NCBI GenBank assembly: GCA_964597925.1
Contig: CAZQZT010000002.1
Coordinates: forward strand, 39,038-103,037
Length of the DNA: 64,000 nucleotides
Direction of reading: 5' to 3'
Source of the DNA: an uncultured Candidatus Saccharibacteria bacterium
Lineage (GTDB): Bacteria > Patescibacteriota > Saccharimonadia > Saccharimonadales > JBBQAJ01
In this document: positions 1-64,000 of the stretch, in pieces
How positions within the stretch are numbered: position 1 is the first letter of the stretch
Layout: each line of letters begins with the position of its first letter
Made by a program: the position numbers and the translations under genes
The notes under the pieces: generated by a model
Seen by the model: only the letters and a program-made list of their open reading frames with translations
The model's database searches: none
Told to the model about the DNA's origin: nothing

Positions 1-714
1 AGAGTAGATTAAATCTGTCAGGGTGGCACAGACCAGTAATATAACTGGTTCTGGGTCACCGTAGGTTTCTTGTTCCCATTCGCCCAGTTCTTCATCAAGG
101 TATGTAACGTACTGCTTCAGCCTGTTGCGTAGCCGATAACGCGGCAGGGTGGCATCAAAGATCTCCAGTAAATAGCTCTCAATGGTTTCCGGTTCGCTCC
201 ATTCGTACTGTAGTTTGCCAAAGCATAGGTTGGGATGAATATATTCATTATCAGCCAGAAAGTGGTAGCAACTATCGCTCAGGTAGTCGGCTACAGTTTC
301 ATAGAAAAACCAGGTCTGTGGGTAGCTTTCTTCATCACGGGCTTGCTCTAGGGTAATGCAGGTGTCGGCTATGGCGAGGCAGCGATCAATAAAGACCTGA
401 CTACGTTCATGCTCTCGGTAGCGTTTGCGTAACTCTTCAACTGGATGAAAGTCTAGATTCCCAAAGCGGCGTATACCGTTAATACCTAGGTAGTAGATAG
501 CAGGTTTGGTTTTCTCGGCAAAATGGTCTTTATTGTAGATCCACTTAATGTAATCTTTAGCTCGTAAGTCTTTTAACCATAGGTTAATAGTTTTCTTATC
601 TTTGTGTTTTAGTATTGTCTGTATTTGTATTCTGGTTAAGAATCTATGGGTATATAGTAAATCTAATATTTGGTTTTGTTTATAGGTTATTTTAGGTATG
701 TTTAGTTGTTTCAT
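1..714 (-). CDS. Replication-relaxation-like (plasmid/ICE-type wHTH) protein, partial; C-terminus lies beyond the window edge
   Basis: Own translation from ATG at 714..712: MKQLNIPKITYKQNQILDLLYTHRFLTRIQIQTILKHKDKKTINLWLKDLRAKDYIKWIY... It stays open for 238 codons to base 1, with no stop, which explains its absence from the ORF track. GGAGGG lies 9 nt upstream. The N-terminal LxxLxxHRFLTxxQI pattern resembles replication-relaxation family proteins. Confidence 0.5.
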   Translation of the reverse strand, partial: MKQLNIPKITYKQNQILDLLYTHRFLTRIQIQTILKHKDKKTINLWLKDLRAKDYIKWIYNKDHFAEKTKPAIYYLGINGIRRFGNLDFHPVEELRKRYREHERSQVFIDRCLAIADTCITLEQARDEESYPQTWFFYETVADYLSDSCYHFLADNEYIHPNLCFGKLQYEWSEPETIESYLLEIFDATLPRYRLRNRLKQYVTYLDEELGEWEQETYGDPEPVILLVCATLTDLIYS

Positions 715-780
715 TTTGCCAAACCCTCCTATCCCGTATATATATAAAGGTAGGTACTACTATATCTAACAAATAACAGA

Positions 781-1733
781 TTGACACAAGCATTATGCTG
801 CCCTCGCCCGTGGGGGCAGGAATATAAATGTCAGGATTGCTTACTTTACTGGTGAATTAATGAGTTTCCCTAGTACCAGTTCAAACATTGGCGTGTCGCT
901 TTTCCGGTTTGAATAACGGAAAGCATACTCGTTAGCGTAGTGTTGGAGATACTGTTTGTCGCAGTGCCGGTAGACACCGTAGATGCCTCGTTTGAATTGG
1001 CTCCAGAAGTTCTCAACGTTTTGGGTGTGGACTCGACCCACAACGTACTGGTGGATGCTGTGGTTAACGGTTTGATGCTCATAGCCACGTCGTTTAAGTA
1101 GCTTATATGAGCCATGTTCATCGCTATAGATAGTCGCTGATTGATCAATGTTCTTTTGAATCTCTGGAACAAGTATTCGTGTACCGGAACTCTTGACGTG
1201 CTTTATCCGAGCTCGACCACCACGTTCTACCATACCAAAGATAACTTGGCTGTTGTGTGGTTTAGCTGTACTACGTCTTTGAGGGTTGGGGTGTATGTAG
1301 ACTTCATCAACTTCAACATCATCGTTAAGCAAGCTTTCATCGTCAGCCATCATAAGCCGGACTTGTTTAAAGATACGCCAAGCTGTTTTATACGTTACTC
1401 CACTAATACGCTGGAACTGTAAAGCTGACATACCCGAACGGGTATTAGTCATAAAGAAGATAGCCAGAAGCCATGTTCTTAGGTCTGTAGTGGATTTATG
1501 GAACGGTGTGCCAGCTAGCGGATAAACTTGAGCACCACACTGGCACTGGTAGGCTGGACGACCAGGTAGCTTATGAAAGCCATTGTAGAGACCACAAGTA
1601 GTGCAGGGCTTATCTTCAAAGTGCATCTGCCATAAGTAGTCCAAACAGGAGTCGCTAGTCGGGAACTTTTCGTTAAACTGTCGCATCGTGAACTTCATAA
1701 TTACAGTTTACACCACTGTTAATATGGTGTCAA
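781..1733 (-). mobile_element. IS1595-family insertion sequence (ends approximate)
   Basis: Contains a single transposase ORF. The only terminal inverted repeat I found by eye is short: TTGACAC at 781..787 versus GTGTCAA at 1727..1733. No target-site duplication was recognised, so the boundaries are uncertain. Confidence 0.45.
841..1698 (-). CDS. IS1595-family (ISXO2-like) transposase
   Basis: 285 aa. Cys-rich N-terminal zinc-ribbon-like region (KPCTTCG...YQCQCG) followed by a DDE-type core (VDEVYI..., IYSDEHGSY...), as in IS1595/ISXO2-like transposases. Confidence 0.75.
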   Translation of the reverse strand: MKFTMRQFNEKFPTSDSCLDYLWQMHFEDKPCTTCGLYNGFHKLPGRPAYQCQCGAQVYPLAGTPFHKSTTDLRTWLLAIFFMTNTRSGMSALQFQRISGVTYKTAWRIFKQVRLMMADDESLLNDDVEVDEVYIHPNPQRRSTAKPHNSQVIFGMVERGGRARIKHVKSSGTRILVPEIQKNIDQSATIYSDEHGSYKLLKRRGYEHQTVNHSIHQYVVGRVHTQNVENFWSQFKRGIYGVYRHCDKQYLQHYANEYAFRYSNRKSDTPMFELVLGKLINSPVK

Positions 1734-1996
1734 GGGATAATTGCCGACTGATATACTTGCTTAATGCAAGTAAAGTTGGTTGGTATTTTAAATATTACAC
1801 CCTACAGCTCCTGTGATGGTGGGGATTTGACTCTGCGCAAACAGCTCTACGGCAAGCAAAAAAGCTATTTGCCGATGAAGACCCCGGCAAGCGCGCTGTA
1901 TCCGCCGATGCAAAATATCTACGTGCCAACGATTTTTTTTGGTCATTCAGATTTAATAAAAGACTTGTAATTTTAACCTTTTTATTCTATAATCTT

Positions 1997-2284
1997 ATGA
2001 TGCAATTCGAGAACCCTTTACCTGGCTACGTGCCAGACGCTAAACCAGACACAATAGATCCTGCACACTCAGAGATCTTAGCATCCCATCTGAAAGATGC
2101 CGGTTTTGTCACCAACGGATCATGCAAAACACAGACACCAATGACCGTCGGGAATATGGCAAAAGAAATACGGGGTAGTCGACCAGAGGCGATTAAGGCC
2201 GACGAACTAATCGGTCCACTGGTATTAAATGGCACTCTACAAATCGGGAATGTAATTGGCTTGTGGAAATTAAAAGAAGATTAG
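1997..2284 (+). CDS. hypothetical protein (95 aa)
   Basis: ORF with tandem ATG ATG preceded by TTGTAA-N17-TATAAT (1988..1993). No recognisable domain. The frame is also open upstream to 1817 but without a start codon. Confidence 0.35.
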   Translation: MMQFENPLPGYVPDAKPDTIDPAHSEILASHLKDAGFVTNGSCKTQTPMTVGNMAKEIRGSRPEAIKADELIGPLVLNGTLQIGNVIGLWKLKED

Positions 2285-2364
2285 TTATTTGTGTTTAAAT
2301 AAAGTAGTTTTCATATATATCACAGTACTTGTCAATGCCTCCTGTCTCTGTTAGACTGTAAGCA

Positions 2365-3711
2365 ATGAAGAAACTTCCTATCGTCGCTATTGTGGGTAGG
2401 GCGAATGTTGGTAAATCGTCCTTATTCAACGCTGTTTTGGAACGGCGAGAGGCAATTGTGGCCCGAGAAGCAGGCACTACTCGCGATAGCATTATGGCCA
2501 AGGCAGATTACCGTGGTCAGCACTTTTGGCTAGTAGATACTGCCGGCATAAAAGACGCCGAAGATGACTTTGAATTTACCATCCAAGAGCAAATACAGCA
2601 GGCAGCGGATAGCGCTGATGTAATCTGGGTAGTTATTGAAGCCGACGTAGCCATTACAGAAGAAGACCGCCGAGTCGCCAAAATGGCTCTAAAGTCTAAA
2701 AAACCTGTATTTTTAGTTGTAAACAAAATGGACAAAGCTCCTAGGGCAGAAGCCTCAGATTATCAAAGGCTCGGCATCAAACCGATTATGCTCACTAGCA
2801 GTACGCAGACACGAGGCGTAGAAGAGCTTTTGGACGAGCTGGTCATACAAATCCCACGAGCCACGCTGACAGAAGACACTGACACTATTCATGTAGCACT
2901 TCTAGGACGTCCAAATGTGGGCAAATCTGCACTGTTTAACAGCTTGGCAAAGAAACAGCAGGCAGTCGTGTCGGACAGGGCAGGCACTACGCGCGATATA
3001 AACCGTGCTACTGTGCGCTATGAGGGCAAATCACTAGAGATTATGGACACAGCCGGCATTCGCCGTAACGGTAAGATAGAAAAGGGCATCGAGCGCTTTA
3101 GCGTAATCCGTAGCCTGGCCGCCATAGAGCAGGCAGATATATGCCTTATGCTCATGGACGCAAACGAGCTAAACGTGTCACTAGACCAAAAGATTGCTGG
3201 CATGATTAAAGAATCCGGCAAAGGACTCGTGCTGGTAGTCAGCAAATGGGACAGCTTAGAAAAAGACGCCTTCACGCGGGACAGCATCGCCCCTCAAATA
3301 AAGCACAATTACGACTTCGTGCCGTGGGCTCCACTAATCCTTACCAGTAGCATAACTGGGCAAAACGTCACCAAACTGTTTGATTTGATACTAGAAATTG
3401 CAAACGCCAGACAAACTTTGGTCAAAACCACGGAACTTAACCGTTGGCTCAGAGAGATTACAGACAAACATCCGCCTGCAGGCCTAAAAAACCGCACGCC
3501 AAAGCTCAACTATATGGTGCAAGAAAAAGACAACCCCACCAACTTTAAGGTATACGGCGCCAGCACCAAGTTTCTGCACTGGAGCTATAAGCGATACATG
3601 GACCGCACCCTACGTGAAAAATTTGGCTTTGCCGGCACACCCGTAAAATTCTGGTTTTTCGAAAAACACGAAACCCATAAACACGGCACTAGACCAAAAA
3701 CAGATGATTAG
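2365..3711 (+). CDS. der: Ribosome-biogenesis GTPase Der (EngA), tandem GTPase domains plus KH-like C-terminus
   Basis: Two P-loops (GRANVGKSSLFN and GRPNVGKSALFN), each followed by DTAG and NKxD/SKWD motifs. 448 aa. Confidence 0.9.
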   Translation: MKKLPIVAIVGRANVGKSSLFNAVLERREAIVAREAGTTRDSIMAKADYRGQHFWLVDTAGIKDAEDDFEFTIQEQIQQAADSADVIWVVIEADVAITEEDRRVAKMALKSKKPVFLVVNKMDKAPRAEASDYQRLGIKPIMLTSSTQTRGVEELLDELVIQIPRATLTEDTDTIHVALLGRPNVGKSALFNSLAKKQQAVVSDRAGTTRDINRATVRYEGKSLEIMDTAGIRRNGKIEKGIERFSVIRSLAAIEQADICLMLMDANELNVSLDQKIAGMIKESGKGLVLVVSKWDSLEKDAFTRDSIAPQIKHNYDFVPWAPLILTSSITGQNVTKLFDLILEIANARQTLVKTTELNRWLREITDKHPPAGLKNRTPKLNYMVQEKDNPTNFKVYGASTKFLHWSYKRYMDRTLREKFGFAGTPVKFWFFEKHETHKHGTRPKTDD

Positions 3712-3728
3712 TCAGGTATAATCACAGT

Positions 3729-4367
3729 ATGGCGTTGTTTCAGAAAAAACCAGATGTGGAAAATTCCAAGCCTATTTATACATTAGGTCTGCAAAAGCAT
3801 GTACTGATAGTGGGGCTAGGAAACGAGGGCAAAGAATATGACGACACTCGTCACAATATAGGCTTTGCCTGTATAGATACGCTGGCAGCCAGTCAAGGCA
3901 TAGAGGGCTGGGCTCACAAGAAGGATTTGAAAAGTGAAGTTGCTACCGGAAATGTGGGCGACACACGGGTGATTTTGTGCAAACCCACAACCATGATGAA
4001 CCTGAGTGGCACAGCGATGCAGGCTGTGGCACATTTTTATAAAATAGAAGTCTCTCAAATAGTGGTGGTGCATGATGAGCTAGACATAGACTTTGGACAG
4101 ATAAGAACGCGCATGGGCGGTTCAGATGCAGGTCACAACGGCATAAAATCGCTTATAGAACACCTAGGCGAAAACTTTGGCAGAGTACGCGTAGGAGTAG
4201 GACCGAAAACACCCGCCCAAATGGACAGCGCAGACTTTGTACTGGGCAAATTCAATACTGAGGAGCAAACACAAATAAAGAACTTGCTACAAGAATCCAC
4301 CGCTATCTTAACTGAGTTTATTCACAGCCAAAACATCCTCCCAGAAACCCGCAGTTTTCTAGTTTAG
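3729..4367 (+). CDS. pth: Peptidyl-tRNA hydrolase
   Basis: LIVGLGNEGKEYDDTRHNIGF ... MNLSG ... VVHDELD ... GGHNG(I)KS are classic Pth motifs. TATAAT (3717..3722) lies 6 nt before the ATG. Confidence 0.9.
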   Translation: MALFQKKPDVENSKPIYTLGLQKHVLIVGLGNEGKEYDDTRHNIGFACIDTLAASQGIEGWAHKKDLKSEVATGNVGDTRVILCKPTTMMNLSGTAMQAVAHFYKIEVSQIVVVHDELDIDFGQIRTRMGGSDAGHNGIKSLIEHLGENFGRVRVGVGPKTPAQMDSADFVLGKFNTEEQTQIKNLLQESTAILTEFIHSQNILPETRSFLV

Positions 4368-4844
4368 CGGATTGTTAGTTTGGGTAAGCGTTTGTATCTG
4401 AGCGGTAACCCAGGCAAGAGTTTCAGCAAAGCTTTCGCTCATACCAGCCAGTACTCCAAACATCTGTGCTCGTGCTTCCAGATATGGCAGTCTTAGCTCC
4501 GGTGGTATTAGCTCAAGAACTTCTGCCTCAACCTGCATACATGGAGTCTGTCTACCGTCTCTAGCGAATTCTATATGCTCGTGTAGGGCAGCATAGGCTC
4601 CTACTTGTGGTAGCATCTGACCACTAACCAAGATAGTGAGTTCTCCAAACTCATCGGGCTCAGATACCCAGACAGCCACCGGTTTTAATGCTTCTGGGGC
4701 ATCTTTAAAAATCGGATCGTTTTCTAGATCTGTAACTGCGTAATACCGTACCGTCATATCGCCTGCGGTGAATTCGTGTGGAGTTCGGGTTGCAAGAACA
4801 CTTGCTTCTTTTCGGGGCTCAGGCATTGTAATAAATAATATCAC
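4359..4844 (-). CDS. hypothetical protein (about 155 aa; likely start at MPEPRK)
   Basis: Uninterrupted ORF with protein-like composition and no recognisable domain. It lies immediately downstream of a structured region ending in an intrinsic terminator. Confidence 0.5.
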   Translation of the reverse strand: MILFITMPEPRKEASVLATRTPHEFTAGDMTVRYYAVTDLENDPIFKDAPEALKPVAVWVSEPDEFGELTILVSGQMLPQVGAYAALHEHIEFARDGRQTPCMQVEAEVLELIPPELRLPYLEARAQMFGVLAGMSESFAETLAWVTAQIQTLTQTNNPLN

Positions 4845-4857
4845 TATCTGCTAATTA

Positions 4858-4900
4858 ACAAAAAAGAGCCTCCAGAGGGGGTGGGCACCGCTGGAGACTC
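4858..4900 (-). terminator. Rho-independent terminator (minus strand)
   Basis: 10-bp stem with one mismatch, GAGCCTCCAG (4866..4875) / CTGGAGACTC (4891..4900), followed on the minus strand by TTTTTTGTT. Confidence 0.6.
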
Positions 4901-5200
4901 ATTTTCAGGCACCACCAAGCTCGCAAAAGAGGTCGTGCCCTTAAAACACCCTTCAACCCACCCAGCGAAGCATCGTTGTCTACCAAAGTGCCTACGGACA
5001 CGTGCTTCCTGCCAAGGCAGGAATCTTGCGGACTCGCTTTGAATCTTCTCGACAAGTCGAGAGGGTTAGTTAAAGGGGTTAGTTTGTTTTAGAACGCTTC
5101 TCGAAATCGAGATTGCAGAGTAAGTGGAGGGTAACAACTTAAAACGCACGCTCTAAAACAATCTAACAATTTTCCCCGCATGTGCGAGGTGTTAGAATAG
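4858..5200 (-). ncRNA. Candidate structured non-coding RNA or cis-regulatory leader, unclassified (5' end not defined)
   Basis: ORF-free apart from an implausible 66-aa ORF. At least 6 hairpins are visible by eye, e.g. TCTCGAC-AA-GTCGAGA (5047..5062), TCTCGA-AA-TCGAGA (5099..5112), TTCCTGCC-AA-GGCAGGAA and GGCACCACC/GGTCGTGCC, and it ends in the terminator at 4858..4900. It does not match RNase P, tmRNA or SRP signature sequences as I remember them. Confidence 0.3.
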
Positions 5201-5851
5201 GGATATAAGGTGCATAAATCCGACTGCGCGGACTTAGGATTGCTATTTTAGCAAATTCATTACATTATGTCAATACTTAAACCGGTTGTTGTATGAAAGT
5301 CAATAAAGTTACTAGCACAAGTTCAGACTAGCCAAAAGCTCTTGAACATATTCCCAGACCCCCAAAGCAACTTTTTGTATATCGAAGGAATTACGTCTAG
5401 CTAATGAGCATCTAGGCAACGGTTTACCAGAATTGGGCTCACCGACAGCTTATAAATAACCAAAAAAAAGGTAATAAAAAGAAAACTCCCCTCAGATAAG
5501 TTAGGCATCCTAAGTATGCTCTGGCTATCGTATTCGCAGTTGTGTTTGGTGTACTAGGCTGGTATTTTATAGTGTTTAGCAAAGCAGCACCGGTTCGATT
5601 CAAGCCACTTGGCAAGCTCCAAATGGAAGAGGAGCAAAAAATAAACAGCATACCGTTACCGTAACGGCCAAAGACCCAAGCGGCAATACCACGACTACAT
5701 CTCGTACGTTTTACGTACAATGATTCATTTTTTTCACATCTGTTAAAAGACATGAATTGTATTTTGTGAATTTGCAATTGGATAGGATTTGATTTAGTCT
5801 AGTCATTTGCATATATAAGAAGAAATAAGACATAAGGTATACTTAAGCAAT

Positions 5852-8137
5852 ATGGCGAAAAACCTAGTTATCGTGGAGAGCCCAGCCAAAGCCAAGACTA
5901 TAGAGAAGTTTTTGGGCAAAGACTACTCTGTTAAAAGTAGCTTCGGACATATCCGGGACCTACCAAAAAAAGGTCTCAACATCGATATAGCCAACAGTTT
6001 TGCGCCTACATACGCCGTACCGGCCGAAAAATCCAAAGTTGTCCGTGAGCTAAAAGCCGCCGCAAAAGGCGCCACCGTTTGGCTAGCCAGTGATGAAGAC
6101 CGTGAAGGAGAGGCCATTGCCTGGCATCTCTGCGAAGCGCTTGGACTCAAGCCAGCTGAAACCAAACGAATAGTGTTTCATGAAATTACCAAATCAGCCA
6201 TAGAAGAGGCTGTAAAAAACCCACGTACTGTTGACATCAAACTAGTAGACGCACAACAAGCACGACGAATTCTAGACCGCTTAGTGGGCTATGAACTCAG
6301 TCCCGTGCTGTGGAAAAAAGTTAGAGCAGGGTTATCTGCAGGCCGGGTACAGTCTGTAGCTGTACGACTGATAGTAGAGCGGGAACGGGAGATCAAAGCA
6401 TTTGAAGCAGAGGGTACATATAAAGTTATAGGTTCCTTTAACGGAGGTGAGGATTTTGACGCAGAACTAAACAGCCGATTAGCAGACGTAACTACAACCG
6501 AAAAGTTCCTAAACGACGCCAAACTTTCGACCTACAAAATAGCCAGCATCGACCAAAAGCCAAGTACTCGTAACCCGAGCGCTCCGTTTACTACCAGCAC
6601 GCTTCAGCAAGAAGCAGCCCGCCGGCTAGGATTTGGCGTCCGCCAAACTATGACCTTAGCCCAGCGACTGTACGAAAACGGCGACATTACCTATATGCGT
6701 ACAGACAGCACCACACTGTCTGGCCAAGCCATCAAAGCCGCAGAACAATACATCAAAAAGGAGTACGGCAACGACTACTGGCAAGTGCGCCAGTATAAAA
6801 CCAAAAACTCCAGCGCACAGGAAGCTCACGAAGCCATCAGGCCAACCAGTTTCAACAAACTGAGCGCTGGTACAGATGAGCAGCAAAAAAAGCTTTATGG
6901 GCTAATTTGGCGCCGTGCTTTAGCTAGCCAGATGGCACCCGCACAAGTAGATCGTACTGAAGTAAACATAGCCATGAGTGACAGGCCAGAGATGTTTGTT
7001 GCAAAGGGTGAAGTTCTAAAGTTTGACGGTTTTTTCAAAGTCTATGGTGGAGGCAAAGACGACACCATACTACCTCCGGTAAAAGATGGTCAAACGCTAG
7101 ACTTAAAAGGTATCCTGGCCACAGAAACATATAATCGCCCTCCTGCCCGCTACAGCGAAGCCAGCCTAGTGCGCAAACTAGAAGAACTAGGAATTGGCAG
7201 ACCGAGCACCTATGCGCCGACCATTAGTACCATCCAGACTCGAGAGTATGTGGAAAAAGCTGATTTGGAAGGCAAAGAGCGTAAAATAACTTTTCTAAAA
7301 CTAGAAAACGGAAATGTAGAAACAGGGAAAACTATCGAAATAACGGGTGCAGATAAAAACAAACTAATGCCTACCTCTGTGGCTGATGTTACTACTGACT
7401 TTTTGGTCAAACACTTCGGCACCGTTCTAGATTACGACTTTACCGCCAAAGTAGAGCAAAAGTTTGACGACATAGCCGAAGGCAAAGAGTCTTGGGTAAA
7501 AATGCTCGAAGACTTTTATAAAGACTTTCACCCGCTTGTAGAAAAGTCCGCAAAAGTCAGCCGTGAAGAAACCAGCCAAGCCCGCCAGCTGGGCGATGAC
7601 CCAGGCAATGGCAAGCCCATCATGGCTCGTTACGGCCGTTATGGGCCTATGCTACAACGAGGCGTAACCGAAAGTGAAGAAAAACCAGACTTTGCCCCTA
7701 TGCCAGAAGGCTTAACACTAGAAAACGTAACGCTTGAGCAAGCCCTAGAAATGTTCAAGCTCCCACGACTAGTAGGCACTACAGAAGACGGCAAAGACAT
7801 AAAGTCGAACATCGGCCGTTTTGGCCCGTATATAGTAGTAGATAAACTGTTTGTATCTATAAAACCACACGACCCGTTTAAGGTTACCGAAGAAGAAGCC
7901 CGGGAATTGTACGCCGAAAAGTTAGAAAAAGAAGCCAACAAATACATTGCCCAGTTCAAAAGTGGCATAAACATAGTAAACGGCCCATACGGTCCGTATG
8001 TAACCGATGGCAAAAAGAACGCCCGCATAGCCAAAGACACAGACGCCACCAAGATTACCGAAGCGCAGGCCAAGGAAATGATTGCCAAAGCCCCCGCCAA
8101 AAAAAAGAAACGCTTCGTCCGCCGCACTAAAAAGTAG
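5852..8137 (+). CDS. topA: DNA topoisomerase I (type IA)
   Basis: Toprim start MAKNLVIVESPAKAKTIEKFLG, DEDREGEAI, active-site region ITYMRTDS, and C-terminal repeats (GRFGPYI / NGPYGPYV) with a Lys-rich tail instead of Zn fingers. Confidence 0.92.
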   Translation: MAKNLVIVESPAKAKTIEKFLGKDYSVKSSFGHIRDLPKKGLNIDIANSFAPTYAVPAEKSKVVRELKAAAKGATVWLASDEDREGEAIAWHLCEALGLKPAETKRIVFHEITKSAIEEAVKNPRTVDIKLVDAQQARRILDRLVGYELSPVLWKKVRAGLSAGRVQSVAVRLIVEREREIKAFEAEGTYKVIGSFNGGEDFDAELNSRLADVTTTEKFLNDAKLSTYKIASIDQKPSTRNPSAPFTTSTLQQEAARRLGFGVRQTMTLAQRLYENGDITYMRTDSTTLSGQAIKAAEQYIKKEYGNDYWQVRQYKTKNSSAQEAHEAIRPTSFNKLSAGTDEQQKKLYGLIWRRALASQMAPAQVDRTEVNIAMSDRPEMFVAKGEVLKFDGFFKVYGGGKDDTILPPVKDGQTLDLKGILATETYNRPPARYSEASLVRKLEELGIGRPSTYAPTISTIQTREYVEKADLEGKERKITFLKLENGNVETGKTIEITGADKNKLMPTSVADVTTDFLVKHFGTVLDYDFTAKVEQKFDDIAEGKESWVKMLEDFYKDFHPLVEKSAKVSREETSQARQLGDDPGNGKPIMARYGRYGPMLQRGVTESEEKPDFAPMPEGLTLENVTLEQALEMFKLPRLVGTTEDGKDIKSNIGRFGPYIVVDKLFVSIKPHDPFKVTEEEARELYAEKLEKEANKYIAQFKSGINIVNGPYGPYVTDGKKNARIAKDTDATKITEAQAKEMIAKAPAKKKKRFVRRTKK

Positions 8138-8140
8138 TGT

Positions 8141-8149
8141 TTATCCACA
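8141..8149 (+). promoter_or_regulatory. Exact TTATCCACA 9-mer (DnaA-box consensus sequence)
   Basis: Exact match located 4 nt after the topA stop. It is one of four identical, same-orientation intergenic copies in the window. Its function is unknown. Confidence 0.35.
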
Positions 8150-8314
8150 ATTTTGTCTCTTGGCAAGTTGTTTTATAGTGGTATTTGCACAACACATACT
8201 TAGTTAAAGCGTCTATTTCATGATAAAATAATACTATCTCACAGAAAAAGTATTGACTTTTCGTACATTTGTTTTACAATTATACTATTCTTACATAAAG
8301 GACAGGGAAGAGCA

Positions 8315-9346
8315 ATGCCAGAAGCAGCCAAACTACAGATAGAAAAGATCGTAACCGACGTACTCGGGAATATAGACCGCGAACGCGAAAGAGAGATAAT
8401 TGCTCGCCGTTTTGGTTTGTTTGATCGCAAAGAAACTCTGGAACAGATTGGCGAACTCCTAGGCATTACCCGCGAACGTGTCCGCCAGCTAGAGAAGGCC
8501 GTAGTAGCCCGACTAAAAGTAAATGCAGATGGTGGACAGCTGCCACACTTAGCCATGGTGCAAGACGCCTTTATAGAACTACTGGGAGATATGGGCAATG
8601 TAGCCCGTGTCAGTGACCTTAGTGCAAAGCTGAACAAAGAAAACACGCGCATAGACCAGTCTAGGGTGTCTTTTCTAGCTCAACTGAGCCCTAAGCTAGT
8701 TGTGATAAATGACAATGACCATTATTACCACGCCGTGAGCCTAAAAGCCGTACATGACGAGAAGAAAGTGAAAAAGCTCGTAGAACAGATCCTAGCAGCG
8801 GTAAAACAGATTGGCAAACCAGCTACCATAGAAGATATAGCCAAAGAAACCGGTATAGAAAACGTCAAACACGCCGGAGCGCTAGCTAGCATCAGTAAAG
8901 CACTGGCTACCCTAAACGGCCGCTGGGGACTTTTAAAATGGCCTATGGTCAACCCCAAGAATATTCGTGATAAAATCTACGTTATCCTCAAAGAGCATGG
9001 CAAACACATGCACTTCAACGAAATTGCCGCCGCTATCAAGGACAGTGATTTTAAACGCAAAGACGTCACTACACAGGCAATTCATAACGAACTTATCAAA
9101 GACGAGCGTTTTGTATTGATAGGGCGGGGTATATATGCACTGGAAGAGTGGGGTTATGAAAAGGGCACTGTCGCAGACATTATCGCTGAAGTACTAAAGA
9201 ACTCCAAAGAACCACTTCACCGAGACGAGATTGTCAAACAAGTACTCAAAAAGCGCTATGTAAAAGAAACGACTATACTGCTAAACCTACAAGGCAAGCC
9301 ACAGTTCAAGCGAGTAGCCAAAGCCACCTACGCTTTATCGAACTAA
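8315..9346 (+). CDS. Sigma-70 region-4 HTH fused to a C-terminal HARE-HTH-like domain; no sigma region 2 visible
   Basis: N-terminus EREIIARRFGLFDRKETLEQIGELLGITRERVRQLEKAVVARL matches sigma region 4.2. C-terminus HFNEIAAAIK...IHNELIKDERFVLIGRGIYALEEW resembles HARE-HTH (RpoE-delta/ASXL type). Confidence 0.6.
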   Translation: MPEAAKLQIEKIVTDVLGNIDREREREIIARRFGLFDRKETLEQIGELLGITRERVRQLEKAVVARLKVNADGGQLPHLAMVQDAFIELLGDMGNVARVSDLSAKLNKENTRIDQSRVSFLAQLSPKLVVINDNDHYYHAVSLKAVHDEKKVKKLVEQILAAVKQIGKPATIEDIAKETGIENVKHAGALASISKALATLNGRWGLLKWPMVNPKNIRDKIYVILKEHGKHMHFNEIAAAIKDSDFKRKDVTTQAIHNELIKDERFVLIGRGIYALEEWGYEKGTVADIIAEVLKNSKEPLHRDEIVKQVLKKRYVKETTILLNLQGKPQFKRVAKATYALSN

Positions 9347-9867
9347 AAATAGCTTCAAAATGACCAATACGGGTCCGAGTCACGTAGCCTCTGAAGCTAA
9401 GCGGGACACAGACTATTTAGCTCATTCGGCTTAATCACATCGAGCATGAGAGACTTGGGTTAATTGAATACAGCATACGTAGAGCTACGCGATACTGTAA
9501 TGCACACGGCGTTTCCTGAGATGGCCAATTATGGTGATACAAGGCTAATTACCGAACTACATAAATGGGCTGGTAGACCTCTACTAAAACTAGCGTATCC
9601 TGTGAAAGCACGCATTCAGTACGTCTAAGCCAGTCATAATACCGAGACTCTCTAGCTTTTGTAAAAACCTACGCAAAATAGATTGTACAAAATACGAACA
9701 GCGCGGATTTGATGATAAGTAGGGCAAACAGCGGATAATGCGCTGATTTGCATAGACCAAGCAGGTGGGTAGAGAAACCCCGTAGCAAATTTGAAAACCA
9801 TTGCGTGGTGAGGCAAAATTATCTTAGAAGAGGATAGTGCAGTGTGTGAGACATTCACATATATTAC

Positions 9868-9895
9868 ACGTCGCACAATGTATATTTTGCGACTC
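9868..9895. promoter_or_regulatory. Candidate dif-like Xer recombination site
   Basis: ACGTCGCACAA-TGTATA-TTTTGCGACTC: two inverted arms (GTCGCAcAA / TTtTGCGAC) flank a 6-bp TGTATA core, in the gap where plus- and minus-strand gene blocks converge. The left arm and core resemble E. coli dif as I recall it. Confidence 0.4.
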
Positions 9896-10067
9896 GCTTA
9901 TAGTGTTGATTATTGATTAGCGATACCTCTTCTGGAGGGGACTTTTAGTACTATGTCTACCAGTTAACAAGTTCGCACGTTGGTTCTGTCTTCAACTAGT
10001 TACTAGCTAACTCGGTCGCTTACTACTGTCTACGGAAGTGCTGCCGTGATATCTGACATCATTTGAC

Positions 10068-10076
10068 TTATCCACA
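10068..10076 (+). promoter_or_regulatory. Exact TTATCCACA 9-mer (DnaA-box consensus sequence)
   Basis: Exact match inside the 9347..10332 ORF-free gap, next to a T-rich stretch (10090..10140). Confidence 0.35.
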
Positions 10077-10332
10077 GCATTGTCGTGAAATCATTGCTTT
10101 TTCACACTTTTGCTTTTAAAGTTTGTTTTCCCCTGTCCTACTAGAAAACTGAGAAAATTTGACTTTTGCCTGCTGTGCATGTGTAGTATAGTTTTTTGTC
10201 TGCTAAACAGCACTTACAATATATGAACATAATACGAACTAGAGCAGTGGAGAAGAAGCACAGCTTCTAACTCAAACAGTCTTTAGCACCCCGCCTTGGT
10301 TTCTGTACTGTTAGAGTGTTGGACTTATGGAC

Positions 10333-11244
10333 TCACTTGTAGAAAACTTTTACGTCAACACGCACATCCATATACTCACGCGGAGTAGTACCTTCCCTGT
10401 CTAGCTTTGCTTTGACCGCCAAATACGTACCGACGGCTTGGCGTGGGTCACTATCTGTTGAAAATTTTATATAGTAGGGTTGTCCGACAATCACTACATC
10501 TACTTGATTTGCCGACTTCGACGGTAGTGTAACAGATTGAGTTTTTAAATTTTGAGCTTTTAGTTGTGCATACAAACTCTGCAAAAACATAGCCTGATTG
10601 GCGGGTATTATGTTTTTGCCAGGCTCGGCAGTAATCCCAGAATCATCACGAACTACCGGTAAATCTTCTAGGTCGTTTTGGGTCAAGTCGGTAGAGCGAG
10701 CCATTACTTTTCCGTTGGCATTTACATAAAAAGAACCATTGGCACTAACTAACTGTAGCGTTGGTTTTACGGCTGTTAATATAACTGTTGGACGCTTACC
10801 AAGCAGTGGCAATTCAATCTTTACAGAATCTAACTCTGTAAACTGACGGGAAATGTCATTGCTAATATTTGCAGTAGAAACTGTTAGCTTGGTACGGTTC
10901 AATATAGATTTTCTCCAGATTGACTCTACGGCTTCCTGGTAAATTTTTGGCTCTCTGTGCACCGTATTTGGTGTATTCGTCAATATGACTTTAGCTGTTG
11001 GCGTCAATAAGCATGAATAACCAAGGGCAACTACTATTGCGAGGAGTGCAATATAGCTGGGTATATGTCCCCACCTGGGTCGATAACCTGCTGAAGCACC
11101 AGCAGCTGAAATGTCGGTTCTGCCGGTGTTTTGATCAGTATTTGACCCACCCCTGGCATAATACGAAAAAACAGCAGGATTATCTTTTACCGGGCGTTTT
11201 CGCGAATTATTGTCTGATTTATACTTTTTTTTGTACAATCTCAT
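10333..11244 (-). CDS. ftsQ: Cell division protein FtsQ/DivIB (POTRA domain)
   Basis: Cytoplasmic basic N-terminus, one TM segment (IPSYIALLAIVVALGYSCLL), then a POTRA-like beta-rich ectodomain. It is the last gene of the dcw cluster. Confidence 0.7.
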   Translation of the reverse strand: MRLYKKKYKSDNNSRKRPVKDNPAVFSYYARGGSNTDQNTGRTDISAAGASAGYRPRWGHIPSYIALLAIVVALGYSCLLTPTAKVILTNTPNTVHREPKIYQEAVESIWRKSILNRTKLTVSTANISNDISRQFTELDSVKIELPLLGKRPTVILTAVKPTLQLVSANGSFYVNANGKVMARSTDLTQNDLEDLPVVRDDSGITAEPGKNIIPANQAMFLQSLYAQLKAQNLKTQSVTLPSKSANQVDVVIVGQPYYIKFSTDSDPRQAVGTYLAVKAKLDREGTTPREYMDVRVDVKVFYK

Positions 11245-11251
11245 GATATTT

Positions 11252-12409
11252 TTACTCTTTTGTTTGTATATTAGCCTGCTCCAATATAATTACCGCCAAC
11301 TGCCTAGCTGAATCTGGAATAATCTGCTCGTGGAGGTTTTTTGCTAATACTTCCCTGTGTGGTGCGTCGTTTAACAAATTAGCAATGGTCGGCTCAAGTC
11401 CCGTTTCTGCATCATCCATTTGCTCTTCTTGCACTACGACAGCCGCTCCCTTCCCTGCTAACACTTCAGCATTTTTAAGCTGGTGTCCGCCTGCCAAAAA
11501 CGGACTAGGAACAACTATCACCGGCTTGCCCTGAATGCCTAGTTCAGCCACAGTGTTGCCGCTTGCCCTGGCTACTACCAAATCCGCAGCCCCCATATAG
11601 ATATACATGGGCTTCAAAAACTCAAAAACCTGCAAGCGGTTGTGCGAAAAATCTTCGTATATAGCAAGTTTATCTTTACCTACCTGATGAATCACATACA
11701 GATCTGGCCTATCAGCCAATAAGGTTTCGATACAGCCTCTGATTGTTTGGTTTATGCGAACCGCGCCAGAACTAGCGCCAGTGATGAGTAGCAGTGGTTT
11801 GTCTACCGGAACTCCTATTTGTTGCTTGTAGGTTTTTTGCAGAGCTTCATCCACCGGCACATAATTATGCTCAACCAGCACTCCAACCTGAATTGTTTTA
11901 GATTTGGGATAATCATAAACATCTGGCGGTAAGGCGGTAGCGTGAATTTTTACCCACTTACTCACTAATTTGTTAGCAAGCCCCGGCACGGCATCCGAAT
12001 CATGTGTGATTATTGGTATATGTTTTTTTGCGGCAGCCAAACCAATTGGCACCCCAACAAAACCACCTTTTAAAAACACAACGTCTGGTTTTATTTTGGC
12101 GAGTAGTCGGCTAGCCTGAGGTACGCCGATTAAAACATATATAGAATCACGCAGATTCAAAACGTTGGTTTTAACGTCAAGCAATCGCTTTAATACAGAA
12201 TCACCATAATAACGTCGTAGCTTTCCGGCTCTAACTGTATAAATCTGGTCAATATCCGGATTGTTAGCGGTTAGACCTTCAAACTTACTACCTTTTTCAC
12301 CAACATATATAACGCAAGCTTGCGGATTCAATAGCTTTATTTCGTGTGCCAATGCCAATATAGGTGTAATGTGTCCGCCGGTACCTCCACCACTTAGTAG
12401 TATTTTCAC
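11252..12409 (-). CDS. murG: UDP-N-acetylglucosamine:lipid I GlcNAc transferase MurG
   Basis: MKILLSGGGTGGHITPILALA start, C-terminal GASGNTVAELGIQGKPVIVVPSP...GGHQLKNA. Confidence 0.9.
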   Translation of the reverse strand: MKILLSGGGTGGHITPILALAHEIKLLNPQACVIYVGEKGSKFEGLTANNPDIDQIYTVRAGKLRRYYGDSVLKRLLDVKTNVLNLRDSIYVLIGVPQASRLLAKIKPDVVFLKGGFVGVPIGLAAAKKHIPIITHDSDAVPGLANKLVSKWVKIHATALPPDVYDYPKSKTIQVGVLVEHNYVPVDEALQKTYKQQIGVPVDKPLLLITGASSGAVRINQTIRGCIETLLADRPDLYVIHQVGKDKLAIYEDFSHNRLQVFEFLKPMYIYMGAADLVVARASGNTVAELGIQGKPVIVVPSPFLAGGHQLKNAEVLAGKGAAVVVQEEQMDDAETGLEPTIANLLNDAPHREVLAKNLHEQIIPDSARQLAVIILEQANIQTKE

Positions 12410-13635
12410 CGTTTACTCCTGTCTCGACGCCAATCTATGGTGTTTTCTTGCACAGGAGCACTCTGCGTTGCTTCATTTATGCCATAGGTCGTATAGCGTG
12501 ATATTTGGAACACCAGCCCAATAGCGGCAGTAGCAAACAGCACGCTGGTACCGCCAGCACTTATAAAAGGAAGCGTTATGCCTTTTAGCGGCAACAGCCC
12601 TATCATAGACCCTATGTTTATAAGAGTTTGGGTGCTGAGCCAAGCTAATACGCCAGCTACTATAAGTCTAGAAAAATCATCTGGTGCTCGCTCCAATATG
12701 TTTTTTATCCTGCTAAACAAGCCTACGAATAAAGCAATCAGCAGCGCCGTACCCATAAACCCAAATTTTTCAGCAATAATAGCAAAAATAGAATCATTTG
12801 AGGCCTCTGGCAAATACCCAAATGCCTGTGCCCCGTGCCCAAGCCCTTTGCCCGCAATCCCGCCGGAACCAACAGCAATTAGCGCCTGACAAGCTTGATA
12901 TCCAGCATTTTGACAATCTTGCTCTGGGTTCAAAAATATCAAAACTCTCTCACGCCGATAGCCAGAAGCACTAATTGCAATTGCTGTGCCGATGAGAATA
13001 AGTCCACTTATTTGTACGACACGTTTCATAGGTAATCCAGCCACATAGACCATGGCTGCCATCATAATAACCAATACCCCCGCAGAGCCTAAATCGCGCT
13101 GAGCTCCAGCCACCACAACTCCAAAAACAAACAGAACAACTAGCAGTGGCTTAAGGGTCTTGTTTGAATCGGCAACTGAACCCTGTTTTATTTTGTCAGC
13201 CAAAAAACCACCCCAAGCGATTATAAGGGCAAATTTAATTATCTCGACTGATTGCAGTGACTGGCCTCCAATTCTTATCCAACGATGTGCAGGATAGTCT
13301 GGGCTTACCGGTAATAAAAGTGCCGCAATGGTGGCAGCCACAGCTATAAATATCAATGGTATGCTTATTCGCCGCCAAACCGACAATGGCACCTGTGATA
13401 CAACTATAAAAGTTATTATGCCGAGAGCAATTGTGACGACCTGCTTTGTGACAAAATAATTTTCGTTGACGTTCTTTGCCGCTGCCAAACCCGGACTAAT
13501 TGCATAAACCACGATTAGGCCAACTACCAAAAGCACCACAGACAAAAGCAATAGAATGTAATCAGGCCGATGTCTGCGCTGGCCAGACCTATCTAAATGA
13601 GCTGGACGCCGAGCGTCACGCGGGCGCATTACCAA
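12406..13635 (-). CDS. ftsW: SEDS-family peptidoglycan polymerase FtsW
   Basis: About 10 TM segments and FtsW/RodA motifs (QPSEF-like SVEIIKFALI, GSGGIAGKGLG, LPEASNDSIFA). ATGA overlap with murG. Confidence 0.85.
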   Translation of the reverse strand: MVMRPRDARRPAHLDRSGQRRHRPDYILLLLSVVLLVVGLIVVYAISPGLAAAKNVNENYFVTKQVVTIALGIITFIVVSQVPLSVWRRISIPLIFIAVAATIAALLLPVSPDYPAHRWIRIGGQSLQSVEIIKFALIIAWGGFLADKIKQGSVADSNKTLKPLLVVLFVFGVVVAGAQRDLGSAGVLVIMMAAMVYVAGLPMKRVVQISGLILIGTAIAISASGYRRERVLIFLNPEQDCQNAGYQACQALIAVGSGGIAGKGLGHGAQAFGYLPEASNDSIFAIIAEKFGFMGTALLIALFVGLFSRIKNILERAPDDFSRLIVAGVLAWLSTQTLINIGSMIGLLPLKGITLPFISAGGTSVLFATAAIGLVFQISRYTTYGINEATQSAPVQENTIDWRRDRSKR

Positions 13636-13742
13636 CCCCCTGGCTGGAAACTTCGAAAATCAAGCTACAAAAAACAAATGACTGTTTAGCTGTTCTGGTC
13701 TGGTGCTTGTGTGAAGCTTGGAGTTTGAGGTTTGGCATTTGG

Positions 13743-14786
13743 CTATATATTCCTTCCAAGTAGAAACAATACAAGCCCAAGAATTCCTGCTACTTGACCA
13801 ACTATCCAAAAACGCATGGTTACTTTGGTTTCAGGCCAGCCAATTGCTTCAAAGTGGTGGTGAATCGGTGAAATAAGAAATAATTTTTTGCCGTTGCGTA
13901 ATTTTTTGGAAGCTGTTTGGAGTATCACTGATCCAGCCTCGGCAACGAATACTATACCAATTATCGGCAGCAAAGCTACTGTATCCGTAAGCATAGCAAC
14001 CACCCCAAGGGCAGTACCTAAAGCAAACGAACCGACGTCTCCCATAAAAAATCTGGCCGGGTATATGTTGAACCATGTATAGCTTAGCAATGCACCCACA
14101 ATGCTCATGCAAAAACCAGCTACTCCATAACGCTGTTCCATAAATGCAATCACAGCATAGATACCAAAAGCAATTGCTGTTAAACCTCCGGCTAAACCGT
14201 CTAAACCGTCACTTATATTTACCGCATTTGCCGTTGAAACCACTACAAGCACAAACAATGGAATGATAAGCCAGCCAACACTAAGCTGACCGAACCAAGG
14301 TATATGTATGCTTGTGACGTCTAGTTTGAAGTAAAAGAACCATCCACCAATCAACGCTACTAAAGTAGTCAAAAGTAGCTTAATTTTTGAAGAAAGCCCC
14401 GCTACACCTTTACCGGTGCCGCGTATGTTAATAAAATCATCCAACAGACCAATCGCACCCGCGCCCACAAATGCAGCTAAAGGTAGCCATGTTTCTGCTC
14501 TATCTAGGTTAAACAATAGCGTGACTAGGCCAGCTGAAATTACAAATATCATGCCTGCCATGGTGGGTATTTGCCTTTTATGTTTGCTAGCATGTAGTCT
14601 TGTAAATACAGTCGCCCTTTCGCCAGTCAATGTAGTTTCGCGGGGTTTTTTCCACCACTGACCACGATAAGCTAGCAATGTATAGATTGGTGTAATCAGC
14701 ATACTGAACACAAAACTCAACCCGCCCAGCAGTAATATCCTTGCTAGAGTATTTGTTTCTACGACTATGTTTAGTGTTTCTTGCAT
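13743..14786 (-). CDS. mraY: Phospho-MurNAc-pentapeptide translocase MraY
   Basis: GLLDDFINI, NAVNISDGLDGLA, FMGDVGSFALG and PIHHHFE motifs. Confidence 0.92.
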   Translation of the reverse strand: MQETLNIVVETNTLARILLLGGLSFVFSMLITPIYTLLAYRGQWWKKPRETTLTGERATVFTRLHASKHKRQIPTMAGMIFVISAGLVTLLFNLDRAETWLPLAAFVGAGAIGLLDDFINIRGTGKGVAGLSSKIKLLLTTLVALIGGWFFYFKLDVTSIHIPWFGQLSVGWLIIPLFVLVVVSTANAVNISDGLDGLAGGLTAIAFGIYAVIAFMEQRYGVAGFCMSIVGALLSYTWFNIYPARFFMGDVGSFALGTALGVVAMLTDTVALLPIIGIVFVAEAGSVILQTASKKLRNGKKLFLISPIHHHFEAIGWPETKVTMRFWIVGQVAGILGLVLFLLGRNI

Positions 14787-14816
14787 AAAATTATCCTATA
14801 ATTATACCTTAATTCG

Positions 14817-16592
14817 TTAACTTTTGGGCTTCACGCCGTGGTTATTGATCAACATGTCGGCTAGCTTAAAATAAACTGGCGCGGCTGCTTTTGCACCAGC
14901 GTAACCAGTTATATTTTTCGGTTCGCGAATTCGCACCACAATTACGTACTGCGCTTCATTGCCACCAATAAATCCAAGAAACGTACCCTCAAATCGGTCA
15001 TCATAATAACCGCCTCCCGGTTTGGAAATCTGTGCAGTGCCAGTTTTCCCTCCGTATGTGTATTCGACACGCAAATCCCGTACTCCGTAGGTAAGTTTGT
15101 TCTTCTGGAGCGTATAGGCCATATATTCTTGCATATCTTGGCTGGTAGCTGCACTAACTACATCTTTTTTAACAATTTTTGGTTCATGCTTGTCCAAACT
15201 ACCGTCATCTCTGACATATGCGTCTACTAAATGGGGCTGATAGTATGTACCCCCGTTTAGTACCGCAGCTATAGCCGCTCCCATTTGCAAAATTGTTTCT
15301 GTTTGTCCCTGACCGAATGCAGTATTGGCGTATTGTATATCTAATCCAAAGCCATCTACCGGGTCTGGAACTATACCCCCAGCTTCATTACTCTGCTCTA
15401 TTCCCGTAGGTTTGCCAAATTGGTAGTGATTTGTCAGGTAGTCGTGCCAGGTTACTCGTGCTTTTTCATTTATTTGGCCTCCTCCCATTTGCATAAGCAG
15501 CCATGTGGCGCCCGTATTCAGAGATAGTTGCAAAATATCAGCCACTGTCTTCGTTCCAGGCCCGCCATCTTCTTCAATGTTTCGTATTGTGGCGTCATCT
15601 ATCTTGAAGCTTGCTGGGTCATAATAACTGGTGTTTTTGTTTACTACGCCTTGGTCTAGCGCGGCGGCGGCGGTCAATGTTTTCATGATAGATCCGACTT
15701 CGAAAGCATCTGTAACGCTAGAATTTCTAAATACTGACTGGTCTGTAACTTTTGAAAATTCTGCTGGATTATACGTAGGGTAATTAGCCATTGCCTTAAC
15801 TGCCCCTGTTTTGGCATCCAGAATTAGCGCACTCCCCAGTGATGCCTTTGTATCTTCTACCTGCTGCTTCAATATATCTTCTAACTGTTGCTGCATGCCT
15901 AGATCTAGAGTTAAGAGTATCTCTTTGCCTGCTTCGGGATTGACCACAACATTGTCTTTGTTGGCTGCAAGCGGGACCCCTTGAGCATCTGTAATGGCCT
16001 TCAGCTTGCCTGTTTTGCCTTTTAGTTCGTTATTTAGGGTTTGTTCTAGACCATATTGGCCATTTCCTTCATCATTTACAAAACCAAGCACCTGGGAAGC
16101 TAACTGGCCCTGAGGATACGTCCGATAGTTTGTTTCCTGAGTTCCCACGCCCTTAAGTTTAAGTTTTCTTATGACATCGTTTTGCTCTTTACTAAGTCTT
16201 TTGGCTAGTATCTGGTAGCGACTATCTGCTTTCATTTTAGTCTCATAATCAGAGGCATTGCCACCTATTACATTTTGAACAGCAAGCGCAGTTGCGTTGG
16301 CATCTTTCACAAATTGCGGATCGGTATAAAGTGTGTAGAGTCTTTGGTTTAACACTATCTGAGTGATTTCATCACCGTTATGGGCAGCGATAGTTCCCCG
16401 TTCTGGCTCAATTTCATATTGTTTAAGCTGACCACGAAGCGCGGCTTGTTGATAATAATCATGTCTAACAACCTGTAGATAAAATAGCCGTATGGTAAAT
16501 ACGCCCGCTAAAATCAACAAAAACGCGTACCAGATTCTAACGCGTTTAATAGGATTTATTGGGTTAGCTTTTGGCTGTGACGGTTGTCTCAT
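14817..16592 (-). CDS. ftsI: Class B penicillin-binding protein (FtsI/PBP2B-type transpeptidase)
   Basis: N-terminal TM anchor plus dimerisation domain. Transpeptidase motifs SxxK (GSIMKT), SxN (LSLNTG) and KTG (GKTGTAQ). Confidence 0.85.
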   Translation of the reverse strand: MRQPSQPKANPINPIKRVRIWYAFLLILAGVFTIRLFYLQVVRHDYYQQAALRGQLKQYEIEPERGTIAAHNGDEITQIVLNQRLYTLYTDPQFVKDANATALAVQNVIGGNASDYETKMKADSRYQILAKRLSKEQNDVIRKLKLKGVGTQETNYRTYPQGQLASQVLGFVNDEGNGQYGLEQTLNNELKGKTGKLKAITDAQGVPLAANKDNVVVNPEAGKEILLTLDLGMQQQLEDILKQQVEDTKASLGSALILDAKTGAVKAMANYPTYNPAEFSKVTDQSVFRNSSVTDAFEVGSIMKTLTAAAALDQGVVNKNTSYYDPASFKIDDATIRNIEEDGGPGTKTVADILQLSLNTGATWLLMQMGGGQINEKARVTWHDYLTNHYQFGKPTGIEQSNEAGGIVPDPVDGFGLDIQYANTAFGQGQTETILQMGAAIAAVLNGGTYYQPHLVDAYVRDDGSLDKHEPKIVKKDVVSAATSQDMQEYMAYTLQKNKLTYGVRDLRVEYTYGGKTGTAQISKPGGGYYDDRFEGTFLGFIGGNEAQYVIVVRIREPKNITGYAGAKAAAPVYFKLADMLINNHGVKPKS

Positions 16593-16651
16593 AAGCGTAA
16601 ATTTCTAATTCGTCAAAGAATAATAATTGGAAAATTATTGGAAGAGGAACT

Positions 16652-17056
16652 TTAATTCTGAACAGTCGCAGACGATGACAATGATATCAAATTTTTTGCT
16701 GTTTCGCTGGCCTTAACCCGTTCTAGCGATTGCAACCTGGCAGCACTTATTGCTAGCTCATCGTTTTCTGTTTTTAGCTGGGACTGCTCTGTTTTTAGAT
16801 CGTTTATCTTGTAGCTCAGAGCGTTTGTTTTTGTGACTTGCGTCAAATACAATAAACCAAGCAAACAAGCCAAAACAACCAACATAATTGTGTTACTGAC
16901 CGGACCGAGAGTTTTTTCGTTTGCCTCATGTCTGGTGGTGTTTTGCTGGCGGGCGCCATAACGCTGACGACCAACTGCCAGAGAATTTGAATAGGTCATA
17001 GATTTTATTGTTTCTCTTTTTATATTTGTTTTTGTTTTTTGCCCCCTCATCCGCAA
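16652..17056 (-). CDS. ftsL: FtsL/septum-formation-initiator-like protein (true start probably internal, at MTYSN, 16999)
   Basis: One TM segment (IMLVVLACLLGLLYL) followed by a coiled-coil (LKTEQSQLKTENDELAISAARLQSLE), positioned between rsmH and ftsI. Confidence 0.6.
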   Translation of the reverse strand: MRMRGQKTKTNIKRETIKSMTYSNSLAVGRQRYGARQQNTTRHEANEKTLGPVSNTIMLVVLACLLGLLYLTQVTKTNALSYKINDLKTEQSQLKTENDELAISAARLQSLERVKASETAKNLISLSSSATVQN

Positions 17057-17143
17057 CTAGCGGATGAGGAAGCCTGCACCATGGTCACATCACTTTGACG
17101 TGAACCTTGTATGCGCGGGAGAGGTTTTTGACCTGTATCGGCA

Positions 17144-18040
17144 TTACTGCCCCTTCCTTTTTGTGTTTATTTTTACTGCGGCACGCAGTTTTGCACTGCG
17201 GGCTCGCGGATTGGAAACTAATTCATCCTCGCTGGCTGTCACCGGTTTTTTGGTGAGAAGCCTGAGGGGAGCGTCGTAGCGGTCACCAGCATACTCACGG
17301 AAAAACTCCTTTGTGAGTCTATCTTCCAGACTGTGGAAGCTGATGATCGCTATTCGCCCTCCGGGAGCCAGCAACTGAAGCCAAATCGGCATTGCCCGTT
17401 TCAGCAACCCTAGTTCATCATTTACGGCTATTCTAAGCGCCTGAAAGCTTTTAGTTGCCGGATGAACCTTGCTATGGCCACGCCATGCTTTGGCTATGAT
17501 GTTTGCGAGCTCGTGGGTTGTAGCTATTGGCCTATTGGCTATAACCATACGCGCAATGGTTCGTGCTTTTGGCTCTTCACCATATTCACGCAACAGCTTC
17601 ACTAGTTCCTCTTCACTATAGGTATTAACTATAGTTTTAGCGGTTAGTTCTTGACTGCTGTCCATGCGCATATCGAGCGGCCCATTGGCTTTTATGCTAA
17701 ACCCACGGCTCGCGTTATCAAGGTGCGGTGACGAAACGCCCAAATCAGCCAAAATAAGGTTGTATTGACGGCCACGACTCAAAAGTTTTACCGAAGCGGT
17801 CAAAAAATCCTCGTGGATTATGTCCGCTCCGTGCAACGCTTTTTGGCTTTTTAGCTCGTCAATCGCTTTTCGATCGCGATCTACAAGAGTTGCTTTTGTA
17901 GCTTGTAAGGTGCGTTCCAGGATTTTCTGGGCATGCCCGCCGTATCCTGCCGTCAAATCGAGGTATTGCTCCCCTTCCTTCGGGTCTAGATACTGTAGAA
18001 CGTGCTGCAGAAGCACTGGAATATGTTTTTTATCTGCCAT
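17144..18040 (-). CDS. rsmH: 16S rRNA m4C1402 methyltransferase RsmH (MraW)
   Basis: HIPVLLQHVLQYL, DLTAGYGGHA, DLGVSSPHLD, SFHSLEDRLTK. Confidence 0.92.
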   Translation of the reverse strand: MADKKHIPVLLQHVLQYLDPKEGEQYLDLTAGYGGHAQKILERTLQATKATLVDRDRKAIDELKSQKALHGADIIHEDFLTASVKLLSRGRQYNLILADLGVSSPHLDNASRGFSIKANGPLDMRMDSSQELTAKTIVNTYSEEELVKLLREYGEEPKARTIARMVIANRPIATTHELANIIAKAWRGHSKVHPATKSFQALRIAVNDELGLLKRAMPIWLQLLAPGGRIAIISFHSLEDRLTKEFFREYAGDRYDAPLRLLTKKPVTASEDELVSNPRARSAKLRAAVKINTKRKGQ

Positions 18041-18507
18041 TGTGGAGATATTGTTTGTTTATTTTGGTGTTTTGATTTTGGTGTTTGTATCTTGCTTTTT
18101 GTATTTACAAGGTCACCTATCCAGCAGCCAACTATTTGTTTTTTGGTGTTTTTGTTTTTGTGTGTCATATGAGCATATGTAGAGACTTTTTTTGTGGGTT
18201 TTAAAAACCTACGACGTCCTTACTGCTTATACAACGATTTTGAGAGACTTATGTGTGAGGTGGAGTTTTGGGAGGTGTTTTAATGGAATGTACGAGGGTT
18301 TTTAGCGTGGTGCCCTATTTCCACGTGTTGTCTGCCAGATAGCTAACCTCGGGTAATGAGACAAACCAAAGGTTTTTCTCAACTAAGCCAGCAAAATGGA
18401 ATACATTTTTGCGGGCTGCCCTTTTCCTATAACAGGAATAAAGCCTTGTGCTAGTTTTTCTATCCATGTGAACTTTTATTGTTAAGGTGCAATTACCAGT
18501 AAATTTG

Positions 18508-18861
18508 CTAGTTTGCTAGGATACGCCAGTATCTTTTGCCTACACTTACGGCAGATATGTCGCGCTTTATGCCGGCATAATCTAGTAAATGCTGCTCTAT
18601 GGTGATTCGTCCCTGCCTGTCGTCTGGCTTCATGTCTGTCTTGCCCATCCGGAATTGGATGTTCAAGTCAGCAATCCGCTCGTCAAGGAGATCACCTTCT
18701 AGCCGGGGCTCAACTAGGTTTTCCCAAACATCTTTTGGATATAGATGTAGGTATTGGCCAAAGCCCCTTGTTACAACAGCACCACTTGCAAACTTGTCGC
18801 GCAACTCCGGCGGAAGAGTTAACCTCCGCTTTTCGTCGAGCTTTCGTTCGAAGTAGTCCAT
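18508..18861 (-). CDS. mraZ: Transcriptional regulator MraZ (short form, 117 aa)
   Basis: KLDEKRRLTLPPELRDKF and DRQGRITIEQHLLDYAGI are two SpoVT/AbrB-like MraZ repeats. AAGGTG SD lies 6 nt upstream. Confidence 0.8.
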   Translation of the reverse strand: MDYFERKLDEKRRLTLPPELRDKFASGAVVTRGFGQYLHLYPKDVWENLVEPRLEGDLLDERIADLNIQFRMGKTDMKPDDRQGRITIEQHLLDYAGIKRDISAVSVGKRYWRILAN

Positions 18862-18990
18862 TGGTACACCTTTAGTGGTTAATATACAGTGGTTTTTGTT
18901 TTATCGAGTCTGGTAACTGTTTTGGCTACCTACGACAACCCACTAACAGGAGTTTACTCCCCACCATTACCCACAAGCAAGCACTTTATA

Positions 18991-19015
18991 TAACAAAACC
19001 GCCCCTTTTAGGGGC
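18991..19015 (-). terminator. Rho-independent terminator (minus strand) after ORF 19089..19571
   Basis: GCCCC-TTTTA-GGGGC hairpin (19001..15) followed on the minus strand by GGTTTTGTTAT. Confidence 0.6.
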
Positions 19016-19017
19016 AG

Positions 19018-19054
19018 TTATCCACAGTTTTTAAAATTTAGGACTTTATCCACA
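19018..19054 (+). promoter_or_regulatory. Two exact TTATCCACA 9-mers in direct repeat (19018..19026 and 19046..19054; 28-bp period)
   Basis: Both are exact matches in the same orientation as the copies at 8141 and 10068. They lie about 160-190 bp upstream of the mraZ start, between the stop of ORF 19089..19571 and its terminator. Confidence 0.4.
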
Positions 19055-19088
19055 ACATATGGTGTGTCGGCCGTTACTCTAGGCGCTA

Positions 19089-19571
19089 TTATTCCGAAAT
19101 TTTTGAGACAGTTTTTTCAGGCTGAGTAACCGTAATTTGCGCCTGCCTCGGATCTTTAGGAAAATCCGTTGATTGAGCATCCCTTGGAAGTGGGTCTACT
19201 GGCTCTGGTGGATTGAATACACGGTCATAGGGCAACTTTTCTTTTATTTCATTTCCAACGCCTATTGCTATAGCACTAGCAGCGGCAATAGCAGCAGCTT
19301 TGCGAATGCGACTCATAGTCTCTGGCTTTTTCCGTGTCAATGGTTTTTCTGTTTCAGGACCCAGCCCTGCCGCGTTAAGAGCATTATTCATTCCTTGCTC
19401 TGTAGCATTAAGTACTGCTCCTGGTTCAGGACCCTGCCCTGCCGCGTCAAGAGCATCATGCATTTCTTTCTCTAAAGTCCGGCGATCAGCTTCTGTATTA
19501 TAGGGGCTGTAGCCTAGGTCATTAGCTGCTTGACGGATTCTTGAGGGGGCTTGAGATGATTTATTTGTCAT
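19089..19571 (-). CDS. hypothetical protein with internal repeat and one hydrophobic segment
   Basis: 160 aa. Repeat ALDAAGQGPEPGAV / ALNAAGLGPETEKP is also visible at the DNA level, about 70 bp apart. Ala-rich TM-like segment AAAIAAASAIAIGVG. Confidence 0.5.
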   Translation of the reverse strand: MTNKSSQAPSRIRQAANDLGYSPYNTEADRRTLEKEMHDALDAAGQGPEPGAVLNATEQGMNNALNAAGLGPETEKPLTRKKPETMSRIRKAAAIAAASAIAIGVGNEIKEKLPYDRVFNPPEPVDPLPRDAQSTDFPKDPRQAQITVTQPEKTVSKISE

Positions 19572-19618
19572 AATGTGTACATTATAGCATAAGCTTCTTT
19601 TTGTGTCAACTATACCTG

Positions 19619-20890
19619 CTAACTATTTCGGATGTCTTTTACTCGTTTGGCAAACCATTTGGCACTGGGGCGTATGGTTCGTTTCATGTCGTTTTCCCTG
19701 TCTACTTCAACTAGCCCAAATTTAGGCCACCAGCCGTCTTGCCATTCAAAGTTGTCCAGCAGACTCCAGTGAAAGTAGCCACGCAAATCTACGCCTTCGC
19801 TTATAGCGCGTTCCATGGCCACGATAGTTTCTTCTATCCACCAGCGCCGATGCTGGTCATGCGCGTCCGCTAGACCGTTTTCGGTTATAAAAATTGGCTT
19901 TTTAAACCGAGACCAAGCCCTTAGCATGAGCGGATAGAGTCCTTCGGGCTCCATGTACCATCCCATGTCGTTTAGTGGTACAGATGGATTTTTGCGCTTT
20001 AACATGCCAGTATAGTAGTCGGAAAAATAATAATTTATCCCTACAAAGTCCTGATATTTTCTAATCCTTAGCAAAAACCACCAATTCCAAAAATACCTCA
20101 TCCATTTAGTAGACAGTTCATCAAAAAAACTATGCGGTCTTTTGGCTTGTATATTAGAAAGTTGTTGCGAAGTGCCTATTTGTAAGTTTGGCTTTTTTGC
20201 TTTGAGAATTTTATAAGCAGAACGATGCGCTTGCATCATATTCCAATACACCTTGGCATAAAGCCATAAGTTTTTTTGGTTTGGTGGATGCGTACCAATT
20301 AAATAGCCAAAACTGGCCTCTACGTTAGGTTCGTTTATGGTAATTACGTAGTTAAGGTCTTCCACGAATTCATTTGCAACCTTTTTCACAAAGCGATCAA
20401 AATATTTGAGATTTTCTTTTTTCTCAAATCCGCCTTTTTCGGTAAACCAAATTGGTGACGTCCAGTGCCATATGTTCATGAATGGCTCTATGTGACGAGC
20501 TCTTAGTTCGGCTATGTATTTACGGTAGTGAGCTATGGCAACTTCGTCCCACTTACCTTCTTCTGGTTCTAGCCGCGACCATTCTATGCCAAACCTAAAA
20601 GCATTTAGGTTTAGTTGTTCCAGCAAATCAAAGTCTTCTTTGTAGCGCCTGTAGTGTTCTACGCCGCGACCCGAAACATAATTGTCTGGTTCTTCTGCCT
20701 GGTCTTTAATATCGTGCCAGTTAGGCAGCCAGCTCAAGCGTAGATGAGCTGTTTGGGCTTGGTCTTTTGCATGAGCCAGCTCCCAAGCAGTCCACTGGTT
20801 TAGGGTCCCGCCCTCTACTTGGTGGCTTGCCGTACTAGCGCCCCAAAAAAAATGTTTGGGAAAAATCTGATCATTACTGTTTTCGTTCAT
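19619..20890 (-). CDS. Glycoside hydrolase family 1 beta-glucosidase/beta-galactosidase
   Basis: FFWGASTASHQVEGG; acid/base TINEPN and nucleophile ITENGLAD motifs; WSLLDNFEW. Confidence 0.88.
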   Translation of the reverse strand: MNENSNDQIFPKHFFWGASTASHQVEGGTLNQWTAWELAHAKDQAQTAHLRLSWLPNWHDIKDQAEEPDNYVSGRGVEHYRRYKEDFDLLEQLNLNAFRFGIEWSRLEPEEGKWDEVAIAHYRKYIAELRARHIEPFMNIWHWTSPIWFTEKGGFEKKENLKYFDRFVKKVANEFVEDLNYVITINEPNVEASFGYLIGTHPPNQKNLWLYAKVYWNMMQAHRSAYKILKAKKPNLQIGTSQQLSNIQAKRPHSFFDELSTKWMRYFWNWWFLLRIRKYQDFVGINYYFSDYYTGMLKRKNPSVPLNDMGWYMEPEGLYPLMLRAWSRFKKPIFITENGLADAHDQHRRWWIEETIVAMERAISEGVDLRGYFHWSLLDNFEWQDGWWPKFGLVEVDRENDMKRTIRPSAKWFAKRVKDIRNS

Positions 20891-21073
20891 GCTTAAGCTT
20901 GATTATACCCCATACGAAGATACTTAAGTCCATGGTCTTAGTTCAGACTCCGGTAGTTCCTGATGACGGAGTTGTTAAAGCCACCGATACAAAGAGGAGC
21001 AACTAAGTCCCGAATATGCGGTATGGTTTGTGACGAGCATGGTAGCGCTTCACTATGGAAGCATAAAGAACTG

Positions 21074-21099
21074 GAAGCGTCTGACGCTTCAGTTTTTTT
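21074..21099. terminator. Hairpin flanked by A-rich and T-rich runs (possible bidirectional terminator)
   Basis: GAAGCGT-CTG-ACGCTTC followed by AGTTTTTTT on the plus strand and by TTCTTTAT on the minus strand. It lies just past the stop of the distal paralog. Confidence 0.45.
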
Positions 21100-21106
21100 A
21101 ACCAAG

Positions 21107-21598
21107 CTACGGATAAACGTGGAAGTTCACCGTCGCGAGGATGGTGCCCTTACCAGTGCTGCTGACCGAGTACAGCCAAGCCGTGCAGTCAGCCTCCCCG
21201 CCAGTCCATGTAGACGAGGAAAGCGTCAGGATCTTATTCCACGGCCACGCGTAGGACTCGAAATAACCGGCATGCCCCGCGGCGACCAACGTGCCGTTCT
21301 GGTAGCACCCCAGGTCGAGGAAGGGCTGCGTCGTGGCGGTGGTCGCCACCTCGAATGTCACCCGCTGGCCGTAGTGAGCCAGCCCGTCGGTTGAGTCGAG
21401 CAGAACCAGACTCAACGACGAACCGGGGCTATTTGACTTGCCAGCGCCGCTATTTGGATTGCCCTTACCCTGAGGCTGAGCCGCCAAGCTTATAGCTACG
21501 GCAGAGGTTCCGATTACTGCAAATATTAGTGCGAAAATTAGGATACGATTGCGCGAGAACTTAACTTTTCTTTTTAATGGATGTGATTTTTTTGGCAT
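21107..21598 (-). CDS. Membrane-anchored/secreted small protein, paralog A (two-Cys beta-rich C-terminal domain)
   Basis: 163 aa. N-terminal basic stretch plus hydrophobic anchor (ILIFALIFAVIGTSAVAISLAA), a Gly/Ser/Pro linker, then LVLLDSTDGLAHYGQRVT...CYQNG...ADCTA...FHVYP. Confidence 0.7.
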   Translation of the reverse strand: MPKKSHPLKRKVKFSRNRILIFALIFAVIGTSAVAISLAAQPQGKGNPNSGAGKSNSPGSSLSLVLLDSTDGLAHYGQRVTFEVATTATTQPFLDLGCYQNGTLVAAGHAGYFESYAWPWNKILTLSSSTWTGGEADCTAWLYSVSSTGKGTILATVNFHVYP

Positions 21599-21733
21599 TT
21601 TTACCTTTTATTAATTATATGATTAAGTTTATGCTTAAGCAAATACGATGTCAATAATAAAGCACAAGTATCATCAGTGGCCAGCTGTGATATCCTGATT
21701 AGTATCTAACGCTTCAGTTTTTTTATACCCAAG

Positions 21734-22225
21734 CTATGGATAAACGTGGAAGTTCAACGTCGCGAGGGTGGTGGTCTTACCAGTGTTGCTGGCCGAGTAC
21801 AGCCGAGCCGTGCAGTCAGCCGCCCCGCCAGTCCACGTAAACGAGGAAAGCTCCATGACCTGGTTCCACGGCCACGGGTCCCACTCGAAGAAGCCGGCAT
21901 ACCCCGCGGCGACCAACGTGCCGTTCTGGTAACACAACAGGTCGAGGAAGGGCTCTGTCGTAGCGGTGGTCGCCACGGTGTATGTCACCCGCTGGCCGTA
22001 GTGAGCCAGCCCGTCGGTTGAGTCGAGCAGAACCAGACTCAACGACGAACCGGGGCTATTTGACTTGCCAGCGCCGCTATTTGGATTGCCCTTACCCTGA
22101 GGCTGAGCCGCCAAGCTTATAGCTACGGCAGAGGTTCCGATTACTGCAAATATTAGTGCGAAAATTAGGATACGATTGCGCGAGAACTTAACTTTTCTTT
22201 TTAATGGATGTGATTTTTTTGGCAT
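21734..22225 (-). CDS. Membrane-anchored/secreted small protein, paralog B
   Basis: 163 aa. The first ~80 aa are identical to paralog A. The C-terminal ~80 aa differ at about 20 positions while keeping both Cys residues and the domain ends. Confidence 0.7.
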   Translation of the reverse strand: MPKKSHPLKRKVKFSRNRILIFALIFAVIGTSAVAISLAAQPQGKGNPNSGAGKSNSPGSSLSLVLLDSTDGLAHYGQRVTYTVATTATTEPFLDLLCYQNGTLVAAGYAGFFEWDPWPWNQVMELSSFTWTGGAADCTARLYSASNTGKTTTLATLNFHVYP

Positions 22226-22421
22226 TTTTACCTTTTATTAATTATATGATTAAGTTTATGCTTAAGCAAATACGATGTCAATAATAAAGCACAAGTATCA
22301 TCAGTGGCCAGCGTAGACGCTGTGGCAGCAACTGAGACAACGGCGGCTATAGCTTTAATTGTTGGTTGCTAATTTGTTTTAATGGTCGACAAAATAGTGT
22401 AGAAAGTTTCAAGGATTTTGT

Positions 22422-23012
22422 TCATTTTTGTGGGCGCTTTTTGCGGTCATAGTAAGCCAATTCTTTGCGCGACTTATCCAAACGTTCTATATAACTTTCA
22501 TAACGATTGAACAGACCAGAATATTGAGCATTTGGAGCTAGTATTTTAAGTAGTTTCTTCTGTTCATCCAAATATTCAACTAGACTGTAGAAATCACCAT
22601 CACCAGACACTATTACTGCTTTGTCATAACGCGGCTGCTCTTTCATAACCCACAACACTAAGTCGGCATCCACATTGCCCTTTACTGGACGTTTTTCTTC
22701 CTCCTTAATGGGACTATCGATCGGTTTATCTTCTTTTGGTGCTACTTTCTCTTCTGGACGCGGGCGTGTCATATCATAAGTTGGCTTTAGAACTATCATA
22801 TAACCCGCTTCATGCAACTGCTGATACATGTTTTCAAACTCTGGCACATACCCTATAAACATAAATGCTTTAGTCACGCCATATTTATCTGACAGAAATT
22901 TGCGAAACTTAACCCAATCCATTTTCCAGCCGTATTTTTGAACGCCAACATTCAAGTTTTGACTATCAATAAACGCATAATTTGGTTTTGTGCCTGGACG
23001 TCTCATAGACAT
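22422..23012 (-). CDS. NYN (LabA-like, PIN-related) domain protein
   Basis: YAFIDSQNLNVG...FMFIGY...NVDADLVLWVM...VIVSGDGDFYSLVEYL is the NYN/LabA acidic-residue pattern. A Lys/Glu/Pro-rich insert lies mid-domain. Confidence 0.7.
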   Translation of the reverse strand: MSMRRPGTKPNYAFIDSQNLNVGVQKYGWKMDWVKFRKFLSDKYGVTKAFMFIGYVPEFENMYQQLHEAGYMIVLKPTYDMTRPRPEEKVAPKEDKPIDSPIKEEEKRPVKGNVDADLVLWVMKEQPRYDKAVIVSGDGDFYSLVEYLDEQKKLLKILAPNAQYSGLFNRYESYIERLDKSRKELAYYDRKKRPQK

Positions 23013-23021
23013 ATCATAACA

Positions 23022-23444
23022 CTACTTCATTTGCTGTTGCATGCGGGCTTTGTTGGCCCATTCGTCGGCTAGTTCGTTACCAGGATCATTGTTGTGACCG
23101 CGCACCCAAACCAGAACGGCTTGGGATTTTCTATATAGCGGGCAAACTTCCTGCACGATGTCTAGGTTTTTAATTGCACCGCTTTTTTTCTTCCAGCCGT
23201 TTGCTTCCCACGCAGCTGACCATTTGGTTATGACGTTTATCCAAAATTCACTGTCTGTAAATATTTCACACATCTGCCCTTCGGCATCTTTAAGAGCCGC
23301 TATTATCGCAAAACCTTCCATGCGAATGTTGGTAGATTCATTTTCCCCACCCAGAATCTGTGGCTTCATGTCGCGTATAACCGCAAAGCCGCCAGTCCCT
23401 GGGTTTGGTTCGCAGCTACCATCTGTATAGTAAACAATCATCAA
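23022..23444 (-). CDS. rnhA: Ribonuclease HI
   Basis: VYYTDGSCEPNPGTGGFA, TNIRMEGFAII, IFTDSEFWIN, WVRGHNNDPGNELADEWA (DEDD catalytic pattern). Confidence 0.88.
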   Translation of the reverse strand: MMIVYYTDGSCEPNPGTGGFAVIRDMKPQILGGENESTNIRMEGFAIIAALKDAEGQMCEIFTDSEFWINVITKWSAAWEANGWKKKSGAIKNLDIVQEVCPLYRKSQAVLVWVRGHNNDPGNELADEWANKARMQQQMK

Positions 23445-23555
23445 ACAATCATAACACTTACGTCATTCTATTTGTGATTATGTCTTAAATACAGTCTGTA
23501 TTTTTGCTATTTATAATTATTCTGTGATAAGATCCAGTTAATTAAGGAGATTCTC

Positions 23556-23906
23556 ATGGGTAATCAAGGATCAAATCACACTCCTAGCATAAAGATGGAT
23601 GGCTTGCCCCCACTGGATGATCAGGTTGAGCAGTGCTGGGAAGAGTTAGCACAAATGGTAGCCGCAGATGATCTAGAGATGTTGCTTACCCTAAGCGGAC
23701 TAGCAGGCACTATGCAAACATTTTCAGGAACAAAAGCTCCGCGTAACAGAGACCACTGTACACATCACTATGTTCCGGCTGCTAAGTCTAGCGGTAATCT
23801 TGCATTGCTTGGCAAACCAAAGCAAAATGAACCAATAGAGAATTTAGAGGTACTGCTAAACCCTCCACTTCCAGGCTTACCGCCTAATGTAATCGTTGGG
23901 AAATAG
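23556..23906 (+). CDS. hypothetical protein (116 aa)
   Basis: Strong AAGGAG SD 7 nt upstream and a TATAAT about 40 nt upstream. No recognisable domain. Confidence 0.45.
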   Translation: MGNQGSNHTPSIKMDGLPPLDDQVEQCWEELAQMVAADDLEMLLTLSGLAGTMQTFSGTKAPRNRDHCTHHYVPAAKSSGNLALLGKPKQNEPIENLEVLLNPPLPGLPPNVIVGK

Positions 23907-24080
23907 TTCTTTATTTGCTTTTTTTGAGGCTTTCTATTTCCTCAAGCAATTCGTATCTGGTGCGCAAATCACGCCGCGCACTCCTATCGTCTGCAGAAAC
24001 TTCTATGTTTTCTACTAATTTATTCATACTAAAGCCTAGTGGTTTTTTATTTTCAGTATCTTTGTGTACGCCCTTTCGGG

Positions 24081-25388
24081 TTAATCTCCAATTTTTAATG
24101 CATTCACTAATCCATTAATTACTATACGTTCTTGCTTTGTTGTGTCGCGGTTGCGGATGGTTACTGTGTTGTCTTTTAGGGTATCGAAGTCCACAACTAC
24201 ACAGTATGGAGTTCCTATTTCGTCTTGCCTGCGGTAGCGTTTGCCTATGTTTCCGTTGTCATCATACATGACGTTTCCAAACTCCTTCTTGAGCATATCA
24301 AAGACTTCCTTTGCTTTGGCTACTAGTTCTGGCTTGTTCTTTAGTAGCGGGCTTACGGCTACGCGCACAGGTGCTAAATGAGCTGGGAGTTTTAGATACG
24401 CGCGTGCCTCTCCGTTTACTTCGTCTTCTGTATAAGCAGAAGTCAAAACGGCCATTATTGCCCGCTCTACGCCAAAACTTGGCTCTATCACATGTGGCAC
24501 ATATGATTCAGCACCATCTTTTGGGCGATAATCCATGCTTTTACCAGAAGCGTTCTGAATGTTCATAAGATCAAAGTCTGTCCGGTACGCCAGTCCAAGT
24601 AACTCGTCTTTGCGATGCGGGAAGTCAAACACAAAGTCAATGGTGCGTTTGCTGTAGTGGGCGCGGTCTGCTTCTGGTACCTCAAGTTCATTAACCTTGT
24701 CTTCTGGTATGCCTAGGGCTTCCAAAAACTTGTATATGTTTTTTATCCAATTTTTAAATTCTGCTTCCCATTTATCTGCATGTACAAAATACTCTATTTC
24801 CATCATTTCAAACTCTCTAGAGCGGAATATAAAGTCACGGGGAGATATCTCGTTACGGAAAGCCTTTCCCTGCTGCGCTATACCAAATGGCACGTCAGGA
24901 TAGAACGCATCCAACACGTTTTTATAATTGGTAAATATACCCTGCGCCGTTTCTGGTCGTAGATAGCTAATGGAATGTTCATCATCCACTGGGCCAACCT
25001 GCGTCTTAAACATCATATTGAACTGGCGAGGTTCGCTAAATGTGCCTTCTTTGCCACAGTTGGGACACTTTTTAGCTTCTATATGGTCAGCCCGTAGTCG
25101 AGCTTTGCAATTATTACATTCTACTAATGGGTCGGTAAAAGTATCTACATGACCACTGGCCTGCCAGACTTTTTGATTCATTAGGATCGCGGCGTCTACA
25201 CCGTACATATCGTCTCGGTCTTCTACGAACATTTTCCACCACAGGTCCACAACGTTCTTTTTCAGCGCAACGCCTAATGGACCGTAGTCCCATGTACCGG
25301 CCAAACCACCATAGATTTCAGAACCTTGGAATATAAAACCTCTGCGCTTGCACAGAGAAACAATATCTTCCATTTTCACATCATTCAT
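24081..25388 (-). CDS. glyQS: Glycine--tRNA ligase (homodimeric GlyQS type)
   Basis: LCKRRGFIFQGSEIYGGLAGTWDYGPLG, class II motifs (FRNEISPR, GVERA), anticodon-binding C-terminus. Confidence 0.92.
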   Translation of the reverse strand: MNDVKMEDIVSLCKRRGFIFQGSEIYGGLAGTWDYGPLGVALKKNVVDLWWKMFVEDRDDMYGVDAAILMNQKVWQASGHVDTFTDPLVECNNCKARLRADHIEAKKCPNCGKEGTFSEPRQFNMMFKTQVGPVDDEHSISYLRPETAQGIFTNYKNVLDAFYPDVPFGIAQQGKAFRNEISPRDFIFRSREFEMMEIEYFVHADKWEAEFKNWIKNIYKFLEALGIPEDKVNELEVPEADRAHYSKRTIDFVFDFPHRKDELLGLAYRTDFDLMNIQNASGKSMDYRPKDGAESYVPHVIEPSFGVERAIMAVLTSAYTEDEVNGEARAYLKLPAHLAPVRVAVSPLLKNKPELVAKAKEVFDMLKKEFGNVMYDDNGNIGKRYRRQDEIGTPYCVVVDFDTLKDNTVTIRNRDTTKQERIVINGLVNALKIGD

Positions 25389-25602
25389 ATTAGTTACAGA
25401 TTATATCTGAAACCCATCTGAACGTACAGGGATGCTTCAGTCGACTTGGTCGATATTTGGCTTTACCAGCTCCAGACGTCTACCAATTTGAACTGTTAAA
25501 CGGTACATCGCATCAATGTGCTCTACTCGGCTGGTTGCGCAGCGATATCTTTGCATTGCCTGAGCATAATCGTGCTTTGAACCTATAATTTCTTGCGACT
25601 TT

Positions 25603-25935
25603 TTATGAAGTTTTTTCTAAGTTAGCATCGCTATAACCTAAGTAAGCACTGACTAGTTTTTCAAAACTAATTCGTAAAACATGAATTGCAAACAACTCCC
25701 TTTCTGCAACATACGTACCATATTCTTCTAGAGTTTCTGCGTCTAGTTTACGTACAGACGCGTCTGGCAAAACAGTGATCTGAATCGCAGTGTCCACTAA
25801 TGCAGGAGCACATACCTCTACGCTTGCATTATTTTGCTCCAAGCTAGCAATGGTGCTCGGCAATAAAGCCTCTACGCCAATTGTGGCCGCAACACCCGCA
25901 CCTAGCGCTACTACCGCCCTAACGATGTTATTCAT
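25603..25935 (-). CDS. hypothetical protein with N-terminal hydrophobic segment
   Basis: 110 aa. AVVALGAGVAATIGV anchor. No recognisable domain. Confidence 0.4.
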   Translation of the reverse strand: MNNIVRAVVALGAGVAATIGVEALLPSTIASLEQNNASVEVCAPALVDTAIQITVLPDASVRKLDAETLEEYGTYVAERELFAIHVLRISFEKLVSAYLGYSDANLEKTS

Positions 25936-25981
25936 ATCGTATGTATAGCAGTTTGAAGCAGTATTGTATATTGCCCGTAGA

Positions 25982-26677
25982 TTAAGTGCGTATATGGTTG
26001 GGGAGGATGGTTTGGATTAGTTGTAGAGTGGGTTTGATTAGTTTTTCTACATCCTTAACCTTTTGCAGTAAATCTGGTTTGTTGCCACTTAGTACTAGAC
26101 GCAGGAATTTGATATGGTCGGCACGGTATGGGCCCTCTGGGTGCGGGCTAAAGGCCATATCATCATATGAAAATATGTACGCGCCATCTTGACTTAGTGG
26201 TTTGCCAGACGCGTCTGTACGCAAACTAGGCGTGTGACCGGCAATTCTAAGAAGTTGGGCGCTAAACCATAGATTTATTAGGTCGATTTCTATGTTTGGG
26301 TTGTCTAGTGCTTCCAATGTATCTGATAGCAATTCAAAATATTCTGGCTCTGGTGCGTCTTCTGTGACTTTGTTTAACAGTTTTATGAGTTCGTAGCCCA
26401 GCATGGTTCGGTTGATATCTTGAACTATGGTGTCAAAATACTTGATCAACCGTGCTGAGGTTAGCGTGCACAGCTCTCCTCTACCTTTTATGTATCCAAT
26501 TTCTGCTATGCAAAAAAGTTCTATACCGCCTGCCATTTTGGATTTGCTTTTGCGCACGCCTTTTGCCAAAACTCGAACTTTGCCTTGATCTGGCGTTAGT
26601 AGAGTAAGTATCCGGTCTGCTTCTTGGTAATTTGTCCGCACCAGCACAATACTCCGCGTAATGGTCTGGTTTTTCAT
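25982..26677 (-). CDS. recO: DNA repair protein RecO
   Basis: OB-fold N-terminus (IVLVRTNYQEADRILTLLTPDQGKVRVLAKGVRKSKSK) and helical C-terminus. ATGA-type overlap with the upstream gene. Confidence 0.8.
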   Translation of the reverse strand: MKNQTITRSIVLVRTNYQEADRILTLLTPDQGKVRVLAKGVRKSKSKMAGGIELFCIAEIGYIKGRGELCTLTSARLIKYFDTIVQDINRTMLGYELIKLLNKVTEDAPEPEYFELLSDTLEALDNPNIEIDLINLWFSAQLLRIAGHTPSLRTDASGKPLSQDGAYIFSYDDMAFSPHPEGPYRADHIKFLRLVLSGNKPDLLQKVKDVEKLIKPTLQLIQTILPNHIRT

Positions 26678-27060
26678 TTCGGCAACAGCAAATTATTCAC
26701 TGCTTTAACCATTTGCGCTGTGCTTGTTCGAGGTTTGTATAAAACAACTTTTACTTTAAGCTGTTCTAAAGAAGCAGAAAATATTTTGTCCTGGGCTTTG
26801 GAGTTTATGGTGTGAACGATGACTGGTATGTCTTGCCATTCTGGATAGGAAGCAATTTCGTACAAAAACTCTATACCATTATGCATACCTAGCTGCATCT
26901 CTAGGATTATCAAGTCTGGAACAGTTTCATCAAGTGCATCCAGGGCTGTTTGGGCACTGCGCTTCCAAGCAACATTGTAACCAAACGCTTCTAGCGCGCT
27001 TTTGATAGTCTCACCCAAAATCTTATCTGATTCTACGACTAGTATATTCACTGGTTTCAA
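26674..27060 (-). CDS. Stand-alone receiver (CheY-like) domain with Glu at the phospho-acceptor position
   Basis: 128 aa. ILVVESD..., PDLIILEMQLGMHNG (canonical DxxxLD replaced by ...ILE), VIVHT and LYKP conserved positions are present. Confidence 0.7.
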   Translation of the reverse strand: MKPVNILVVESDKILGETIKSALEAFGYNVAWKRSAQTALDALDETVPDLIILEMQLGMHNGIEFLYEIASYPEWQDIPVIVHTINSKAQDKIFSASLEQLKVKVVLYKPRTSTAQMVKAVNNLLLPK

Positions 27061-27073
27061 GTGTATCAGAATT

Positions 27074-27787
27074 CTAAATTAGCTGGAGCTGGTGGCTAGG
27101 AGAAAGAAGCGAACCTATGCCAGTAAGCGAACGGTGTCTGTAGGCTCTAAGTGGCGCGTGCATCTGTTCGCTCAGTTTGTCTGCTATGGCTAGCCCTGCT
27201 CCGCCCGCCAAACCAAGCGACGGTACCGCTTGGGTGGCGCGTCCATGAAGCTCACGGGTTAACTGGAGTGCACGTTGCGACAAAGCCACGTGGTTACTAA
27301 AGGCCCCGACCACTGTACCGCGGGCTGAACGGTGTGTGCCTAGAACTAAATAGTGCGGTATATCAGCGTCTTCTGCACTAGCTTCTATAAGACTAGCACC
27401 CAGAAGCGTGAGCATGGTTTTTAGGCTTTCACGATGAGCCATAATGGGCACTCCCTTACCCTGCTGATCGATTTCTATAGTGTAGTCCCATTGTTTGGCA
27501 AATGGCTGTAGTGCTATAGCAACATCATATAAAACAGCGCCGGTAGTAAGTGGTTCTAGCAAAAGTTTGGTTTGCTTTTGGGCATACGATTGAGAGTAAG
27601 CATCTACCAACCTAAGCGCATGTTCGCTAACCACAGATATACGGGGCAATACAGTTTTACCAGAAAGTTCACTCAAACGAGCAATTTGTAGCAACGGCAC
27701 CTTTAATTGCTCTGCAAGCGCCATAAAAAGTTGATCTGATTGGTTACCATTCCCCAAGGCACATACCCTCGCCTTACTTATGGCCAA
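27074..27787 (-). CDS. Cytoplasmic histidine-kinase-like protein (degenerate DHp H-box and HATPase-like C-terminus)
   Basis: LFMALAEQLKVPLLQIARLSEL aligns to the H-box consensus FxxxxSHELRTPLxxI with Glu in place of His. The C-terminus GLAGGAGLAIADKLSEQMHAPL resembles the G2 box. No TM segments. Confidence 0.45.
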   Translation of the reverse strand: MAISKARVCALGNGNQSDQLFMALAEQLKVPLLQIARLSELSGKTVLPRISVVSEHALRLVDAYSQSYAQKQTKLLLEPLTTGAVLYDVAIALQPFAKQWDYTIEIDQQGKGVPIMAHRESLKTMLTLLGASLIEASAEDADIPHYLVLGTHRSARGTVVGAFSNHVALSQRALQLTRELHGRATQAVPSLGLAGGAGLAIADKLSEQMHAPLRAYRHRSLTGIGSLLSPSHQLQLI

Positions 27788-27814
27788 TTATAACACTATT
27801 GAACAATAAATATG

Positions 27815-28576
27815 CTACGGAACAAACTTGAGATTAGGTAATACGATGTTGTTAAAATCACCCTGGAATTGCTGAGATTCAGTAGATATTTTTATGGTTT
27901 TGTCTCTGAGAGGGAGTAAAACTATACTGCCGTTTTGCCCAGCGTTTATCTCACCGTCAATTCTAGCGCCTATAACGCTAGGAACGTTTTTTGCGGTAAA
28001 CGGCGTAACTTTTACTTTGCCAGCTTTTACTTTGCTTTCATACTGTTTCATTTCTGAGTCGAACGATTGACTTGTTACTTGTATGCGCAAAGCATAAGCG
28101 GCTTTGGACTGGGTACCAGGTACGAAATTTGGATGGAAATAACCGTCTAGAGGTGTAGATCCGTCACCCTTTTCTATAACATATGCGCTCCAAGTTTTTG
28201 GATAGCTGACGTTCACGCTACCGAAGTCTGCTGGGCCTTGGTATGTTTTTAGGGGCTCTTTTTCTTTTTCTAGGAATTCATTATCTTTTTTAGTTGATTC
28301 TTTCTTAACAGCAATGTCCGATGCCACGACTGCCTTTTGGTCGGAGTTGTTTTTATAATCTTGCTGGCTAGAATACGCCCATATGCCAAATACTAGAGAG
28401 CCGACAAGTAAGATTACACATATAACCAGCGCAATTGTAATACCCAGCCCACCTGATTTTTTTGGCTTGCCCTGAAATGGTGGCACGGCTGGAGGCACGG
28501 GATACGGCTGGAATGGCGCGCTATTTTGAGAAGGAGGCATAACGCTAATGGTAACCGAGTTAGCGACAATTTTCAA
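27815..28576 (-). CDS. Membrane-anchored extracytoplasmic protein, unknown function
   Basis: Pro-rich N-terminus, one TM segment (LGITIALVICVILLVGSLVFGIWAY), and a beta-rich ectodomain. Likely start at MPPSQ. Confidence 0.6.
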   Translation of the reverse strand: MKIVANSVTISVMPPSQNSAPFQPYPVPPAVPPFQGKPKKSGGLGITIALVICVILLVGSLVFGIWAYSSQQDYKNNSDQKAVVASDIAVKKESTKKDNEFLEKEKEPLKTYQGPADFGSVNVSYPKTWSAYVIEKGDGSTPLDGYFHPNFVPGTQSKAAYALRIQVTSQSFDSEMKQYESKVKAGKVKVTPFTAKNVPSVIGARIDGEINAGQNGSIVLLPLRDKTIKISTESQQFQGDFNNIVLPNLKFVP

Positions 28577-28588
28577 TGGCCGCGGTTA

Positions 28589-29098
28589 CTAGTCGTACCT
28601 GTAAAGGAAAAGACCGTTGAGTTCTTTCGAAAAACTTTTGCCCGGAATCACAAATGCATAGCTTACTAATTTTAATCTTTTAGGATGTAAAAGCTGCCAA
28701 CTCTTCATATCTTGTGCAATTTTTGTATCCAATTTGTGCATGTATCTATCTAATAAAAAAACATAAATACCATCTGTTAGTGGTAATTTATGATGCCAGA
28801 AATTGCCCCAGTAAAGCGTAATATATTCTCTGTATTTCCAGTGTTTTAGCGTACTCCAAAGCACCAGCAGCGGGTTTAGTTCATAGCCTATAGCGTATAT
28901 ACCCCGCTCAGCCGCGGCTCTCAAAATTCGGCCATCGCCACTACCCAGTTCTAGCATGGTTTGGCCGGGCTTTAGATCTAACAAATCCAAGGCATCAGAA
29001 GTTCTGGCTTTAAGGGTGGGTAAAAATGGTGCTCCAAAAACCACCACAAAACCAAAAATCAATATAAAAAACACTGCTATAAGAAATAACCATGTCAT
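28589..29098 (-). CDS. Class I SAM-dependent methyltransferase with N-terminal TM anchor
   Basis: Motif I MLELGSGDGRILRAAAERG. N-terminal WLFLIAVFFILIFGFVVVFGA. Confidence 0.65.
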   Translation of the reverse strand: MTWLFLIAVFFILIFGFVVVFGAPFLPTLKARTSDALDLLDLKPGQTMLELGSGDGRILRAAAERGIYAIGYELNPLLVLWSTLKHWKYREYITLYWGNFWHHKLPLTDGIYVFLLDRYMHKLDTKIAQDMKSWQLLHPKRLKLVSYAFVIPGKSFSKELNGLFLYRYD

Positions 29099-29280
29099 GT
29101 TTTTAAGTGTTCTATTTCATTCTTAACGTTTTTGAGATACTTCTCTAGTTGTTCTATGAGTTTTTGCCCTTGTTTGTACAAATCTAGGGCTTTATCTATA
29201 TCTAGTTCGGCAGATTGTAATTCTGAAAGTACGCTATCTAGTTGGGTTTGTAGCTCGCGATAGGAGACTTTTGTTGCCAT
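29095..29280 (-). CDS. xseB: Exodeoxyribonuclease VII small subunit
   Basis: 61 aa helical protein, SYRELQTQLDSVLSELQSAELDIDKALDLYKQGQKLIEQLEKYL, adjacent to xseA. Confidence 0.85.
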   Translation of the reverse strand: MATKVSYRELQTQLDSVLSELQSAELDIDKALDLYKQGQKLIEQLEKYLKNVKNEIEHLKT

Positions 29281-29284
29281 ATTG

Positions 29285-30427
29285 TTAGTTTACCTTATTT
29301 ATTGTAGCTTCGGCTGATCCGTCATGCAGCTGCAAGCTTATATGGTCGGCTGTTTTTAATAATTTTGCAGACTTTATAACCTGCGCACCAGACCGAATAA
29401 CTGCATAGCCACGCCTTAGCGCTGCCTGCGGATTCAATGCTTCTAAAAGATCCGCCTGGCGGGCTACATTTTGTTCGGCTGCTTGATAGACCTGTGCAAG
29501 CATCTGTGAGAGAGTTTTTTTGGTTTCTAGTGTATTCAACCCTCTAGCTTCTGTATTCTGCCGCAAGGTCCGGATCAGAGATAGTCGGGTTTCATGCAGG
29601 TGCTTTAGCACATCTTTTTTATCTGGAACTAAAAGCTGTGCAGCATTGCTTGGTGTGCTTGCCCGTAAGTCGGCAGCTAGTTCTGCTAAACTTATGTCTT
29701 CTTCGTGCCCTATGGCTACTAGCGTAGGTATACGACTTCCAGCAATTGCTCGCACCACTCGTTCTGCACTAAACGCCGCCAAATCATCGGCGCTACCGCC
29801 TCCGCGGGTAATAACCAACGCTTCTGGTGGATTAGACAACTGGTTCATGACTTCAATAGCATGGGAAATATCGGCAACAGCCGGTTCTCCCTGTACTTGC
29901 ACGTCATAGTGCACTACGCGCACCCCACTCCAGCGTTCGTTTAAGATTTTTATAAAGTCTGCGTAAGCTGCTGATTCTTTGGATGTAATCAAACCTACAC
30001 GTTCTGGTGCGAATGGAACCATACGCTTGCGAGCCGGGTCAAATAAACCTTCTTTTTCCAGTTTTGCCTGTAGTAAATCAGCAGCGCGCCTTAAACTGCC
30101 TTCGCCAACAGGCATGACTGACTGCAAGTTTAGACTAAAATTGTAAAGCGGGTGCACGCGCGGACTAGCCACAATTCGCACCATCATCCCTTCTTCTAGC
30201 GGACCAGGCAGCATATAAACTGTGCCGAAACATTTCACGCTAGCTGATTCATCTTTTATATCAAAGTAAACCCATTTGCCCCGGCTCACCCGCACATTTG
30301 CCAGCTCACCCTCTATGTTGACCAGCGGATAAGCAAACTCCAAAGTCTGATTCAATACGGCTACAAAGTCAGAAGGAGTAAAGATAATATCCATTTCTAT
30401 AACTTTAACACCAAAACACTGCGGCAT
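29285..30427 (-). CDS. xseA: Exodeoxyribonuclease VII large subunit (likely start MDIIF at 30394)
   Basis: OB-fold N-terminus (VNIEGELANVRVSRGKWVYFDIKDE) and catalytic core (ITRGGGSADDLAAF, VAIGHEEDISLAE). Confidence 0.88.
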   Translation of the reverse strand: MPQCFGVKVIEMDIIFTPSDFVAVLNQTLEFAYPLVNIEGELANVRVSRGKWVYFDIKDESASVKCFGTVYMLPGPLEEGMMVRIVASPRVHPLYNFSLNLQSVMPVGEGSLRRAADLLQAKLEKEGLFDPARKRMVPFAPERVGLITSKESAAYADFIKILNERWSGVRVVHYDVQVQGEPAVADISHAIEVMNQLSNPPEALVITRGGGSADDLAAFSAERVVRAIAGSRIPTLVAIGHEEDISLAELAADLRASTPSNAAQLLVPDKKDVLKHLHETRLSLIRTLRQNTEARGLNTLETKKTLSQMLAQVYQAAEQNVARQADLLEALNPQAALRRGYAVIRSGAQVIKSAKLLKTADHISLQLHDGSAEATINKVN

Positions 30428-30779
30428 GCGCCTGTGGCTCGCTATCGCCCATACTTTCTTGTGTTGACAAGAAAGTAGGCAAAGAAATCACGCCATATAC
30501 TACGAAAAACTACTAGCCTTTTTTGTGGTCAGCAGAAAAGAAAAAAAAGAACAGACGGATGGCATCAAAACACTATTTTCTCGAGAACCAGTACCTGCCC
30601 GAGCCGACAAAATGACCTTTAGAGTGTAGGATTCTTTAGGGTCTTTGTGACGAGTATGATCATTTTTACGGTGGAGTTCTTAAAGAAACGAAATCGGCCG
30701 TCGCTATTTTTTCATACTTTTTCTTCGACAAGAAAAAAATATGGTGGGAAGCCCGCCCTAGGCGGGTGCCGGAAGTATC

Positions 30780-31850
30780 TTATTCTTCTAATTTTACGAA
30801 TCCTTTTATTTCTTCGGCGTTTGTGGCGGTGTGGAGGTTTTTCTGATAGAAAACGTAGCCTGGCGGCAACTGAGTACCCATATTTACTACTCGATACATA
30901 ATAGTTACGGGCAAACTAATCGCGGCAGGTACACCACCCGCAACTAAAACAGCAGTCATAAGTGCTTCATATATACCGATTCCACCTGGCAAAATAGAAA
31001 TAAGTCCAGCAAAATTAGCAACTGCAAAGGCTAGAATTACAGCTCCAGGATTTACGAATTGACCAAACGCTGCATATACCGCATACAGCGATGCGACTTC
31101 GAACAAATTCGCCAGCAACGCAAACACAAGAGGCATCTTGAGCACTTTTAGATTGCGCCTAATATGCATGTAATTGATATGCAATTCGTGAAATGAAGAT
31201 TTGGCAGACACTATATTTATAGTTTCTGGATCATTACGGCGAAATACATGAATAATGCGGTTTAATACTCTAGCTACAGCCGTAAAAAAGCTATCTATGC
31301 GCTTTTTGCTGCCCACTACAAATACCAATATGGACGTACCCACAAACAAAAGCGTTGATAGCGAACCCGCCACTAGCAAAATAATGTCGTTTGCCTGACC
31401 TCCGACTGCCAGAGTTATCAAACCCAGAAAAAGTAGTACCTGAAAAGAGACAAATATCAGCACAAAGCGCATCAGCTGAACTAGTGTGGCCTGCGCTGTG
31501 GAAATTTTTTCATTCTTCAGACGTAAGCTGAGATATGAAAAACCACTAACTCCGCCGCTCGGAAACACCGTATTTACAAAGTTAAGCTCCAGGCTTAGAC
31601 GAAACATCGATCTAGTGCGAAATCTTTCACCCAGAATCCTAAACAAGCCTTGGTACAATTTGCCTTGTGAGAAATGATTTAGAAGCTGGAGTGGGATTAC
31701 CAACAAAACTACCCATAAACGAACGTTTTCAAGATTGCGCCAAGTATCTATAAGCTGATCCCTAACAGCATATGTTAATAATGCCAAAGCAATCAAAGTG
31801 ATAATAGTTAACGCTAATTTCCAACGTCTTTGCCGCTGCTTGTCAGTCAT
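30780..31850 (-). CDS. Flippase-like/LPG-synthase-TM (UPF0104) family membrane protein
   Basis: About 8 TM segments. Hallmark ILPGGIGIYEAL motif near the C-terminus. Confidence 0.7.
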   Translation of the reverse strand: MTDKQRQRRWKLALTIITLIALALLTYAVRDQLIDTWRNLENVRLWVVLLVIPLQLLNHFSQGKLYQGLFRILGERFRTRSMFRLSLELNFVNTVFPSGGVSGFSYLSLRLKNEKISTAQATLVQLMRFVLIFVSFQVLLFLGLITLAVGGQANDIILLVAGSLSTLLFVGTSILVFVVGSKKRIDSFFTAVARVLNRIIHVFRRNDPETINIVSAKSSFHELHINYMHIRRNLKVLKMPLVFALLANLFEVASLYAVYAAFGQFVNPGAVILAFAVANFAGLISILPGGIGIYEALMTAVLVAGGVPAAISLPVTIMYRVVNMGTQLPPGYVFYQKNLHTATNAEEIKGFVKLEE

Positions 31851-31883
31851 TAGACAATATTATAACAAGGTATACTGTTCTTT

Positions 31884-33107
31884 ATGACACAATCCGTTGC
31901 AATACTTGGCAGACAGCCCTCACTTGGCTTGGCCGAATTAGAAAGTTTATATGGTGGTGAGGTAATAACCCCGCTCGGCGTACAGGCCGCACTAGTAGAC
32001 GTAGACCCGTGCTTGCTTGCTTTTGACCGGCTGGGCGGCTCGGTAAAATTTGGCAAATTGCTTACAATCTTAGACAGCACAGACTGGCGAGAGATTGAAA
32101 AATTTTTAATAACCGTTGCGCCTGAACATTGTAAGCGTATGGTTGAGGGTAAAATGCAGCTGGGTTTAAGCGTAATTGGCATAAATGTAAGCCTAAAACA
32201 ACTGCAAATCACCGGACTCACGCTTAAAAAAGCCATCCGCCAAACTGGTCGTTCTGTTCGTCTGATCCCCAACAAAGCCCTAGAACTAAACACTGCGCAA
32301 GTTCTACACAACCATTTAACCGGCCCTACTGGCTGGGAGCTGTATTTCATCCGTGATGGACAGCGAACGGTTGTGGCTCAAACTATAAAAATCCAAGACA
32401 TAGAAGCCTACGCGGCGCGTGACCAAGCCAGACCCAAGCGAGATGCCCGAGTAGGCATGCTGCCCCCAAAACTGGCGCAAATAATTATAAATCTAGCTGT
32501 TGGCAAATTGCCAGCAAACAAACTAGCATCTATTTGCGATATCCCTGCAGGTGAGGTAATTCCCCGCCCCAAGCTCGACCAAACCGTACTTGACCCCTTC
32601 TGCGGTACCGGCGTAGTAGTGCAAGAAGCGCTTTTGATGGGCTATACCGCCTACGGAACTGATTTAGAAACGCGTATGGTGGAATATTCCACAGCAAACT
32701 TAGAATGGCTCCATGCATGGAACAAAAACTGGAAAATTGAAGCCGGTGATGCCACAAATTTCTCTTGGCAAGACTTTGACATAATAGCCTGTGAAATCTA
32801 CCTGGGACGCCCTTTTTCTGCTCTGCCGGCGCTCGAAGTGTTGCGAGAAGTAATGGTTGATGTAGACACAATACATAAAAAATTCCTACTAAATGTTGCC
32901 AAGCAAACAAAACCAGGCTTCCGAATGTGCTTAGCCGTACCCGCCTGGAAGACAAAACAAGGCTTTGCACACCTTAAAATGCTTGATAATCTGTCAGATT
33001 TGGGGTATACTCGGTCGGTATTTACTCATGTGGACAGTGCGGACTTGATCTATCACAGACCAGACCAAATCGTAGCCCGTGAGCTAGTCGTTTTAACAAG
33101 AGTATAA
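31884..33107 (+). CDS. Putative SAM-dependent (RNA/DNA) methyltransferase, UPF0020/Trm11-like
   Basis: Motif I VLDPFCGTGVVVQEALLMGY. N-terminal non-catalytic domain. TATACT (31871..31876) lies 7 nt before the ATG. Confidence 0.5.
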   Translation: MTQSVAILGRQPSLGLAELESLYGGEVITPLGVQAALVDVDPCLLAFDRLGGSVKFGKLLTILDSTDWREIEKFLITVAPEHCKRMVEGKMQLGLSVIGINVSLKQLQITGLTLKKAIRQTGRSVRLIPNKALELNTAQVLHNHLTGPTGWELYFIRDGQRTVVAQTIKIQDIEAYAARDQARPKRDARVGMLPPKLAQIIINLAVGKLPANKLASICDIPAGEVIPRPKLDQTVLDPFCGTGVVVQEALLMGYTAYGTDLETRMVEYSTANLEWLHAWNKNWKIEAGDATNFSWQDFDIIACEIYLGRPFSALPALEVLREVMVDVDTIHKKFLLNVAKQTKPGFRMCLAVPAWKTKQGFAHLKMLDNLSDLGYTRSVFTHVDSADLIYHRPDQIVARELVVLTRV

Positions 33108-33233
33108 GTAACGATTCTTTCTGGCACGTAATATGCAAGGAAGAATCGAGCACCGCAAAGGAGTCGTACTATAAGGTACGGTGATAGCGGAGCGGAAATT
33201 CTGACGCAGCAGATTGCTGCCAGAAAGGATCAG
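33108..33233 (+). promoter_or_regulatory. Structured 5' leader of rpmA with SD-sequestering long-range helix (candidate r-protein autoregulatory leader)
   Basis: TTTCTGGCA (33117..33125) pairs perfectly with TGCCAGAAA (33219..33227), which overlaps the AAAGGA SD. The alternative helix CGATTCTT (33111..33118) / AAGAATCG (33141..33148) competes for the same bases. A GCAGCA-GAT-TGCTGC hairpin lies at 33207..33221. Confidence 0.3.
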
Positions 33234-33506
33234 ATGTCACACGTAAAAGCAGGTGGAACAAGTAAGAACAATCATGACAGCCCCGGGCAACGCCTTGGCG
33301 TGAAGCTTTTTGGCGGCCAAACTGTCAAAACAGGTCAAGTTATAGTTCGTCAAACTGGCAGCACCAAACGCGCCGGCAACGGCACATTCAGCTCTAGAAA
33401 CTACACCATTCACGCAGCCAAAGACGGCGTAGTAAAATTTGCCGAACGCCGAGTGCGCCTCTTCAGCGGCCGAACAGTCCGCCGCACCGAAGTCACCGTA
33501 GAGTAA
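33234..33506 (+). CDS. rpmA: 50S ribosomal protein L27
   Basis: MSHVKAGGTSKNNHDSPGQRLGVKLFGGQ...IVRQTGSTKRAG. Confidence 0.92.
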   Translation: MSHVKAGGTSKNNHDSPGQRLGVKLFGGQTVKTGQVIVRQTGSTKRAGNGTFSSRNYTIHAAKDGVVKFAERRVRLFSGRTVRRTEVTVE

Positions 33507-33507
33507 A

Positions 33508-35052
33508 TTAACAATCTCCATATACTAGTAGCCTTGCAGCGGTTCTGTGTTGTGCAATATTTGCTGCGTGTATAATGACATTGTTTGCTCCATCTATGTA
33601 TCTGACGTCCCCGTAAAGCCCCTCCTCAGCACCAAAATCACCACTAAGCAAATCAAAAGCAATATTCGTAACATACTCACGGCTAGCTAAATGGACCGTG
33701 TCATCGCCTCTTTTATGGCGTTTTGAGCTTTGTTTTGAGCGATTTCTTACGACTCCCTCTGGAATAAGCAAGTTAGCAATAGTTCGCTTATTACTAAAAG
33801 CGTAGTCAAGCATTGAATTTCCCTTTGGATTTATTACTAAACCACTTGGCTCAAGGTGTGTATCCAATTTCTGATCAGCGCCAAAATATAATTGTAAACT
33901 TTGAGCTGGATGTTCAGTTATCCAGGCATTCAATCGGTCTCTAATTAGTTGCTTTACGACTTGTCTAGCTTCTGGATTTTCACGAAGCGTATCTTGATCT
34001 TTATCGCTTAGATTAATGGTCCTCTGTCCCTGAGCTACTACCGTGTTTCCTATCCCCAAACTTTCCAATGTTGCTATAAACAATTCATCTTGATAAATCG
34101 TTGACCCTGGGTGGAATATATTCCCAGCTTCGGGGTGTTTTTGAGATAATTTTTCTATATCAACAGAGTCTTCAAAGTTTTTTTTATCAGCCTCTGCTGA
34201 ACTTACTTTAGCAGCTTCTTGTTGCAAGAACCGTTGCATATCTTCTTGGCTATCTAATTCTGTCTGGATAACTTGATCGGCCAAATCGAGATCGAAGTCA
34301 TCTACATCTATTGATTGTAAATTTTGTTCTAATTTTCGTTTACCTCGTAAGATACCTCGTACTTTGGGTGCCTTCTCCTGCTCATGAAGTCGCTCTGTGC
34401 TTGGTATTATTAAAGCTGGTAGTTTTGGGTCTTCAGATGATATTGCTAGCGAGGATTGATTGTCGGCATGCCGAATTTTAGTAATAAATGGTAAATTTGC
34501 TGGGGTCGGTCCATCCTCGATTACTTCAGCAGCCGTATAACCCACATAACCGTTTAGTCTTTCTGTTTTAGTGACAATGAAAACTCGTCCATTCCGTTCT
34601 ACAATACCGTGACTGCGCATCGTATCTGGCGAATCTGACTCATTCTTGGTAACAAGTCCAATTAGGTTTGGCTTCCCGAGTTTTCCAGTTCCGTTTATTA
34701 GGACTGTTTCTGGCTGTTTTGTAAGAATCCTGCTCTCACCCCTTGATATTGATTGTGCTTTATATAGCTCAGGATTTGCGACCAAATGAAGTCTTTCACC
34801 ATAAGCACGAACAGTTGCCGGATTTTCACCTTTTCTAATAAGACTTTCGGCAAGCAATTGGCCTGATTTGTCTGACTGAACAACAAATGCGCCATTAGGA
34901 TGTTCTGTCCTGTCCGTTACAGCAAATGTACCATCTGGAAGCATTGCTTTATCAAAAATATCATTCATTTTCTGGTCAATGTCACCTGTAGAACGTATTA
35001 CTGCGTCACCATCTGGACTGACAGGATTAAATTCTGGAGCTTTGTCGTGCAT
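33508..35052 (-). CDS. hypothetical protein (514 aa), no signal peptide or TM segment, no recognisable domain
   Basis: Long uninterrupted ORF with an acidic central linker (DVDDFDLDLADQVIQTELDSQEDM). Its stop abuts the rpmA stop (33506/33508). Confidence 0.6.
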   Translation of the reverse strand: MHDKAPEFNPVSPDGDAVIRSTGDIDQKMNDIFDKAMLPDGTFAVTDRTEHPNGAFVVQSDKSGQLLAESLIRKGENPATVRAYGERLHLVANPELYKAQSISRGESRILTKQPETVLINGTGKLGKPNLIGLVTKNESDSPDTMRSHGIVERNGRVFIVTKTERLNGYVGYTAAEVIEDGPTPANLPFITKIRHADNQSSLAISSEDPKLPALIIPSTERLHEQEKAPKVRGILRGKRKLEQNLQSIDVDDFDLDLADQVIQTELDSQEDMQRFLQQEAAKVSSAEADKKNFEDSVDIEKLSQKHPEAGNIFHPGSTIYQDELFIATLESLGIGNTVVAQGQRTINLSDKDQDTLRENPEARQVVKQLIRDRLNAWITEHPAQSLQLYFGADQKLDTHLEPSGLVINPKGNSMLDYAFSNKRTIANLLIPEGVVRNRSKQSSKRHKRGDDTVHLASREYVTNIAFDLLSGDFGAEEGLYGDVRYIDGANNVIIHAANIAQHRTAARLLVYGDC

Positions 35053-35115
35053 AATTTTTGTTTGCGTTTAACAGATATAATAATAGCATAAGATTTGTTA
35101 TAAGTCAACTTGGTG

Positions 35116-35559
35116 TTAGTGATGTCGTCTTGGGGATTTGCTAGTGGCTTCAATAATTCGCCTTCCAGCTTTTCGTAATGCTTCAAGTGGTGCTGTTTCT
35201 TTAGCAAGCTGCTCGGGTTCTTTAGGCGACTTAACCGGCGACCAACAAGATTCTGTGGTTGCCGGTATTTCAGTCGTAATTGGTGATAGGATGGTCAGAT
35301 GTGGGCGGGACCGTCCTGGTTTTTTAGCTGCGTACCACGCTTCACGTATTAGATGACTTCCAGTAGCTGAAACGAAGAGAGTATCTACGTCATCATGTGT
35401 CGATGGCGTACCGATTATTGATTCACTATCCAAACCATTCCCGGGCATTGTATCCGTAGATATTACAATTAAATTATCCAACCTTGGGCTGCCAATACCC
35501 GAGGTATCTGATGTTCGATCTGGTGATGAGTGGGCCTTTCCGCCCCATTCTATGCCCAT
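35116..35559 (-). CDS. hypothetical protein (147 aa), Ser/Thr/Pro-rich, no recognisable domain
   Basis: ORF with a weak AAGG SD 9 nt upstream, located between a receiver-domain gene and the 514-aa ORF. Confidence 0.45.
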   Translation of the reverse strand: MGIEWGGKAHSSPDRTSDTSGIGSPRLDNLIVISTDTMPGNGLDSESIIGTPSTHDDVDTLFVSATGSHLIREAWYAAKKPGRSRPHLTILSPITTEIPATTESCWSPVKSPKEPEQLAKETAPLEALRKAGRRIIEATSKSPRRHH

Positions 35560-35611
35560 TTTCGAACCTTATTACAATTATGCTGTATTTGCAAAAGTTG
35601 TCCCCTGCTTA

Positions 35612-36073
35612 CTACATACCAAGGTTTTGCTTTATACGGTCAACCACGTCTGCTATAACAACTTGAGATTTTACCAAGTAATCATCTACGCCCAGGGATT
35701 CGGCGCGTTCTTTGTCACTGTCTTGGCTCAGTGCAGTTAGCATGATTACTTTTACGTTCATAGTTTCGGGAGTGTTGCGTAGTATGTCTAGCACGTCAAA
35801 ACCACTGACTTTGGGCATCATGACGTCTAAAAGTACTAAGTCTGGTCTGTATTCTACTACTGCTGCCAGTGCTTCTTCTCCGTTAGGTACTCGCCGAAAG
35901 TCAAAACCCTCTGCCTGCAGACGGGATTGATAGACACTGGCAAGCGCGTCATCGTCTTCTACGAGTAAAATCTTTTTAGCGTGTGGCACAGTTGGGTCTG
36001 GTGGAGCCGGTGTCGTTGGTGTTTGTTGTTCCTCCATAGGGTTTATGTTACATGAGCAATGGTCAATGTTCAA
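35612..36073 (-). CDS. Stand-alone response-regulator receiver domain (canonical Asp), Pro/Thr-rich N-terminal extension
   Basis: KILLVEDDD, PDLVLLDVMMPKVSGFDVL, VIMLTA, DDYLVKS. Likely start MEEQQ (36037). Confidence 0.8.
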   Translation of the reverse strand: MNIDHCSCNINPMEEQQTPTTPAPPDPTVPHAKKILLVEDDDALASVYQSRLQAEGFDFRRVPNGEEALAAVVEYRPDLVLLDVMMPKVSGFDVLDILRNTPETMNVKVIMLTALSQDSDKERAESLGVDDYLVKSQVVIADVVDRIKQNLGM

Positions 36074-36111
36074 TGGTCAATGTTCAATCAACTCAGGTAA
36101 TATAAATACCC

Positions 36112-37719
36112 CTACTTTTTGAGTACGGCAGCTACAAAGCCGTCAAACATGGGATGCGGTCGGTTTGGACGCGATTTAAATTCTGGATGAAACTGGCTGG
36201 CTAAGAAAAATGGATGGTTTATACCTTCAATTATTTCTACGAGGTTGCTTTCTGGATTTACCCCGGTGGCACGTATTCCCCAGTCAGCATATTTATCACG
36301 GTAAGAGTTGTTGCATTCACCCCGGTGACGATGACGCTCTACGATTTTGGTGGTTCCATAAACTTTAGCGGCCAAAGTACCCTTTTCTAATACACAATCG
36401 TAATCTCCTAGGCGCATAGTTCCCCCAGTTTGCATTTTATCTTTTTGGTCATGCATGGTGTTTATGACTACGTTTTTACTCTCTGGGTTAAGTTCAAACG
36501 TGGTAGCATCTTTTATGCCGGCATTGCGCGCAGCGGCAATCACGCCCATTTGTAAGCCCAAACACAGGCCAAGGTACGGTTTGTTTGACTTCAAGGCGTA
36601 CTGAGCAGCTTTGATTTTGCCCTCTAGCCCTCGCTGACCAAATCCTCCTGGTACAACTATGCCATCGTAACCTTTGAGCACCGACTCTATATCGGCTTCT
36701 CCGGCATCGTATTTTGAAGCATCAATCCAGTCTATGTCGATTTTGGCTCCGTTATGCCACGCAGCCGCCTTTAGCGCCTCAAAAACGGACATGTAGGTGT
36801 CTGTGTTGTCCATGTACTTTGCCACAAAACCTATGTTAATTTTTTTATTATGATTGGTGGTAGCCATGTCTACTACCGAGCGCCACTTTTTCAGGTCTGG
36901 TTTTTTAGCCTTTAGACCCAATTTTTCAACTATAACATTAGCAATACCTGTGTCTTCTAGGGTAAGCGGAACTTCATATATGCTTTTGGCGGTTGGCAAT
37001 GATGCTATGGCTTCCACGGGCACGCCACTAAAAAGACTTAGTTTTTCTATAGCTGCTTTACTAGCCGGACTTTCACTTCTAGCCACTAGCAAATCAGGAG
37101 CAATGCCCAAACCACGCAGTTCACGTACAGAATTCTGTGCTGGCTTGGTCTTTGTCTCATTGCTAGCACCTAGGTATGGCAAGTAGACAACATGTACGTA
37201 GGCACAATTTTCTAGTCCAACCTTTATACCAAGCTCACGTATAGCCTCTACGAAAGAAAGTGATTCGTAGTCGCCCACCGTGCCACCAATTTCTACAATA
37301 TGTACATCAAAAACTTCACCTGCTTTGATAATCCAGTCCTGAATTGCCCCAGTTAGGTGGGGGATGATTTGCACATCGTCACCCTCGAAGAGGCCGGCTC
37401 TTTCGTCTTGAATCAGTTTTAGAAGTACACGCCCACTCATGAGGCTACTTCGAGAAGTCATCTCTTCATCTATGAAGCGCTCATAGTGACCGAGATCTAG
37501 GTCTGTTTCTGCGCCGTCTTTGGTGACAAAGCATTCACCGTGTTCTCGTGGGTTTAATAGCCCAGCGTCAACATTGAGATATGGATCACATTTTTGCAGG
37601 TTTACTTTGAGCCCGCGGGCTTTTAGGAGGTTACCGATTGAGGCGGCTGTGATGCCCTTGCCGAGTCCGGAAAGCACACCACCTGTAACAAATATAAACT
37701 TTGTCTGGCTTTTCGCCAT
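36112..37719 (-). CDS. pyrG: CTP synthase
   Basis: KFIFVTGGVLSGLGKGI, amidoligase and GATase domains (GLCLGLQ, HRHRGECN-like, QFHPEF). Confidence 0.93.
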   Translation of the reverse strand: MAKSQTKFIFVTGGVLSGLGKGITAASIGNLLKARGLKVNLQKCDPYLNVDAGLLNPREHGECFVTKDGAETDLDLGHYERFIDEEMTSRSSLMSGRVLLKLIQDERAGLFEGDDVQIIPHLTGAIQDWIIKAGEVFDVHIVEIGGTVGDYESLSFVEAIRELGIKVGLENCAYVHVVYLPYLGASNETKTKPAQNSVRELRGLGIAPDLLVARSESPASKAAIEKLSLFSGVPVEAIASLPTAKSIYEVPLTLEDTGIANVIVEKLGLKAKKPDLKKWRSVVDMATTNHNKKINIGFVAKYMDNTDTYMSVFEALKAAAWHNGAKIDIDWIDASKYDAGEADIESVLKGYDGIVVPGGFGQRGLEGKIKAAQYALKSNKPYLGLCLGLQMGVIAAARNAGIKDATTFELNPESKNVVINTMHDQKDKMQTGGTMRLGDYDCVLEKGTLAAKVYGTTKIVERHRHRGECNNSYRDKYADWGIRATGVNPESNLVEIIEGINHPFFLASQFHPEFKSRPNRPHPMFDGFVAAVLKK

Positions 37720-37797
37720 ACCCCCTACCGCCCCTCATTTATTACTTGTAGATACTACCTCACTTCTCTCGTTTAGGCAACTACGGAATTTGCAGAT

Positions 37798-39027
37798 TTA
37801 TTTATTTAGCTCGGCTTTAGCGGCTTCTAGCTGGGTATCTGTGCCTGATTTGAACTTTTCTTCGTCTAGTTTTACTTCTATGTTTGGCTTTATGCCGTCT
37901 TTGTTGATGTTTACACCGTTTGGCGTAAACCACTTGGCTATAGTGACTTTTAGTACGCTACCGTCACCCAGAGGCCCCAACTGCTGTACGCTACCTTTAC
38001 CAAAACTTTTTACGCCTATGAGAGTGGCGACTTTATTGTCTTGCAAAGCGCCTGCAGTGATTTCACTGGCACTGGCTGAACCTTCGTTTATGAGCACCAC
38101 CGTGGGTACACCAAGAAGCGTTGGATCGCCTTTGGCCCGGTAAGTTTTTACAACCAAACCAGCTCGTTTTTCCTGCAAAACAGTTTTTCCCGTTTGCAAC
38201 CACAAACTGCTGACATCTACCGCCGACTCTAAGTAACCGCCGGGATTACTCCGTACGTCTACAATCACACCCTTTACTTTCTGTTGTTTAAATTCCGTAG
38301 CGGCTTTTTGAGTTAATGCCACAGTATCTTCGCCGTAACGTGAGATTTTTATATAGCCGATGTTGCCATCAAGTATTTTGGTCTCAACGCTTGGTATGGA
38401 GATTGTTTCTCTTACAATTTCCATATCAATTTGCTCTGATTCGTTGCGTACAATCTTGAGTTTTACTTTGGTGCCTTTTTCGCCGCGTATTTTGCCTACT
38501 GCTTCGCTGATTGATTTACCCGAAATAGACTCACCATCTACTTGAATAATTAAGTCTTGGGCTTTTAAGCCAGCTTTTTCTGCTGGAAAGCCAGAAATTG
38601 GTGCAATTACAATTATATTGCCTTGGTCGTCTTTGCTGAGTTCCGCGCCAATTCCACTAAATTCACCTTTTAGCTGGTCGTCGTACTCCTTTGCATCATC
38701 TGTGCTCAGATATTCTGTATAAGGATCACCTGCTGCTGCTGCTAAGCCTGTTTTCATACCATCTAAGAGCTTGTTTACATCTAGTTGGCCATCGTAGTCC
38801 TTTTTAAGCGTGTCGTAGACTTTTTCTACAGAACTGTAGTCTAGGTTGGCTGGCATACCTTTTTGAACGCTTTTGCGAAACAGTTGTTCTTTGTTTATGA
38901 CAATTGTACCGTTGCCAATATTGAAGCCCATTATAAATATAAAGCCAGCTACTAAAGCTACTCCCAGAGTTTTAAAGACTCTACTTTCAGGCTTAAATTT
39001 CCCCATATTACGATGTTGTTTTTGCAC
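37798..39027 (-). CDS. Carboxy-terminal processing peptidase (S41) with PDZ domain
   Basis: N-terminal anchor. PDZ region (GFPAEKAGLKAQDLIIQVDG). S41 core (DVRSNPGGYL, NEGSASASEI, FGKGSVQ). Confidence 0.85.
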   Translation of the reverse strand: MQKQHRNMGKFKPESRVFKTLGVALVAGFIFIMGFNIGNGTIVINKEQLFRKSVQKGMPANLDYSSVEKVYDTLKKDYDGQLDVNKLLDGMKTGLAAAAGDPYTEYLSTDDAKEYDDQLKGEFSGIGAELSKDDQGNIIVIAPISGFPAEKAGLKAQDLIIQVDGESISGKSISEAVGKIRGEKGTKVKLKIVRNESEQIDMEIVRETISIPSVETKILDGNIGYIKISRYGEDTVALTQKAATEFKQQKVKGVIVDVRSNPGGYLESAVDVSSLWLQTGKTVLQEKRAGLVVKTYRAKGDPTLLGVPTVVLINEGSASASEITAGALQDNKVATLIGVKSFGKGSVQQLGPLGDGSVLKVTIAKWFTPNGVNINKDGIKPNIEVKLDEEKFKSGTDTQLEAAKAELNK

Positions 39028-39137
39028 AATTCCCTCTCAAATTTTTTTAGACCATTACATTATCTCACAGAACAAGCAGTCAGTCGCAAGTTATGAGCCG
39101 CAAACTAACCACTAATTACTCAAAACTCTGAACTCAT

Positions 39138-40367
39138 TTAGAAGTGAATGAAATTTAGACCTGCAGCAGAAATTCTCTTTTCACTATAGCGACCATCTAG
39201 TCCGGCGTTGTATTGACTGATATAAATGGTGCCGTCTCCGTACACGTACTCAACATACATTACATGGCCAAGACCACCAGCGTCTGTTTGAGCTACATCG
39301 CCCTCACGAGGGTTGCCATCAACGGCTATTCCCCAATCGCGGGCATTATTATCCCATTGGTTGGCATTGCCTATACCACCCCAATACGGCATGTGACGAC
39401 CAGAAGCTGCAACTTTAAAAGCTGCGTAGCTAACGCATTCGCGGTTGTACATACCCCAGCTATCAACGGCACTGTCTTGAGGAATTTCACACCACATAGC
39501 CGGATACCCACCACCACAAGCAGGCCCACTGCCTGGAACACCTCCAATAAATCTAGCATTTGCAATTAGTTGCTGACGTCGCAGCTCAGAAATATTGGAG
39601 TTGTTGGCTTTAATCTGAGCTGTAAATTGGTTTTTCTGATCTTGGGTATAGGCTAGCAAATTATTTTGTTGGGCCTGAGCCTCACTTAGCTGGCTATTCA
39701 TGGCCTGTTGGTCTGCAAGCAATTTTTCTACTTCTGTTTTTTGATCTTTAAGCTGTACTTTTAGGGAAGTGATTTTATCTAATGTGGTTTTTATTTTCTC
39801 TTGTACTGTGGTGCGATACTGTTGCTTGTCTAAGAATTCACTTAAGTCTTTGCTAGATGCCAACATTTCAAGTGTACTGATTTCACCCTCAACGTACATT
39901 GCCTTAATGTTGCTTCCTAGTAATTTCTTTTGTTTATCTAACTCTGCCTGAGCTGCTACAATTTGGGCCTGCAAAGCATCGCGCTTACCTTCGTTATCGC
40001 TAATTTGTTGCCGAATGATATTTATCTGAGCCTGAAGCCGGTCAATTTCACCCTGGTAGGATTCTGCTTGTGCTTGTAACTGATAAACCGTTGCCTTTTT
40101 CTGGCTATTTTCGGCCTGAATTGCTTTGATTTGTTCATCATATTGGTCGGCGCGAACCATAGGGCTAACAACAAAACCCGCCCCTAGCGCTAAAATGGCC
40201 GAGAGCGTTAATAGTCTTTGTCTAAATTTTGTATTTTTACTTTTCACTTTTTGTTTAGTTTTAAGCATAAACATATTACCATGACCTCTGACAAATAGCA
40301 ATAAGAAAATAGCAATTAGTGGTGCGCTGAAGATAATTATACTGAGAGCCAAAACAATTGAGGTCAA
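39138..40367 (-). CDS. Coiled-coil plus CHAP-domain peptidoglycan hydrolase (PcsB-like architecture)
   Basis: Signal/anchor (likely start about 40274), a long coiled-coil (QLQAQAESYQGEIDRLQAQINI...), and a C-terminal CHAP domain (NRECVSYAAF...GHVMYVEYV). It lies directly downstream of ftsEX. Confidence 0.8.
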   Translation of the reverse strand: MTSIVLALSIIIFSAPLIAIFLLLFVRGHGNMFMLKTKQKVKSKNTKFRQRLLTLSAILALGAGFVVSPMVRADQYDEQIKAIQAENSQKKATVYQLQAQAESYQGEIDRLQAQINIIRQQISDNEGKRDALQAQIVAAQAELDKQKKLLGSNIKAMYVEGEISTLEMLASSKDLSEFLDKQQYRTTVQEKIKTTLDKITSLKVQLKDQKTEVEKLLADQQAMNSQLSEAQAQQNNLLAYTQDQKNQFTAQIKANNSNISELRRQQLIANARFIGGVPGSGPACGGGYPAMWCEIPQDSAVDSWGMYNRECVSYAAFKVAASGRHMPYWGGIGNANQWDNNARDWGIAVDGNPREGDVAQTDAGGLGHVMYVEYVYGDGTIYISQYNAGLDGRYSEKRISAAGLNFIHF

Positions 40368-40405
40368 AAAACCACCCTTCTATGTTTATTGCTAATTATT
40401 TACTG

Positions 40406-41350
40406 TTATTTGCTTGTTTTGAATTTCAAATACCGCGTAGTAGCAATGGTGGAAGATGCGGCTCCTATAAGTATACCAATTGCTAGTTGTATAGCCAAAA
40501 TAGCCCAAAAATTGTCGGCAAAGTATGCGCTGGCAAACTTTATGTCCAATAAACCGAGACTACTCGCATCAAACGCAGAAGAAGAGAAAGCAAATAAAGC
40601 ATTGCAGAGCGTGACCGAAATGATTGCCGCAACTATTCCGTACATGACCGTTTCTACCACAAAAGGACCCCTTATATACCCTGTGCTGGCACCAAGCAAG
40701 CGCATAATCTGCAATTCATCGCGGCGGTTAAATATAGCCATGCGTATGGTGTTAAAAATGATCAGCATAGAAACAGTTGCGAAGATAACTACGCTGACAA
40801 GTCCAGCTCTGCTCAAAAATAAAGCCGCCTCGGTTATTTTATCTAAAGCCACCTTTCTGTCACCGGAATAAGATGTTTTGTCGGACTGCAATTCTTTAAC
40901 ATCTGGTTTGTCTAGATATGTTTGGATTTCTTGGATTTTGTTTGGATCAATAGGTCTTACCTGCACTGTGGCTGGCAACGGGTTGTCGGTCTGAGAAATA
41001 GCGAGTAAAAGATCTATGTTGTCTTGGTTTTGTTTTTTATACGATTCTAGGGCATCTTCTTTTGAAGAATAGTTCACTTCCTTAACATTCGGTATTTGCT
41101 TCAGTTCCTGAAGTAATTTGTTTTTTTGCTCTTGTGTTACATTATCTTTCAGATACATTGAAATATCAATCTTGTCTGTTATTTGCTGAATTGTATTTCC
41201 GAATGTCGCGTTAGCTATGACAGAAAATAGTATGATTGTGAGTGTTATAATCATGACGGCAATTGCGGCTATGGCAAGTGTAGCGTTGCGTATAAAATTT
41301 TGTGCGCCTGCTTTTATGATACGTCCGAGTGTTATCAAGCGATGCTTCAT
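40406..41350 (-). CDS. ftsX: Cell division ABC-transporter-like permease FtsX
   Basis: 4 TM segments with a large extracytoplasmic loop after TM1. Overlaps ftsE (ATGA). Confidence 0.85.
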   Translation of the reverse strand: MKHRLITLGRIIKAGAQNFIRNATLAIAAIAVMIITLTIILFSVIANATFGNTIQQITDKIDISMYLKDNVTQEQKNKLLQELKQIPNVKEVNYSSKEDALESYKKQNQDNIDLLLAISQTDNPLPATVQVRPIDPNKIQEIQTYLDKPDVKELQSDKTSYSGDRKVALDKITEAALFLSRAGLVSVVIFATVSMLIIFNTIRMAIFNRRDELQIMRLLGASTGYIRGPFVVETVMYGIVAAIISVTLCNALFAFSSSAFDASSLGLLDIKFASAYFADNFWAILAIQLAIGILIGAASSTIATTRYLKFKTSK

Positions 41351-42057
41351 TTTGAAGCCTCTCTGTTATATGCGCCATTTGCTTTGTCGCTGACTATTTG
41401 TCCATCTTTTATGGTTATGACCCTACGTTTTAATTTGTTTACAATTTCTTGGTTGTGCGTTGTCAGTAGTACCGTGGTGCCATAACGATTAATTTTTTCT
41501 AATATTTTAATGATGTCCCAGGCGTATTTAGGGTCTAAGTTACCTGTAGGCTCATCTGCTATAAGTATCTTTGGCTGACGTACTATTGCTCGGGCTATTG
41601 CAACACGCTGACGCTCCCCACCAGATAGCTCCATAGGCATGCGCTTTTCTTTGCCTTTCAGCCCTACTATATCCAATACTCGAGGTACGGTATGTTTGAT
41701 TTCGCTGTTTCCATAGCCAACTATTTCTAGTGCAAAGGCCACGTTTTCATATACATTTTTATTCGGTAATAATTTAAAATCTTGGAAAACCACACCAATC
41801 TTACGCCTAAGTAGCGGGATGTTTTTATCTTTTAATTTGTCATAATCTATTCCACCAATTACAATTTTGCCACTAGTTTGACGCTCTTCTCTAGTAAGAA
41901 GCTTTAGAAGCGTACTTTTACCGGCACCACTAGCGCCGATAATAATCACAAATTCTTTAGGTTCCACATATAAAGATATACGGTCCAACGCCGTAGAATT
42001 ACGATTATAAACTTTTGTTACCCTGTCAAGAAGAATCATGCTTATGTAGTATAGCAA
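41347..42057 (-). CDS. ftsE: Cell division ATP-binding protein FtsE
   Basis: Walker A GASGAGKST, signature LSGGERQRVAIARA, Walker B ILIADEPTGNLD. Confidence 0.88.
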   Translation of the reverse strand: MLYYISMILLDRVTKVYNRNSTALDRISLYVEPKEFVIIIGASGAGKSTLLKLLTREERQTSGKIVIGGIDYDKLKDKNIPLLRRKIGVVFQDFKLLPNKNVYENVAFALEIVGYGNSEIKHTVPRVLDIVGLKGKEKRMPMELSGGERQRVAIARAIVRQPKILIADEPTGNLDPKYAWDIIKILEKINRYGTTVLLTTHNQEIVNKLKRRVITIKDGQIVSDKANGAYNREASK

Positions 42058-42065
42058 ATGGATGC

Positions 42066-43151
42066 TTAGGTGCCGATTGCATGTTCTAGGTATGCGTTTA
42101 TAAATTCTTCTAAGTTACCGTCTAATACGGATTCTGCTTCTGTGGTTACGTAGTTAGTGCGCAGGTCTTTAACTTGCTTGTACGGATGTAGTACGTAGCT
42201 ACGAATCTGGTTGCCCCATGCGGCTTGTTCGTTGGGACCCTTGAGCTGTCTTAAGTCTTTAGCGTGCTGTTCTAGTTGTAGCTGGGCTAGCTTGGAGCGC
42301 AGGATTGTCATAGCTGTTTCTTTGTTTTGCGATTGGCTACGTTCGTTTTGAATCGCTACTACAATTCCTGTTGGGATATGCGTAATACGAACTGCCGAGT
42401 CAGTAGTATTAACTGACTGGCCACCTTTGCCACCGCTTCGATAGACATCTATTTTTAAATCTTTTTCATCTATAACTACATCTTCTGGCCTATCAATTTT
42501 AGGCATTACTTCGACTTTTGCAAAGCTGGTTTGGCGAAGATTGTCAGCGTTGAATGGACTAAGTCGCACAAGTCTATGTACACCGTGCTCTCCCTGCAAT
42601 TTGCCGTATGCAAAAGGACCGTCTATTTCAAAGGTTACGCTCTTTAGACCGGCTTCTTCTCCGTCTGACTGATCTATTGTGATGACAGCGAATTTTTGCG
42701 CTTCGGCGTAGCGCACATACATACGCAATAGCATTTGTGCCCAATCTTGGGCATCAGTGCCACCCGCACCGGCGTGTATGCTCAGTATTGCTGTATTGCC
42801 GTCAAATTGCCCCGCAAACAGTAGCTGCTGTTTTAGAACTGAGTAGCGAGTAGTGAGTACTGAGTACTTTTGCTGTAGTTCTGTCTCTAGACTGGAGTCA
42901 TTCAAAGCAATTAACTCCACAAGTTCATTGACCCCAGCTTCCAATTCTCGCCATGGCTTGATTCGCATCTCAATCTTAGACTGCTCTTTCATGAGTGTCT
43001 GGGCACGTGTTCGGTCTTCCCAGAGTTTTGGATCAGCTGTTTTTTTCTGCAGACCAGCTAGTTCTTTTTCCAATTCAGCAATATGAAGTCTGCTTAGCGC
43101 GTCCGTCAAAGATACTGCAAGTCCATCGGCTTGTTTACTAAGGTTTTCCAT
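42066..43151 (-). CDS. prfB: Peptide chain release factor 2 (contiguous ORF, no programmed frameshift)
   Basis: SPF tripeptide (RLSPFNA) and GGQ (SGGKGGQSVN). The N-terminal domain is in the same frame. Confidence 0.9.
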   Translation of the reverse strand: MENLSKQADGLAVSLTDALSRLHIAELEKELAGLQKKTADPKLWEDRTRAQTLMKEQSKIEMRIKPWRELEAGVNELVELIALNDSSLETELQQKYSVLTTRYSVLKQQLLFAGQFDGNTAILSIHAGAGGTDAQDWAQMLLRMYVRYAEAQKFAVITIDQSDGEEAGLKSVTFEIDGPFAYGKLQGEHGVHRLVRLSPFNADNLRQTSFAKVEVMPKIDRPEDVVIDEKDLKIDVYRSGGKGGQSVNTTDSAVRITHIPTGIVVAIQNERSQSQNKETAMTILRSKLAQLQLEQHAKDLRQLKGPNEQAAWGNQIRSYVLHPYKQVKDLRTNYVTTEAESVLDGNLEEFINAYLEHAIGT

Positions 43152-43169
43152 ACTACCTATAATTATATG

Positions 43170-44459
43170 TCACTTCGTCCAAAGTGGCGCTAAGATGTTC
43201 ATGAGCTGTTCTCGGAGCTCTTTGTTAGCAGTGCCCAAAAAGCCTGCTCCCCAGTGTGGTTTGGCAAAAAATTCATTCGTAATACTAATTATTTGTTCTT
43301 TAGTTATAGCTTTAATGCGTTCTGGAACAAGATAGTAATCTTCTACTATATCATCAAAGAAATAGCGCCCACTGTAACCTGCCGCTGTTCCGGAAACGGT
43401 TTGACCGCTACGCTGAAATCGCCCAAGTAAATACTGCTGTGCGGCTGATATATCCAAGTGAGTTACATTTCCATCGCAGACTGCTTGGATTTCTTTGGCG
43501 ATTATTGTAAATAATGCTGGAGCGTTTATTGTAGTTACCTGCGTGCCAAACCACCAGTTTGTAGCACATTTGGTCTGTAGATAGTTTGAACTCATGCCAT
43601 AAACTAGGCCTTTTTCTCTGGCTTCACCCAATATTCGCGAATGTAAAGTTTCTGTCAGCATAGTATTTACTAAACCAAGAGCATCAGCTTCATCTTCTGT
43701 AAGTCTTCTGTTTATGAACGTATCTAGATAAAAATGCATGTTTTCTACTGTGCGATTTTGAATATACAAAGGTTCTTTGAAGCCTTTTGGTTTTTCTTCG
43801 GGAAGTGCTATTCGTGCCCTGCCCCCACGCATGGACATGGTTTCAAGCAATTCCGTTAATAGCGTTTGACGGGCTGCCGTGAGTTTCCCAGCTACAACAA
43901 AGCGCATGTTACCCGTGAAGTGTGTTTTGGCGTAGTGATCGCGAATATCTTCTACTGTGACGTTTTTCATTTGCTTGATTCTTTGTTGATCTGTAAGCAC
44001 CTTGTAGCCGTATTTTTCTCTAAGTGCCAGGCTGAGATGCCGGAAATGGTTGTTTGACCTTCCAATCATTTCTTCTCTAACATTACCGTATTCAGCCTTG
44101 AATTCGTCTTCCAGAAATAGCGGCTTGCTAATTGCCACGAGAAGTAGGTTTGCTATTCGCTCCCATTCAAAATCTGCACATTCTGACTCATAAGTTATAT
44201 CGTAGCTACCTGTGCTGGCATTGCAGTATGCACCGTTTTTTTCAAACTCTGCCTGAAACGCGCGAGCCCTGGGAATTTGTTCGTTTGCCCCGAGCAACAA
44301 ATGCTCCATGAGATGAGCTGTTTCCCATTTGTCTTCTGGACACAGAAAATCACCGGCCCGAAAGTTTATCTCCATACTCATGACAGTTGCCCCGGGTACG
44401 TGAATGAATAATCCCTTGGCGCCGTTTTTTAGTGTCACTTCTTGGGCTGTATGCCTCAT
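43170..44459 (-). CDS. M16-family (pitrilysin-like) zinc peptidase
   Basis: Inverted zinc motif HLMEHLLL (HxxEH). 429 aa, two-lobed size. Confidence 0.75.
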   Translation of the reverse strand: MRHTAQEVTLKNGAKGLFIHVPGATVMSMEINFRAGDFLCPEDKWETAHLMEHLLLGANEQIPRARAFQAEFEKNGAYCNASTGSYDITYESECADFEWERIANLLLVAISKPLFLEDEFKAEYGNVREEMIGRSNNHFRHLSLALREKYGYKVLTDQQRIKQMKNVTVEDIRDHYAKTHFTGNMRFVVAGKLTAARQTLLTELLETMSMRGGRARIALPEEKPKGFKEPLYIQNRTVENMHFYLDTFINRRLTEDEADALGLVNTMLTETLHSRILGEAREKGLVYGMSSNYLQTKCATNWWFGTQVTTINAPALFTIIAKEIQAVCDGNVTHLDISAAQQYLLGRFQRSGQTVSGTAAGYSGRYFFDDIVEDYYLVPERIKAITKEQIISITNEFFAKPHWGAGFLGTANKELREQLMNILAPLWTK

Positions 44460-47080
44460 TATTTACGCTTCTTGTGTTTGGATTTTTGTTTGCGCTGTCG
44501 CTCTTGTTTACGAGCTTTTTTAAGTTTATCTTTACTCTGTTTTTTAGCGGCAGTGGCAACCTTTACTGGTACAAAATCTGTTTCTTCAAATTCATCGGCC
44601 TCAAGTATTTTATTGGCATTGTCTACAGAATGTCGCGCCGCACGCGTAAGTTCAGTTTCTACGGGACGGTTTAAGTCTACAGGCTCGGCGCTAAACAGCG
44701 CTCGAACTACTTCATGTCTCAATTGAATTTGCATCTCTTCAAACATGTGCTGACCTTGGCGCCGATATTCTACTAACGGGTCTCGCTGTCCTACGCTAAT
44801 CCAGTGAATTCCTTCGCGCATGTGGTCCATGTTTTCTAGGTGCTGCATCCATAAATTATCCAAAATCTGTAAGTAGATGTCTCGCTCTACCTTACGCATA
44901 ACTTCTTGGGTAAAGGCAACTTCACGTCCTTCGTATAGCTCTAGAGCCTCTGTATGTAGTACTTTTCCAAATTGGGTAGATTCAGTGTCGAAAAGTCGGT
45001 CTAGTGTTTCGTCTCCAAATGGGAAACTCTCTGTTATGAGAGGCTCAAATTGGTCAGACATTAACATCGGTGAAGCTGCCAATGCCTTAGTCTCATCTCC
45101 TATATACGCCACAATCCTTTTTCTGATATCAGCTTGAAGAAGTATTTCTCTACGCATGGTATATGTAGCTTTGCGATGTCGGTTCATAACGTCGTCGTAC
45201 TGAACCACGTTTTTACGAGTATCGAAGTTGTAGCCTTCTACCTTTTTCTGGGCACCTTCTAGGCTCTTGCTAATGACTCTATTTTCTATGGGTGTTTCGT
45301 CGTCCACGCCTAGACGGTCCATGATTGAACCTATTCGTTCACCGCCAAAAATACGCATCAGGTCGTCTTCTGTACTAACAAAAAACTGGGTTACGCCAGG
45401 GTCTCCCTGACGTCCAGCACGACCACGTAACTGATTGTCTATACGGCGCGATTCATGCCGTTCACTTCCTAGTACAAACAAACCGCCTAGTTCTTTAACG
45501 TCTTCATCCAGCACAATATCTGTACCACGTCCGGCAATGTTAGTAGCCAAAGTAACCGCTCCCCTTTGACCAGCTTTAGCTACTATAGAAGCTTCTTTTT
45601 CGTTGTTTTTGGCATTTAGCATCTGGTGCGGGATTTTGGCTTTTGTAAGCATGGCACTCAGAGCTTCGTTTTTTTCAATCGACACAGTACCAAGCAAAAC
45701 TGGCTGGCCCTTGTGGTATAAAGAAGCTATTTCACGGGTTATGGCCTTGAACTTGCCAGTTTCTGTGCGATATATACGATCCGTTCGGTCGTCACGGGCA
45801 AGTTTGCGGTTAGAAGGAACTTGAACTACGTCTAGTTTGTACACTTGGTGGAATTCTTCACTTTCAGTTTCTGCAGTACCAGTCATGCCGGCTAGTTTTT
45901 CGTACAGGCGGAAATAATTTTGGAATGAAATCGTTGCAAGTGTCATGGATTCTTCTTGAACTTCTACACCTTCTTTGGCTTCGATTGCCTGGTGCAGGCC
46001 TTCGTTGTAACGACGGCCCTTTAGCAAACGGCCAGTAAAGTCATCTACAATCACAACTTCTCCATCAGAGGTAACCACATAGTCTTTATCTCGATGGAAC
46101 AACGCCTGTGCTTTCAGAGCCTGTTCTAGGTGATAGATGCTACGGATGTTTTCTGTTCCATATAGGCCATTTATGCCGAGGATTTTTTCTACATGTTCTA
46201 CGCCGTCGTTGGTAAGAACTACCGACTTACGCTTTTCGTCTGTTTCGTAGTCTTCGTCTTTTTTGAGCTGACGAGTAACCTTGGCAAACTGGGCATAAGC
46301 CGTACCACTTGTTACGCTTGGTGCAGAAATGATTAGCGGCGTTCGGGCTTCATCAATTAGAATCGAGTCTACTTCGTCTACTAGGGCGTAATGTAGTTCA
46401 CGCTGGCGCAGCTGTTCCGTTTCTCGAACCATATTATCGCGCAAATAGTCAAAGCCAAATTCGTTGTTTGTGCCGTAAGTTATGTCCGCACCATAGGCTT
46501 CCTGGCGAGTACAGGGTTTCATGTGCCATAGGCGCTTGTCGTCATGGCTTTTATCTTCAAATTTTGAATCAAATATATACGATTCATCTGCAATTATAAC
46601 GCCCGTGGAAAGTCCCAAAAAATTATAGACTTCGCCCATCCATCCAGCGTCACGCCGAGCTAGGTAGTCATTTACAGTGACCACGTGAGCACCTTTGCCA
46701 GTTAAACCGTTCAGATAGACTGCTAGTGTTGCCACGAGCGTTTTACCTTCTCCTGTTTTCATTTCGGCAACTTTGCCTTCGTGCAAAACCATGCCACCAA
46801 TAAGCTGAACGTCAAAATGACGTTGACCAAGTGTTCGACGGGCTCCTTCACGAACTACAGCAAAAGCGTCTGGCAAAATTTTATCTAATGACTCCTTCTT
46901 AAGCCGGACTTTTAGAACCTCAGTTTGCTCTTTTAGCTGCTTATCAGTCATTTTTTTATATTTTGGCTCTAGGGAGTTGATATCATTAACTCGCCTACGC
47001 ATACGCCGGAGCGTTTTTGCCTGGGGATCCCCAAGAAGCTTTTTAAATACTTTATTCACTAGAATTTTTCTCCCTATCAA
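44459..47080 (-). CDS. secA: Preprotein translocase ATPase SecA (probable GTG start at 47059, VNKVFKKLLGDPQ)
   Basis: MKTGEGKTLVATL Walker A, DEVDSILIDEARTPLIIS, TNIAGRGTDI. The Lys-rich C-terminal tail has no Zn-binding Cys motif. Confidence 0.93.
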   Translation of the reverse strand: MIGRKILVNKVFKKLLGDPQAKTLRRMRRRVNDINSLEPKYKKMTDKQLKEQTEVLKVRLKKESLDKILPDAFAVVREGARRTLGQRHFDVQLIGGMVLHEGKVAEMKTGEGKTLVATLAVYLNGLTGKGAHVVTVNDYLARRDAGWMGEVYNFLGLSTGVIIADESYIFDSKFEDKSHDDKRLWHMKPCTRQEAYGADITYGTNNEFGFDYLRDNMVRETEQLRQRELHYALVDEVDSILIDEARTPLIISAPSVTSGTAYAQFAKVTRQLKKDEDYETDEKRKSVVLTNDGVEHVEKILGINGLYGTENIRSIYHLEQALKAQALFHRDKDYVVTSDGEVVIVDDFTGRLLKGRRYNEGLHQAIEAKEGVEVQEESMTLATISFQNYFRLYEKLAGMTGTAETESEEFHQVYKLDVVQVPSNRKLARDDRTDRIYRTETGKFKAITREIASLYHKGQPVLLGTVSIEKNEALSAMLTKAKIPHQMLNAKNNEKEASIVAKAGQRGAVTLATNIAGRGTDIVLDEDVKELGGLFVLGSERHESRRIDNQLRGRAGRQGDPGVTQFFVSTEDDLMRIFGGERIGSIMDRLGVDDETPIENRVISKSLEGAQKKVEGYNFDTRKNVVQYDDVMNRHRKATYTMRREILLQADIRKRIVAYIGDETKALAASPMLMSDQFEPLITESFPFGDETLDRLFDTESTQFGKVLHTEALELYEGREVAFTQEVMRKVERDIYLQILDNLWMQHLENMDHMREGIHWISVGQRDPLVEYRRQGQHMFEEMQIQLRHEVVRALFSAEPVDLNRPVETELTRAARHSVDNANKILEADEFEETDFVPVKVATAAKKQSKDKLKKARKQERQRKQKSKHKKRK

Positions 47081-47168
47081 GACACGGTCATGTGAGTAAT
47101 ACCAAAATATTGTACCTCAGTTAGGCCTTTGGGTACAGACCCGTGGGTGTAGTATTTTTTTCAAATGC

Positions 47169-47537
47169 CTAGGCTTCGTGTTTAGTACGGCGAAGTTTGC
47201 CTATAAGTCGATGGTGCAGTTGGGGGCTGCCGTGTTTGGTTTTGTACTTTTTAATCTGATTTTTTAGTTTGGCTTCTACTATATCTACGGCTGCATACAT
47301 GTTTACTGTTGATTCTTTGGTGGTCAGTTTGTCATGCGGTAAATGCAGAACTACCTCGCATTGATGCTCTACTTTGGCTTTTATCTTTGTTTCTTTGAGA
47401 AATACTTCCAAGTGCGCAGACTGACGAGCGTGTTTGGGTATGTATTTATCTAGTTTACCTAGTTTTTTAGTTACATATGTCTTAAGCTTTGTGTCTACCT
47501 TAAAATGCACACCGTTAATTTCTAATTTATTAATCAT
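47169..47537 (-). CDS. hpf: Ribosome hibernation promoting factor / RaiA family (short form)
   Basis: 122 aa. LKTYVTKKLGKLDKY...VEVVLHLP...MYAAVDIVEAKLKNQIKKYK. Confidence 0.8.
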   Translation of the reverse strand: MINKLEINGVHFKVDTKLKTYVTKKLGKLDKYIPKHARQSAHLEVFLKETKIKAKVEHQCEVVLHLPHDKLTTKESTVNMYAAVDIVEAKLKNQIKKYKTKHGSPQLHHRLIGKLRRTKHEA

Positions 47538-48778
47538 ATTTGTTCTCGTCCTCCCATATAGTGTTTTAGTACTTCAGGAACATTTAATTTACCGTCATCT
47601 GTTTGATAATGTTCTAGTATAGCAATCAAAGATCTACACAGAGATACGGCAGTACCGTTGAGAGAATGAAGCATCTCCACGTTGCCATTTTTGCGCCGCA
47701 CTCGTATGTTTAGATTACGGGTCTGAAAATCAGTACAGTTCGAACAACTGGTAAGTTCACGATAAACACCGTCAACTTTAGACCAATATTCTAGGTCATA
47801 TTTTTTCACGGCTGGGGCTCCTAGATCACCTGAAGCAATATTGATAATGTGGTAAGGAATCTTTAGCGCTTGCCAGAGTTCTTCTTCTATGCTCAAAATG
47901 CGTTCGTGCATATCAGAACTATTTTCAGGTAGAGTAAACGCATACATTTCTAGTTTGTTAAACTGGTGCACGCGAAACAATCCCCTGGCGTGTTTGCCAT
48001 ATGTACCTGCTTCTTTGCGATAGCAAGGGCTAAGGCTAGCATAAAGCAACGGTAGCTTGTCTTCGTTTATAATCTCGTCTGCATGATAGCCAGTAAGAGG
48101 CATCTCTGCTGTGCCTATTAGGGCTAGGTCTTCGCCTTCTATGAAGTACTCATCACTCTGTTCGCTGGTCCGAGGAGCAAAACCCGTGCCTGCTACCACA
48201 CGGCTATTTACCATATGAGGTACCGTCATAAGCGTGAAGCCTTTATTGGTGACTACATCTAACGCGTACTGAGTAATTGCGTTTTCCAGAAGTGCTAAGT
48301 CGCCTTTTATGAAATAAAATTTAGCTCCAGCAACCTTGGCGCCTCGCTCAAAGTCTACCCAATCGCGTTTGAGTGCAAATTCTAGATGATCTTCTGCTCC
48401 TGTTGTCTGCTCACCAAAAGTTCTAATCTCTTTACTCAGTTCTTCTCCGCCGACTGGCACATCATCAAGGTGAACGTTTGGTATACCATTTAGTAATTGT
48501 TCGTATGAAGCCGTTACGGGTTCAAGTAAAGCCTCTGCCTGCGTAACTTGTTCTTTAACATTTCGTCCACGCTGGATCTGCTCTTCTGACGGGTTACCAG
48601 CTTTCAACTCATCCGCAATAACGTTGCGTTCTGCGCGTAGTGCCTCTAGTTTGCCCAGTAACTCTTTGCGCTCATTATCTAGTTTTAAAAATGAGGTAAT
48701 GTCTACGTCGTAGCCTTTTTGTTTTGATTTCTCCTGCACCAACTGTGCATTGTCCCGGATAAACTGAATATCTAACAT
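47534..48778 (-). CDS. serS: Serine--tRNA ligase
   Basis: MLDIQFIRDN start, coiled-coil arm, class II core (FRVHQFNKLE, GNGTAVSL-like). TATACT lies 6 nt before the ATG. Confidence 0.92.
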   Translation of the reverse strand: MLDIQFIRDNAQLVQEKSKQKGYDVDITSFLKLDNERKELLGKLEALRAERNVIADELKAGNPSEEQIQRGRNVKEQVTQAEALLEPVTASYEQLLNGIPNVHLDDVPVGGEELSKEIRTFGEQTTGAEDHLEFALKRDWVDFERGAKVAGAKFYFIKGDLALLENAITQYALDVVTNKGFTLMTVPHMVNSRVVAGTGFAPRTSEQSDEYFIEGEDLALIGTAEMPLTGYHADEIINEDKLPLLYASLSPCYRKEAGTYGKHARGLFRVHQFNKLEMYAFTLPENSSDMHERILSIEEELWQALKIPYHIINIASGDLGAPAVKKYDLEYWSKVDGVYRELTSCSNCTDFQTRNLNIRVRRKNGNVEMLHSLNGTAVSLCRSLIAILEHYQTDDGKLNVPEVLKHYMGGREQI

Positions 48779-48816
48779 AACTATAGTATACAGACTAGAA
48801 TCGACACTTTGTAGTT

Positions 48817-49644
48817 TTACTTCTTATTTTGTTGCTTAAGAGCATTCAAGGTGAGTATTGTCCGTGATTTAGCATATTCACAATAATCGCAGGGGCCTCC
48901 CATGGCTGCCGTTCCTACGGGTGGCATATCGCCTTCTAGGCAGTCTTTCATCTGCTGAAGTGTTTTTTCTACCCACGCGTCACTGCCGTGATGTGGAAAC
49001 ACATTTGTGCGAAATTTTACTACATCATTGAAGCCGTCTGCACTGGAATCACCATTTGCATACACAAAGTACCCAGTGTCGCTGACTTTGTGACCATTTG
49101 CCTTTAGTAGCCACTGATAGACCTCCATTTGCCTACGGTAGCTGTCTTGCCATCCTCCCACTGGACCCAAGTCTGTAATCTCAGTTGTTTTGGCGGTGGC
49201 TTTATAGTCCACCACCATCAGCTCATCGTCATCATTTATCCAGACGTCGTCTACCGCCCCAAAAACATGCAGGTTTGTAGGTTCATGAAGCGTGGAAACT
49301 CCAGTGAAGTTTGCTCGCCAAGTATTTAGGTCTTTGTGTGGGTAAGGTTTTGCGGGTATTTTAAATTTTATCTGCAGAGGATGTTGAGTACCAGCTGCTC
49401 TGTGCACATCAAACTCTTTTTTAAACAGCTCATCAATGGCAGAGTTTATCCTAAAAGGAGGTCCGTTTGGCCTTTTTATTTTTAGCCTAGCATCTAGCCA
49501 AAAACAGCGTGGACACTGAGTAAAAAGCTCTATTTTGCTCCTAGAAACCTTAAAAACATCTGTTTGCCCCGGACTATAAGGTTTATTCCGTTCACTCCAA
49601 TAATTATTGCCTGCCATAGAGCTACATTGTAACAGTAGGAACAA
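48817..49644 (-). CDS. PD-(D/E)XK nuclease, Cas4/RecB-like, with four Cys for a probable Fe-S cluster
   Basis: N-terminal CPRCFW. Core GAVDDVW...VVDYKA...YRRQMEVYQWLL. C-terminal GGPCDYCEY (C...CxxC pattern as in Cas4/AddB nuclease domains). No CRISPR or cas context. Confidence 0.65.
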   Translation of the reverse strand: MFLLLQCSSMAGNNYWSERNKPYSPGQTDVFKVSRSKIELFTQCPRCFWLDARLKIKRPNGPPFRINSAIDELFKKEFDVHRAAGTQHPLQIKFKIPAKPYPHKDLNTWRANFTGVSTLHEPTNLHVFGAVDDVWINDDDELMVVDYKATAKTTEITDLGPVGGWQDSYRRQMEVYQWLLKANGHKVSDTGYFVYANGDSSADGFNDVVKFRTNVFPHHGSDAWVEKTLQQMKDCLEGDMPPVGTAAMGGPCDYCEYAKSRTILTLNALKQQNKK

Positions 49645-49660
49645 TAAACTATATTTTGCT

Positions 49661-49975
49661 CTAATATGGGACTGGCGTATAAATCGGGTTGACTGCCCCG
49701 ATAGAACTAGACCTATTCATAGTTCCTCTTGTTGCTGTGCCAAAATAAATATAGTCGCCTACTGTACCGACACCATAGAATATAACGTCGCCGTAACCGT
49801 CGCCGTCAAAGTCACCAGGGACTGGAATATAAGTACCATCAGTGGCGGGCATAGCCTTTGTCGTTTTACCAATCTTGGAGCTTGGCTCTGTATATACCCA
49901 GCTAAGGCGCTCGATTCTGGTTCTGATAAAGGAGCGCTGCCACCGCCGCTGTTTCTGCCCTGAGAGTAAAATCAT
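49661..49975 (-). CDS. Small ORF with a single FG-GAP/VCBS-like repeat; possible remnant of a larger gene
   Basis: PGDFDGDGYGDVIFYGVG is a typical FG-GAP Ca-binding loop. The 5' 74 nt overlap rsmE, so any real product probably starts at MPATDG (49852). Isolated single repeats are unusual. Confidence 0.3.
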   Translation of the reverse strand: MILLSGQKQRRWQRSFIRTRIERLSWVYTEPSSKIGKTTKAMPATDGTYIPVPGDFDGDGYGDVIFYGVGTVGDYIYFGTATRGTMNRSSSIGAVNPIYTPVPY

Positions 49976-50615
49976 GAAGATTTAGGTGTTTTATTTCTTT
50001 ATCTTTAAATAGTTGTTTTTCTACGTCGCTCCAACCACCCTCAGGTCCGACCAGTATTCCCGCTGGTTTTCCAATTTCCATTTTCCAATTTCCATTTTCC
50101 AAATCTTCGGATTGTTCACAGATGTAAAGCTGTACTTTATCTGTTAATTCTTCTAGGGCAGTGCCTACGTGCATGGGCTCACGTATATAAGGTATGTCAC
50201 TCCGACCACACTGCTCGGACGCTTCTATGATTATTTTTTCTGCACGCTCAAGGTTGAATCCGGTCTTTTCTGAGCGGTCTGCAAGCAGAGGGACGAAGTG
50301 ACTGACACCAAGTTCTGTGCATTTTTGCAAAACCCAGTCATTTTTATCCTTTTTTAGCAAACTCCAGATTAGGTAAATCTTTGTTTTGGGCATTTTGGGA
50401 CTGAGTTCTGTAACCATAATCACATGAGCTTCTTTTTCTGATAGCTCAACTAACTTATACAGCCTGTCCGTACCCTGCCCATCAAAAAGTATCAGTTCAT
50501 GACCAGCCTTAAAGCGCAGGACGTTTCGCCACTGATGAATAAGCTTTTCGTCATGCAACCAAAAATCATGCTTTAGTTCTGTGTCGGTTATGTAAAAACG
50601 ATGTAGTTTGCTCAT
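49902..50615 (-). CDS. rsmE: 16S rRNA m3U1498 methyltransferase RsmE
   Basis: HRFYI start, PUA-like N-terminus, SPOUT C-terminus (ILVGPEGGWSDVE). Confidence 0.85.
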   Translation of the reverse strand: MSKLHRFYITDTELKHDFWLHDEKLIHQWRNVLRFKAGHELILFDGQGTDRLYKLVELSEKEAHVIMVTELSPKMPKTKIYLIWSLLKKDKNDWVLQKCTELGVSHFVPLLADRSEKTGFNLERAEKIIIEASEQCGRSDIPYIREPMHVGTALEELTDKVQLYICEQSEDLENGNWKMEIGKPAGILVGPEGGWSDVEKQLFKDKEIKHLNLHDFTLRAETAAVAALLYQNQNRAP

Positions 50616-51862
50616 ATACCCTCTAGTATAGCTAAACTTTCAATATGAGGGGTTCTCGGGAAAAAATTGAAGACTTCAAAATGGATGATTTTATAGGCTA
50701 ATTGTAGTTTTTCGATATCTCTTGCTTGTGTCGCGGGATTGCAAGACAAATAGGCAATTTTTGGTGGCCTGGCTTCTAAGATTTTGTCTAATATGTGTGT
50801 ATGTAAACCAGCGCGTGGTGGGTCAAAAATGATTGGCTTGTCTGTGGTTATGTAGTCCAAGGCTTTTTCTGAAGGAACAACCAAAACGCTAGCTTTTAGC
50901 CCGCTATTTTTGGCATTTAAAACTGCCATTGCCGACGTAGCTGGATCGCTTTCTACTAAATCAACTGCTTTTTGCGCCAGACTCAAACCTATGCTCCCCA
51001 CTCCCGCATACATATCTACCATGTCATCTTCCTCGGCATATTGTTTCATACTAGCCAGAGCTAAATTAAAAACGGGTACATTTACTTGGAAGAAAGAGTC
51101 CGCATCGTATTGTAAGGCTACACCCTGCAAAGTATCTGTCAGTTTACAGTCGCCTAGCTCATGCAGCAACTCTGTCCGCACAGAAGCTGGGCTTTTGGGG
51201 TTTGAATGGTAGACGCGTAGTCCAGCTAATTCTTTGGGCAATGTGAGTTTTGGGAATGTTTTTGGCTTTATATATATAGCTCCAACTACCCTGCCCATCT
51301 GATTACAGCGAACAACTATTGTCTTCAAATCTCCAGCTCGTATAGCTCTGTTATTTAGCTCTGCAACCAGTGCATTTGCGGCCGTATCTAATGCCGGCAA
51401 CGCCAATGCACTACCTGTCACTATCTGCTTTTGATGACTGCCGCGGTTGTATAGCGCCAAATGCACACCGTCGTCATCTCCCCAAAAGGAATACTCCATT
51501 TTATTTCGGTAATGATACTCTACGCCGTCTGTTTGCAACCTAAAATCTGGTAGTTTTATGCCCGACTGCTGAAATATGTCACTGGTAATTTCTTGTTTCC
51601 AGTGGTTTTCGGTTGCAAAATTCATGATTTGCCAAGGAGATGTAGCTAAGTAGTTCTGCTCTTTTGGCTCAACGCGTTCTGGTGCCGGTTTTATAATTTT
51701 AACTGCTAAGCCTTCGGCGTAGCTCTTTTTTTTGCGCCACAACTCTACAGATACAGTTTCACCAGGCAAAGCATTCCACACAAAGACCTTACGACCGTCT
51801 GCCAATACACTTAGTCCCTGTCCGCCATGAACAAGCTTTTCTATGTTTACTGTTTCTGGCAT
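50612..51862 (-). CDS. TRAM-domain RNA (uracil-5)-methyltransferase, RlmD/TrmA family
   Basis: N-terminal TRAM (IEKLVHGGQGLS...GETVSVEL). Motif I DMYAGVGSIGLSLA, FDPPRAGL, and a catalytic Cys region (YLSCNPAT). Confidence 0.8.
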   Translation of the reverse strand: MPETVNIEKLVHGGQGLSVLADGRKVFVWNALPGETVSVELWRKKKSYAEGLAVKIIKPAPERVEPKEQNYLATSPWQIMNFATENHWKQEITSDIFQQSGIKLPDFRLQTDGVEYHYRNKMEYSFWGDDDGVHLALYNRGSHQKQIVTGSALALPALDTAANALVAELNNRAIRAGDLKTIVVRCNQMGRVVGAIYIKPKTFPKLTLPKELAGLRVYHSNPKSPASVRTELLHELGDCKLTDTLQGVALQYDADSFFQVNVPVFNLALASMKQYAEEDDMVDMYAGVGSIGLSLAQKAVDLVESDPATSAMAVLNAKNSGLKASVLVVPSEKALDYITTDKPIIFDPPRAGLHTHILDKILEARPPKIAYLSCNPATQARDIEKLQLAYKIIHFEVFNFFPRTPHIESLAILEGI

Positions 51863-51867
51863 CTAGA

Positions 51868-52794
51868 CTATTTCTTGTACAGTCCGATGATTAGAATTAC
51901 GGCAAATGCTACTTTTACGAAGATGCTTAACAGTATGTAGTTTCGTTCTGTGACTTCGTAGCTTTGCTTTGCTTTGCGTAGCCATGACTGGTTGCCAACA
52001 TATCCTGTAAAGGCCGCCAAAGTGGTGATATACAGTACATATACATACCAAGGACTACGTACTTGACCCCAAAGTAGAGTTCCAAGTGCATATACAGCAA
52101 TCATAATCCAAGGTAGCGAGCCAGTTATCAGACTAAGATAAAAATTGTTTCTTTCTGGTTTTGCCGAGTTTGCATTTTGCTTTTCGGCAAACCAGCCTAG
52201 AACACAGGTTATTACCATAAATGCTCCAATGAATTTGAGAGTCATAAGATCACGTACGCCACTTAAAAGTGCAATTACTTCGACTATCAGCGCACTTACT
52301 ACGGCCATATCTATCCAACGCCACAGCATGACATTTTTTTCTAACGAATCTTCAAATTGTTTCCTCTTTTTGGTAGCTGCCAGTAGGGGGATTATCGCAG
52401 AAACTAACAAAATAAACACGACTGCCCAGCGGAGTTCTAGGTCAAATACTGAATGAACGGCTGGTATAAATATAGCACTGGTTTTGCTTGCTAGCTCGTC
52501 TGCTGTTAGTAAGCCAGTAAAAATTTGATATGTACTGTCGTTCATCAAAAATCCTGCTGTCGCTGCTAGGATAATTGCCAACAGTCCACTGGCTAAGTTT
52601 AGTCGCTGGAGTTGAAATGTATATGGTTTTTTGACCTTTTGTGCAGTAGTAGTTTTGACCGCTTTTACAGATACTGATTTTTTGGTAGTTTTTGTTGCTT
52701 TAGTTGCTGAATTTTTACCCTGAGATCGTAGAACTGGTTTGGTAGTTTTAGATTTTGCCTTGGTTGATTTGTTCTTAGTTGTAGCCATGCGCAC
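51868..52794 (-). CDS. Heliorhodopsin-family 7-TM protein with about 60-aa Lys/Thr-rich N-terminal tail (likely ATG start at 52788)
   Basis: Seven hydrophobic segments. Blocks WRWIDMAVVSALIVEVIA, VLGWFAEKQ, GSLPWIMIAVYA and ERNYILLSIFVKVAFAVI align with heliorhodopsin TM3/TM4/TM5/TM7 blocks as I recall them, with Lys at the TM7 Schiff-base position. Confidence 0.7.
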   Translation of the reverse strand: MRMATTKNKSTKAKSKTTKPVLRSQGKNSATKATKTTKKSVSVKAVKTTTAQKVKKPYTFQLQRLNLASGLLAIILAATAGFLMNDSTYQIFTGLLTADELASKTSAIFIPAVHSVFDLELRWAVVFILLVSAIIPLLAATKKRKQFEDSLEKNVMLWRWIDMAVVSALIVEVIALLSGVRDLMTLKFIGAFMVITCVLGWFAEKQNANSAKPERNNFYLSLITGSLPWIMIAVYALGTLLWGQVRSPWYVYVLYITTLAAFTGYVGNQSWLRKAKQSYEVTERNYILLSIFVKVAFAVILIIGLYKK

Positions 52795-52795
52795 T

Positions 52796-52813
52796 ACTAT
52801 ATCATGGTAGACT
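52796..52813. promoter_or_regulatory. Back-to-back -10-like hexamers for the divergent heliorhodopsin and msrA genes
   Basis: Minus strand: TATAGT (52801..52796), 7 nt before ATG 52788. Plus strand: TAGACT (52808..52813), 6 nt before ATG 52820. The two starts are only about 30 bp apart. Confidence 0.35.
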
Positions 52814-52819
52814 TATCTT

Positions 52820-53350
52820 ATGAAAGAAGTGGCAACACTAGGTGGAGGATGTTACTGGTGTTTGGAAGCGTTTTATCAACGTATCAACGGTGTTGAGAGT
52901 GTTGTTTCTGGCTATAGTGGAGGACACCAGAAAAACCCAACATCCGAGCAAGTCTATACTATGACGACCGGCCATGCAGAAGTAGTTCAGCTGACATTTG
53001 ATCCAGAAGTTATAAGTTATAAAGAAATCTTGGAAATATTTTTTGCTATGCACGACCCCACTACCCTAAACCACCAAGGCCCAGACGTAGGTGAAGTATA
53101 TCGTTCGGTAATTTTTTATCACGACGAAACTCAAAAGAAAATCGCCCAAAACATGATAAAAAACTTCGCCCCTACCCTATACAAAGACCCGACTGTCACA
53201 GAACTAACCATGTATATGCAATTCTGGCCAGCAGATGAACACAGCCAGAACTTTTACAATAACAATCCAAACCAGGGCTACTGCCAGGTAGTAATAGACC
53301 CAAAAATCCAAAAACTCCGCGCCAAATTCGCTAATAAATTAAAAAGCTAA
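52820..53350 (+). CDS. msrA: Peptide-methionine (S)-S-oxide reductase MsrA
   Basis: ATLGGGCYWCLEAFY (GCFWC-type active site), GYSGG, GHAEVVQLTFDP, HDPTTLNHQGPDVG. Confidence 0.92.
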   Translation: MKEVATLGGGCYWCLEAFYQRINGVESVVSGYSGGHQKNPTSEQVYTMTTGHAEVVQLTFDPEVISYKEILEIFFAMHDPTTLNHQGPDVGEVYRSVIFYHDETQKKIAQNMIKNFAPTLYKDPTVTELTMYMQFWPADEHSQNFYNNNPNQGYCQVVIDPKIQKLRAKFANKLKS

Positions 53351-53369
53351 ATTAAGGTTTTGTTGTAAG

Positions 53370-53672
53370 TTATTCCGAAACCGTTACGTCGCGCCAGAAG
53401 GCTACGTAGCCTGAAAAGTCTTTGTGTAGGCGTTCTATGGCTGTGGGAAGTGGTTCTGGGTAAGTCCAGGCGTCGTCTTTGGATAGGTTGTCACCTTGGC
53501 CGACGTTGAAATACTGGCAAACACCTTTCCAGGGGCAGGTGTATGGGGTGTCGCTCTCCTGCAAAAACTCTTGTTTGACGCTGGCGGGCGGAAAATACCA
53601 GTTGCCTTCTATATATATGAGGTCTGATTTGTCTGCTTCGGCAATTATTTGATTGTTCCAAACAGCTTTCGT
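53370..53672 (-). CDS. DUF427 domain protein; N-terminus extended beyond the first ATG to a non-canonical start (ACG 53672 or ATC 53675)
   Basis: The track ORF (53370..53564) begins mid-domain. The same frame upstream reads (I)TKAVWNNQIIAEADKSDLIYIEGNWYFPPASVKQEFLQESDT, matching the DUF427 N-terminus (MKAxWNG...EGNxYFP). An AAAGGAGA SD lies 5 nt before the ACG. There is no ATG/GTG/TTG in frame. Confidence 0.6.
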   Translation of the reverse strand, partial: TKAVWNNQIIAEADKSDLIYIEGNWYFPPASVKQEFLQESDTPYTCPWKGVCQYFNVGQGDNLSKDDAWTYPEPLPTAIERLHKDFSGYVAFWRDVTVSE

Positions 53673-53682
53673 GATATCTCCT

Positions 53683-55056
53683 TTATTCGGTCCTTAATGC
53701 TTCTATGGGGTCAAGTTTGGCGGCTTTACGGGCTGGGAATAGTCCGGCCAGCACAGCTACAACTACTAGGCCAAGAACAAGTATGATCGTTTGAGGTAGT
53801 TGAAATTCTAGCAAAACCCTGCCTTCGCCCAGTTCAAGTTTATTTGTAATCCATGGGTTCAGAGCTAGTCCTACAAGATATGCCAGTCCAGAGCCGAGTA
53901 CTCCGCCTAGAAAACCAATCCAGGCGGCTTCAAAGCGGAACAACTTACTGACGTCTCGCTTGCGCATACCAAGAGCTTTCATAAGCCCAATCTCACGTGT
54001 GCGCTGAAGCACACTTATATACATAGTGTTAATAACTCCGAACAACGAAGCAACAACTGCAATTAAGCTAAATGCCACCACTATCCCTTGTAAGACATTA
54101 ATAGCTTGATTCAAAAACTGCTGGGTATCTGCCACACTAAACGATGCATATCCTTCTGCTTTGATACGTTCTTGTGCAGCTAAAAGTGCCGCGTCATCGG
54201 TGCCGTTTTTTATACGAGCGTATACATTGGTGTATTTACGAAATGAATCCGTACCCACGGTATTTATTTCTTGCAGGCGCTTTACATCTTTTTCGCCGCC
54301 GTAAAGGTATAATTCTGTGCCTGGTTGTGAAGTGGGAGGCTTTTCCATAACTCCTACTATGGTGAACTGTTCTGTGACTGTATTTTCTGTTTGAGCCTGT
54401 TTAAGAAGTTGTGATACGTCACCGCCGCTTTGCACTCCGCCAATTAATGCATCGGGGTTAAATGATTTTCTAACAGCGAGTGTAATTTTTTGCCCTACGG
54501 CAGAATTGGCATCTTTAAACCCAAGCGCTTCCACGAACCCTTCTGGTAGGAGTAGATTGTTATCAGTTAATTTTTCAGGACGCGAACCTGCAATAAAGTT
54601 GATTTTTTGAAAAGGATTTTCGGCCTGTATAGTCGCTACATATTTTTTCTGCTCTGGACGCGTAATGTACTGTAAATTTACAATTAGATCCAACCTAACA
54701 TTTTCTACACCTTCTATGTTCCTGATTATTCCTATATCTTTTTCTGTTAAATACTCGATTTGAGTCGGTGCACCCGCGCTACTGAGGCTGTTTCCAAAAC
54801 TTTCACTGTACTCTCTGGGCCTTGAGGTGTCTACGGAGCCAGTAAATAATCCCTCGTCTTTAGCGACAATTAGTTCTGCCGGGTCAAAGTTTTCTTCTAC
54901 TATATTGCTAACAAATGTTTTGGCGCCGTTGCTTGCTGCTAAAGTTAGAGTAAGTGCAAATGCCCCCACACCGATTGCTAGAGCAGTCAAAATTGTGCGA
55001 GCTTTGGCTTGACGCAAGTTACGACCGCTTCGGCGTAGAATGTCAGAAATATACAT
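53683..55056 (-). CDS. ABC transporter permease, MacB/FtsX-like (4 TM segments, large periplasmic-type loop)
   Basis: 457 aa. TM1 then an approximately 280-aa loop, then the FtsX-domain TM bundle (EIGLMKALGMRKRDV). Adjacent ATPase. Confidence 0.8.
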   Translation of the reverse strand: MYISDILRRSGRNLRQAKARTILTALAIGVGAFALTLTLAASNGAKTFVSNIVEENFDPAELIVAKDEGLFTGSVDTSRPREYSESFGNSLSSAGAPTQIEYLTEKDIGIIRNIEGVENVRLDLIVNLQYITRPEQKKYVATIQAENPFQKINFIAGSRPEKLTDNNLLLPEGFVEALGFKDANSAVGQKITLAVRKSFNPDALIGGVQSGGDVSQLLKQAQTENTVTEQFTIVGVMEKPPTSQPGTELYLYGGEKDVKRLQEINTVGTDSFRKYTNVYARIKNGTDDAALLAAQERIKAEGYASFSVADTQQFLNQAINVLQGIVVAFSLIAVVASLFGVINTMYISVLQRTREIGLMKALGMRKRDVSKLFRFEAAWIGFLGGVLGSGLAYLVGLALNPWITNKLELGEGRVLLEFQLPQTIILVLGLVVVAVLAGLFPARKAAKLDPIEALRTE

Positions 55057-55790
55057 TAGATTATCTTCTTTCGAAGCTTGGCTTTGGCTGGTTTAGTAGA
55101 GTTTGTAGCGGATTTTTTGATATCTAGGATTTTGCCGTCTTTTAGCTGTATCTGGATCTGGCATTTGGCGGCAAGTTCGTGGTCGTGAGTGACAATTATT
55201 AGCGTGCAGCCCATGGTTTTGTTTAGCTCAAACAGTAGGTCAATTATCTTTTCTCCGGTATTGCTGTCTAAGTTTCCTGTTGGTTCATCAGCAAAAATAA
55301 GCTTCGGCTTATTTACTATAGCCCTGGCCATAGCCAGGCGCTGTTTTTGACCTCCAGATAGATCGTTTGCTCGACTGTTGGTTTTATCGGAAAGTTCCAC
55401 CGCTTCTAATGCTTCTAGAACCATAGCTTTGCGTCGCCTGCGTCCGACTTTGGCAATTTCTAAGGGTAGCATGACATTTTGATATGAAGTTTGGTTTCCT
55501 TCTACGAAAAATGCCTGGAAAATAAAGCTCATCTGTCTAGCTCTGAAGCTATCTATAGCCTTTGACTTCATCTTGCTGAGTTCTTTGCCGTCTATCTTTA
55601 CTGTGCCACTAGTAGGATGATCTAATCCACTCATTATGTGCATGAGAGTACTTTTGCCTGAGCCACTTTTGCCAATGATTGCAACTCTAGAACTGTTTGG
55701 AATAGAAAAACTCACGTCATCGAGTGCAGTAAACACACTGTCTTTTTTGCCGTACTGTTTGGTTAAATTCTTGACATCTATCACGAACAC
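55056..55790 (-). CDS. ABC transporter ATP-binding protein (MacB/LolD-like)
   Basis: Walker A GKSGSGKST, Q-loop, LSGGQKQRLAMARA, Walker B LIFADEPTGNLD. Lys-rich C-terminal tail. Confidence 0.88.
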   Translation of the reverse strand: MFVIDVKNLTKQYGKKDSVFTALDDVSFSIPNSSRVAIIGKSGSGKSTLMHIMSGLDHPTSGTVKIDGKELSKMKSKAIDSFRARQMSFIFQAFFVEGNQTSYQNVMLPLEIAKVGRRRRKAMVLEALEAVELSDKTNSRANDLSGGQKQRLAMARAIVNKPKLIFADEPTGNLDSNTGEKIIDLLFELNKTMGCTLIIVTHDHELAAKCQIQIQLKDGKILDIKKSATNSTKPAKAKLRKKII

Positions 55791-55804
55791 TTAGTATAAC
55801 GTAA

Positions 55805-57337
55805 TTATTCTTCTAGCCTAAGTCTTTTTAGCAACCAATCTTTTGGCAAAAGACTCAAAAACCAGCCAGCGCGTGGGCCAGAATCTTTGTCTATTATGGC
55901 TTCGTAAAGAGTCTGAAAAAGTTGTTTTGGCTGCATCCCGCTAGATTCTTTGAAGGCATAAATAGCTTTATGGAACCAATCACCGTCTGCATCATCTGGG
56001 GCACTGGCAATTTTGTCCGCCAAATCGTTCATGAACTGCTTCTGGGCATCGGTGAACTTACTGGCATCTACATTTTCATTTAGTGAAAATACTACTTCTT
56101 CGGACGCATAATTTTTTAGCCATTCGTCTATAAAAATAAGTTCGTTCTTTATAACATCTTGGTCTTCGTTTACAACGAGCTCATGCTCTGTTCGACGCAT
56201 TACATCTAGAGTTGTATCTGAGTTTTTAAGTGCAGCTTGATAGCTGGCAACTAGGTGAGAAAAAGGCACGCGACTGACTGTAGGCTCTTCTACTCCCTGC
56301 AAGCATAAATCTATAAGTTGTTTTTCTTGATTAGATTTATCTGGTTTATTTAAAAGTTCACTAAATTCATCAAACAATCGAATTAAAGTGGGGCCGGCAT
56401 CAAAAAATAAAAGCTTGTCTGGGCTATAGCGCATAACAAAATACCACACCAGTTCTGGTGGTAATATTTTCAACAAATCTGCTGCCGTAATTGTGTCGCC
56501 GGCACTTTTACTCATTTTTTTAGTGTCACCGGTTTTGTTTATAAAATCGTATGGAATTGGTATTGGTGGCTGGGTATCAAATACTTGTTTGGCAATTTCA
56601 GAACCGGTGTCGTAGGAGCCTCCTTTTGTGGCGTGGTCTCGTCCAAAAGGCTCTGCATGCACGTTTAGTAAAGACCACCGTGCCGGCCAATCAATCCGCC
56701 AGTTTAGTTTAACTTCTCCGTGTGCATAGCCTATAACCTGTGACTTACCTGCGTTATCTTCATAAGTAATTTGCTGATTTGATTTATCTAGGCTAATGAA
56801 TTTGCGATTTTTTAGATAACCATCTTCTATAACCTGTACAGGCGACCACTGCTCGTCTAGTTTTCTTCCTGAAATATCTTCCAGAATTTTTTTGATAGTA
56901 TCTAGTTGGCCAAGTGCTGTTTCTATGGTTGGGACAAAAAAACCTTCTCTGTATTTTTCATGAGAACGGATAATCTCCATCTCCAAATGTAGCCCTTTGG
57001 CTGTAACCAATAGATCACCCAAAAAGTAGTCGGCATAAGATGCCTCCGAACCATCTGGAGCCGGTACATCACAAAGCGGTTTGCCGAGATATTTGCTAAA
57101 GTCGCCTGGAACATCTACTGGAACCTTGCGAAACACATCTAAATCATCGACTACATGGAAGTGGCGAACTTGTTTGCCGCGTCTTTTTAGTTCACGCAAA
57201 ATAACTTCCGCAGTCAAAACTTCCCTAAGCGTTCCCAAATGGTACGTACCCGAAGGAGATACACCAGAAGACACCACAATCTCGCCCTCAGGATGCTTCT
57301 CTATAAGCTCGTCAACAATTTTATTCAACCACTGCAT
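55805..57337 (-). CDS. lysK: Lysine--tRNA ligase, class I (archaeal-type)
   Basis: SSGVSPSGTYHLGTLREV (HIGH-type) and KMSKS (TKKMSKSAGD). About 510 aa, typical of class I LysRS. Confidence 0.85.
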   Translation of the reverse strand: MQWLNKIVDELIEKHPEGEIVVSSGVSPSGTYHLGTLREVLTAEVILRELKRRGKQVRHFHVVDDLDVFRKVPVDVPGDFSKYLGKPLCDVPAPDGSEASYADYFLGDLLVTAKGLHLEMEIIRSHEKYREGFFVPTIETALGQLDTIKKILEDISGRKLDEQWSPVQVIEDGYLKNRKFISLDKSNQQITYEDNAGKSQVIGYAHGEVKLNWRIDWPARWSLLNVHAEPFGRDHATKGGSYDTGSEIAKQVFDTQPPIPIPYDFINKTGDTKKMSKSAGDTITAADLLKILPPELVWYFVMRYSPDKLLFFDAGPTLIRLFDEFSELLNKPDKSNQEKQLIDLCLQGVEEPTVSRVPFSHLVASYQAALKNSDTTLDVMRRTEHELVVNEDQDVIKNELIFIDEWLKNYASEEVVFSLNENVDASKFTDAQKQFMNDLADKIASAPDDADGDWFHKAIYAFKESSGMQPKQLFQTLYEAIIDKDSGPRAGWFLSLLPKDWLLKRLRLEE

Positions 57338-57557
57338 ATCAGGGGAAAGTATACAGTAAACAGATTACAGTTGACAGAGAAACAACCGAATTTGACCTGA
57401 GCGGTGCGCTTGAGTGTCAGACGTATTTTCTCAGCGAGAAACGGTCCGAGCTGTATGAACAATACTGCTCGAGAGTATCGCAACTGAAAAATCTGTATGT
57501 CGCCAAGAGGCCAGCATAGATCCGGCTTTGTTGGAGCAATGCAGGCCGTCGCAATGC

Positions 57558-58013
57558 TCAGGTGATTTGGGCAATTTTGTAGGTGGCTGTTTCTAGTGGG
57601 GTGACTATTTCTACTTTTTCACCTAGTTTTTTGCCTAGAAGGGCCATACCTATTGGTGATTCGTCTGAGATTTTGCCATTTAGGGGGTCTGCCTCTACTG
57701 TGCCGACAACTCGGAAGGTCTTTGTGATACCGTTTTTGAGCGTCACGGTACTACCAATTTGTACTTGGCTGTCGCCTTTTGGCTTGGCAATAATTTGTAC
57801 ATTCATAAGTATATGCTCAATCTCAGAAATTCTAGACTCTAGTTTTTCTTGCTCTTGTCGGGCAGATTGGTATTCGGCGTTTTCTGATAAATCACCAAAT
57901 TCACGTGCCGTTTTGATAGCGTCGGCAACTGGTTTGCGCTCGACAATCAGACTAGCATGTTCTTTTTCTAGTTCAGAAACACCTTGTTTTGTCAGTAAAA
58001 ATGACTTTTTCAT
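57558..58013 (-). CDS. greA: Transcription elongation factor GreA
   Basis: LTKQGVSELEKE..., AREFGDLSENAEYQSARQEQ, C-terminal FKBP-like domain. Confidence 0.9.
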   Translation of the reverse strand: MKKSFLLTKQGVSELEKEHASLIVERKPVADAIKTAREFGDLSENAEYQSARQEQEKLESRISEIEHILMNVQIIAKPKGDSQVQIGSTVTLKNGITKTFRVVGTVEADPLNGKISDESPIGMALLGKKLGEKVEIVTPLETATYKIAQIT

Positions 58014-58319
58014 AGCAATCCCCTTGGGTCTCGTTTATATAGCAATATATCGTGTGACACATAGAGTTAGTTTACATCTGCCTGCTGGTCAAATAACCAT
58101 AACAACAGTAGTCACTTGCAAATAGATGCAAATACACCCTTGGGTCGCAGATGATTATATCAGTGATATACTCAACCTGCTAGCTTTTTTATCAGTTCTG
58201 CTTCTGGTACCTGTTCTGCGGTGTCATCTGTGCGTTTTTTTAACTCATATGTGGTGTTTTTTAGAGTTTTTTCACTCATAATTAGCCTGTATGGAATACG
58301 AAACTCTCATTCGAATATC

Positions 58320-59087
58320 CTAGCTGATGTATTGCACAATATCGAACAAGACTATAAATGCTAGGCAGTTTTTTAGTGCATGTAGTCCGATACTGGGCCA
58401 AAGGCTTCCAGACTTTTCTCTTAGATAACAGAGTACGAGCGACAATATGAAGGTATCGACTGCTGCCACCCACAGCAAACCTTCTTTTGCTCCACTCAAG
58501 TGAGCCGCCGCGAACAACACACTAGTGATGATAGCCGAGACTATAAATGGCAACTTAGTTCGTAGTCCTCCATATAGAAAACCACGCGCCACAATCTCTT
58601 CTGTGATTGGAGGCAATATTACTAGGCTCAGGAAAACTGGAATAAGTGCTATCCCTTGCGTAGATTTACTAAACCCAATTTCTTGCTCCTGCTCTAGGTT
58701 TAGACTGGGGAAGAGTGCTTTGACTGCAATCAGCCCTATTACATAAATTACAAAGTATGTAGCAAAACCAACGAGAGCATAAAAAACGTGTTTCAGTTGT
58801 GGTTTATTTAGCCCGAGTGTTTTGATTTTCAGGTCACGATGTTTTAGAAGTAAGTAAATGAATCCTAAAGTGATTGCTTCTATAATGAACACGAAGCCAA
58901 ATGTAGCCCAGACGTTACTTGTCAGCCAACCTGTAGTCTTTTCAGTGGTCCAGCCCTGAGTGAGTGGAACAATAGAGATTAGTATGCCGGCAAGTAGCTG
59001 TGCAGCTATATAGATAAGTATGGTCCATGTGACCGCTGATACCGGTCCGTACAGTTGGGGCTTTTGCTGGGATTCTAGCTCTTCCAC
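58320..59087 (-). CDS. CPBP-family intramembrane glutamic endopeptidase (CAAX protease-like)
   Basis: Multi-TM. Motifs PITEEIVARGFLYG (EExxxR) and FAAAHL (FxxxH). Confidence 0.8.
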   Translation of the reverse strand: MEELESQQKPQLYGPVSAVTWTILIYIAAQLLAGILISIVPLTQGWTTEKTTGWLTSNVWATFGFVFIIEAITLGFIYLLLKHRDLKIKTLGLNKPQLKHVFYALVGFATYFVIYVIGLIAVKALFPSLNLEQEQEIGFSKSTQGIALIPVFLSLVILPPITEEIVARGFLYGGLRTKLPFIVSAIITSVLFAAAHLSGAKEGLLWVAAVDTFILSLVLCYLREKSGSLWPSIGLHALKNCLAFIVLFDIVQYIS

Positions 59088-59088
59088 G

Positions 59089-60213
59089 CTAGAAGAACCG
59101 TTTTACGTCTACGATTGTAATAAGAACAAAGAGCACCATGAGTACGGCAAAGCCAGTGCCATGTATGAGGTTTTCTGTGCTTTCTTTTAGCGGTTTACGT
59201 GCAGCCCTGAACGCCAACATAACAAATAATCTACCTCCATCTAGTGCTGGTATGGGCAGAGCGTTCATAATTGCCAGAGTGAGGGAAATTATAGCTATTA
59301 TCATGAGAATAAATTGGATGCCAAGCATGCTGCCGTCTTTTAGCAATACAAATATACCGACCGGACCTGCTACCTGGGCACTAGCTTTGGCTGAATCGCC
59401 TTGAAACAAGCTACTAATTGCCGTTCCTAGGCCCTGAAATGTCAGAACAGTCACTTGCTTTATGAAACCAGCGGCTACGATTGGTGCCGACCAAGTGGAG
59501 CGCTGTACGGTGTATTCAGTTGGTACTATGCCCATATAGCCTTTGGGACTATCTGTTTGCTGGCTGGCTTCAACCTCTTGTTGAGTTCTGAGCGTTACAT
59601 TTAAATCTTTTTCTACGCCACCTCGTTTCACTGTTAATTGCACATCCTGGCCTTGATATTGCTTAGTAAGTACTGGCAATCTGTCTGCGGAGGTGATTTG
59701 ACTACTCTCTTTGTTGTTAGAGATTCGTAGCAACTGATCACGCTGAGTAACTCCGCCCTGAGCCGCTGGGCTTGATTCTTCTACAAGGCCAGCCAAAACA
59801 TCTTGCCTAACGACGTGTGTGTCTGAAGGTACTGTAAACTGATTTTCTATTAGTTTGGGGGTACCTATTAGTGCCAGAAAAGTTAGCATTACAAAAGCGG
59901 TGAGAAGATTCATAACCACCCCCGCCACCATAATCTTTACTTTTGTACTGGTAGTGGCGGCACCGAAGCTTCCTGGGGCGGTGTCGGCATCGTTTTCGCC
60001 TTTAAGCTTTACGAATCCCCCAAGCGGCAGCCAGTTAAGCGTATAGACTGTGCCGTTTTTTTTAGTTATAACTTTAGCTTGGGGTGGAAAGCCTATCCCA
60101 AACTCTTCTACGTCTACACCGCCCCGCCGAGCCATAATAAAGTGACCGTATTCGTGTACAACCACCAATCCCACAAACAGCACTAGGCCCAAAATCAAAA
60201 GAAAAACTGACAT
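59089..60213 (-). CDS. rseP: Site-2 (M50) intramembrane zinc metalloprotease RseP with PDZ domain
   Basis: VVHEYGHFIMAR (HExxH), PDZ region, and NALPIPALDGG (LDG motif). Confidence 0.88.
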   Translation of the reverse strand: MSVFLLILGLVLFVGLVVVHEYGHFIMARRGGVDVEEFGIGFPPQAKVITKKNGTVYTLNWLPLGGFVKLKGENDADTAPGSFGAATTSTKVKIMVAGVVMNLLTAFVMLTFLALIGTPKLIENQFTVPSDTHVVRQDVLAGLVEESSPAAQGGVTQRDQLLRISNNKESSQITSADRLPVLTKQYQGQDVQLTVKRGGVEKDLNVTLRTQQEVEASQQTDSPKGYMGIVPTEYTVQRSTWSAPIVAAGFIKQVTVLTFQGLGTAISSLFQGDSAKASAQVAGPVGIFVLLKDGSMLGIQFILMIIAIISLTLAIMNALPIPALDGGRLFVMLAFRAARKPLKESTENLIHGTGFAVLMVLFVLITIVDVKRFF

Positions 60214-60271
60214 GTCGTTCTATTATAACCCAGAACTTATATCTCAGAGCCTAGCGCTCAGAAAAAAGTAT

Positions 60272-60970
60272 TTAACTTCCGAATCTACGCTGGCGGTTAG
60301 CGAATTCTGCTAGAGCCTCATCAAAATCATCTGTAGTAAATGCCGGCCAATGTTTTTTTACAAAATACAGCTCCGCATAGGCCGCACGCCATAACATGAA
60401 GTTACTCAACCGCTGTTCGCCTGAAGTTCTGATTATTAAATCCATACTCGGTATGTCGGGCGCATAAAGCGCGCCAGAAAAATCTTCGACTGTTAGTTTT
60501 GCTGATTTATTTGTATCTAAGAGTTCCTGGGCTGCATCTACTATTTCTTGCTGACCGCCGTAATTAAAACAAAGCGCCAGCGTGCCTCGCTTGTTATTTT
60601 TGGTGAGCTCCTCTGCTTTTTGAATGGCTTTTATAAGTTTGTTGGAAAGTCCTAGTTTGCGACCCAAAAACCGCACGCGAATGCCTTCTTTATGTACTTC
60701 ACGAACCTCTTTTGTGGCAACCCAAAGTGCCAAATCTAACAGATAGGAAACTTCTTCTTTGCTACGTTTCCAGTTTTCTGCAGAAAAAATGTATGCAGAC
60801 ACATAATCAACGCCTTGGTTTACGGCGTATTTAGCTATTTCTTTGAGATTACTATAGCCCGCTCTGTGGCCTTCTAATGCTGGCAGACCATTTGCCTTTG
60901 CCCAACGACGGTTACCGTCTAGAATCAGTCCAACATGTCTAGGGGTTGAGAGTTTGAGTGGTTGAGACAT
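60272..60970 (-). CDS. uppS: Undecaprenyl-diphosphate synthase (cis-prenyltransferase)
   Basis: HVGLILDGNRRWA, AYIFSAENWKRS, IRTSGEQRLSNFMLWRAAYAELYF. Confidence 0.92.
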   Translation of the reverse strand: MSQPLKLSTPRHVGLILDGNRRWAKANGLPALEGHRAGYSNLKEIAKYAVNQGVDYVSAYIFSAENWKRSKEEVSYLLDLALWVATKEVREVHKEGIRVRFLGRKLGLSNKLIKAIQKAEELTKNNKRGTLALCFNYGGQQEIVDAAQELLDTNKSAKLTVEDFSGALYAPDIPSMDLIIRTSGEQRLSNFMLWRAAYAELYFVKKHWPAFTTDDFDEALAEFANRQRRFGS

Positions 60971-61013
60971 GGTTATTTATTATACCTTAGTGCTACGCGT
61001 TGCGGTCAGGTGG

Positions 61014-61577
61014 TTAGACAGTCATTATTTCGGATTCTTTGGCCTTGGCTACTACGTCTACTTCTGCCTTGGCGCTATTCATAGCGTCGTCTATTTGCTT
61101 GGCAAGGCGTTTGGCATCGTCTTCGCCGATGTCCTTGTCTTTTTTGGCTTCGTCAATGGTACTCATGGCCTCATGACGCGTGTTTCGCAGGCTAATCATG
61201 CAGTCTTCTACTTTGCCACCAAGTAGTTTTACAATCTCACGTCTACGCTCTTCATTAAGTGGAGGTACCGGCACGCGCACAATCCGGCCGTCATCCATAG
61301 GATTCATGCCCAAGGCTGGGTTGTCCCGTATAGCTGAAGAAATTGCTTCGAGATTGGTTGGGTCAAACGGCGTTATTTGTAGTAACTGTGCTTCTGGAGC
61401 AGTGACGTTGGCAACTTGATTAAGTGGTGTTGGCACACCGTAAGCAGTCACCATCACGCCGTCAAGCATGCCAGAACTTGCCCGCCCAGTCCGCATCTTT
61501 TTAAGCTCATCCCGAAAATGCTCTGCCGCATTCTGGAACTTAGTATTGGCTTGGTCAACTACTTGCTGTGGCGTCAT
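61014..61577 (-). CDS. frr: Ribosome recycling factor
   Basis: 187 aa. FRDELKKMRTGRASSGMLDGV..., PPLNEERRREIVK, EDDAKRLAKQIDD. Confidence 0.9.
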   Translation of the reverse strand: MTPQQVVDQANTKFQNAAEHFRDELKKMRTGRASSGMLDGVMVTAYGVPTPLNQVANVTAPEAQLLQITPFDPTNLEAISSAIRDNPALGMNPMDDGRIVRVPVPPLNEERRREIVKLLGGKVEDCMISLRNTRHEAMSTIDEAKKDKDIGEDDAKRLAKQIDDAMNSAKAEVDVVAKAKESEIMTV

Positions 61578-61586
61578 ATAGATATA

Positions 61587-62189
61587 TTACTCCGAGACTT
61601 CGCCTAATGCCATACGACTAAATCGGCGGATTACTATGTTTTCGCCTAGTTTTGCTATGTATTCTTTTACGTATGCTTCTACAGTTTGGTCGGGGTTTTT
61701 TACGAATGGCTGGTTTACTAGACAGCGTTCTGCAAAGTGCTTTTTTAGCATGCCGTCTACGATGTTATCTATCATTTTTTCTGGTTTGCCTTCTGATTTG
61801 GCTTTGTCTGCAAATTCTACCTTTTTGGCATCTCGTACATCTGCTGGGATTTCTTCTATGCTCACGAATTCTGGATTGCTAGCAGCAATGTGCATAGCAA
61901 TGTCCTTAGTAAGTGCTATAAATTCGTCTGTTTTGGCCACAAACTCTGTTTCGCAGTTTACTTCAACCAAAACGCCTATACGATTGTCGTGGTTGTAGTT
62001 ACCTACAATTCCGGCTCGCGCTTCGCGCTCACCGCGCTTTTCGGCCTTCGTAAGCCCTTTTTTGCGCATAGCAGCGAGTGCTTTATCAAAGTCGCCTCCA
62101 GCTTCTGTAAGAGCAGCTTTAGAATCCGTTAGCCCTGCACCACTCAAGTCTTTTAATCGTTTGATGTCTTCTATAGAAATACTAGCCAT
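61587..62189 (-). CDS. tsf: Elongation factor Ts (short form, 200 aa)
   Basis: IKRLKDLSGAGLTDSKAALTEAGGDFDKALAAMRKKG (UBA-like N-terminus), then RIGVLVEVNCETEFVAK. Confidence 0.88.
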   Translation of the reverse strand: MASISIEDIKRLKDLSGAGLTDSKAALTEAGGDFDKALAAMRKKGLTKAEKRGEREARAGIVGNYNHDNRIGVLVEVNCETEFVAKTDEFIALTKDIAMHIAASNPEFVSIEEIPADVRDAKKVEFADKAKSEGKPEKMIDNIVDGMLKKHFAERCLVNQPFVKNPDQTVEAYVKEYIAKLGENIVIRRFSRMALGEVSE

Positions 62190-63066
62190 TTCTTAGTACC
62201 GCCTTTGTTGGTTCTTTAACTTCCTCTTCTTTTGGTTCTTCAAGCTTGGCTATTTTAGCTGCGGCAGCCTCAGTCTTTTCGACTTTTTTGTCGTGCTTGG
62301 ATTTACCTGTTTCTATAGCCTGTTGTATGTAGTCAGAAATCAGCTGGATGGTTTTAATAGCGTCGTCGTTTGCGGGTATTGGGTAGTCTATGAGAGTTGG
62401 ATCCGCGTTGGTATCTACAATCCCCACTATCGGAACGCCTAGTTTTCGGGCTTCACGCACAGCGTTTACATCGTGGGTTACGTCTGTTACAAACACAGCG
62501 CCTAGCTTACTAGCTAGGTTTTTGATACCACCGTAAATGTGGTTCATTTCGTCTATTTCTTCTTGAAAACGTTGAACTTCTAGTTTGCTATATTTAGCAG
62601 CCAGTGTGCCGTTTTCCATTTTTTCTTCTAGATCTTTTAGGTGCTTTACTCGTCCGCCTATAGTGTTGCGATTAGTAAGCATACCCCCAAGCCAACGCTC
62701 AACTACAAATGGCATGCCGGTGTTATCTGCAAGATTTTTGACAATATCATGAGCTTGGCGTTTTGTGCCAACTACCATTACTTGTTTGCCCTCTGCGCTC
62801 ACGTCTTCTATAAAATTGAGCGCTCGGTCTAGGCACTCAACTGTTTTGGTTAAATCTATAATGTGTGTGCCTTCACGCTTGCTGTGTATGTACGGAGCCA
62901 TTTTGGGGTGCCAGCGACTGGTTTTGTGCCCAAAGTGCGCCCCTGCTTCTAATAGTTTTTTAATGTCTACTGTCCTAGAAACATCGTTTCTAACTGGAGT
63001 AGTTTTGAGTGTTTTTATAACTTCCTCTTCTGAGTCGTTTATAACGGTGTCTACTTGTGTAGCCAT
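62182..63066 (-). CDS. rpsB: 30S ribosomal protein S2 (with N- and C-terminal extensions)
   Basis: LLEAGAHFGHKTSRWHPKM, VGTKRQA, VERWLGGMLTN, IVGIVDTNADP. Lys/Glu-rich C-terminal tail. Confidence 0.92.
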   Translation of the reverse strand: MATQVDTVINDSEEEVIKTLKTTPVRNDVSRTVDIKKLLEAGAHFGHKTSRWHPKMAPYIHSKREGTHIIDLTKTVECLDRALNFIEDVSAEGKQVMVVGTKRQAHDIVKNLADNTGMPFVVERWLGGMLTNRNTIGGRVKHLKDLEEKMENGTLAAKYSKLEVQRFQEEIDEMNHIYGGIKNLASKLGAVFVTDVTHDVNAVREARKLGVPIVGIVDTNADPTLIDYPIPANDDAIKTIQLISDYIQQAIETGKSKHDKKVEKTEAAAAKIAKLEEPKEEEVKEPTKAVLRNG

Positions 63067-63358
63067 ACGTATCCTTTCATGAATTCTTGCTCTTTGTTTA
63101 GGTACCTGTGTGATCCGCTCAAGGTGTCACTCAGGAGAATTCGTTCCCAAACTGCTTAATTTGTTACTCATAAATATTAACAGAGATGGCTCTTCGATGC
63201 AAGAGCCAGATTAACCCGGCTGTCGTGCCGACAGTCGGGTTGACAATGCCTATCACTTGAAAATTCATTAACAGGGGTGTATACTCATTTGGATAAACAA
63301 AGCCGACTGCAGACAGGCTCACTGCTAACCGGTCAATCTAAATGAGCTAGGATTACCC

Positions 63359-63709
63359 ATGAAAAAAGGATTACACCCCACGAACTACCGCCCCGTAGTT
63401 TTTCAAGACCTCAACAACAACGAAACGTTTTTGACTAAGTCAACCGTTGCAACCGAAGACACCATAAAGCTAGGTGGCGTAGATTACCCACTAGTCAAAG
63501 TACACATTTCATCTGCTTCTCACCCGTTCTTTACTGGCCAGGAAAAGATGATTGACATAGAAGGACGTGTAGACAAGTTTAAGGCTCGCCAAGAAGCAGC
63601 CAAGGCTCGCGCAGAAGGCATGAAGGCCAAAGCCAGCAAAACCCGTACTAAAACTCCAAAAGCTGACGAAACACAGAAGATTGGCTCCCTAAAGCCTGGC
63701 TCTCGCTAA
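63359..63709 (+). CDS. rpmE: 50S ribosomal protein L31, type B (no CxxC Zn motif), with Lys-rich C-terminal extension
   Basis: [17 protein letters not shown]...[26 protein letters not shown]. Candidate promoter TTGAAA-N17-TATACT about 70 nt upstream. Confidence 0.85.
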
Positions 63710-63778
63710 CAAAAATTCATAGTAAACCGCCTGTGTCTTACCGATATAGGCAGTTTTCTAATATACTGAGCAGGTACC

Positions 63779-64000
63779 ATGGACGCAAAAGAACAAGCTT
63801 TACGAGATGAGCTAGCTGGACTGCAAATAAAACTGCAAGATCCGGCCATCTTTAGCGCGCCAGAATATCCCAAAGTTGCTCGGCGAATCAGCCAGCTCGA
63901 AGAAGTAATTAGGCTTTTTGATCAGATAAGAACACTAAGCCAGCAAAAAACTGAAGCAGAAGACATGACCTCTGGGAACGATGACATGTCAGAACTTGCC
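63779..64000 (+). CDS. prfA: Peptide chain release factor 1, N-terminal fragment (continues past window end)
   Basis: Own translation from ATG 63779: MDAKEQALRDELAGLQIKLQDPAIFSAPEYPKVARRISQLEEVIRLFDQIRTL..., a typical RF1 N-terminal helical domain. Open to base 64000 (74 codons). Confidence 0.7.
   Translation, partial: MDAKEQALRDELAGLQIKLQDPAIFSAPEYPKVARRISQLEEVIRLFDQIRTLSQQKTEAEDMTSGNDDMSELA

Follow-up and report, generated by a model that had tools for sequence, protein, structure and literature searches.

Four perfect copies of the 9-mer TTATCCACA were found in the 64,000-nucleotide stretch analysed here (the window), which the record titles of 73 related genomes place in the Saccharibacteria/Saccharimonadales. 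Judging from sequence, these words are probably genuine, selectively maintained high-affinity DnaA boxes; two of their three locations would be operators, and the third lies beside a dif-like site. A preliminary description had proposed them as DnaA transcription-factor or titration sites with a possible link to the dcw cluster, and conservation, fixed promoter spacing, degeneracy of the word and a precedent in Bacillus all argue for that proposal.

The four exact copies compare with 0.56 expected by chance, and four or more were obtained in 0 of 100 dinucleotide-preserving shuffles of the window. All lie on the + strand of the window, and its - strand has no copy; mraZ and the dcw genes are on the - strand, so the word reads TGTGGATAA in their direction. 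Each copy lies between long ORFs (4/4, p ~1.5e-4 for an intergenic fraction of 11.1%, or ~1.4e-3 with the mraZ-upstream pair taken as one event), and the counts and ORF positions agree with the initial report of four same-orientation, intergenic copies. Neither the one-mismatch variants of TTATCCACA as a class (21 vs 15 expected) nor the relaxed consensus TTWTNCACA (12 vs 8.3 expected) was enriched in the window. The signal is the perfect word at specific places, rather than the variant class.

Table 1. Features of the window around the four 9-mers (P_mra, predicted promoter of the mraZ operon).
Feature	Position	Strand	Description	Basis
Box 1	8141..8149	+	TTATCCACA; promoter region of sigma70-region-4/HARE-HTH gene	exact match
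Promoter-like elements, sigma4/HARE-HTH gene	8221-8229; 8253-8280	+	TGATAAAAT; TTGACT-16 nt-TACAAT	consensus scan
Sigma-70 region 4 + HARE-HTH protein	8315..9346	+	343 aa; HARE-HTH domain RNA polymerase delta-like	Pfam, NCBIfam
dif-like palindrome	9870..9893	.	GTCGCACAATGTATATTTTGCGAC	conservation in relatives
Box 2	10068..10076	+	TTATCCACA in conserved core atTTGACTTWTCCACAg	exact match
Weaker second box	10098..10106	+	TTTTTCACA, fits TTWTNCACA; 30 bp from box 2, direct orientation	
dcw cluster	10333..18861	-		Pfam, NCBIfam
Unknown 303-aa protein	10333-11244	-	dcw cluster	
murG	11252-12409	-	dcw cluster	
ftsW	12406-13635	-	dcw cluster	
mraY	13743-14786	-	dcw cluster	
PBP/ftsI	14817-16592	-	dcw cluster	
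ftsL-like	16652-17056	-	dcw cluster	
rsmH	17144-18040	-	dcw cluster	
mraZ	18508-18861	-	dcw cluster	
Predicted P_mra	18939..18980	-	-35 TTGCTT 18980-18975; -10 TAAACT 18956-18951	
MraZ-type GTGGG repeats in P_mra	18974-18970; 18964-18960; 18943-18939	-		
Intrinsic-terminator-like hairpin	18997..19019	-	AACTGCCCCTAAAAGGGGCGGTT then T-run; between box 3 and mraZ promoter	
Box 3 (proximal)	19018..19026	-	TGTGGATAA along dcw transcription	exact match
Box 4 (distal)	19046..19054	-	TGTGGATAA; 28 bp upstream of box 3	exact match

In 1.8 Mb of related Saccharibacteria loci, picked around these genes and from genomes that share descent, TTATCCACA occurred 105 times in intergenic and 11 times in coding DNA, and TTTTCCACA 110 and 13 times, respectively; 200 letter-permuted, composition-matched control words gave means of 2.8 intergenic and 9.3 coding occurrences. 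The intergenic enrichment of the word was ~37-fold in this DNA, and almost no copies fell outside the three conserved positions. A box was retained in 54 of 55 distinct loci at P_mra, 95 of 99 beside the dif-like site and 34 of 67 between topA and the sigma4/HARE-HTH gene; RsmH identity across the compared species is only 44-84%, and the DNA flanking the boxes has diverged. Intergenic enrichment and conservation in relatives, two of the three refutation tests named in the preliminary description, both came out in its favour. Position 3 (A>T, sometimes G) and position 5 took nearly all of the substitutions at orthologous sites; positions 1, 2 and 9 were rarely changed, and changes at position 6 or 8 appeared only in three isolated, doubtful best matches. 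As judged from these sites, the spectrum matches the DnaA-box degeneracy TTWTNCACA, the DnaA consensus being TT(A/T)TNCACA (PMC2533591). The A and T variants coexist within single genomes, as would be expected of a single protein tolerant of both.

Boxes 3 and 4 lie 157-193 nt upstream of the mraZ ATG (18861, - strand). They had been described as a 28-bp-period direct repeat; the two 9-mers are indeed 28 bp apart, and nothing more than the 9-mers is repeated. The P_mra box has at most one mismatch in the 54 loci that carry it (33 TGTGGATAA, 18 TGTGGAAAA and 3 reversed), in 46 of these is followed after 40-44 nt by the first GTGGG, and is conserved as strongly as the -35 and the MraZ repeats. 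In the window, box 3 ends 43 nt ahead of the first MraZ repeat and spans about -82 to -74 relative to the predicted start of P_mra. MraZ repeats overlay the predicted promoter, GTGG repeats being MraZ sites (bioRxiv 10.1101/2022.02.09.479790), and the consensus across 56 relatives is cTTGca.GTGGGTaa..GTGGGTAGTAt....AGTGGGTAAtcGTGG. In the window itself the P_mra hexamers are weak and did not pass a consensus scan; the promoter was therefore placed by conservation, and the distances from the boxes to the transcription start are predictions. Box 4 is found 34 nt after the stop of an upstream 160-aa ORF and overlaps the 3' arm of an imperfect palindrome. A second perfect box at 26-29 bp occurs in some relatives only (L001, L032, L039, L041 and L145), and most relatives have at this position a hairpin with compensatory arm changes. 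The terminator-like hairpin next to box 3 probably terminates the 160-aa ORF, and hairpins like it are found at this location in L001, L003-L005, L008, L009 and L015. The dcw gene order is repeated on other contigs that encode an identical 303-aa protein.

Box 1 starts 4 nt past the topA stop (ORF end 8137) and 174 nt ahead of the gene at 8315, with a -35-like TTGGCA 10 nt and the extended -10-like TGATAAAAT 71 nt downstream. Both promoter-like elements of this gene are kept in relatives at a fixed distance from box 1 and presumably act as its promoters; the gene is the putative target of the box. The related loci with a box of at most one mismatch include 14 with TTATCCACA and 9 with TTTTCCACA, as well as TTGTCCACA, TTATACACA and TTATCCACC, and the orthologous boxes are mostly placed, at fixed spacing, 70-73 nt ahead of TGnTAnAAT. 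The gene downstream of box 1 encodes a DNA-binding-type protein that could autoregulate through this box.

The dif-like palindrome was present at no more than 4-5 mismatches in 111 of 162 fetched loci, exactly in dozens of them, and invariably had the sigma4 gene on one side and the dcw cluster on the other. The genes of long loci converge on it without exception (18 of 18). The core of the palindrome resembles E. coli dif, CGCATAATGTATATTATG. The palindrome probably marks the replication terminus. Box 2 lies in the same 986-bp gap (9347-10332), 198 bp from the dif-like site and 257 nt past the stop of the last dcw gene. Its counterparts (34 TTATCCACA and 61 one-mismatch variants, nearly all TTTTCCACA) keep a constant orientation 170-310 bp from the dif-like site in all 95 loci, and the information profile of the region peaks at the box. 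A relaxed partner box is found at +30 to +34 in 23 of 94 distinct relatives and at +20 to +45 in 28 of 94; in some it is a perfect TTTTCCACA. TTGAC directly 5' of the dif-adjacent box forms an extended conserved core that is unexplained by DnaA alone. The G that follows the boxes at 10068 and 19018 also follows E. coli R1 and R4.

A lineage-specific protein other than DnaA could read the word, and the candidate would be the sigma-region-4/HARE-HTH protein (8315-9346) itself, autoregulating via box 1 and acting also at P_mra and beside dif. It carries a sigma-70 region 4 helix-turn-helix, box 1 is in its own promoter region at fixed spacing, a -35-like TTGAC is fused to box 2 at the most conserved site, and throughout the lineage this gene keeps its synteny with the dif-like site and the dcw cluster. 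However, TTGAC is absent from sites 1, 3 and 4, the 9-mer is the universal high-affinity DnaA box with variants that follow DnaA tolerance, and the sites lack symmetry and mostly occur singly, as DnaA sites typically do and those of dimeric helix-turn-helix regulators typically do not. A perfect TTATCCACA is expected to bind canonical DnaA anyway, and Saccharibacteria encode DnaA (PMC6031116). We consider this reading rather unlikely, and the suggestion in the preliminary description that another protein uses the same word has lost ground. It is still less probable that the mraZ-upstream pair are distal MraZ operators, in the form of extra GTGG-type repeats, instead of DnaA sites. TGTGGATAA does contain GTGGATAA, one base off the local MraZ repeat GTGGGTAA; that repeat abuts the box in L047 and L049, the proximal box starts ~50 nt (roughly five helical turns) ahead of the first repeat, and B. 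subtilis MraZ repeats are GTGG[A/T]G (bioRxiv 10.1101/2022.02.09.479790). Yet the box is always GTGGA(T/A)AA and never GTGGG in 54 loci, the promoter repeats are always GTGGG, the 28-bp box spacing misfits the 10-11-bp MraZ period, and the 9-mer with its A/T variation is kept at two loci without MraZ repeats.

That the region, especially the 1-kb gap, is an origin, a secondary origin or a remnant of one is hardly credible. A perfect box with a relaxed one 30 bp away, in non-coding, T-rich DNA, would fit such a role, as would the 2-4 tandem boxes found there in some relatives (L022, L004, L108 and L052). But the genes converge on the gap in every long locus, the - strand carries ~94% of the coding sequence over the 54 kb to the right, cumulative GC skew has its peak rather than its trough at the gap, and the near-invariant dif-like palindrome sits in it. 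Neither dnaA nor dnaN was found in the window, nor was a tandem box pair with DnaA-trios within 16 bp (basal unwinding criteria, PMC8287927), and the origin of Saccharibacteria maps between dnaN and dnaA (PMC6031116). The view expressed at the outset that these boxes are not an oriC is supported by the converging genes, the dif-like site and the missing dnaA and dnaN. A chance occurrence with no function could appeal to there being only four copies and to the unenriched one-mismatch and relaxed-consensus counts in the window; it deserves next to no weight, as the shuffles never produced four copies and the conservation data, with three positions kept between such diverged species, refute it.

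The words, how well they are conserved, their fixed spacing and their DnaA-like degeneracy are observed, whereas DnaA as their binder and the direction of regulation are inferred. The amount of active DnaA would reflect replication status. The pair at 19018 and 19046 would be an operator of the mraZ-rsmH-ftsL-ftsI-mraY-ftsW-murG operon, ~75 and ~105 nt ahead of its predicted start, where bound DnaA, by analogy with B. subtilis, may modulate this division and cell-wall operon jointly with MraZ; the direction we favour is that DnaA would repress P_mra when replication is delayed. Box 1 would likewise be an operator, at a fixed distance upstream of the sigma-region-4/HARE-HTH promoters. Box 2 and its weak partner at 10098 would constitute a DnaA-binding site kept ~200 bp from the dif-like site, in the simplest reading a binding or titration site that is replicated last. 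ChIP work in B. subtilis found DnaA binding to be less stable at single or paired boxes than at clusters (PMC2533591). The arrangement suggests a coupling of chromosome replication to cell division in Saccharibacteria (TM7), much as proposed for Bacillus. If true, the link from DnaA to the mra operon known from Bacillus subtilis would extend to a new lineage, which would in addition have a conserved putative DnaA site beside dif that is so far unexplained.

Members of the DnaA regulon, such as dnaA itself (autoregulation), nrd, sda and Caulobacter crescentus ftsZ and gcrA, have isolated high-affinity boxes near promoters, through which DnaA acts as a transcription factor. Box 1 fits this pattern, differing from other members in that the nearest recognisable -10 element is ~90 nt downstream of it; in the literature consulted we found no report of the sigma region 4 plus HARE-HTH family as a DnaA target. 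Similarly to E. coli datA and DARS1/2 and the B. subtilis DnaA-box clusters (PMC3245932), box 2 and its partner are non-coding, at a defined position and not obviously tied to a promoter. The dif-adjacent site has one or two boxes in most genomes, whereas those loci have at least four, and no IHF-type site was identified at it. The chromosomal positions of datA and DARS differ from a placement next to dif in the terminus. PMC3245932 describes the B. subtilis clusters as oriC-proximal, in contrast to the probable terminus location here. The oriC basal unwinding system (PMC8287927) shares the 9-mer, and differs in having a tandem pair, recognisable trios, an unwinding element and dnaA/dnaN, all absent here where genes converge. 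The closest parallel for P_mra is the B. subtilis mra operon (yllB/mraZ-ylxA/mraW-ftsL-pbpB), which is under DnaA control according to Goranov et al. 2005, as cited in PMC2533591 and PMC8203912; DnaA is reported to bind the yllB(mraZ)-ftsL promoter there and, when replication is arrested, to repress it (PMC2533591, PMC8203912, bioRxiv 10.1101/2022.02.09.479790). Unlike that operon, the one described here belongs to the Patescibacteria/CPR, is known from sequence, and has one or two perfect boxes at a strict ~42 nt from the MraZ repeats in dozens of species. As in B. subtilis, putative DnaA boxes are found at the promoter of a mraZ-first operon with ftsL and ftsI, the promoter also bears MraZ GTGG repeats, and the proposed logic runs from replication status to division gene expression.

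The 9-mer TTATCCACA, reported in the preliminary description as four exact, intergenic copies in one orientation, does occur exactly four times in the 64-kb window, each time on the + strand. Dinucleotide-preserving shuffles of the window contained 0.56 copies on average, and none of 100 shuffles contained four or more. An ORF map combined with domain searches placed all four copies in the intergenic 11.1% of the window. The word is the canonical high-affinity DnaA box, the DnaA-box consensus being TTATNCACA (PMC2533591); besides the four perfect copies, there is one relaxed TT(A/T)TNCACA match, located beside box 2. One-mismatch variants and the relaxed consensus, each counted as a class, were not enriched in the window, and the signal is therefore the perfect word at particular places. 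These places are the region following topA (box 1), the gap containing a dif-like palindrome (box 2) and the region upstream of mraZ (boxes 3 and 4). As the dcw cluster is encoded on the - strand, the word reads TGTGGATAA relative to the dcw operon.

Boxes and neighbouring features, in window positions. P_mra denotes the predicted promoter of the mraZ-headed dcw operon.
Feature	Position	Strand	Description
Transposase gene	841-1698	-	IS1595 family (ISXO2-like); about 8 kb from the dif-like site
Box 1	8141-8149	+	starts 4 nt past the topA stop, 174 nt ahead of the sigma-70-region-4/HARE-HTH (sigma4/HARE-HTH) gene
sigma4/HARE-HTH gene	8315-9346		product with sigma-70 region 4 only and two HARE-HTH (RNA polymerase delta-like) domains
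dif-like palindrome	9870-9893		24 bp, GTCGCACAATGTATATTTTGCGAC
Box 2	10068-10076	+	inside the 986-bp gap 9347-10332
Weaker second box	10098		TTTTTCACA
Last dcw gene	10333-11244	-	303-aa protein without Pfam or NCBIfam match, at the expected ftsQ/divIB position
mraZ-rsmH spacer	18041-18507		inside the dcw operon; non-coding, unusually long (467 bp)
MraZ-type GTGGG repeats	18974-70, 18964-60, 18943-39	-	
Predicted P_mra -10	18956-18951	-	TAAACT
Predicted P_mra -35	18980-18975	-	TTGCTT
Terminator-like hairpin	19019-18997		between the proximal box and the -35
Box 3 (proximal)	19018-19026	+	about -82/-74 from the predicted start (centre about -78); boxes 3 and 4 lie 157-193 nt upstream of mraZ
Box 4 (distal)	19046-19054	+	about -110/-102 from the predicted start (centre about -106)
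dcw cluster		-	mraZ, rsmH, ftsL-like, ftsI-type PBP, mraY, ftsW, murG, unknown 303-aa protein

Related loci were obtained from a one-genome-per-species scan with the window RsmH as the query (80 loci, 73 of them from Saccharibacteria/Saccharimonadales genomes, with RsmH identities from 84% down to 44%) and from a metagenome scan with the sigma4/HARE-HTH protein, which gave 80 further loci. The gene order was the same on other contigs encoding the identical 303-aa protein. Saccharibacteria loci pooled to 1.8 Mb contained TTATCCACA in 105 intergenic and 11 coding copies and the variant TTTTCCACA in 110 and 13, while 200 control words composed of the same letters averaged about 3 intergenic and 9 coding copies; since the pooled loci had been selected around these positions, in genomes related to one another, the counts show maintenance at specific sites and do not amount to a census of whole genomes. 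The fetched loci had almost no copies of the word elsewhere than at the three positions. The feature is real and conserved: the sites are intergenic and stand out against diverged flanks, as expected under selection. Intergenic enrichment and conservation in relatives, two of the checks proposed in the preliminary description, were both borne out, the former in the pooled loci and the latter at all three positions.

The MraZ-type repeats (GTGGG-N5/6-GTGGG-N1/2-GTA) served as a box-independent anchor for comparing the region upstream of mraZ. Just upstream of these repeats, 54 of 55 distinct loci carry a box that deviates at one position at most (33 TGTGGATAA, 18 TGTGGAAAA and 3 reversed), and in 46 of them the box ends 40-44 nt ahead of the first MraZ repeat. 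When 56 sequences were profiled with MAFFT, the P_mra consensus was aacTGTGGAtAAgT ... aaAaa...cTTGca.GTGGGTaa..GTGGGTAGTAt....AGTGGGTAAtcGTGG, in which the box equals the -35-like TTGCA and the four MraZ repeats in conservation and the intervening DNA is unconserved. The window's own P_mra hexamers fail a consensus scan, and we therefore infer the promoter from conservation. The P_mra layout is conserved across Saccharibacteria; four GTGGGTA-type MraZ repeats are arranged two and two around the -10 at offsets of 0, +10, +31 and +41, and the first repeat abuts the -35 cTTGCAa. As in mra control of the B. subtilis type, DnaA boxes are present in the promoter region of the mraZ operon, here with a fixed and conserved spacing.

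Of the pair of boxes originally noted upstream of mraZ, the proximal box held up in relatives, and the distal box is perfect only in some of the fetched loci (L001, L032, L039, L041 and L145). The distal-box position is occupied in most genomes by a hairpin with compensatory changes between the arms. Such a hairpin or palindrome, exemplified by ACGCTACATGTAGCGT and CCACCATATATTGTGGTGG, lies about 25 nt upstream of the conserved box (window 19035-19060; L003, L005, L008, L013, L017, L020 and others), its arms varying compensatorily among species; in L041, L020/L050 and L023 the arms themselves form an inverted DnaA-box-like pair (TTATCCAC...GTGGATAA). Boxes 3 and 4 are not MraZ-binding repeats. 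They always read GTGGA(T/A)AA and never GTGGG, are 28 bp apart, compared with the 10-11-bp period of MraZ repeats, and 43 nt away from the true repeats (18974-18939), and the same word occurs at two loci lacking MraZ repeats. The spacer between mraZ and rsmH contains T/G-rich repeats (tttggtgttttgattttggtgtttg...) without an Rfam match; box positions relative to rsmH in relatives imply that long spacers are common among members of the lineage.

After topA, 34 of 67 distinct loci have a box differing at no more than one position, with TTTTCCACA, TTGTCCACA, TTATACACA and TTATCCACC as variants. Most of these boxes are at a fixed 70-73 nt ahead of a TGnTAnAAT element and about 100 nt ahead of a canonical TTGACW-N16/17-TAnAAT promoter; a small subset of loci has a reversed box instead, about 28 nt nearer the promoter. 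The sigma4/HARE-HTH gene itself has two tandem promoter-like elements, TGnTAnAAT and TTGACT-N16-TACAAT, and adjoins the dif-like site in all relatives fetched with it.

Exact or nearly exact copies of the 24-bp palindrome were found in 111 of the 162 fetched loci, invariably with the sigma4 gene on one side and the dcw cluster on the other; the core of the palindrome is similar to the E. coli dif core CGCATAATGTATATTATG. Its likeness to dif is seen in a central TGTATA and CGCAnAA arms, both arms being XerC-type in appearance. Genes converge at this site in all 18 loci with long flanks. The palindrome is a candidate dif/terminus marker of Saccharibacteria; the terminus call relies on how the genes are oriented, on the dif-like site and on the GC skew of the window itself, the skew in relatives being negative on both sides of the dif-like site within +/-10 kb and uninformative. 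On the dcw side, 170-310 bp from the palindrome, a box in constant orientation is present in 95 of 99 distinct loci; it is TTATCCACA in 34 of them and differs at one position in the other 61, where it is nearly always TTTTCCACA. The conserved core at box 2, atTTGACTTWTCCACAg (TTGACTTWTCCACAG), is about 200 bp from the dif-like site; DnaA does not account for the TTGAC fused to the box. A second, weaker box is found at +30 to +34 from the box 2 position in 23 of 94 loci (28 of 94 for +20 to +45), and a few genomes have two to four tandem boxes. The best conserved of the three positions is also the least explained.

Other explanations for the gap were considered. Rfam searches gave no match in the window at gathering scores and none in the 1-kb gap at E<=5, and a tRNA search of the window was empty, so that no known RNA explains the gap. 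The GTGAAA...TTTCAC hairpin beside box 2 is not kept in relatives and was therefore rejected as an RNA element. A 15-aa ORF (MNIIRTRAV..., about 10224-10271, + strand) seemed conserved in comparison with L001, yet was found in only 3 of 99 loci and was rejected. Read as a promoter, TTGACT-17 nt-TGAAAT at box 2 lacks the key -10 bases and was set aside; a parS, matS or Ter-like reading of the flank of box 2 was rejected, with only 9 of 16 parS positions matching by eye. A stretch of about 220 bp (10040-10260) separating box 2 from the last dcw gene, in which the 15-aa ORF lies, is highly conserved with L001, the closest relative, for example at TTGACTTTTGC and AATATATGAACA.AATACGAACTAGAGCAGTG; another block conserved with L001, CGCTGTTCGTATTTTGTACA, lies near 9680-9700. 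ftsA and ftsZ are absent after the 303-aa gene, and the dcw cluster stops at the dif-like gap.

The assignment as "not an oriC" stands. An origin would be expected to have a cluster of boxes with an adjacent unwinding element or DnaA-trios (criteria from PMC8287927) and to lie beside dnaA/dnaN, with diverging genes and a GC-skew minimum. No site in the window has more than two boxes, and there is no tandem pair with trios within 16 bp. dnaA and dnaN are both absent from the window, the genes converge, the cumulative GC skew is maximal near 8-10 kb, and the dif-like site is adjacent. In Saccharibacteria, bidirectional replication starts at an origin flanked by dnaN and dnaA (PMC6031116), indicating that DnaA is present in the lineage. 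A tblastn search with a B. subtilis DnaA sequence gave no homologue in the window or in L001-L082.

The main rival to DnaA as the binder is another protein, specific to the lineage and recognizing the same word, the neighbouring sigma4/HARE-HTH protein being the obvious candidate. The most telling result is the substitution pattern at about 180 orthologous sites, which is the known tolerance of DnaA. TTTTCCACA is by far the commonest variant, followed by TTGTCCACA, TTATGCACA and TTATACACA; position 3 accounts for nearly every change (A to T, sometimes G) and position 5 for a few, with positions 1, 2, 4 and 6-9, at which DnaA tolerates no change, largely kept. Position 4 is unchanged at all sites and positions 1, 2 and 9 are seldom changed; position 7 is changed once, in one post-topA locus (TGTGGATTA, opposite-strand reading), and changes at positions 6 and 8 are confined to three best matches that are isolated and doubtful (TTATCCATA, TTATCCCCA and TTATCCGCA). 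The base-contact residues of E. coli DnaA domain IV are R399, P423, D433, H434, T435 and H439. The A and T variants at position 3 coexist within single genomes, as expected for one protein accepting both, and no co-variation of the two was found between the sites of a genome. For the dif-adjacent box, a role as an accessory site for Xer/FtsK-dependent dimer resolution could be envisaged; the box lies at variable distances from both the dif-like site and the last dcw gene, which argues against a rigid Xer complex.

In the reading that we favour, DnaA is the binder of these boxes. At P_mra it would, together with MraZ autorepression, match transcription of the division and cell-wall operon to the state of replication. 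By analogy with B. subtilis, repression upon delayed replication is favoured, but this sign is a guess. At box 1, DnaA would act on the sigma4/HARE-HTH gene. The dif-adjacent element, being replicated last, could report completion of replication, for instance by titrating or inactivating DnaA. It seems improbable, on our own estimate, that this element is an undescribed terminus-located DnaA control site that forms, with the dcw and sigma4/HARE-HTH boxes, a compact "terminus regulon" through which completion of replication would be coupled to division in Saccharibacteria.

Saccharibacteria and other CPR bacteria are ultra-small epibionts, mostly uncultured, and to our knowledge almost nothing is known about their cell-cycle control. 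Conservation of a DnaA box at constant spacing from the mraZ promoter, in species-level genomes with only 44-84% RsmH identity, provides a concrete and directly testable hypothesis, namely direct tuning of the division and cell-wall operon by the replication initiator; such tuning by DnaA has been proposed in B. subtilis and, as far as we know, never firmly established. The comparative data also map P_mra, with its -35, its -10 and its four MraZ repeats, and offer a dif candidate for the phylum. A literature search found nothing specific on Saccharibacteria DnaA boxes or on terminus-located DnaA boxes; the nearly universal box beside the dif-like site, for which we found no described counterpart, hints at a possible DnaA role at the terminus.

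Among known systems, datA, DARS and DnaA-box-cluster loci are non-coding, contain at least three to four boxes (with an IHF site in E. coli) and control DnaA activity; at box 2 the window has a strong box and a weak one, a few relatives have two to four tandem boxes, and no IHF-type site was established. The dif-adjacent DnaA-type site may be an additional, new element. For P_mra a direct precedent exists in B. subtilis, whose DnaA reportedly acts as a repressor bound at the yllB(mraZ)-ftsL promoter (PMC2533591; PMC8203912), a promoter that also contains MraZ GTGG repeats (bioRxiv 10.1101/2022.02.09.479790). The feature is best classed as a putative instance, in a new lineage, of a known kind of regulation by DnaA boxes at the mra operon promoter.

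Follow-up and report, generated by a model that had tools for sequence, protein, structure and literature searches.

Organization of the locus

The DNA analysed here is a stretch of 64,000 nucleotides from an uncultured Candidatus Saccharibacteria bacterium, in the following termed the window. At positions 9347–10332 it contains a gap without a conserved open reading frame (ORF), bounded by the ends of two convergent ORFs at 9346 (plus strand, 343 aa) and 10333 (minus strand, 303 aa). The sole ORF of at least 60 aa within the gap, a 74-aa frame on the minus strand (9652–9876), is not conserved in relatives, which bears out the initial annotation of this interval as ORF-free. Small conserved ORFs were sought in the gap and none were found, and scans of the gap for tRNA and tmRNA genes were empty.

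The gene on the left side of the gap (8315–9346, plus strand) encodes a protein with Sigma70_r4 and HARE-HTH regions, hereafter called sigma/HARE. According to the published gene tables of cultivated Southlakia epibionticum, its counterpart in this relative is annotated 'RpoS' and essential (PMC10633639). The convergent partner on the right side (10333–11244, minus strand) had been named ftsQ. Although Pfam and PDB sequence searches with the 303-aa protein remained without a match, its predicted fold (pLDDT 82) resembles FtsQ crystal structures, the top nine PDB matches having E-values of 2e-11 to 5e-4. The name is thus confirmed at the level of the predicted fold, and by this assignment ftsQ is the last gene of a dcw cluster with the order mraZ-rsmH-ftsI-mraY-ftsW-murG.

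Both flanks point into the gap. On the plus strand, der, pth, topA and the sigma/HARE gene (2365–9346) are directed rightward, while about 50 housekeeping genes on the minus strand (10333–63066) are directed leftward. The latter set includes the dcw cluster, secA, prfB, pyrG, several tRNA synthetase genes and rpsB-tsf-frr, and is interrupted by plus-strand genes only at 31884–33107 and 52820–53350. The convergence described in the initial annotation is therefore real. Two unannotated minus-strand ORFs lie between pth and topA; gene calls on an identical contig include them as well. Elsewhere in the window, an IS1595-family (ISXO2-like) transposase gene is located near the left end (841–1698, minus strand) and a heliorhodopsin gene (PF18761, E = 2e-31) at 51868–52794.

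Architecture of the 28-bp site

Within the gap, positions 9868–9895 are occupied by the 28-mer ACGTCGCACAATGTATATTTTGCGACTC, which had been singled out as a dif-like palindrome and has exactly the outline described for it, with inverted arms around a TGTATA centre. Its 24-bp core (9870–9893) consists of the arm GTCGCACAA (9870–9878), the asymmetric 6-bp centre TGTATA (9879–9884), which is the presumed region of strand exchange, and the arm TTTTGCGAC on the ftsQ side (9885–9893). The two arms are complementary at 8/9 positions. Counted with their weakly conserved outermost bases the arms measure about 11 bp, so that the site displays the architecture of a dif site: two arms of this length, partial dyad symmetry and a 6-bp centre. 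The 28-mer occurs once in the 64-kb window, where no copy is expected by chance, and a second half-site was not found in the window. As to uniqueness, which had been proposed as a check, relatives show one copy per locus except at prophage junctions.

Conservation across Saccharibacteria

For comparison, 35 loci from distinct Saccharibacterial genomes were fetched by means of the FtsQ protein alone, 31 of which extend far enough downstream. The 24-bp core GTCGYACAA-TGTATA-TTTTRCGAC, in the sense of ftsQ GTCG(C/T)AAAATATACATTGT(G/A)CGAC, is kept in all 31 with at most 3/24 mismatches. It is invariably found 350–550 nt past the ftsQ stop codon and in a single orientation, even though FtsQ identity falls as low as 26–35% across this set. 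The TGTATA centre is altered in three of the 31 relatives. Comparison of the homologous intergenic regions, suggested in the initial annotation, hence reveals a core that is conserved class-wide behind ftsQ, as is characteristic of a dif site.

Common variation is confined to core positions 5 and 20, which are dyad partners. These positions change independently of each other, with 10 double changes observed and 10.2 expected. Such independence argues against a selected hairpin and fits two equivalent protein half-sites which tolerate the same pyrimidine change.

A metagenome scan with the exact core pattern yielded at least 120 further stretches. Since these were chosen by the pattern, invariance of their core is given by construction, and sequence conservation was measured on the 31 FtsQ-anchored loci only. 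The scan is informative for gene order: of the 122 matches listed from metagenomes and viruses, about 110 share the synteny murG-ftsQ-[site]-sigma/HARE-topA, so the site has essentially one genomic context. One additional match on a viral contig offers too little context and was left out of the set.

A conserved block on the ftsQ side and a variable opposite side

The site is embedded asymmetrically. On the ftsQ side it adjoins some 350 nt of conserved non-coding DNA (9896–10245), hereafter the conserved block, in which short invariant islands alternate with variable spacers. The islands comprise a TGTTC-N6-TGTTC repeat, an A-tract with TATA, GTCAAA, AGGGGAA, a DnaA box and a hairpin. The latter, short and rich in G+C (9926–9940, plus strand), is terminator-like for plus-strand transcripts, and its stem sequence varies among relatives as judged by eye. 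A consensus DnaA box, TTATCCACA, is found at 10068–10076 on the plus strand. Its distance to the site is conserved, being 173–227 nt in 27 of 33 loci, and some relatives possess two or three boxes. The density of DnaA boxes amounts to 1.35 per kb in the block versus 0.07 per kb elsewhere. A second consensus box of the window, TTATCCACA at 8141–8149, is situated between topA and the sigma/HARE gene, and many relatives have an equivalent one.

The distal end of the block carries the near-invariant direct repeat TGTTCG-N5-TGTTCA with a period of 11 bp (10223–10239, minus strand). It resembles a response-regulator box, perhaps of the OmpR/WalR/ArcA type. The spacing between repeat and core ranges from 285 to 419 nt among relatives. 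Neither a consensus RNA structure nor a coding signal was detected in the block. A sigma-70 promoter composed of the TTGACT and TATAGT islands was considered and rejected because of their spacing (22 nt by eye), and a promoter scan of the gap gave no convincing site. In two relatives, a cargo gene on the opposite strand is placed between ftsQ and the block; by eye, one of these genes is exonuclease/GIY-YIG-like (502 aa) and the other MFS-like (491 aa).

On the sigma/HARE side, the spacer between gene end and site (9347–9867) is not conserved. At this place relatives harbor unrelated cargo genes, prophages or the gene of a type IV secretion system (T4SS) coupling protein. In 9347–9867 itself, a pseudogene remnant of the cargo genes found in relatives was not detected. 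In S. epibionticum, the tables of PMC10633639, in the parts covered, place about 15 kb including CRISPR-Cas9 on this side. Directly adjoining the site on the same side, a gene for a TraG/VirD4-like T4SS coupling ATPase of 870–1020 aa is present in five of the relatives (L026, L027, L030, L038 and L161) and in S. epibionticum (SEML1_0293).

Natural recombination within the core

Direct evidence for recombination comes from a pair of loci of the same strain, one with an empty site (L047) and one with an occupied site (L040), whose flanks are 100% identical over 431 nt on the left and 579 nt on the right. The occupied allele contains an insert of 5.49 kb exactly at the core, encoding a rolling-circle Rep of the G2P family, a Zot-type assembly ATPase and a Phage_Coat_B-like protein. 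Toward ftsQ, the border of the insert is a perfect site; at its opposite border lies the hybrid site ATATCGCAATATACATTGTGCGAC, the phage-facing arm of which is degenerate. The two junctions, attL and attR, have the 19-nt segment AATATACATTGTGCGACAT in common, and the TGTATA centre lies within it.

Two further prophage lineages are inserted in the same place and orientation, one on a 1.1-Mb Saccharimonadales contig (L164) and one on a 279-kb contig (L167). Their Zot proteins are 62–67% identical to that of the L040 prophage, and their attP arms show the same pattern of a perfect arm plus centre, followed by a degenerate arm starting with TTGC. The prophages extend over positions 1351–6835 in L040, 6670–12154 in L171, about 6579–12255 in L164 and 6724–12130 in L167. 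All three lineages leave the perfect site beside the conserved block on the ftsQ side. Compared with the chromosomal site, the arm equivalent to 9870–9878 stays perfect in the phage attP, while the ftsQ-side arm (9885–9893) is swapped for a degenerate arm displaced by 2 bp (TTGCG...). An integrase gene was not found in the prophages at the site.

Besides the prophage-bearing alleles, the loci L049 and L161 share a common right flank from core position 6 on, and their left flanks are unrelated. Altogether, a crossover within the core is seen in four independent cases. Strand exchange inside the core, a defining property of dif sites, is therefore documented by empty and occupied alleles as well as by pairs with a common flank, and the 28-mer is a genuine, active site-specific recombination site.

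The inserted elements belong to a family of Saccharibacterial inoviruses of 5.1–5.7 kb, for which 655 Zot homologues were retrieved from the protein database, many of them on contigs of 4–5.5 kb. Three relatives of the phages (L168–L170) are represented by circularly permuted 5.2-kb contigs with terminal overlaps of 107–127 nt, indicating free circular genomes. In these three, an attP could not be recognised, the best match to the 24-mer having 8 mismatches.

Two additional observations concern other elements. A viral contig with the gene for a large terminase subunit, as in tailed phages, and with iteron-like 57-nt repeats carries a perfect 24-mer (L041, 761–784). In S. epibionticum ML1, ten non-essential ORFs on the same strand (76, 60, 50, 49, 36, 559, 89, 105, 259 and 317 aa) occupy 264,205–269,609 directly past the ftsQ homologue, according to the part of Table S1 of PMC10633639 that covers this region. 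By ORF sizes alone, this run resembles the inovirus prophages.

Interpretation as a probable dif site

Taken together, the architecture, the class-wide conservation in a fixed orientation and the crossovers inside the core suggest that the 28-mer is the dif site of Saccharibacteria in a lineage-specific variant, an interpretation to which we assign a probability of about 80%. A host tyrosine recombinase of the Xer family, probably a single one, would bind both arms of 9–11 bp and carry out strand exchange where they border on the asymmetric TGTATA centre. By this reaction, chromosome dimers would be resolved at division, presumably under the control of FtsK. Small filamentous phages without an integrase would exploit the same reaction by means of an attP composed of a perfect arm, the centre and a degenerate arm. 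Because the second arm of this attP is degenerate, integration would restore a perfect host site next to ftsQ, and the opposite junction would become a hybrid.

Among the alternatives, the one that fares best regards the site as an attachment site of mobile elements only, devoid of a host function and served by a recombinase from the elements or by an unrelated host integrase. In its favour, the direct evidence for recombination is all related to phages, and the tailed-phage fragment has its perfect copy next to the terminase gene. However, the core is invariant class-wide in genomes free of prophages, which calls for a host function; moreover, the 5.5-kb prophages lack an integrase and one perfect site is regenerated at every integration. 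Exclusive use as an attachment site is thus unlikely.

Even less probable is that the palindrome serves as operator of a dimeric DNA-binding protein, for instance a regulator tied to the DnaA box or the TGTTC repeat, the integrations being coincidental. The dyad symmetry would suit such an operator, as would a surrounding block of conserved linear motifs which resemble protein-binding sites. Yet both flanking genes face the palindrome with their 3' ends, leaving no downstream gene that could be regulated, its asymmetric centre is conserved as much as the arms, and crossovers inside the core are seen in four independent cases.

It is very improbable that the conserved sequence gives rise to a structured non-coding RNA or serves as a terminator hairpin. 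For so compact a genome the gap is long, and folding of the 28-mer yields a hairpin (−6.8 kcal/mol, z = −2.5), but this hairpin is not followed by a T-run. A search of the gap against Rfam yielded no match at the gathering threshold or even at E = 10. RNAalifold, applied to both strands of 97 sequences, returned only the invariant palindrome with a covariation term of zero, in line with the independent variation of the dyad partners. An Rfam family or structured RNA was consequently rejected, as neither a covariance-model match nor a covarying structure was obtained.

A replication origin, or another replication element controlled by DnaA, is hardly to be expected here despite a consensus DnaA box whose distance to the site is fixed and the two or three boxes of some relatives: the box is usually single instead of forming a cluster, genes converge on the gap and do not diverge from it, dnaA is absent from the locus and lies 264 kb away in S. 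epibionticum, and the published Saccharibacterial origin maps between dnaN and dnaA (PMC6031116), so that oriC was rejected.

Candidate recombinase

If the 28-mer is a dif site, its recombinase is probably encoded elsewhere in the genome. A tyrosine recombinase gene was found neither in the window nor in 1.24 Mb of loci around the site, and in about 150 loci a search with E. coli XerD gave no XerD-like ORF at a distance of up to 6–10 kb from the site. In S. epibionticum ML1, the sampled portions of the gene tables list one tyrosine recombinase, SEML1_0117 (PMC10633639, Tables S1 and S2). This protein of 307 aa combines PF00589 with PF02899, its best structural matches are named XerC, and transposon mutants of the gene display a growth defect (PMC10633639). 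By the positions given in these tables, SEML1_0117 is 148 kb away from the syntenic locus. FtsK of the same organism is essential and contains a gamma domain (PMC10633639, Tables S1 and S2). Judging from this relative, an enzyme of the SEML1_0117 type may act at the site, and dimer resolution may depend on FtsK.

Xer-related tyrosine recombinases of candidate phyla have been described as a subgroup of their own (PMC8138268). Such a separate position would fit the arm sequences: the arm octamers are absent from all dif sites predicted by Kono for 641 organisms.

The initial annotation had proposed a single-recombinase system of the XerS, XerH or XerA kind. With respect to the number of enzymes this proposal gains support, as the near-identical arms tolerate the same C/T change independently and one XerC-like gene is listed for S. 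epibionticum; a single host recombinase is therefore probably responsible for both arms. With respect to organization it does not hold, because no recombinase gene is present near the site in these loci, and the system is thus not a module of the XerS or XerH type.

Comparison with known Xer systems

The Saccharibacterial site shares with XerCD/dif of E. coli and CodV-RipX/dif of B. subtilis a length of 28 bp, the arrangement of two arms around a 6-bp centre, A/T-rich inner arm positions, phylogenetic conservation, a convergent switch of gene orientation and, in a Saccharibacterial relative, an FtsK with gamma domain. The centre TGTATA is that of E. coli. In contrast to XerCD/dif, the arms read GTCGCAnAA rather than GCGCATAA and TTATGTTAAAT and are almost perfectly symmetric; above all, the usually well-conserved XerD arm TTATGTTAAAT is missing, so that the site departs from the canonical consensus. 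Further differences from XerCD/dif, seen in the one complete relative checked, are a single annotated Xer-like gene and a location of the locus 110° from dnaA. Overall, about 18/28 positions agree with E. coli dif, to which a resemblance had been noted at the outset, but the arms do not match canonical dif.

Near-palindromic arms and the likely use of one recombinase connect the site to XerH/difH, XerS/difSL and archaeal XerA/dif. In both XerS/difSL and XerH/difH, however, the recombinase gene adjoins its site and forms a module with it, whereas no such gene lies next to the Saccharibacterial site, and difSL has a centre of 11 bp instead of 6 bp. Archaeal dif sites are of the 11-6-11 type and need not be located 180° from the origin (PMC5357621). 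FtsK, which is not known from archaea, is present in the Saccharibacterial relative.

The phages find their counterpart in the IMEX CTXphi, VGJphi and TLCphi at the dif site of Vibrio. Insertion of integrase-less filamentous phages at dif with regeneration of one intact copy is known IMEX behaviour (PMC5357621). Correspondingly, the prophages of the relatives are without an integrase of their own, possess a dif-like attP made of one good arm, the centre and a degenerate second arm, and are flanked by a dif site and a hybrid site, one functional host site being regenerated. They differ from the Vibrio IMEX in host phylum, in belonging to another phage family with genomes of 5.1–5.5 kb and 655 Zot relatives in the database, in the 2-bp displacement of the degenerate arm and in the existence of some circular relatives without a recognisable attP.

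A resemblance, and only that, exists to the plasmid sites cer and psi, which likewise combine a core Xer site with a few hundred base pairs of conserved DNA on one side and a response-regulator-like box. ArcA binds to psi (PMC5357621). Unlike cer and psi, the Saccharibacterial site is chromosomal, the spacing between repeat and core is variable (285–419 nt) and an accessory protein is not known. It is conceivable, though doubtful, that the core works together with the 350-nt block, the latter being an accessory region through which DnaA and a two-component signal would be linked to dimer resolution or fork arrival.

Position relative to the replication terminus

Gene orientation converges on the site in relatives as well: in 152 loci, the share of ORF length pointing toward it is 98% on the side of ftsQ and 96% on the opposite side. 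On the scale of a chromosome, convergence could be followed in S. epibionticum, for which the dnaA-anchored Table S1 of PMC10633639 spans about 864 kb and orientation was sampled in 7 of 13 parts. In the region from 207 to 264 kb, syntenic with the right flank of the window, 54 of 60 genes are on the plus strand, and the ftsQ homologue ends at 263,648; farther upstream, the sampled part from 67 to 137 kb has 59 of 76 genes on the plus strand. From 273 kb to at least 703 kb, essential genes in the sampled parts are almost all on the minus strand, including the sigma/HARE gene, topA, der, dnaB, dnaX, rplJL, rplK, nusG, secE, dnaK and ftsH. In the sampled parts of this genome, the syntenic locus is thus a switch from plus to minus orientation.

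Measured from dnaA, the switch in the same partly sampled table lies at 30.5% of the circle, corresponding to 110° and not 180°, which implies either replichores of very different size or an origin located apart from dnaA. At the site, neither the GC nor the AT skew of third positions changes sign in the window or in 151 loci; like the local GC skew, both are dominated by large gene-specific effects and do not decide the matter. The proposal of a candidate replication terminus accordingly finds partial support: the orientation switch, seen in the window, across 152 loci and in S. epibionticum, speaks for it, the 30.5% position and the absence of a flip in the third-position skews against it. 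On balance, we lean towards the locus being a replichore junction, at which replication forks may meet. The narrower claim of a dif-type Xer site at the point of convergence stands on firmer ground, through class-wide conservation and natural recombinants that cross over inside the core.

Biological implications

No earlier description of a dif site, whether in Saccharibacteria or elsewhere in the CPR, was retrieved by full-text literature searches, and both are missing from the 641-organism catalogue of Kono. As a probable dif site, the 28-mer pins down the likely place of chromosome dimer resolution in these tiny epibionts and suggests a one-recombinase Xer system which is unlinked to its site. 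Furthermore, a large family of filamentous phages of 5 kb comes to light, which use this site for lysogeny in Saccharibacteria. If the conserved block should indeed act as an accessory region, it would represent a chromosomal counterpart of the accessory-sequence principle of cer and psi, placed at the end of the cell-division operon, and such coupling might explain a site located 110° from dnaA. Provided that the locus is a replichore junction, it could be used for estimates of growth rate from metagenomes. Saccharibacteria are now genetically tractable, so that marker excision or vectors for site-specific integration would be possible applications of the site and its recombinase.

Follow-up and report, generated by a model that had tools for sequence, protein, structure and literature searches.

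A conserved pseudo-histidine kinase and pseudo-receiver pair in Saccharibacteria that probably acts without phosphotransfer

We find that two adjacent genes of an uncultured Saccharibacteria genome encode a histidine kinase-like protein (psHK, pseudo-histidine kinase) and a receiver-like protein (psREC, pseudo-receiver) in which the phospho-accepting residues are replaced, mostly by Glu. We propose, with confidence a little better than even, that they are a phosphotransfer-dead two-component pair kept as a functional unit or complex. Given that the phospho-residues are lost in both proteins and that the pair is nonetheless strongly conserved, it probably signals or scaffolds without phosphotransfer. 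Saccharibacteria genomes are minimal (about 1 Mb) and dispensable genes are rapidly lost from them, yet in this lineage both halves of the pair are strongly selected while appearing, from their residues, to be catalytically disabled. Several percent of all receiver domains are pseudo-receivers, whose switching is largely unexplained, and nearly all of those studied are orphans (PMC12632262). psREC differs from the orphan examples in being a small pseudo-receiver that is still encoded beside a kinase-like partner. Since psHK is annotated as "hypothetical protein" and is detected by neither Pfam nor NCBIfam, two-component genome surveys overlook the system. Both open reading frames described in a sequence-only reading of this DNA are present, except that psHK probably does not start at 27787. 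Their surroundings in the window, by which we mean the whole 64-kb stretch of DNA analyzed, are as follows.

25982..26677, minus strand: recO (Pfam RecO_N/RecO_C, TIGR00613), downstream of psREC
26674..27060, minus strand: psREC, a stand-alone receiver domain of 128 aa (PF00072, PDB alignments), or of 125 aa from the alternative start GTG at 27051
27074..27787, minus strand: psHK, a soluble DHp-CA protein; longest open reading frame 237 aa, probable true start TTG at 27757 (227 aa; SD-like GAGGG 8 nt upstream; database gene call P0001)
27815..28576, minus strand: membrane-anchored protein with a PsbP/Mog1p-like ectodomain, probable start ATG at 28540
28589..29098, minus strand: small, membrane-anchored SAM-methyltransferase-like gene
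29095..29280, minus strand: xseB
29285..30427, minus strand: xseA
35612..36073: canonical orphan single-domain receiver, Asp kept ("LVLLDVMMP")

psREC is readily recognized as a receiver. It scores 54.7 bits with Pfam PF00072 (Response_reg; cutoff 30.2 bits, E = 1.4e-14), and phmmer finds 57 PDB receivers at E ≤ 1e-3, with RR468 among the best matches (E = 3e-12). In that alignment PDLIILEMQL of psREC is paired with PDLIVLDIMM of the solved RR468 (3dge_C), which places Glu54 on RR468 Asp53; Asp57 of CheY also aligns with Glu54. The acidic pocket is changed as well, "VVESD" standing against "LVDDS", so that DD1 is Glu10, DD2 is Ser11 and an Asp (Asp12) follows one position on. The positions concerned are listed here.

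27031..27033, minus strand: Glu10 codon GAA, DD1 (first acidic-pocket) column, followed by Ser11 and Asp12
26899..26901, minus strand: Glu54 codon GAG, phospho-acceptor Asp column (phmmer/PDB and MAFFT alignments)
26836..26895, minus strand: family-specific signature Q56-L-x-x-H60-x-G62-x-E64-F-L-Y-E68-x-x-S71-Y72-x-x-W75, from column counts
26809..26811, minus strand: Thr84 codon ACC, receiver T/S position, kept ("VHT")
26734..26736, minus strand: Lys109 codon AAA, receiver K position, kept in an invariant "YKP"

psREC thus has the profile match, (beta-alpha)5 sequence pattern, Thr/Ser and Lys of a canonical receiver and lacks the phospho-site Asp at the end of beta3 and the acidic DD pair that binds Mg2+. 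As a computed receiver without the phosphotransfer residue, it would be a pseudo-receiver in the sense of PMC12632262. The sequence-only reading had seen Glu at the phospho-site, the retained T and K, and a canonical Asp in the receiver at 35612..36073, and the alignments bear it out on each.

These features are properties of the family. The acceptor column is Glu in 62/62 genome loci, 105/105 database homologs and 162/162 unique sequences, all three samples being family-anchored. A neighbor-anchored sample, in which the membrane protein serves as anchor and which is unbiased for this column, has Glu in 39 of 42 loci, the exceptions (L090, L105, L122) carrying Asp in two cases and Ser in one. 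DD1 is Glu in all 62 genome loci and in 154 of the 162 unique sequences, the other eight being gapped there; DD2 is Pro or Ser, with Pro in most orthologs, and Asp occupies the next position. The T/S column holds Thr in 119 and Ser in 42 of the 162 (161 together), and Lys is kept in 161. The alignments therefore show a pocket remodeled, as far as residues can tell, to Glu-Pro/Ser-Asp with Thr/Ser and Lys intact. The signature, which spans the beta3-alpha3 loop and one face of helix alpha3, is equally constant (Q56 in 157 of 162, H60 161, G62 162, E64 161, E68 162, S71 162, Y72 161), and the pocket residues Glu10, Asp12, Glu54, Gln56, His60, Thr/Ser84 and Lys109 are all near-invariant. Helix alpha1, the main element by which the receivers of canonical pairs dock on their kinases, is poorly conserved in psREC.

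The kinase-like partner is far harder to recognize. Pfam and NCBIfam scans find no kinase domain in psHK or in 34 family members (best Pfam HisKA E-value across the 34, 0.17), none of 114 clusters of psHK homologs carries a Pfam domain, and a single-sequence phmmer search against the PDB returns nothing meaningful. Of the profile matches that the sequence-only reading had proposed to look for, Response_reg is found in psREC, while HisKA and HATPase_c are not found in psHK. Divergent members score below threshold on HisKA (E = 0.0023, 0.014 and 0.11), and one of them reads GEELKKPLTAIK, near the HK853 H-box with Glu for His. As the domain scans miss psHK, its homology was taken from profile-to-PDB and fold searches. 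A profile of 34 homologs matches the solved hybrid kinase 6qrj_A (E = 6.4e-5) and, with E = 0.098, CpxA; the alignment to kinases pairs "lalaeqLkvPL" with LATLSHEFRTPL. An hhalign comparison with HK853 over 183 columns agrees in register. The AlphaFold2 model (pLDDT 80.5, with low confidence in the ATP-lid region) is a helical hairpin followed by an alpha/beta domain, its helices 16-40 and 46-69 aligning with alpha1 and alpha2 of HK853. Foldseek places this model on the HK853 DHp-CA core (E = 1.1e-10, TM 0.66-0.69), and the best PDB matches are the DHp-CA regions of HK853, DivL, CusS, SrrB and CpxA (E = 1e-10 to 1e-7); WalK is matched as well, and the kinase alignments run to about 230 columns. 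The model thus predicts the order of a HisKA kinase, a DHp hairpin and then a Bergerat-fold CA domain. No TM segment is present in psHK. Together these data show that HisKA-type kinases gave rise to psHK, a soluble DHp-CA protein, and the histidine-kinase likeness first noted by eye holds through profile-to-PDB and fold evidence only. With a kinase fold, apparently lost catalytic residues and selection, psHK would fit the pseudo-histidine kinase concept (Collins and Childers, cited in PMC12632262). Its parts are listed below.

27581..27742, minus strand: DHp-like helical hairpin, residues 16-69 (AF2 and HK853 alignment)
27677..27721, minus strand: degenerate H-box ALAEQLKVPLLQIAR, residues 23-37, aligned to SHEFRTPL / SHELRTPL
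27710..27712, minus strand: Glu26 codon GAG, phospho-His column
27104..27556, minus strand: degenerate CA (HATPase_c-like) domain, residues 78-228

The agreement between the hhalign and profile registers puts Glu26 on the phospho-His column. Across 151 cluster representatives this column is Glu in 118 (about 78%), Gln in 10, Asp in 10, His in four and something else in nine, and in the neighbor-anchored sample it is Glu in 46 of 59; residues seen besides Glu are Gln, Asp, His, Asn, Ala, Leu, Arg and Phe. Where the representative carries His, the partner receiver still has Glu. By these alignments Glu is the majority state in the wider family and is not invariant, and since the column tolerates many residues, its Glu has no strict role. 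An alternative phospho-His was considered and rejected, because no His column is conserved in the 151 representatives: the best reaches 60%, and the His-rich columns 118, 152 and 218 are only 50-60% His. In the nucleotide-binding domain, the hhalign register and secondary structure replace the N-box Asn by Gly130/Ala131 and the G1 Asp by Ser164; one N-box Asn column is Gly in 125 of the 151, and the G1 Asp column is Ser, Gly, Ala or Thr. The alignments thus show loss of the Asn and Asp that bind Mg-ATP and adenine, and we infer that psHK would no longer bind ATP. The G2 box is partly kept, "AGGAGLAI" (in "AGGAGLAIAD") aligning with "GTGLGLAI", and Asp203 is conserved together with this glycine-rich segment. 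The HisKA phosphatase motif E/D-x-x-T/N is mostly absent from the 151 representatives (H+1 is Gln in 89, Glu in 26 and Asp in 12; H+4 is Leu in 83, Thr in 13 and Asn in three). The sequence-only reading had assigned Glu to the phospho-His position, a G2-like box to the C-terminus and degeneracy to the other ATP boxes, and each assignment survives; as to whether both Glu residues persist in orthologs, which it had proposed to check, the receiver Glu does in nearly all and the kinase Glu in the majority.

The two genes are inherited together. The pair is found in Saccharibacteria only, where it belongs to a fixed block of xseAB, methyltransferase, PsbP-like membrane protein, psHK, psREC, recO and glyS; 8-10 genes, including an lpg-synthase-like gene, are collinear in nearly all loci. 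The operon context with the membrane protein upstream and recO downstream, already remarked on from the sequence, is conserved in about 150 loci, and the membrane protein precedes psHK in 62 of 67. In every genome locus whose sequence extends that far, psREC is the next gene downstream of psHK; the neighbor-anchored metagenome loci show the same arrangement with one exception, contig L101, where no psHK adjoins psREC. With synonymous substitutions at saturation, dN is only 0.08 in psHK and 0.18 in psREC, and psHK is 88% identical to its counterpart in the nearest genome, against 82% for RecO. These data show strong purifying selection on the pair. Decay into pseudogenes is rejected by the open reading frames, intact in about 150 loci, and by low dN with saturated dS; a strain-specific mutation is rejected by the ortholog surveys of both acceptor columns. 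Canonical His/Asp versions were not found at this position in the metagenome scan anchored on the membrane protein, which returned only the psHK/psREC family. None of the grounds on which the first reading might have fallen (a shifted alignment, no kinase similarity, orthologs with His/Asp) is what we observe.

Each protein has relatives among known systems, and we regard the pair as a variant of pseudo-kinase and pseudo-receiver kinds already described. Bacterial pseudo-receivers and aspartate-less receivers (PsR/ALR; FrzS, ChxR-type and plant PRR-type Glu variants) are, like psREC, PF00072 domains without the acceptor Asp. In these proteins Glu is the commonest replacement, for which a phosphomimetic role has been proposed, and Glu at this position partially activates many regulators; Thr/Ser and Lys are often replaced too, and most pseudo-receivers have few conserved residues in common (PMC12632262). 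psREC departs from them in standing alone next to a cognate kinase-like gene, in keeping T/S and K at nearly 100%, in carrying Glu at DD1 as well, and in its own invariant signature (Q56, H60, E64, E68, S71, Y72). DivL of Caulobacter crescentus (PDB 4q20; Foldseek E = 8e-9, TM 0.65) resembles psHK in being a DHp-CA protein that lacks the phospho-His; DivL is used as a module to bind an activated receiver. Its His column holds Tyr, and it has PAS sensor domains and a phosphorylatable partner, DivK, whereas psHK consists of a DHp-CA core alone (about 227 aa), with Glu in that column, lost N and G1 residues, no domain N-terminal to the DHp, and a partner without the acceptor Asp. PsmA of Streptomyces venezuelae (PMC12963549) shares with psHK the His-to-Glu replacement, degenerate ATP motifs and the lack of a HisKA phosphatase motif; its orthologs vary at the His column (Asp, Gln, Val, Tyr), and its function is independent of phosphorelay (PMC12963549). 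PsmA is a Streptomycetaceae hybrid that exceeds 1200 aa, includes an intrinsically disordered region, carries a fused receiver with its Asp intact and acts with DivIVA; psHK (227 aa) and psREC (125 aa) are separate, the receiver has no Asp and the pair is confined to Saccharibacteria, which sets it outside the PsmA-type hybrids. The best structural match of psHK, HK853 of Thermotoga maritima with its regulator RR468 (3dge), shares a DHp-CA core and an adjacent stand-alone receiver gene, but His260, Asn380, Asp411 and the sensor/TM region of HK853 and Asp53 of RR468 are all missing or replaced.

Based on these data, we suggest how a pair without His-to-Asp phosphotransfer might work. With Thr84 and Lys109 holding it in place, the carboxylate of Glu54 would replace the acyl-phosphate and lock the receiver in an activated-like state, in which psREC would dock on the DHp helices of a psHK dimer much as a phosphorylated regulator docks on DivL or on a kinase in the phosphatase state. 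The resulting constitutive complex may be an adaptor or scaffold for a partner, which it would contact through the invariant alpha3 face on the psREC side, through the remodeled former ATP pocket and conserved C-terminal tail on the psHK side, or through both. Control would be exerted through protein abundance or ligand binding and not through phosphorylation.

It is possible, although we think it unlikely, that psHK and psREC were repurposed separately, for instance psHK into a scaffold and psREC into the adaptor of some other machine, and that their adjacency reflects only the rigid gene order of Saccharibacteria. The collinear block does hold genes whose functions have no plausible connection, recO beside glyS for one, and both the poorly conserved helix alpha1 and the unpaired psREC of L101 would fit; against this, the two genes descend from the two partners of a two-component system and are spaced only -4 to +6 nt apart, all but one of about 100 loci carry both, and the same-position genes of Southlakia have similar Tn-seq trajectories. 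Covariation leaves the matter where it was: mutual information between psHK and psREC, computed over 61 pairs at the equivalents of HK853 268/271/275/294/297 and RR468 13/14/17/21, is dominated by phylogenetic signal, with two kinase positions invariant. psHK Gln34 and Arg37, the positions that match receiver alpha1, are invariant in the genome-locus pairs tested and present in 64% and 58% of the 151 cluster representatives.

Distinctly unlikely, in our judgment, is a role in a live phosphorelay, in which the pair would bind canonical partners elsewhere, such as the orphan receiver at 35612..36073, as competitor, scaffold or DivL-like reader of another regulator's phosphorylation state. Pseudo-proteins that bind live partners have precedents in DivL with DivK~P and CmrT within CmrRST (PMC12632262; PMC4211667), the window holds that canonical receiver and no canonical kinase within its 64 kb, and S. 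epibionticum has a PAS kinase/regulator pair and another orphan regulator (PMC10633639). Nothing ties the pair to the receiver locus, the phosphatase motif is mostly absent, with Leu the usual H+4 residue, and the invariant Glu of psREC would be left unexplained. A more speculative idea, which we put slightly lower again, is that the pair is a fossilized kinase-regulator transfer complex needed for the epibiotic lifestyle, in which the psREC pocket has been rebuilt as a sensing site for a metal or small molecule and the dead DHp-CA reads and relays the conformation of the receiver; if true, this would be reverse, phosphorylation-free two-component signaling. Cryptic chemistry, with the pocket as an active or ligand site (a metal site, acyl-phosphate on Glu or Asp12, or Glu methylation) and psHK binding nucleotide non-canonically, is very improbable: the pocket residues, the new Gln56 and His60 included, are near-invariant as in few pseudo-receivers, the G2-like segment and Asp203 are conserved and a methyltransferase-like gene lies two genes upstream, but the whole family has lost the N-box Asn and G1 Asp, we know of no precedent for Glu phosphorylation in receivers, and the methyltransferase homolog is non-essential in Southlakia, unlike the pair.

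The phosphotransfer-dead pair that we favor can be approached by genetics, as Saccharibacteria are now genetically manipulable. In Southlakia epibionticum, SEML1_0246 and SEML1_0247 have the same position and the same size, with Tn-seq classes GD/GD/ES and NE/GD/ES, and both are called essential at the last time point, unlike the methyltransferase homolog (PMC10633639 and its Table S1). With these tools and essential same-position genes, phosphorylation-free kinase/receiver signaling is directly testable. The Southlakia proteins match Pfam HisKA and HATPase_c weakly (PMC10633639); they may be more canonical than psHK and psREC, to which they are matched by position and size only.

Lastly, we note some features of the flanking genes. 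Past a cytoplasmic tail that is short and variable and a TM helix, the membrane protein at 27815..28576 continues as a long stalk helix into an ectodomain that matches CyanoP 2lnj (E = 2.7e-5); profile searches of this protein against PDB sequences and Pfam gave no matches. As its tail is short and variable, it is no obvious sensor for the pair, and that role, considered together with the lack of a TM segment in psHK and the PsbP-like ectodomain, is unsupported. Promoter and terminator counts over 24000..32200 are at chance level. On the other side of the pair, recO and psREC share the 4 nt ATGA, the start of one and the stop of the other, and this overlap is kept in loci L001, L003, L004, L005, L069 and L072.

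The kinase-like gene psHK and the receiver gene psREC lie within a run of closely packed minus-strand genes in the window (G+C ~43%):

Genes around psHK and psREC
30780..31850, -, flippase/LPG-synthase-like membrane protein
29285..30427, -, xseA
29095..29280, -, xseB
28589..29098, -, small, membrane-anchored SAM-methyltransferase-like gene
27815..28576, -, membrane-anchored protein, 253 aa
27074..27787, -, psHK, kinase-like ORF
26674..27060, -, psREC, receiver ORF
25982..26677, -, recO, whose start overlaps the psREC stop by 4 nt
25603..25935, -, 110-aa ORF between recO and glyS
24081..25388, -, glyS

We find no kinase domain match in Pfam or NCBIfam for psHK and 34 of its family members, and the HisKA scores of divergent members are sub-threshold. 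Three lines of evidence identify psHK as a histidine kinase homolog. First, a 34-homolog family profile matches 6qrj_A, a hybrid kinase of solved structure (E=6.4e-5), and CpxA (E=0.098), pairing 'lalaeqLkvPL' with LATLSHEFRTPL, which places Glu26 on the phospho-His column. Second, the AlphaFold2 model (pLDDT 80.5, pTM 0.80) has a hairpin of two helices and then an alpha/beta domain, and its top PDB match by Foldseek is the DHp-CA core of the canonical kinase HK853 (E=1.1e-10, TM 0.66-0.69); the DHp-CA cores of DivL, CusS, SrrB, CpxA, WalK, and RetS are also among the top matches. Third, when the family is aligned with HK853 by hhalign, the alignment spans the full length (183 columns) in a register that agrees with the predicted secondary structure; its score is weak, since HK853 enters as one sequence only. 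In this alignment Glu26 falls on His260, 'MLTLLGASLIE' falls on the N box 'LLNLLNNGVKY' (both Asn are therefore lost), 'AFSNHVA' falls on the G1 box 'VEDNGIG' (Asp is replaced by Ser and the glycines are lost), and 'AGGAGLAI' falls on the G2 box 'GTGLGLAI'. One divergent family member carries GEELKKPLTAIK, nearly the HK853 H-box with Glu for His. We class psHK as a pseudo-histidine kinase descended from the HisKA type. It probably starts at TTG 27757 (227 aa), in agreement with the gene call of the database and with a GAGGG 8 nt before this codon.

The receiver is recognized by Pfam Response_reg (54.7 bits versus a cutoff of 30.2). The sequence-only reading had proposed Glu in place of the phospho-Asp with the conserved Thr and Lys kept, and this is correct: when psREC is aligned by phmmer to RR468, a receiver of solved structure, PDLIILEMQL faces PDLIVLDIMM, placing Glu54 on Asp53, and MAFFT with RR468, CheY, and the window's canonical receiver at 35612..36073 ('LVLLDVMMP') gives the same column, while Thr84 and Lys109 are kept. 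The acidic pair is also altered, with Glu10 on its first column (DD1), Ser11 on its second (DD2; Pro in most orthologs) and an Asp one position further. psREC is by definition a pseudo-receiver. Across 162 unique sequences, the near-invariant residues are Glu10-Pro-Asp12, Ala36-Gln37, Glu54-x-Gln56-Leu-x-x-His60-x-Gly62-x-Glu64-Phe-Leu-Tyr-Glu68-x-x-Ser71-Tyr72-x-x-Trp75, and Tyr108-Lys109-Pro110. This signature describes a rebuilt pocket together with a single exposed face of helix alpha3. The canonical, Asp-bearing stand-alone receiver (35612..36073, -) has a 30-aa N-terminal extension and lies immediately downstream of pyrG.

We surveyed the pair in four independent samples; all homologs found are from Saccharibacteria/Saccharimonadales genomes and metagenomes. 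A pattern search through GTDB species, one genome each (a), gave 62 loci, essentially all Saccharibacteria, with the receiver directly 3' of psHK wherever there was downstream sequence; the pattern fixed E/Q/D at the kinase column and is uninformative for it. In the 62 receiver sequences from these loci, five fetched earlier, and the window, the acceptor Glu, the DD1 Glu, the T/S, and the Lys are each present in 62/62. A full HMMER search for the psHK family over 1.84 billion cluster representatives (b) recovered 280 clusters at E<=1e-30, and among the best 150 all lengths fall within 178-256 aa. In an alignment of 151 sequences, the residue at the His column is Glu in 118, Gln in 10, Asp in 10, His in 4, Asn, Ala, and Leu in 2 each, and Arg in 1, with a gap in 2; a conserved His is absent from every other column. 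A psREC homolog search (c) gave 105 proteins with the acceptor Glu in 105/105; pooled with (a), this is 162/162 unique sequences. Lastly, a metagenome scan anchored on the neighboring membrane protein (d), which is unbiased for both acceptor columns, gave 80 loci in which a psHK-type gene, a receiver, and recO are in line wherever the sequence suffices, with one exception (L101). Its 42 unique receivers carry Glu at the acceptor position in 39 cases, Asp in two (L090, L105), and Ser in one (L122); the psHK-type proteins paired with the two Asp receivers retain Glu at the His column. Taken together, the receiver Glu is near-universal, while the kinase column tolerates other residues and is Glu in a strong majority (118/151). 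These surveys reject a strain-specific mutation.

Conservation of psHK peaks in DHp helix alpha1 ('AEQLKxPLLQIAR') and in the C-terminal 'S-x-Q-L-x-L' tail, where Gln233 is invariant. The extreme C-terminus (27074..27100, -; residues 229-237, 'P-S-x-Q-L-x-L-[VI]') is among the best-conserved parts of psHK, with Gln233 in 151/151 and Ser231 in 131/151, and has no counterpart in canonical kinases.

In the four His-bearing psHK variants (L068, L069/L070, L071, and L072; contexts of P0259, P0238, P0209, and P0215), the gene order is unchanged and the receivers still have Glu; their H-boxes read 'AHELRMPL', 'AHDLRLPL', 'AHDISLPL', and 'AHQLKQPF', and their N and G1 boxes are still degenerate. The rare receivers are L090:3973-4413 (Asp, 'VLDLQL', D-A-D pocket), L105:4079-4480 (Asp, 'VVDMQL'), and L122:4041-4475 (Ser), each next to a kinase-like gene still without the His; they may be ancestral retentions or reversions. 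On one metagenome contig (L101:1031-1290), the pseudo-receiver is the next gene after the membrane protein, and the 258 nt that separate them hold no kinase-like gene, which could reflect a lineage with psHK lost or relocated, or an assembly artifact.

psHK and psREC are functional genes, not relics. Compared with the closest genome (L006), amino-acid identity is 88% for psHK, 82% for RecO, 71% for psREC, and 66% for the membrane protein, with dN of 0.079, 0.112, 0.178, and 0.227, respectively, and synonymous sites saturated. Supplementary tables of a Tn-seq study (Wang et al., Cell 2023; PMC10633639) show that Southlakia epibionticum ML1 has this gene order too, with 4-nt overlaps as in the window, and class genes at time points T0/T1/T2 as essential (ES), growth defect (GD), or non-essential (NE). 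The kinase-like SEML1_0246 is GD/GD/ES, the response regulator SEML1_0247 (366 bp) NE/GD/ES, RecO (SEML1_0248) NE/NE/GD, GlyRS (SEML1_0249) GD/ES/ES, and xseA and xseB (SEML1_0242/0243) NE. In S. epibionticum at least, both genes at this position, kinase-like and receiver, are important for growth on the host. SEML1_0246 has weak Pfam HisKA and HATPase_c matches in these tables and so may be less degenerate than psHK.

The pair lacks both canonical acceptors, and key ATP-binding residues are missing. The two genes are inherited together, and each is under strong constraint. We propose that no phosphotransfer occurs between psHK and psREC, and that Glu54, with the retained Thr84 and Lys109, would mimic an acyl-phosphate; according to a review (PMC12632262), Glu at the acceptor position partially activates many regulators. 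The locked psREC would then bind the DHp of the psHK dimer, as DivK~P binds DivL, and the complex may act as an adaptor. The poor conservation of the receiver alpha1 docking helix argues against this model, as do L090, L105, L122, and L101. It is also conceivable, though unlikely, that the two proteins have separate functions and simply inherited their adjacency. The xseA-to-glyS block is collinear in nearly all loci, with psHK/psREC and psREC/recO junctions of -4 to +6 nt; since the whole block is rigid and the recO-glyS adjacency has no obvious functional sense, function is not assignable from synteny alone. Integration of psHK and psREC with canonical partners elsewhere seems rather improbable to us; the orphan Asp receiver downstream of pyrG is a candidate partner, and we detect no canonical histidine kinase across the whole 64-kb window. 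We regard it as very improbable that cryptic chemistry survives, or a ligand binds, in the rebuilt psREC pocket.

We found no paper describing this pair. The closest characterized analogs of psHK are DivL and PsmA. The Caulobacter pseudo-histidine kinase DivL carries PAS domains, has Tyr at the His column, and works with a live partner, whereas psHK has Glu and psREC lacks the Asp. The Streptomyces pseudokinase PsmA, as described in PMC12963549, resembles psHK in its Glu/variable residue at the His column and its degenerate CA domain but is a large hybrid protein whose receiver keeps the Asp. Among known systems we did not find another small, separately encoded, doubly disabled cognate pair; this one is conserved throughout a reduced-genome lineage, with its kinase side missed by standard domain models.

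The neighboring membrane protein (27815..28576) has no Pfam match. Its cytoplasmic tail is short and variable; the other parts are a TM helix, a long helix that forms a stalk, and an ectodomain resembling PsbP/Mog1p, which matches CyanoP (E=2.7e-5; Foldseek). With 1522 clusters at E<=1e-5 the family is very large, and nothing suggests that the membrane protein provides signal input to the soluble DHp-CA protein. In S. epibionticum the gene at its position, SEML1_0245, a PsbP-like hypothetical protein, is essential at every time point (ES/ES/ES; PMC10633639). The methyltransferase-like protein (169 aa, class-I SAM type, N-terminal TM helix) is encoded by a gene that overlaps xseB by 4 nt and is kept at the same position in 59/67 loci; its Southlakia counterpart, the SAM methyltransferase SEML1_0244, is non-essential (NE; PMC10633639). 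The 110-aa ORF has a detectable homolog in 0/67 related loci examined and may be lineage-specific or no gene at all. The L042 locus (OY969576.1) belongs to a 'chromosome' of 1.9 Mb from an uncultured bacterium, large for Saccharibacteria. Two bins (L010, L043) are labeled Limnocylindrales and Dormiibacterota yet carry a typical Saccharibacteria gene block, which is likely due to mis-binning.
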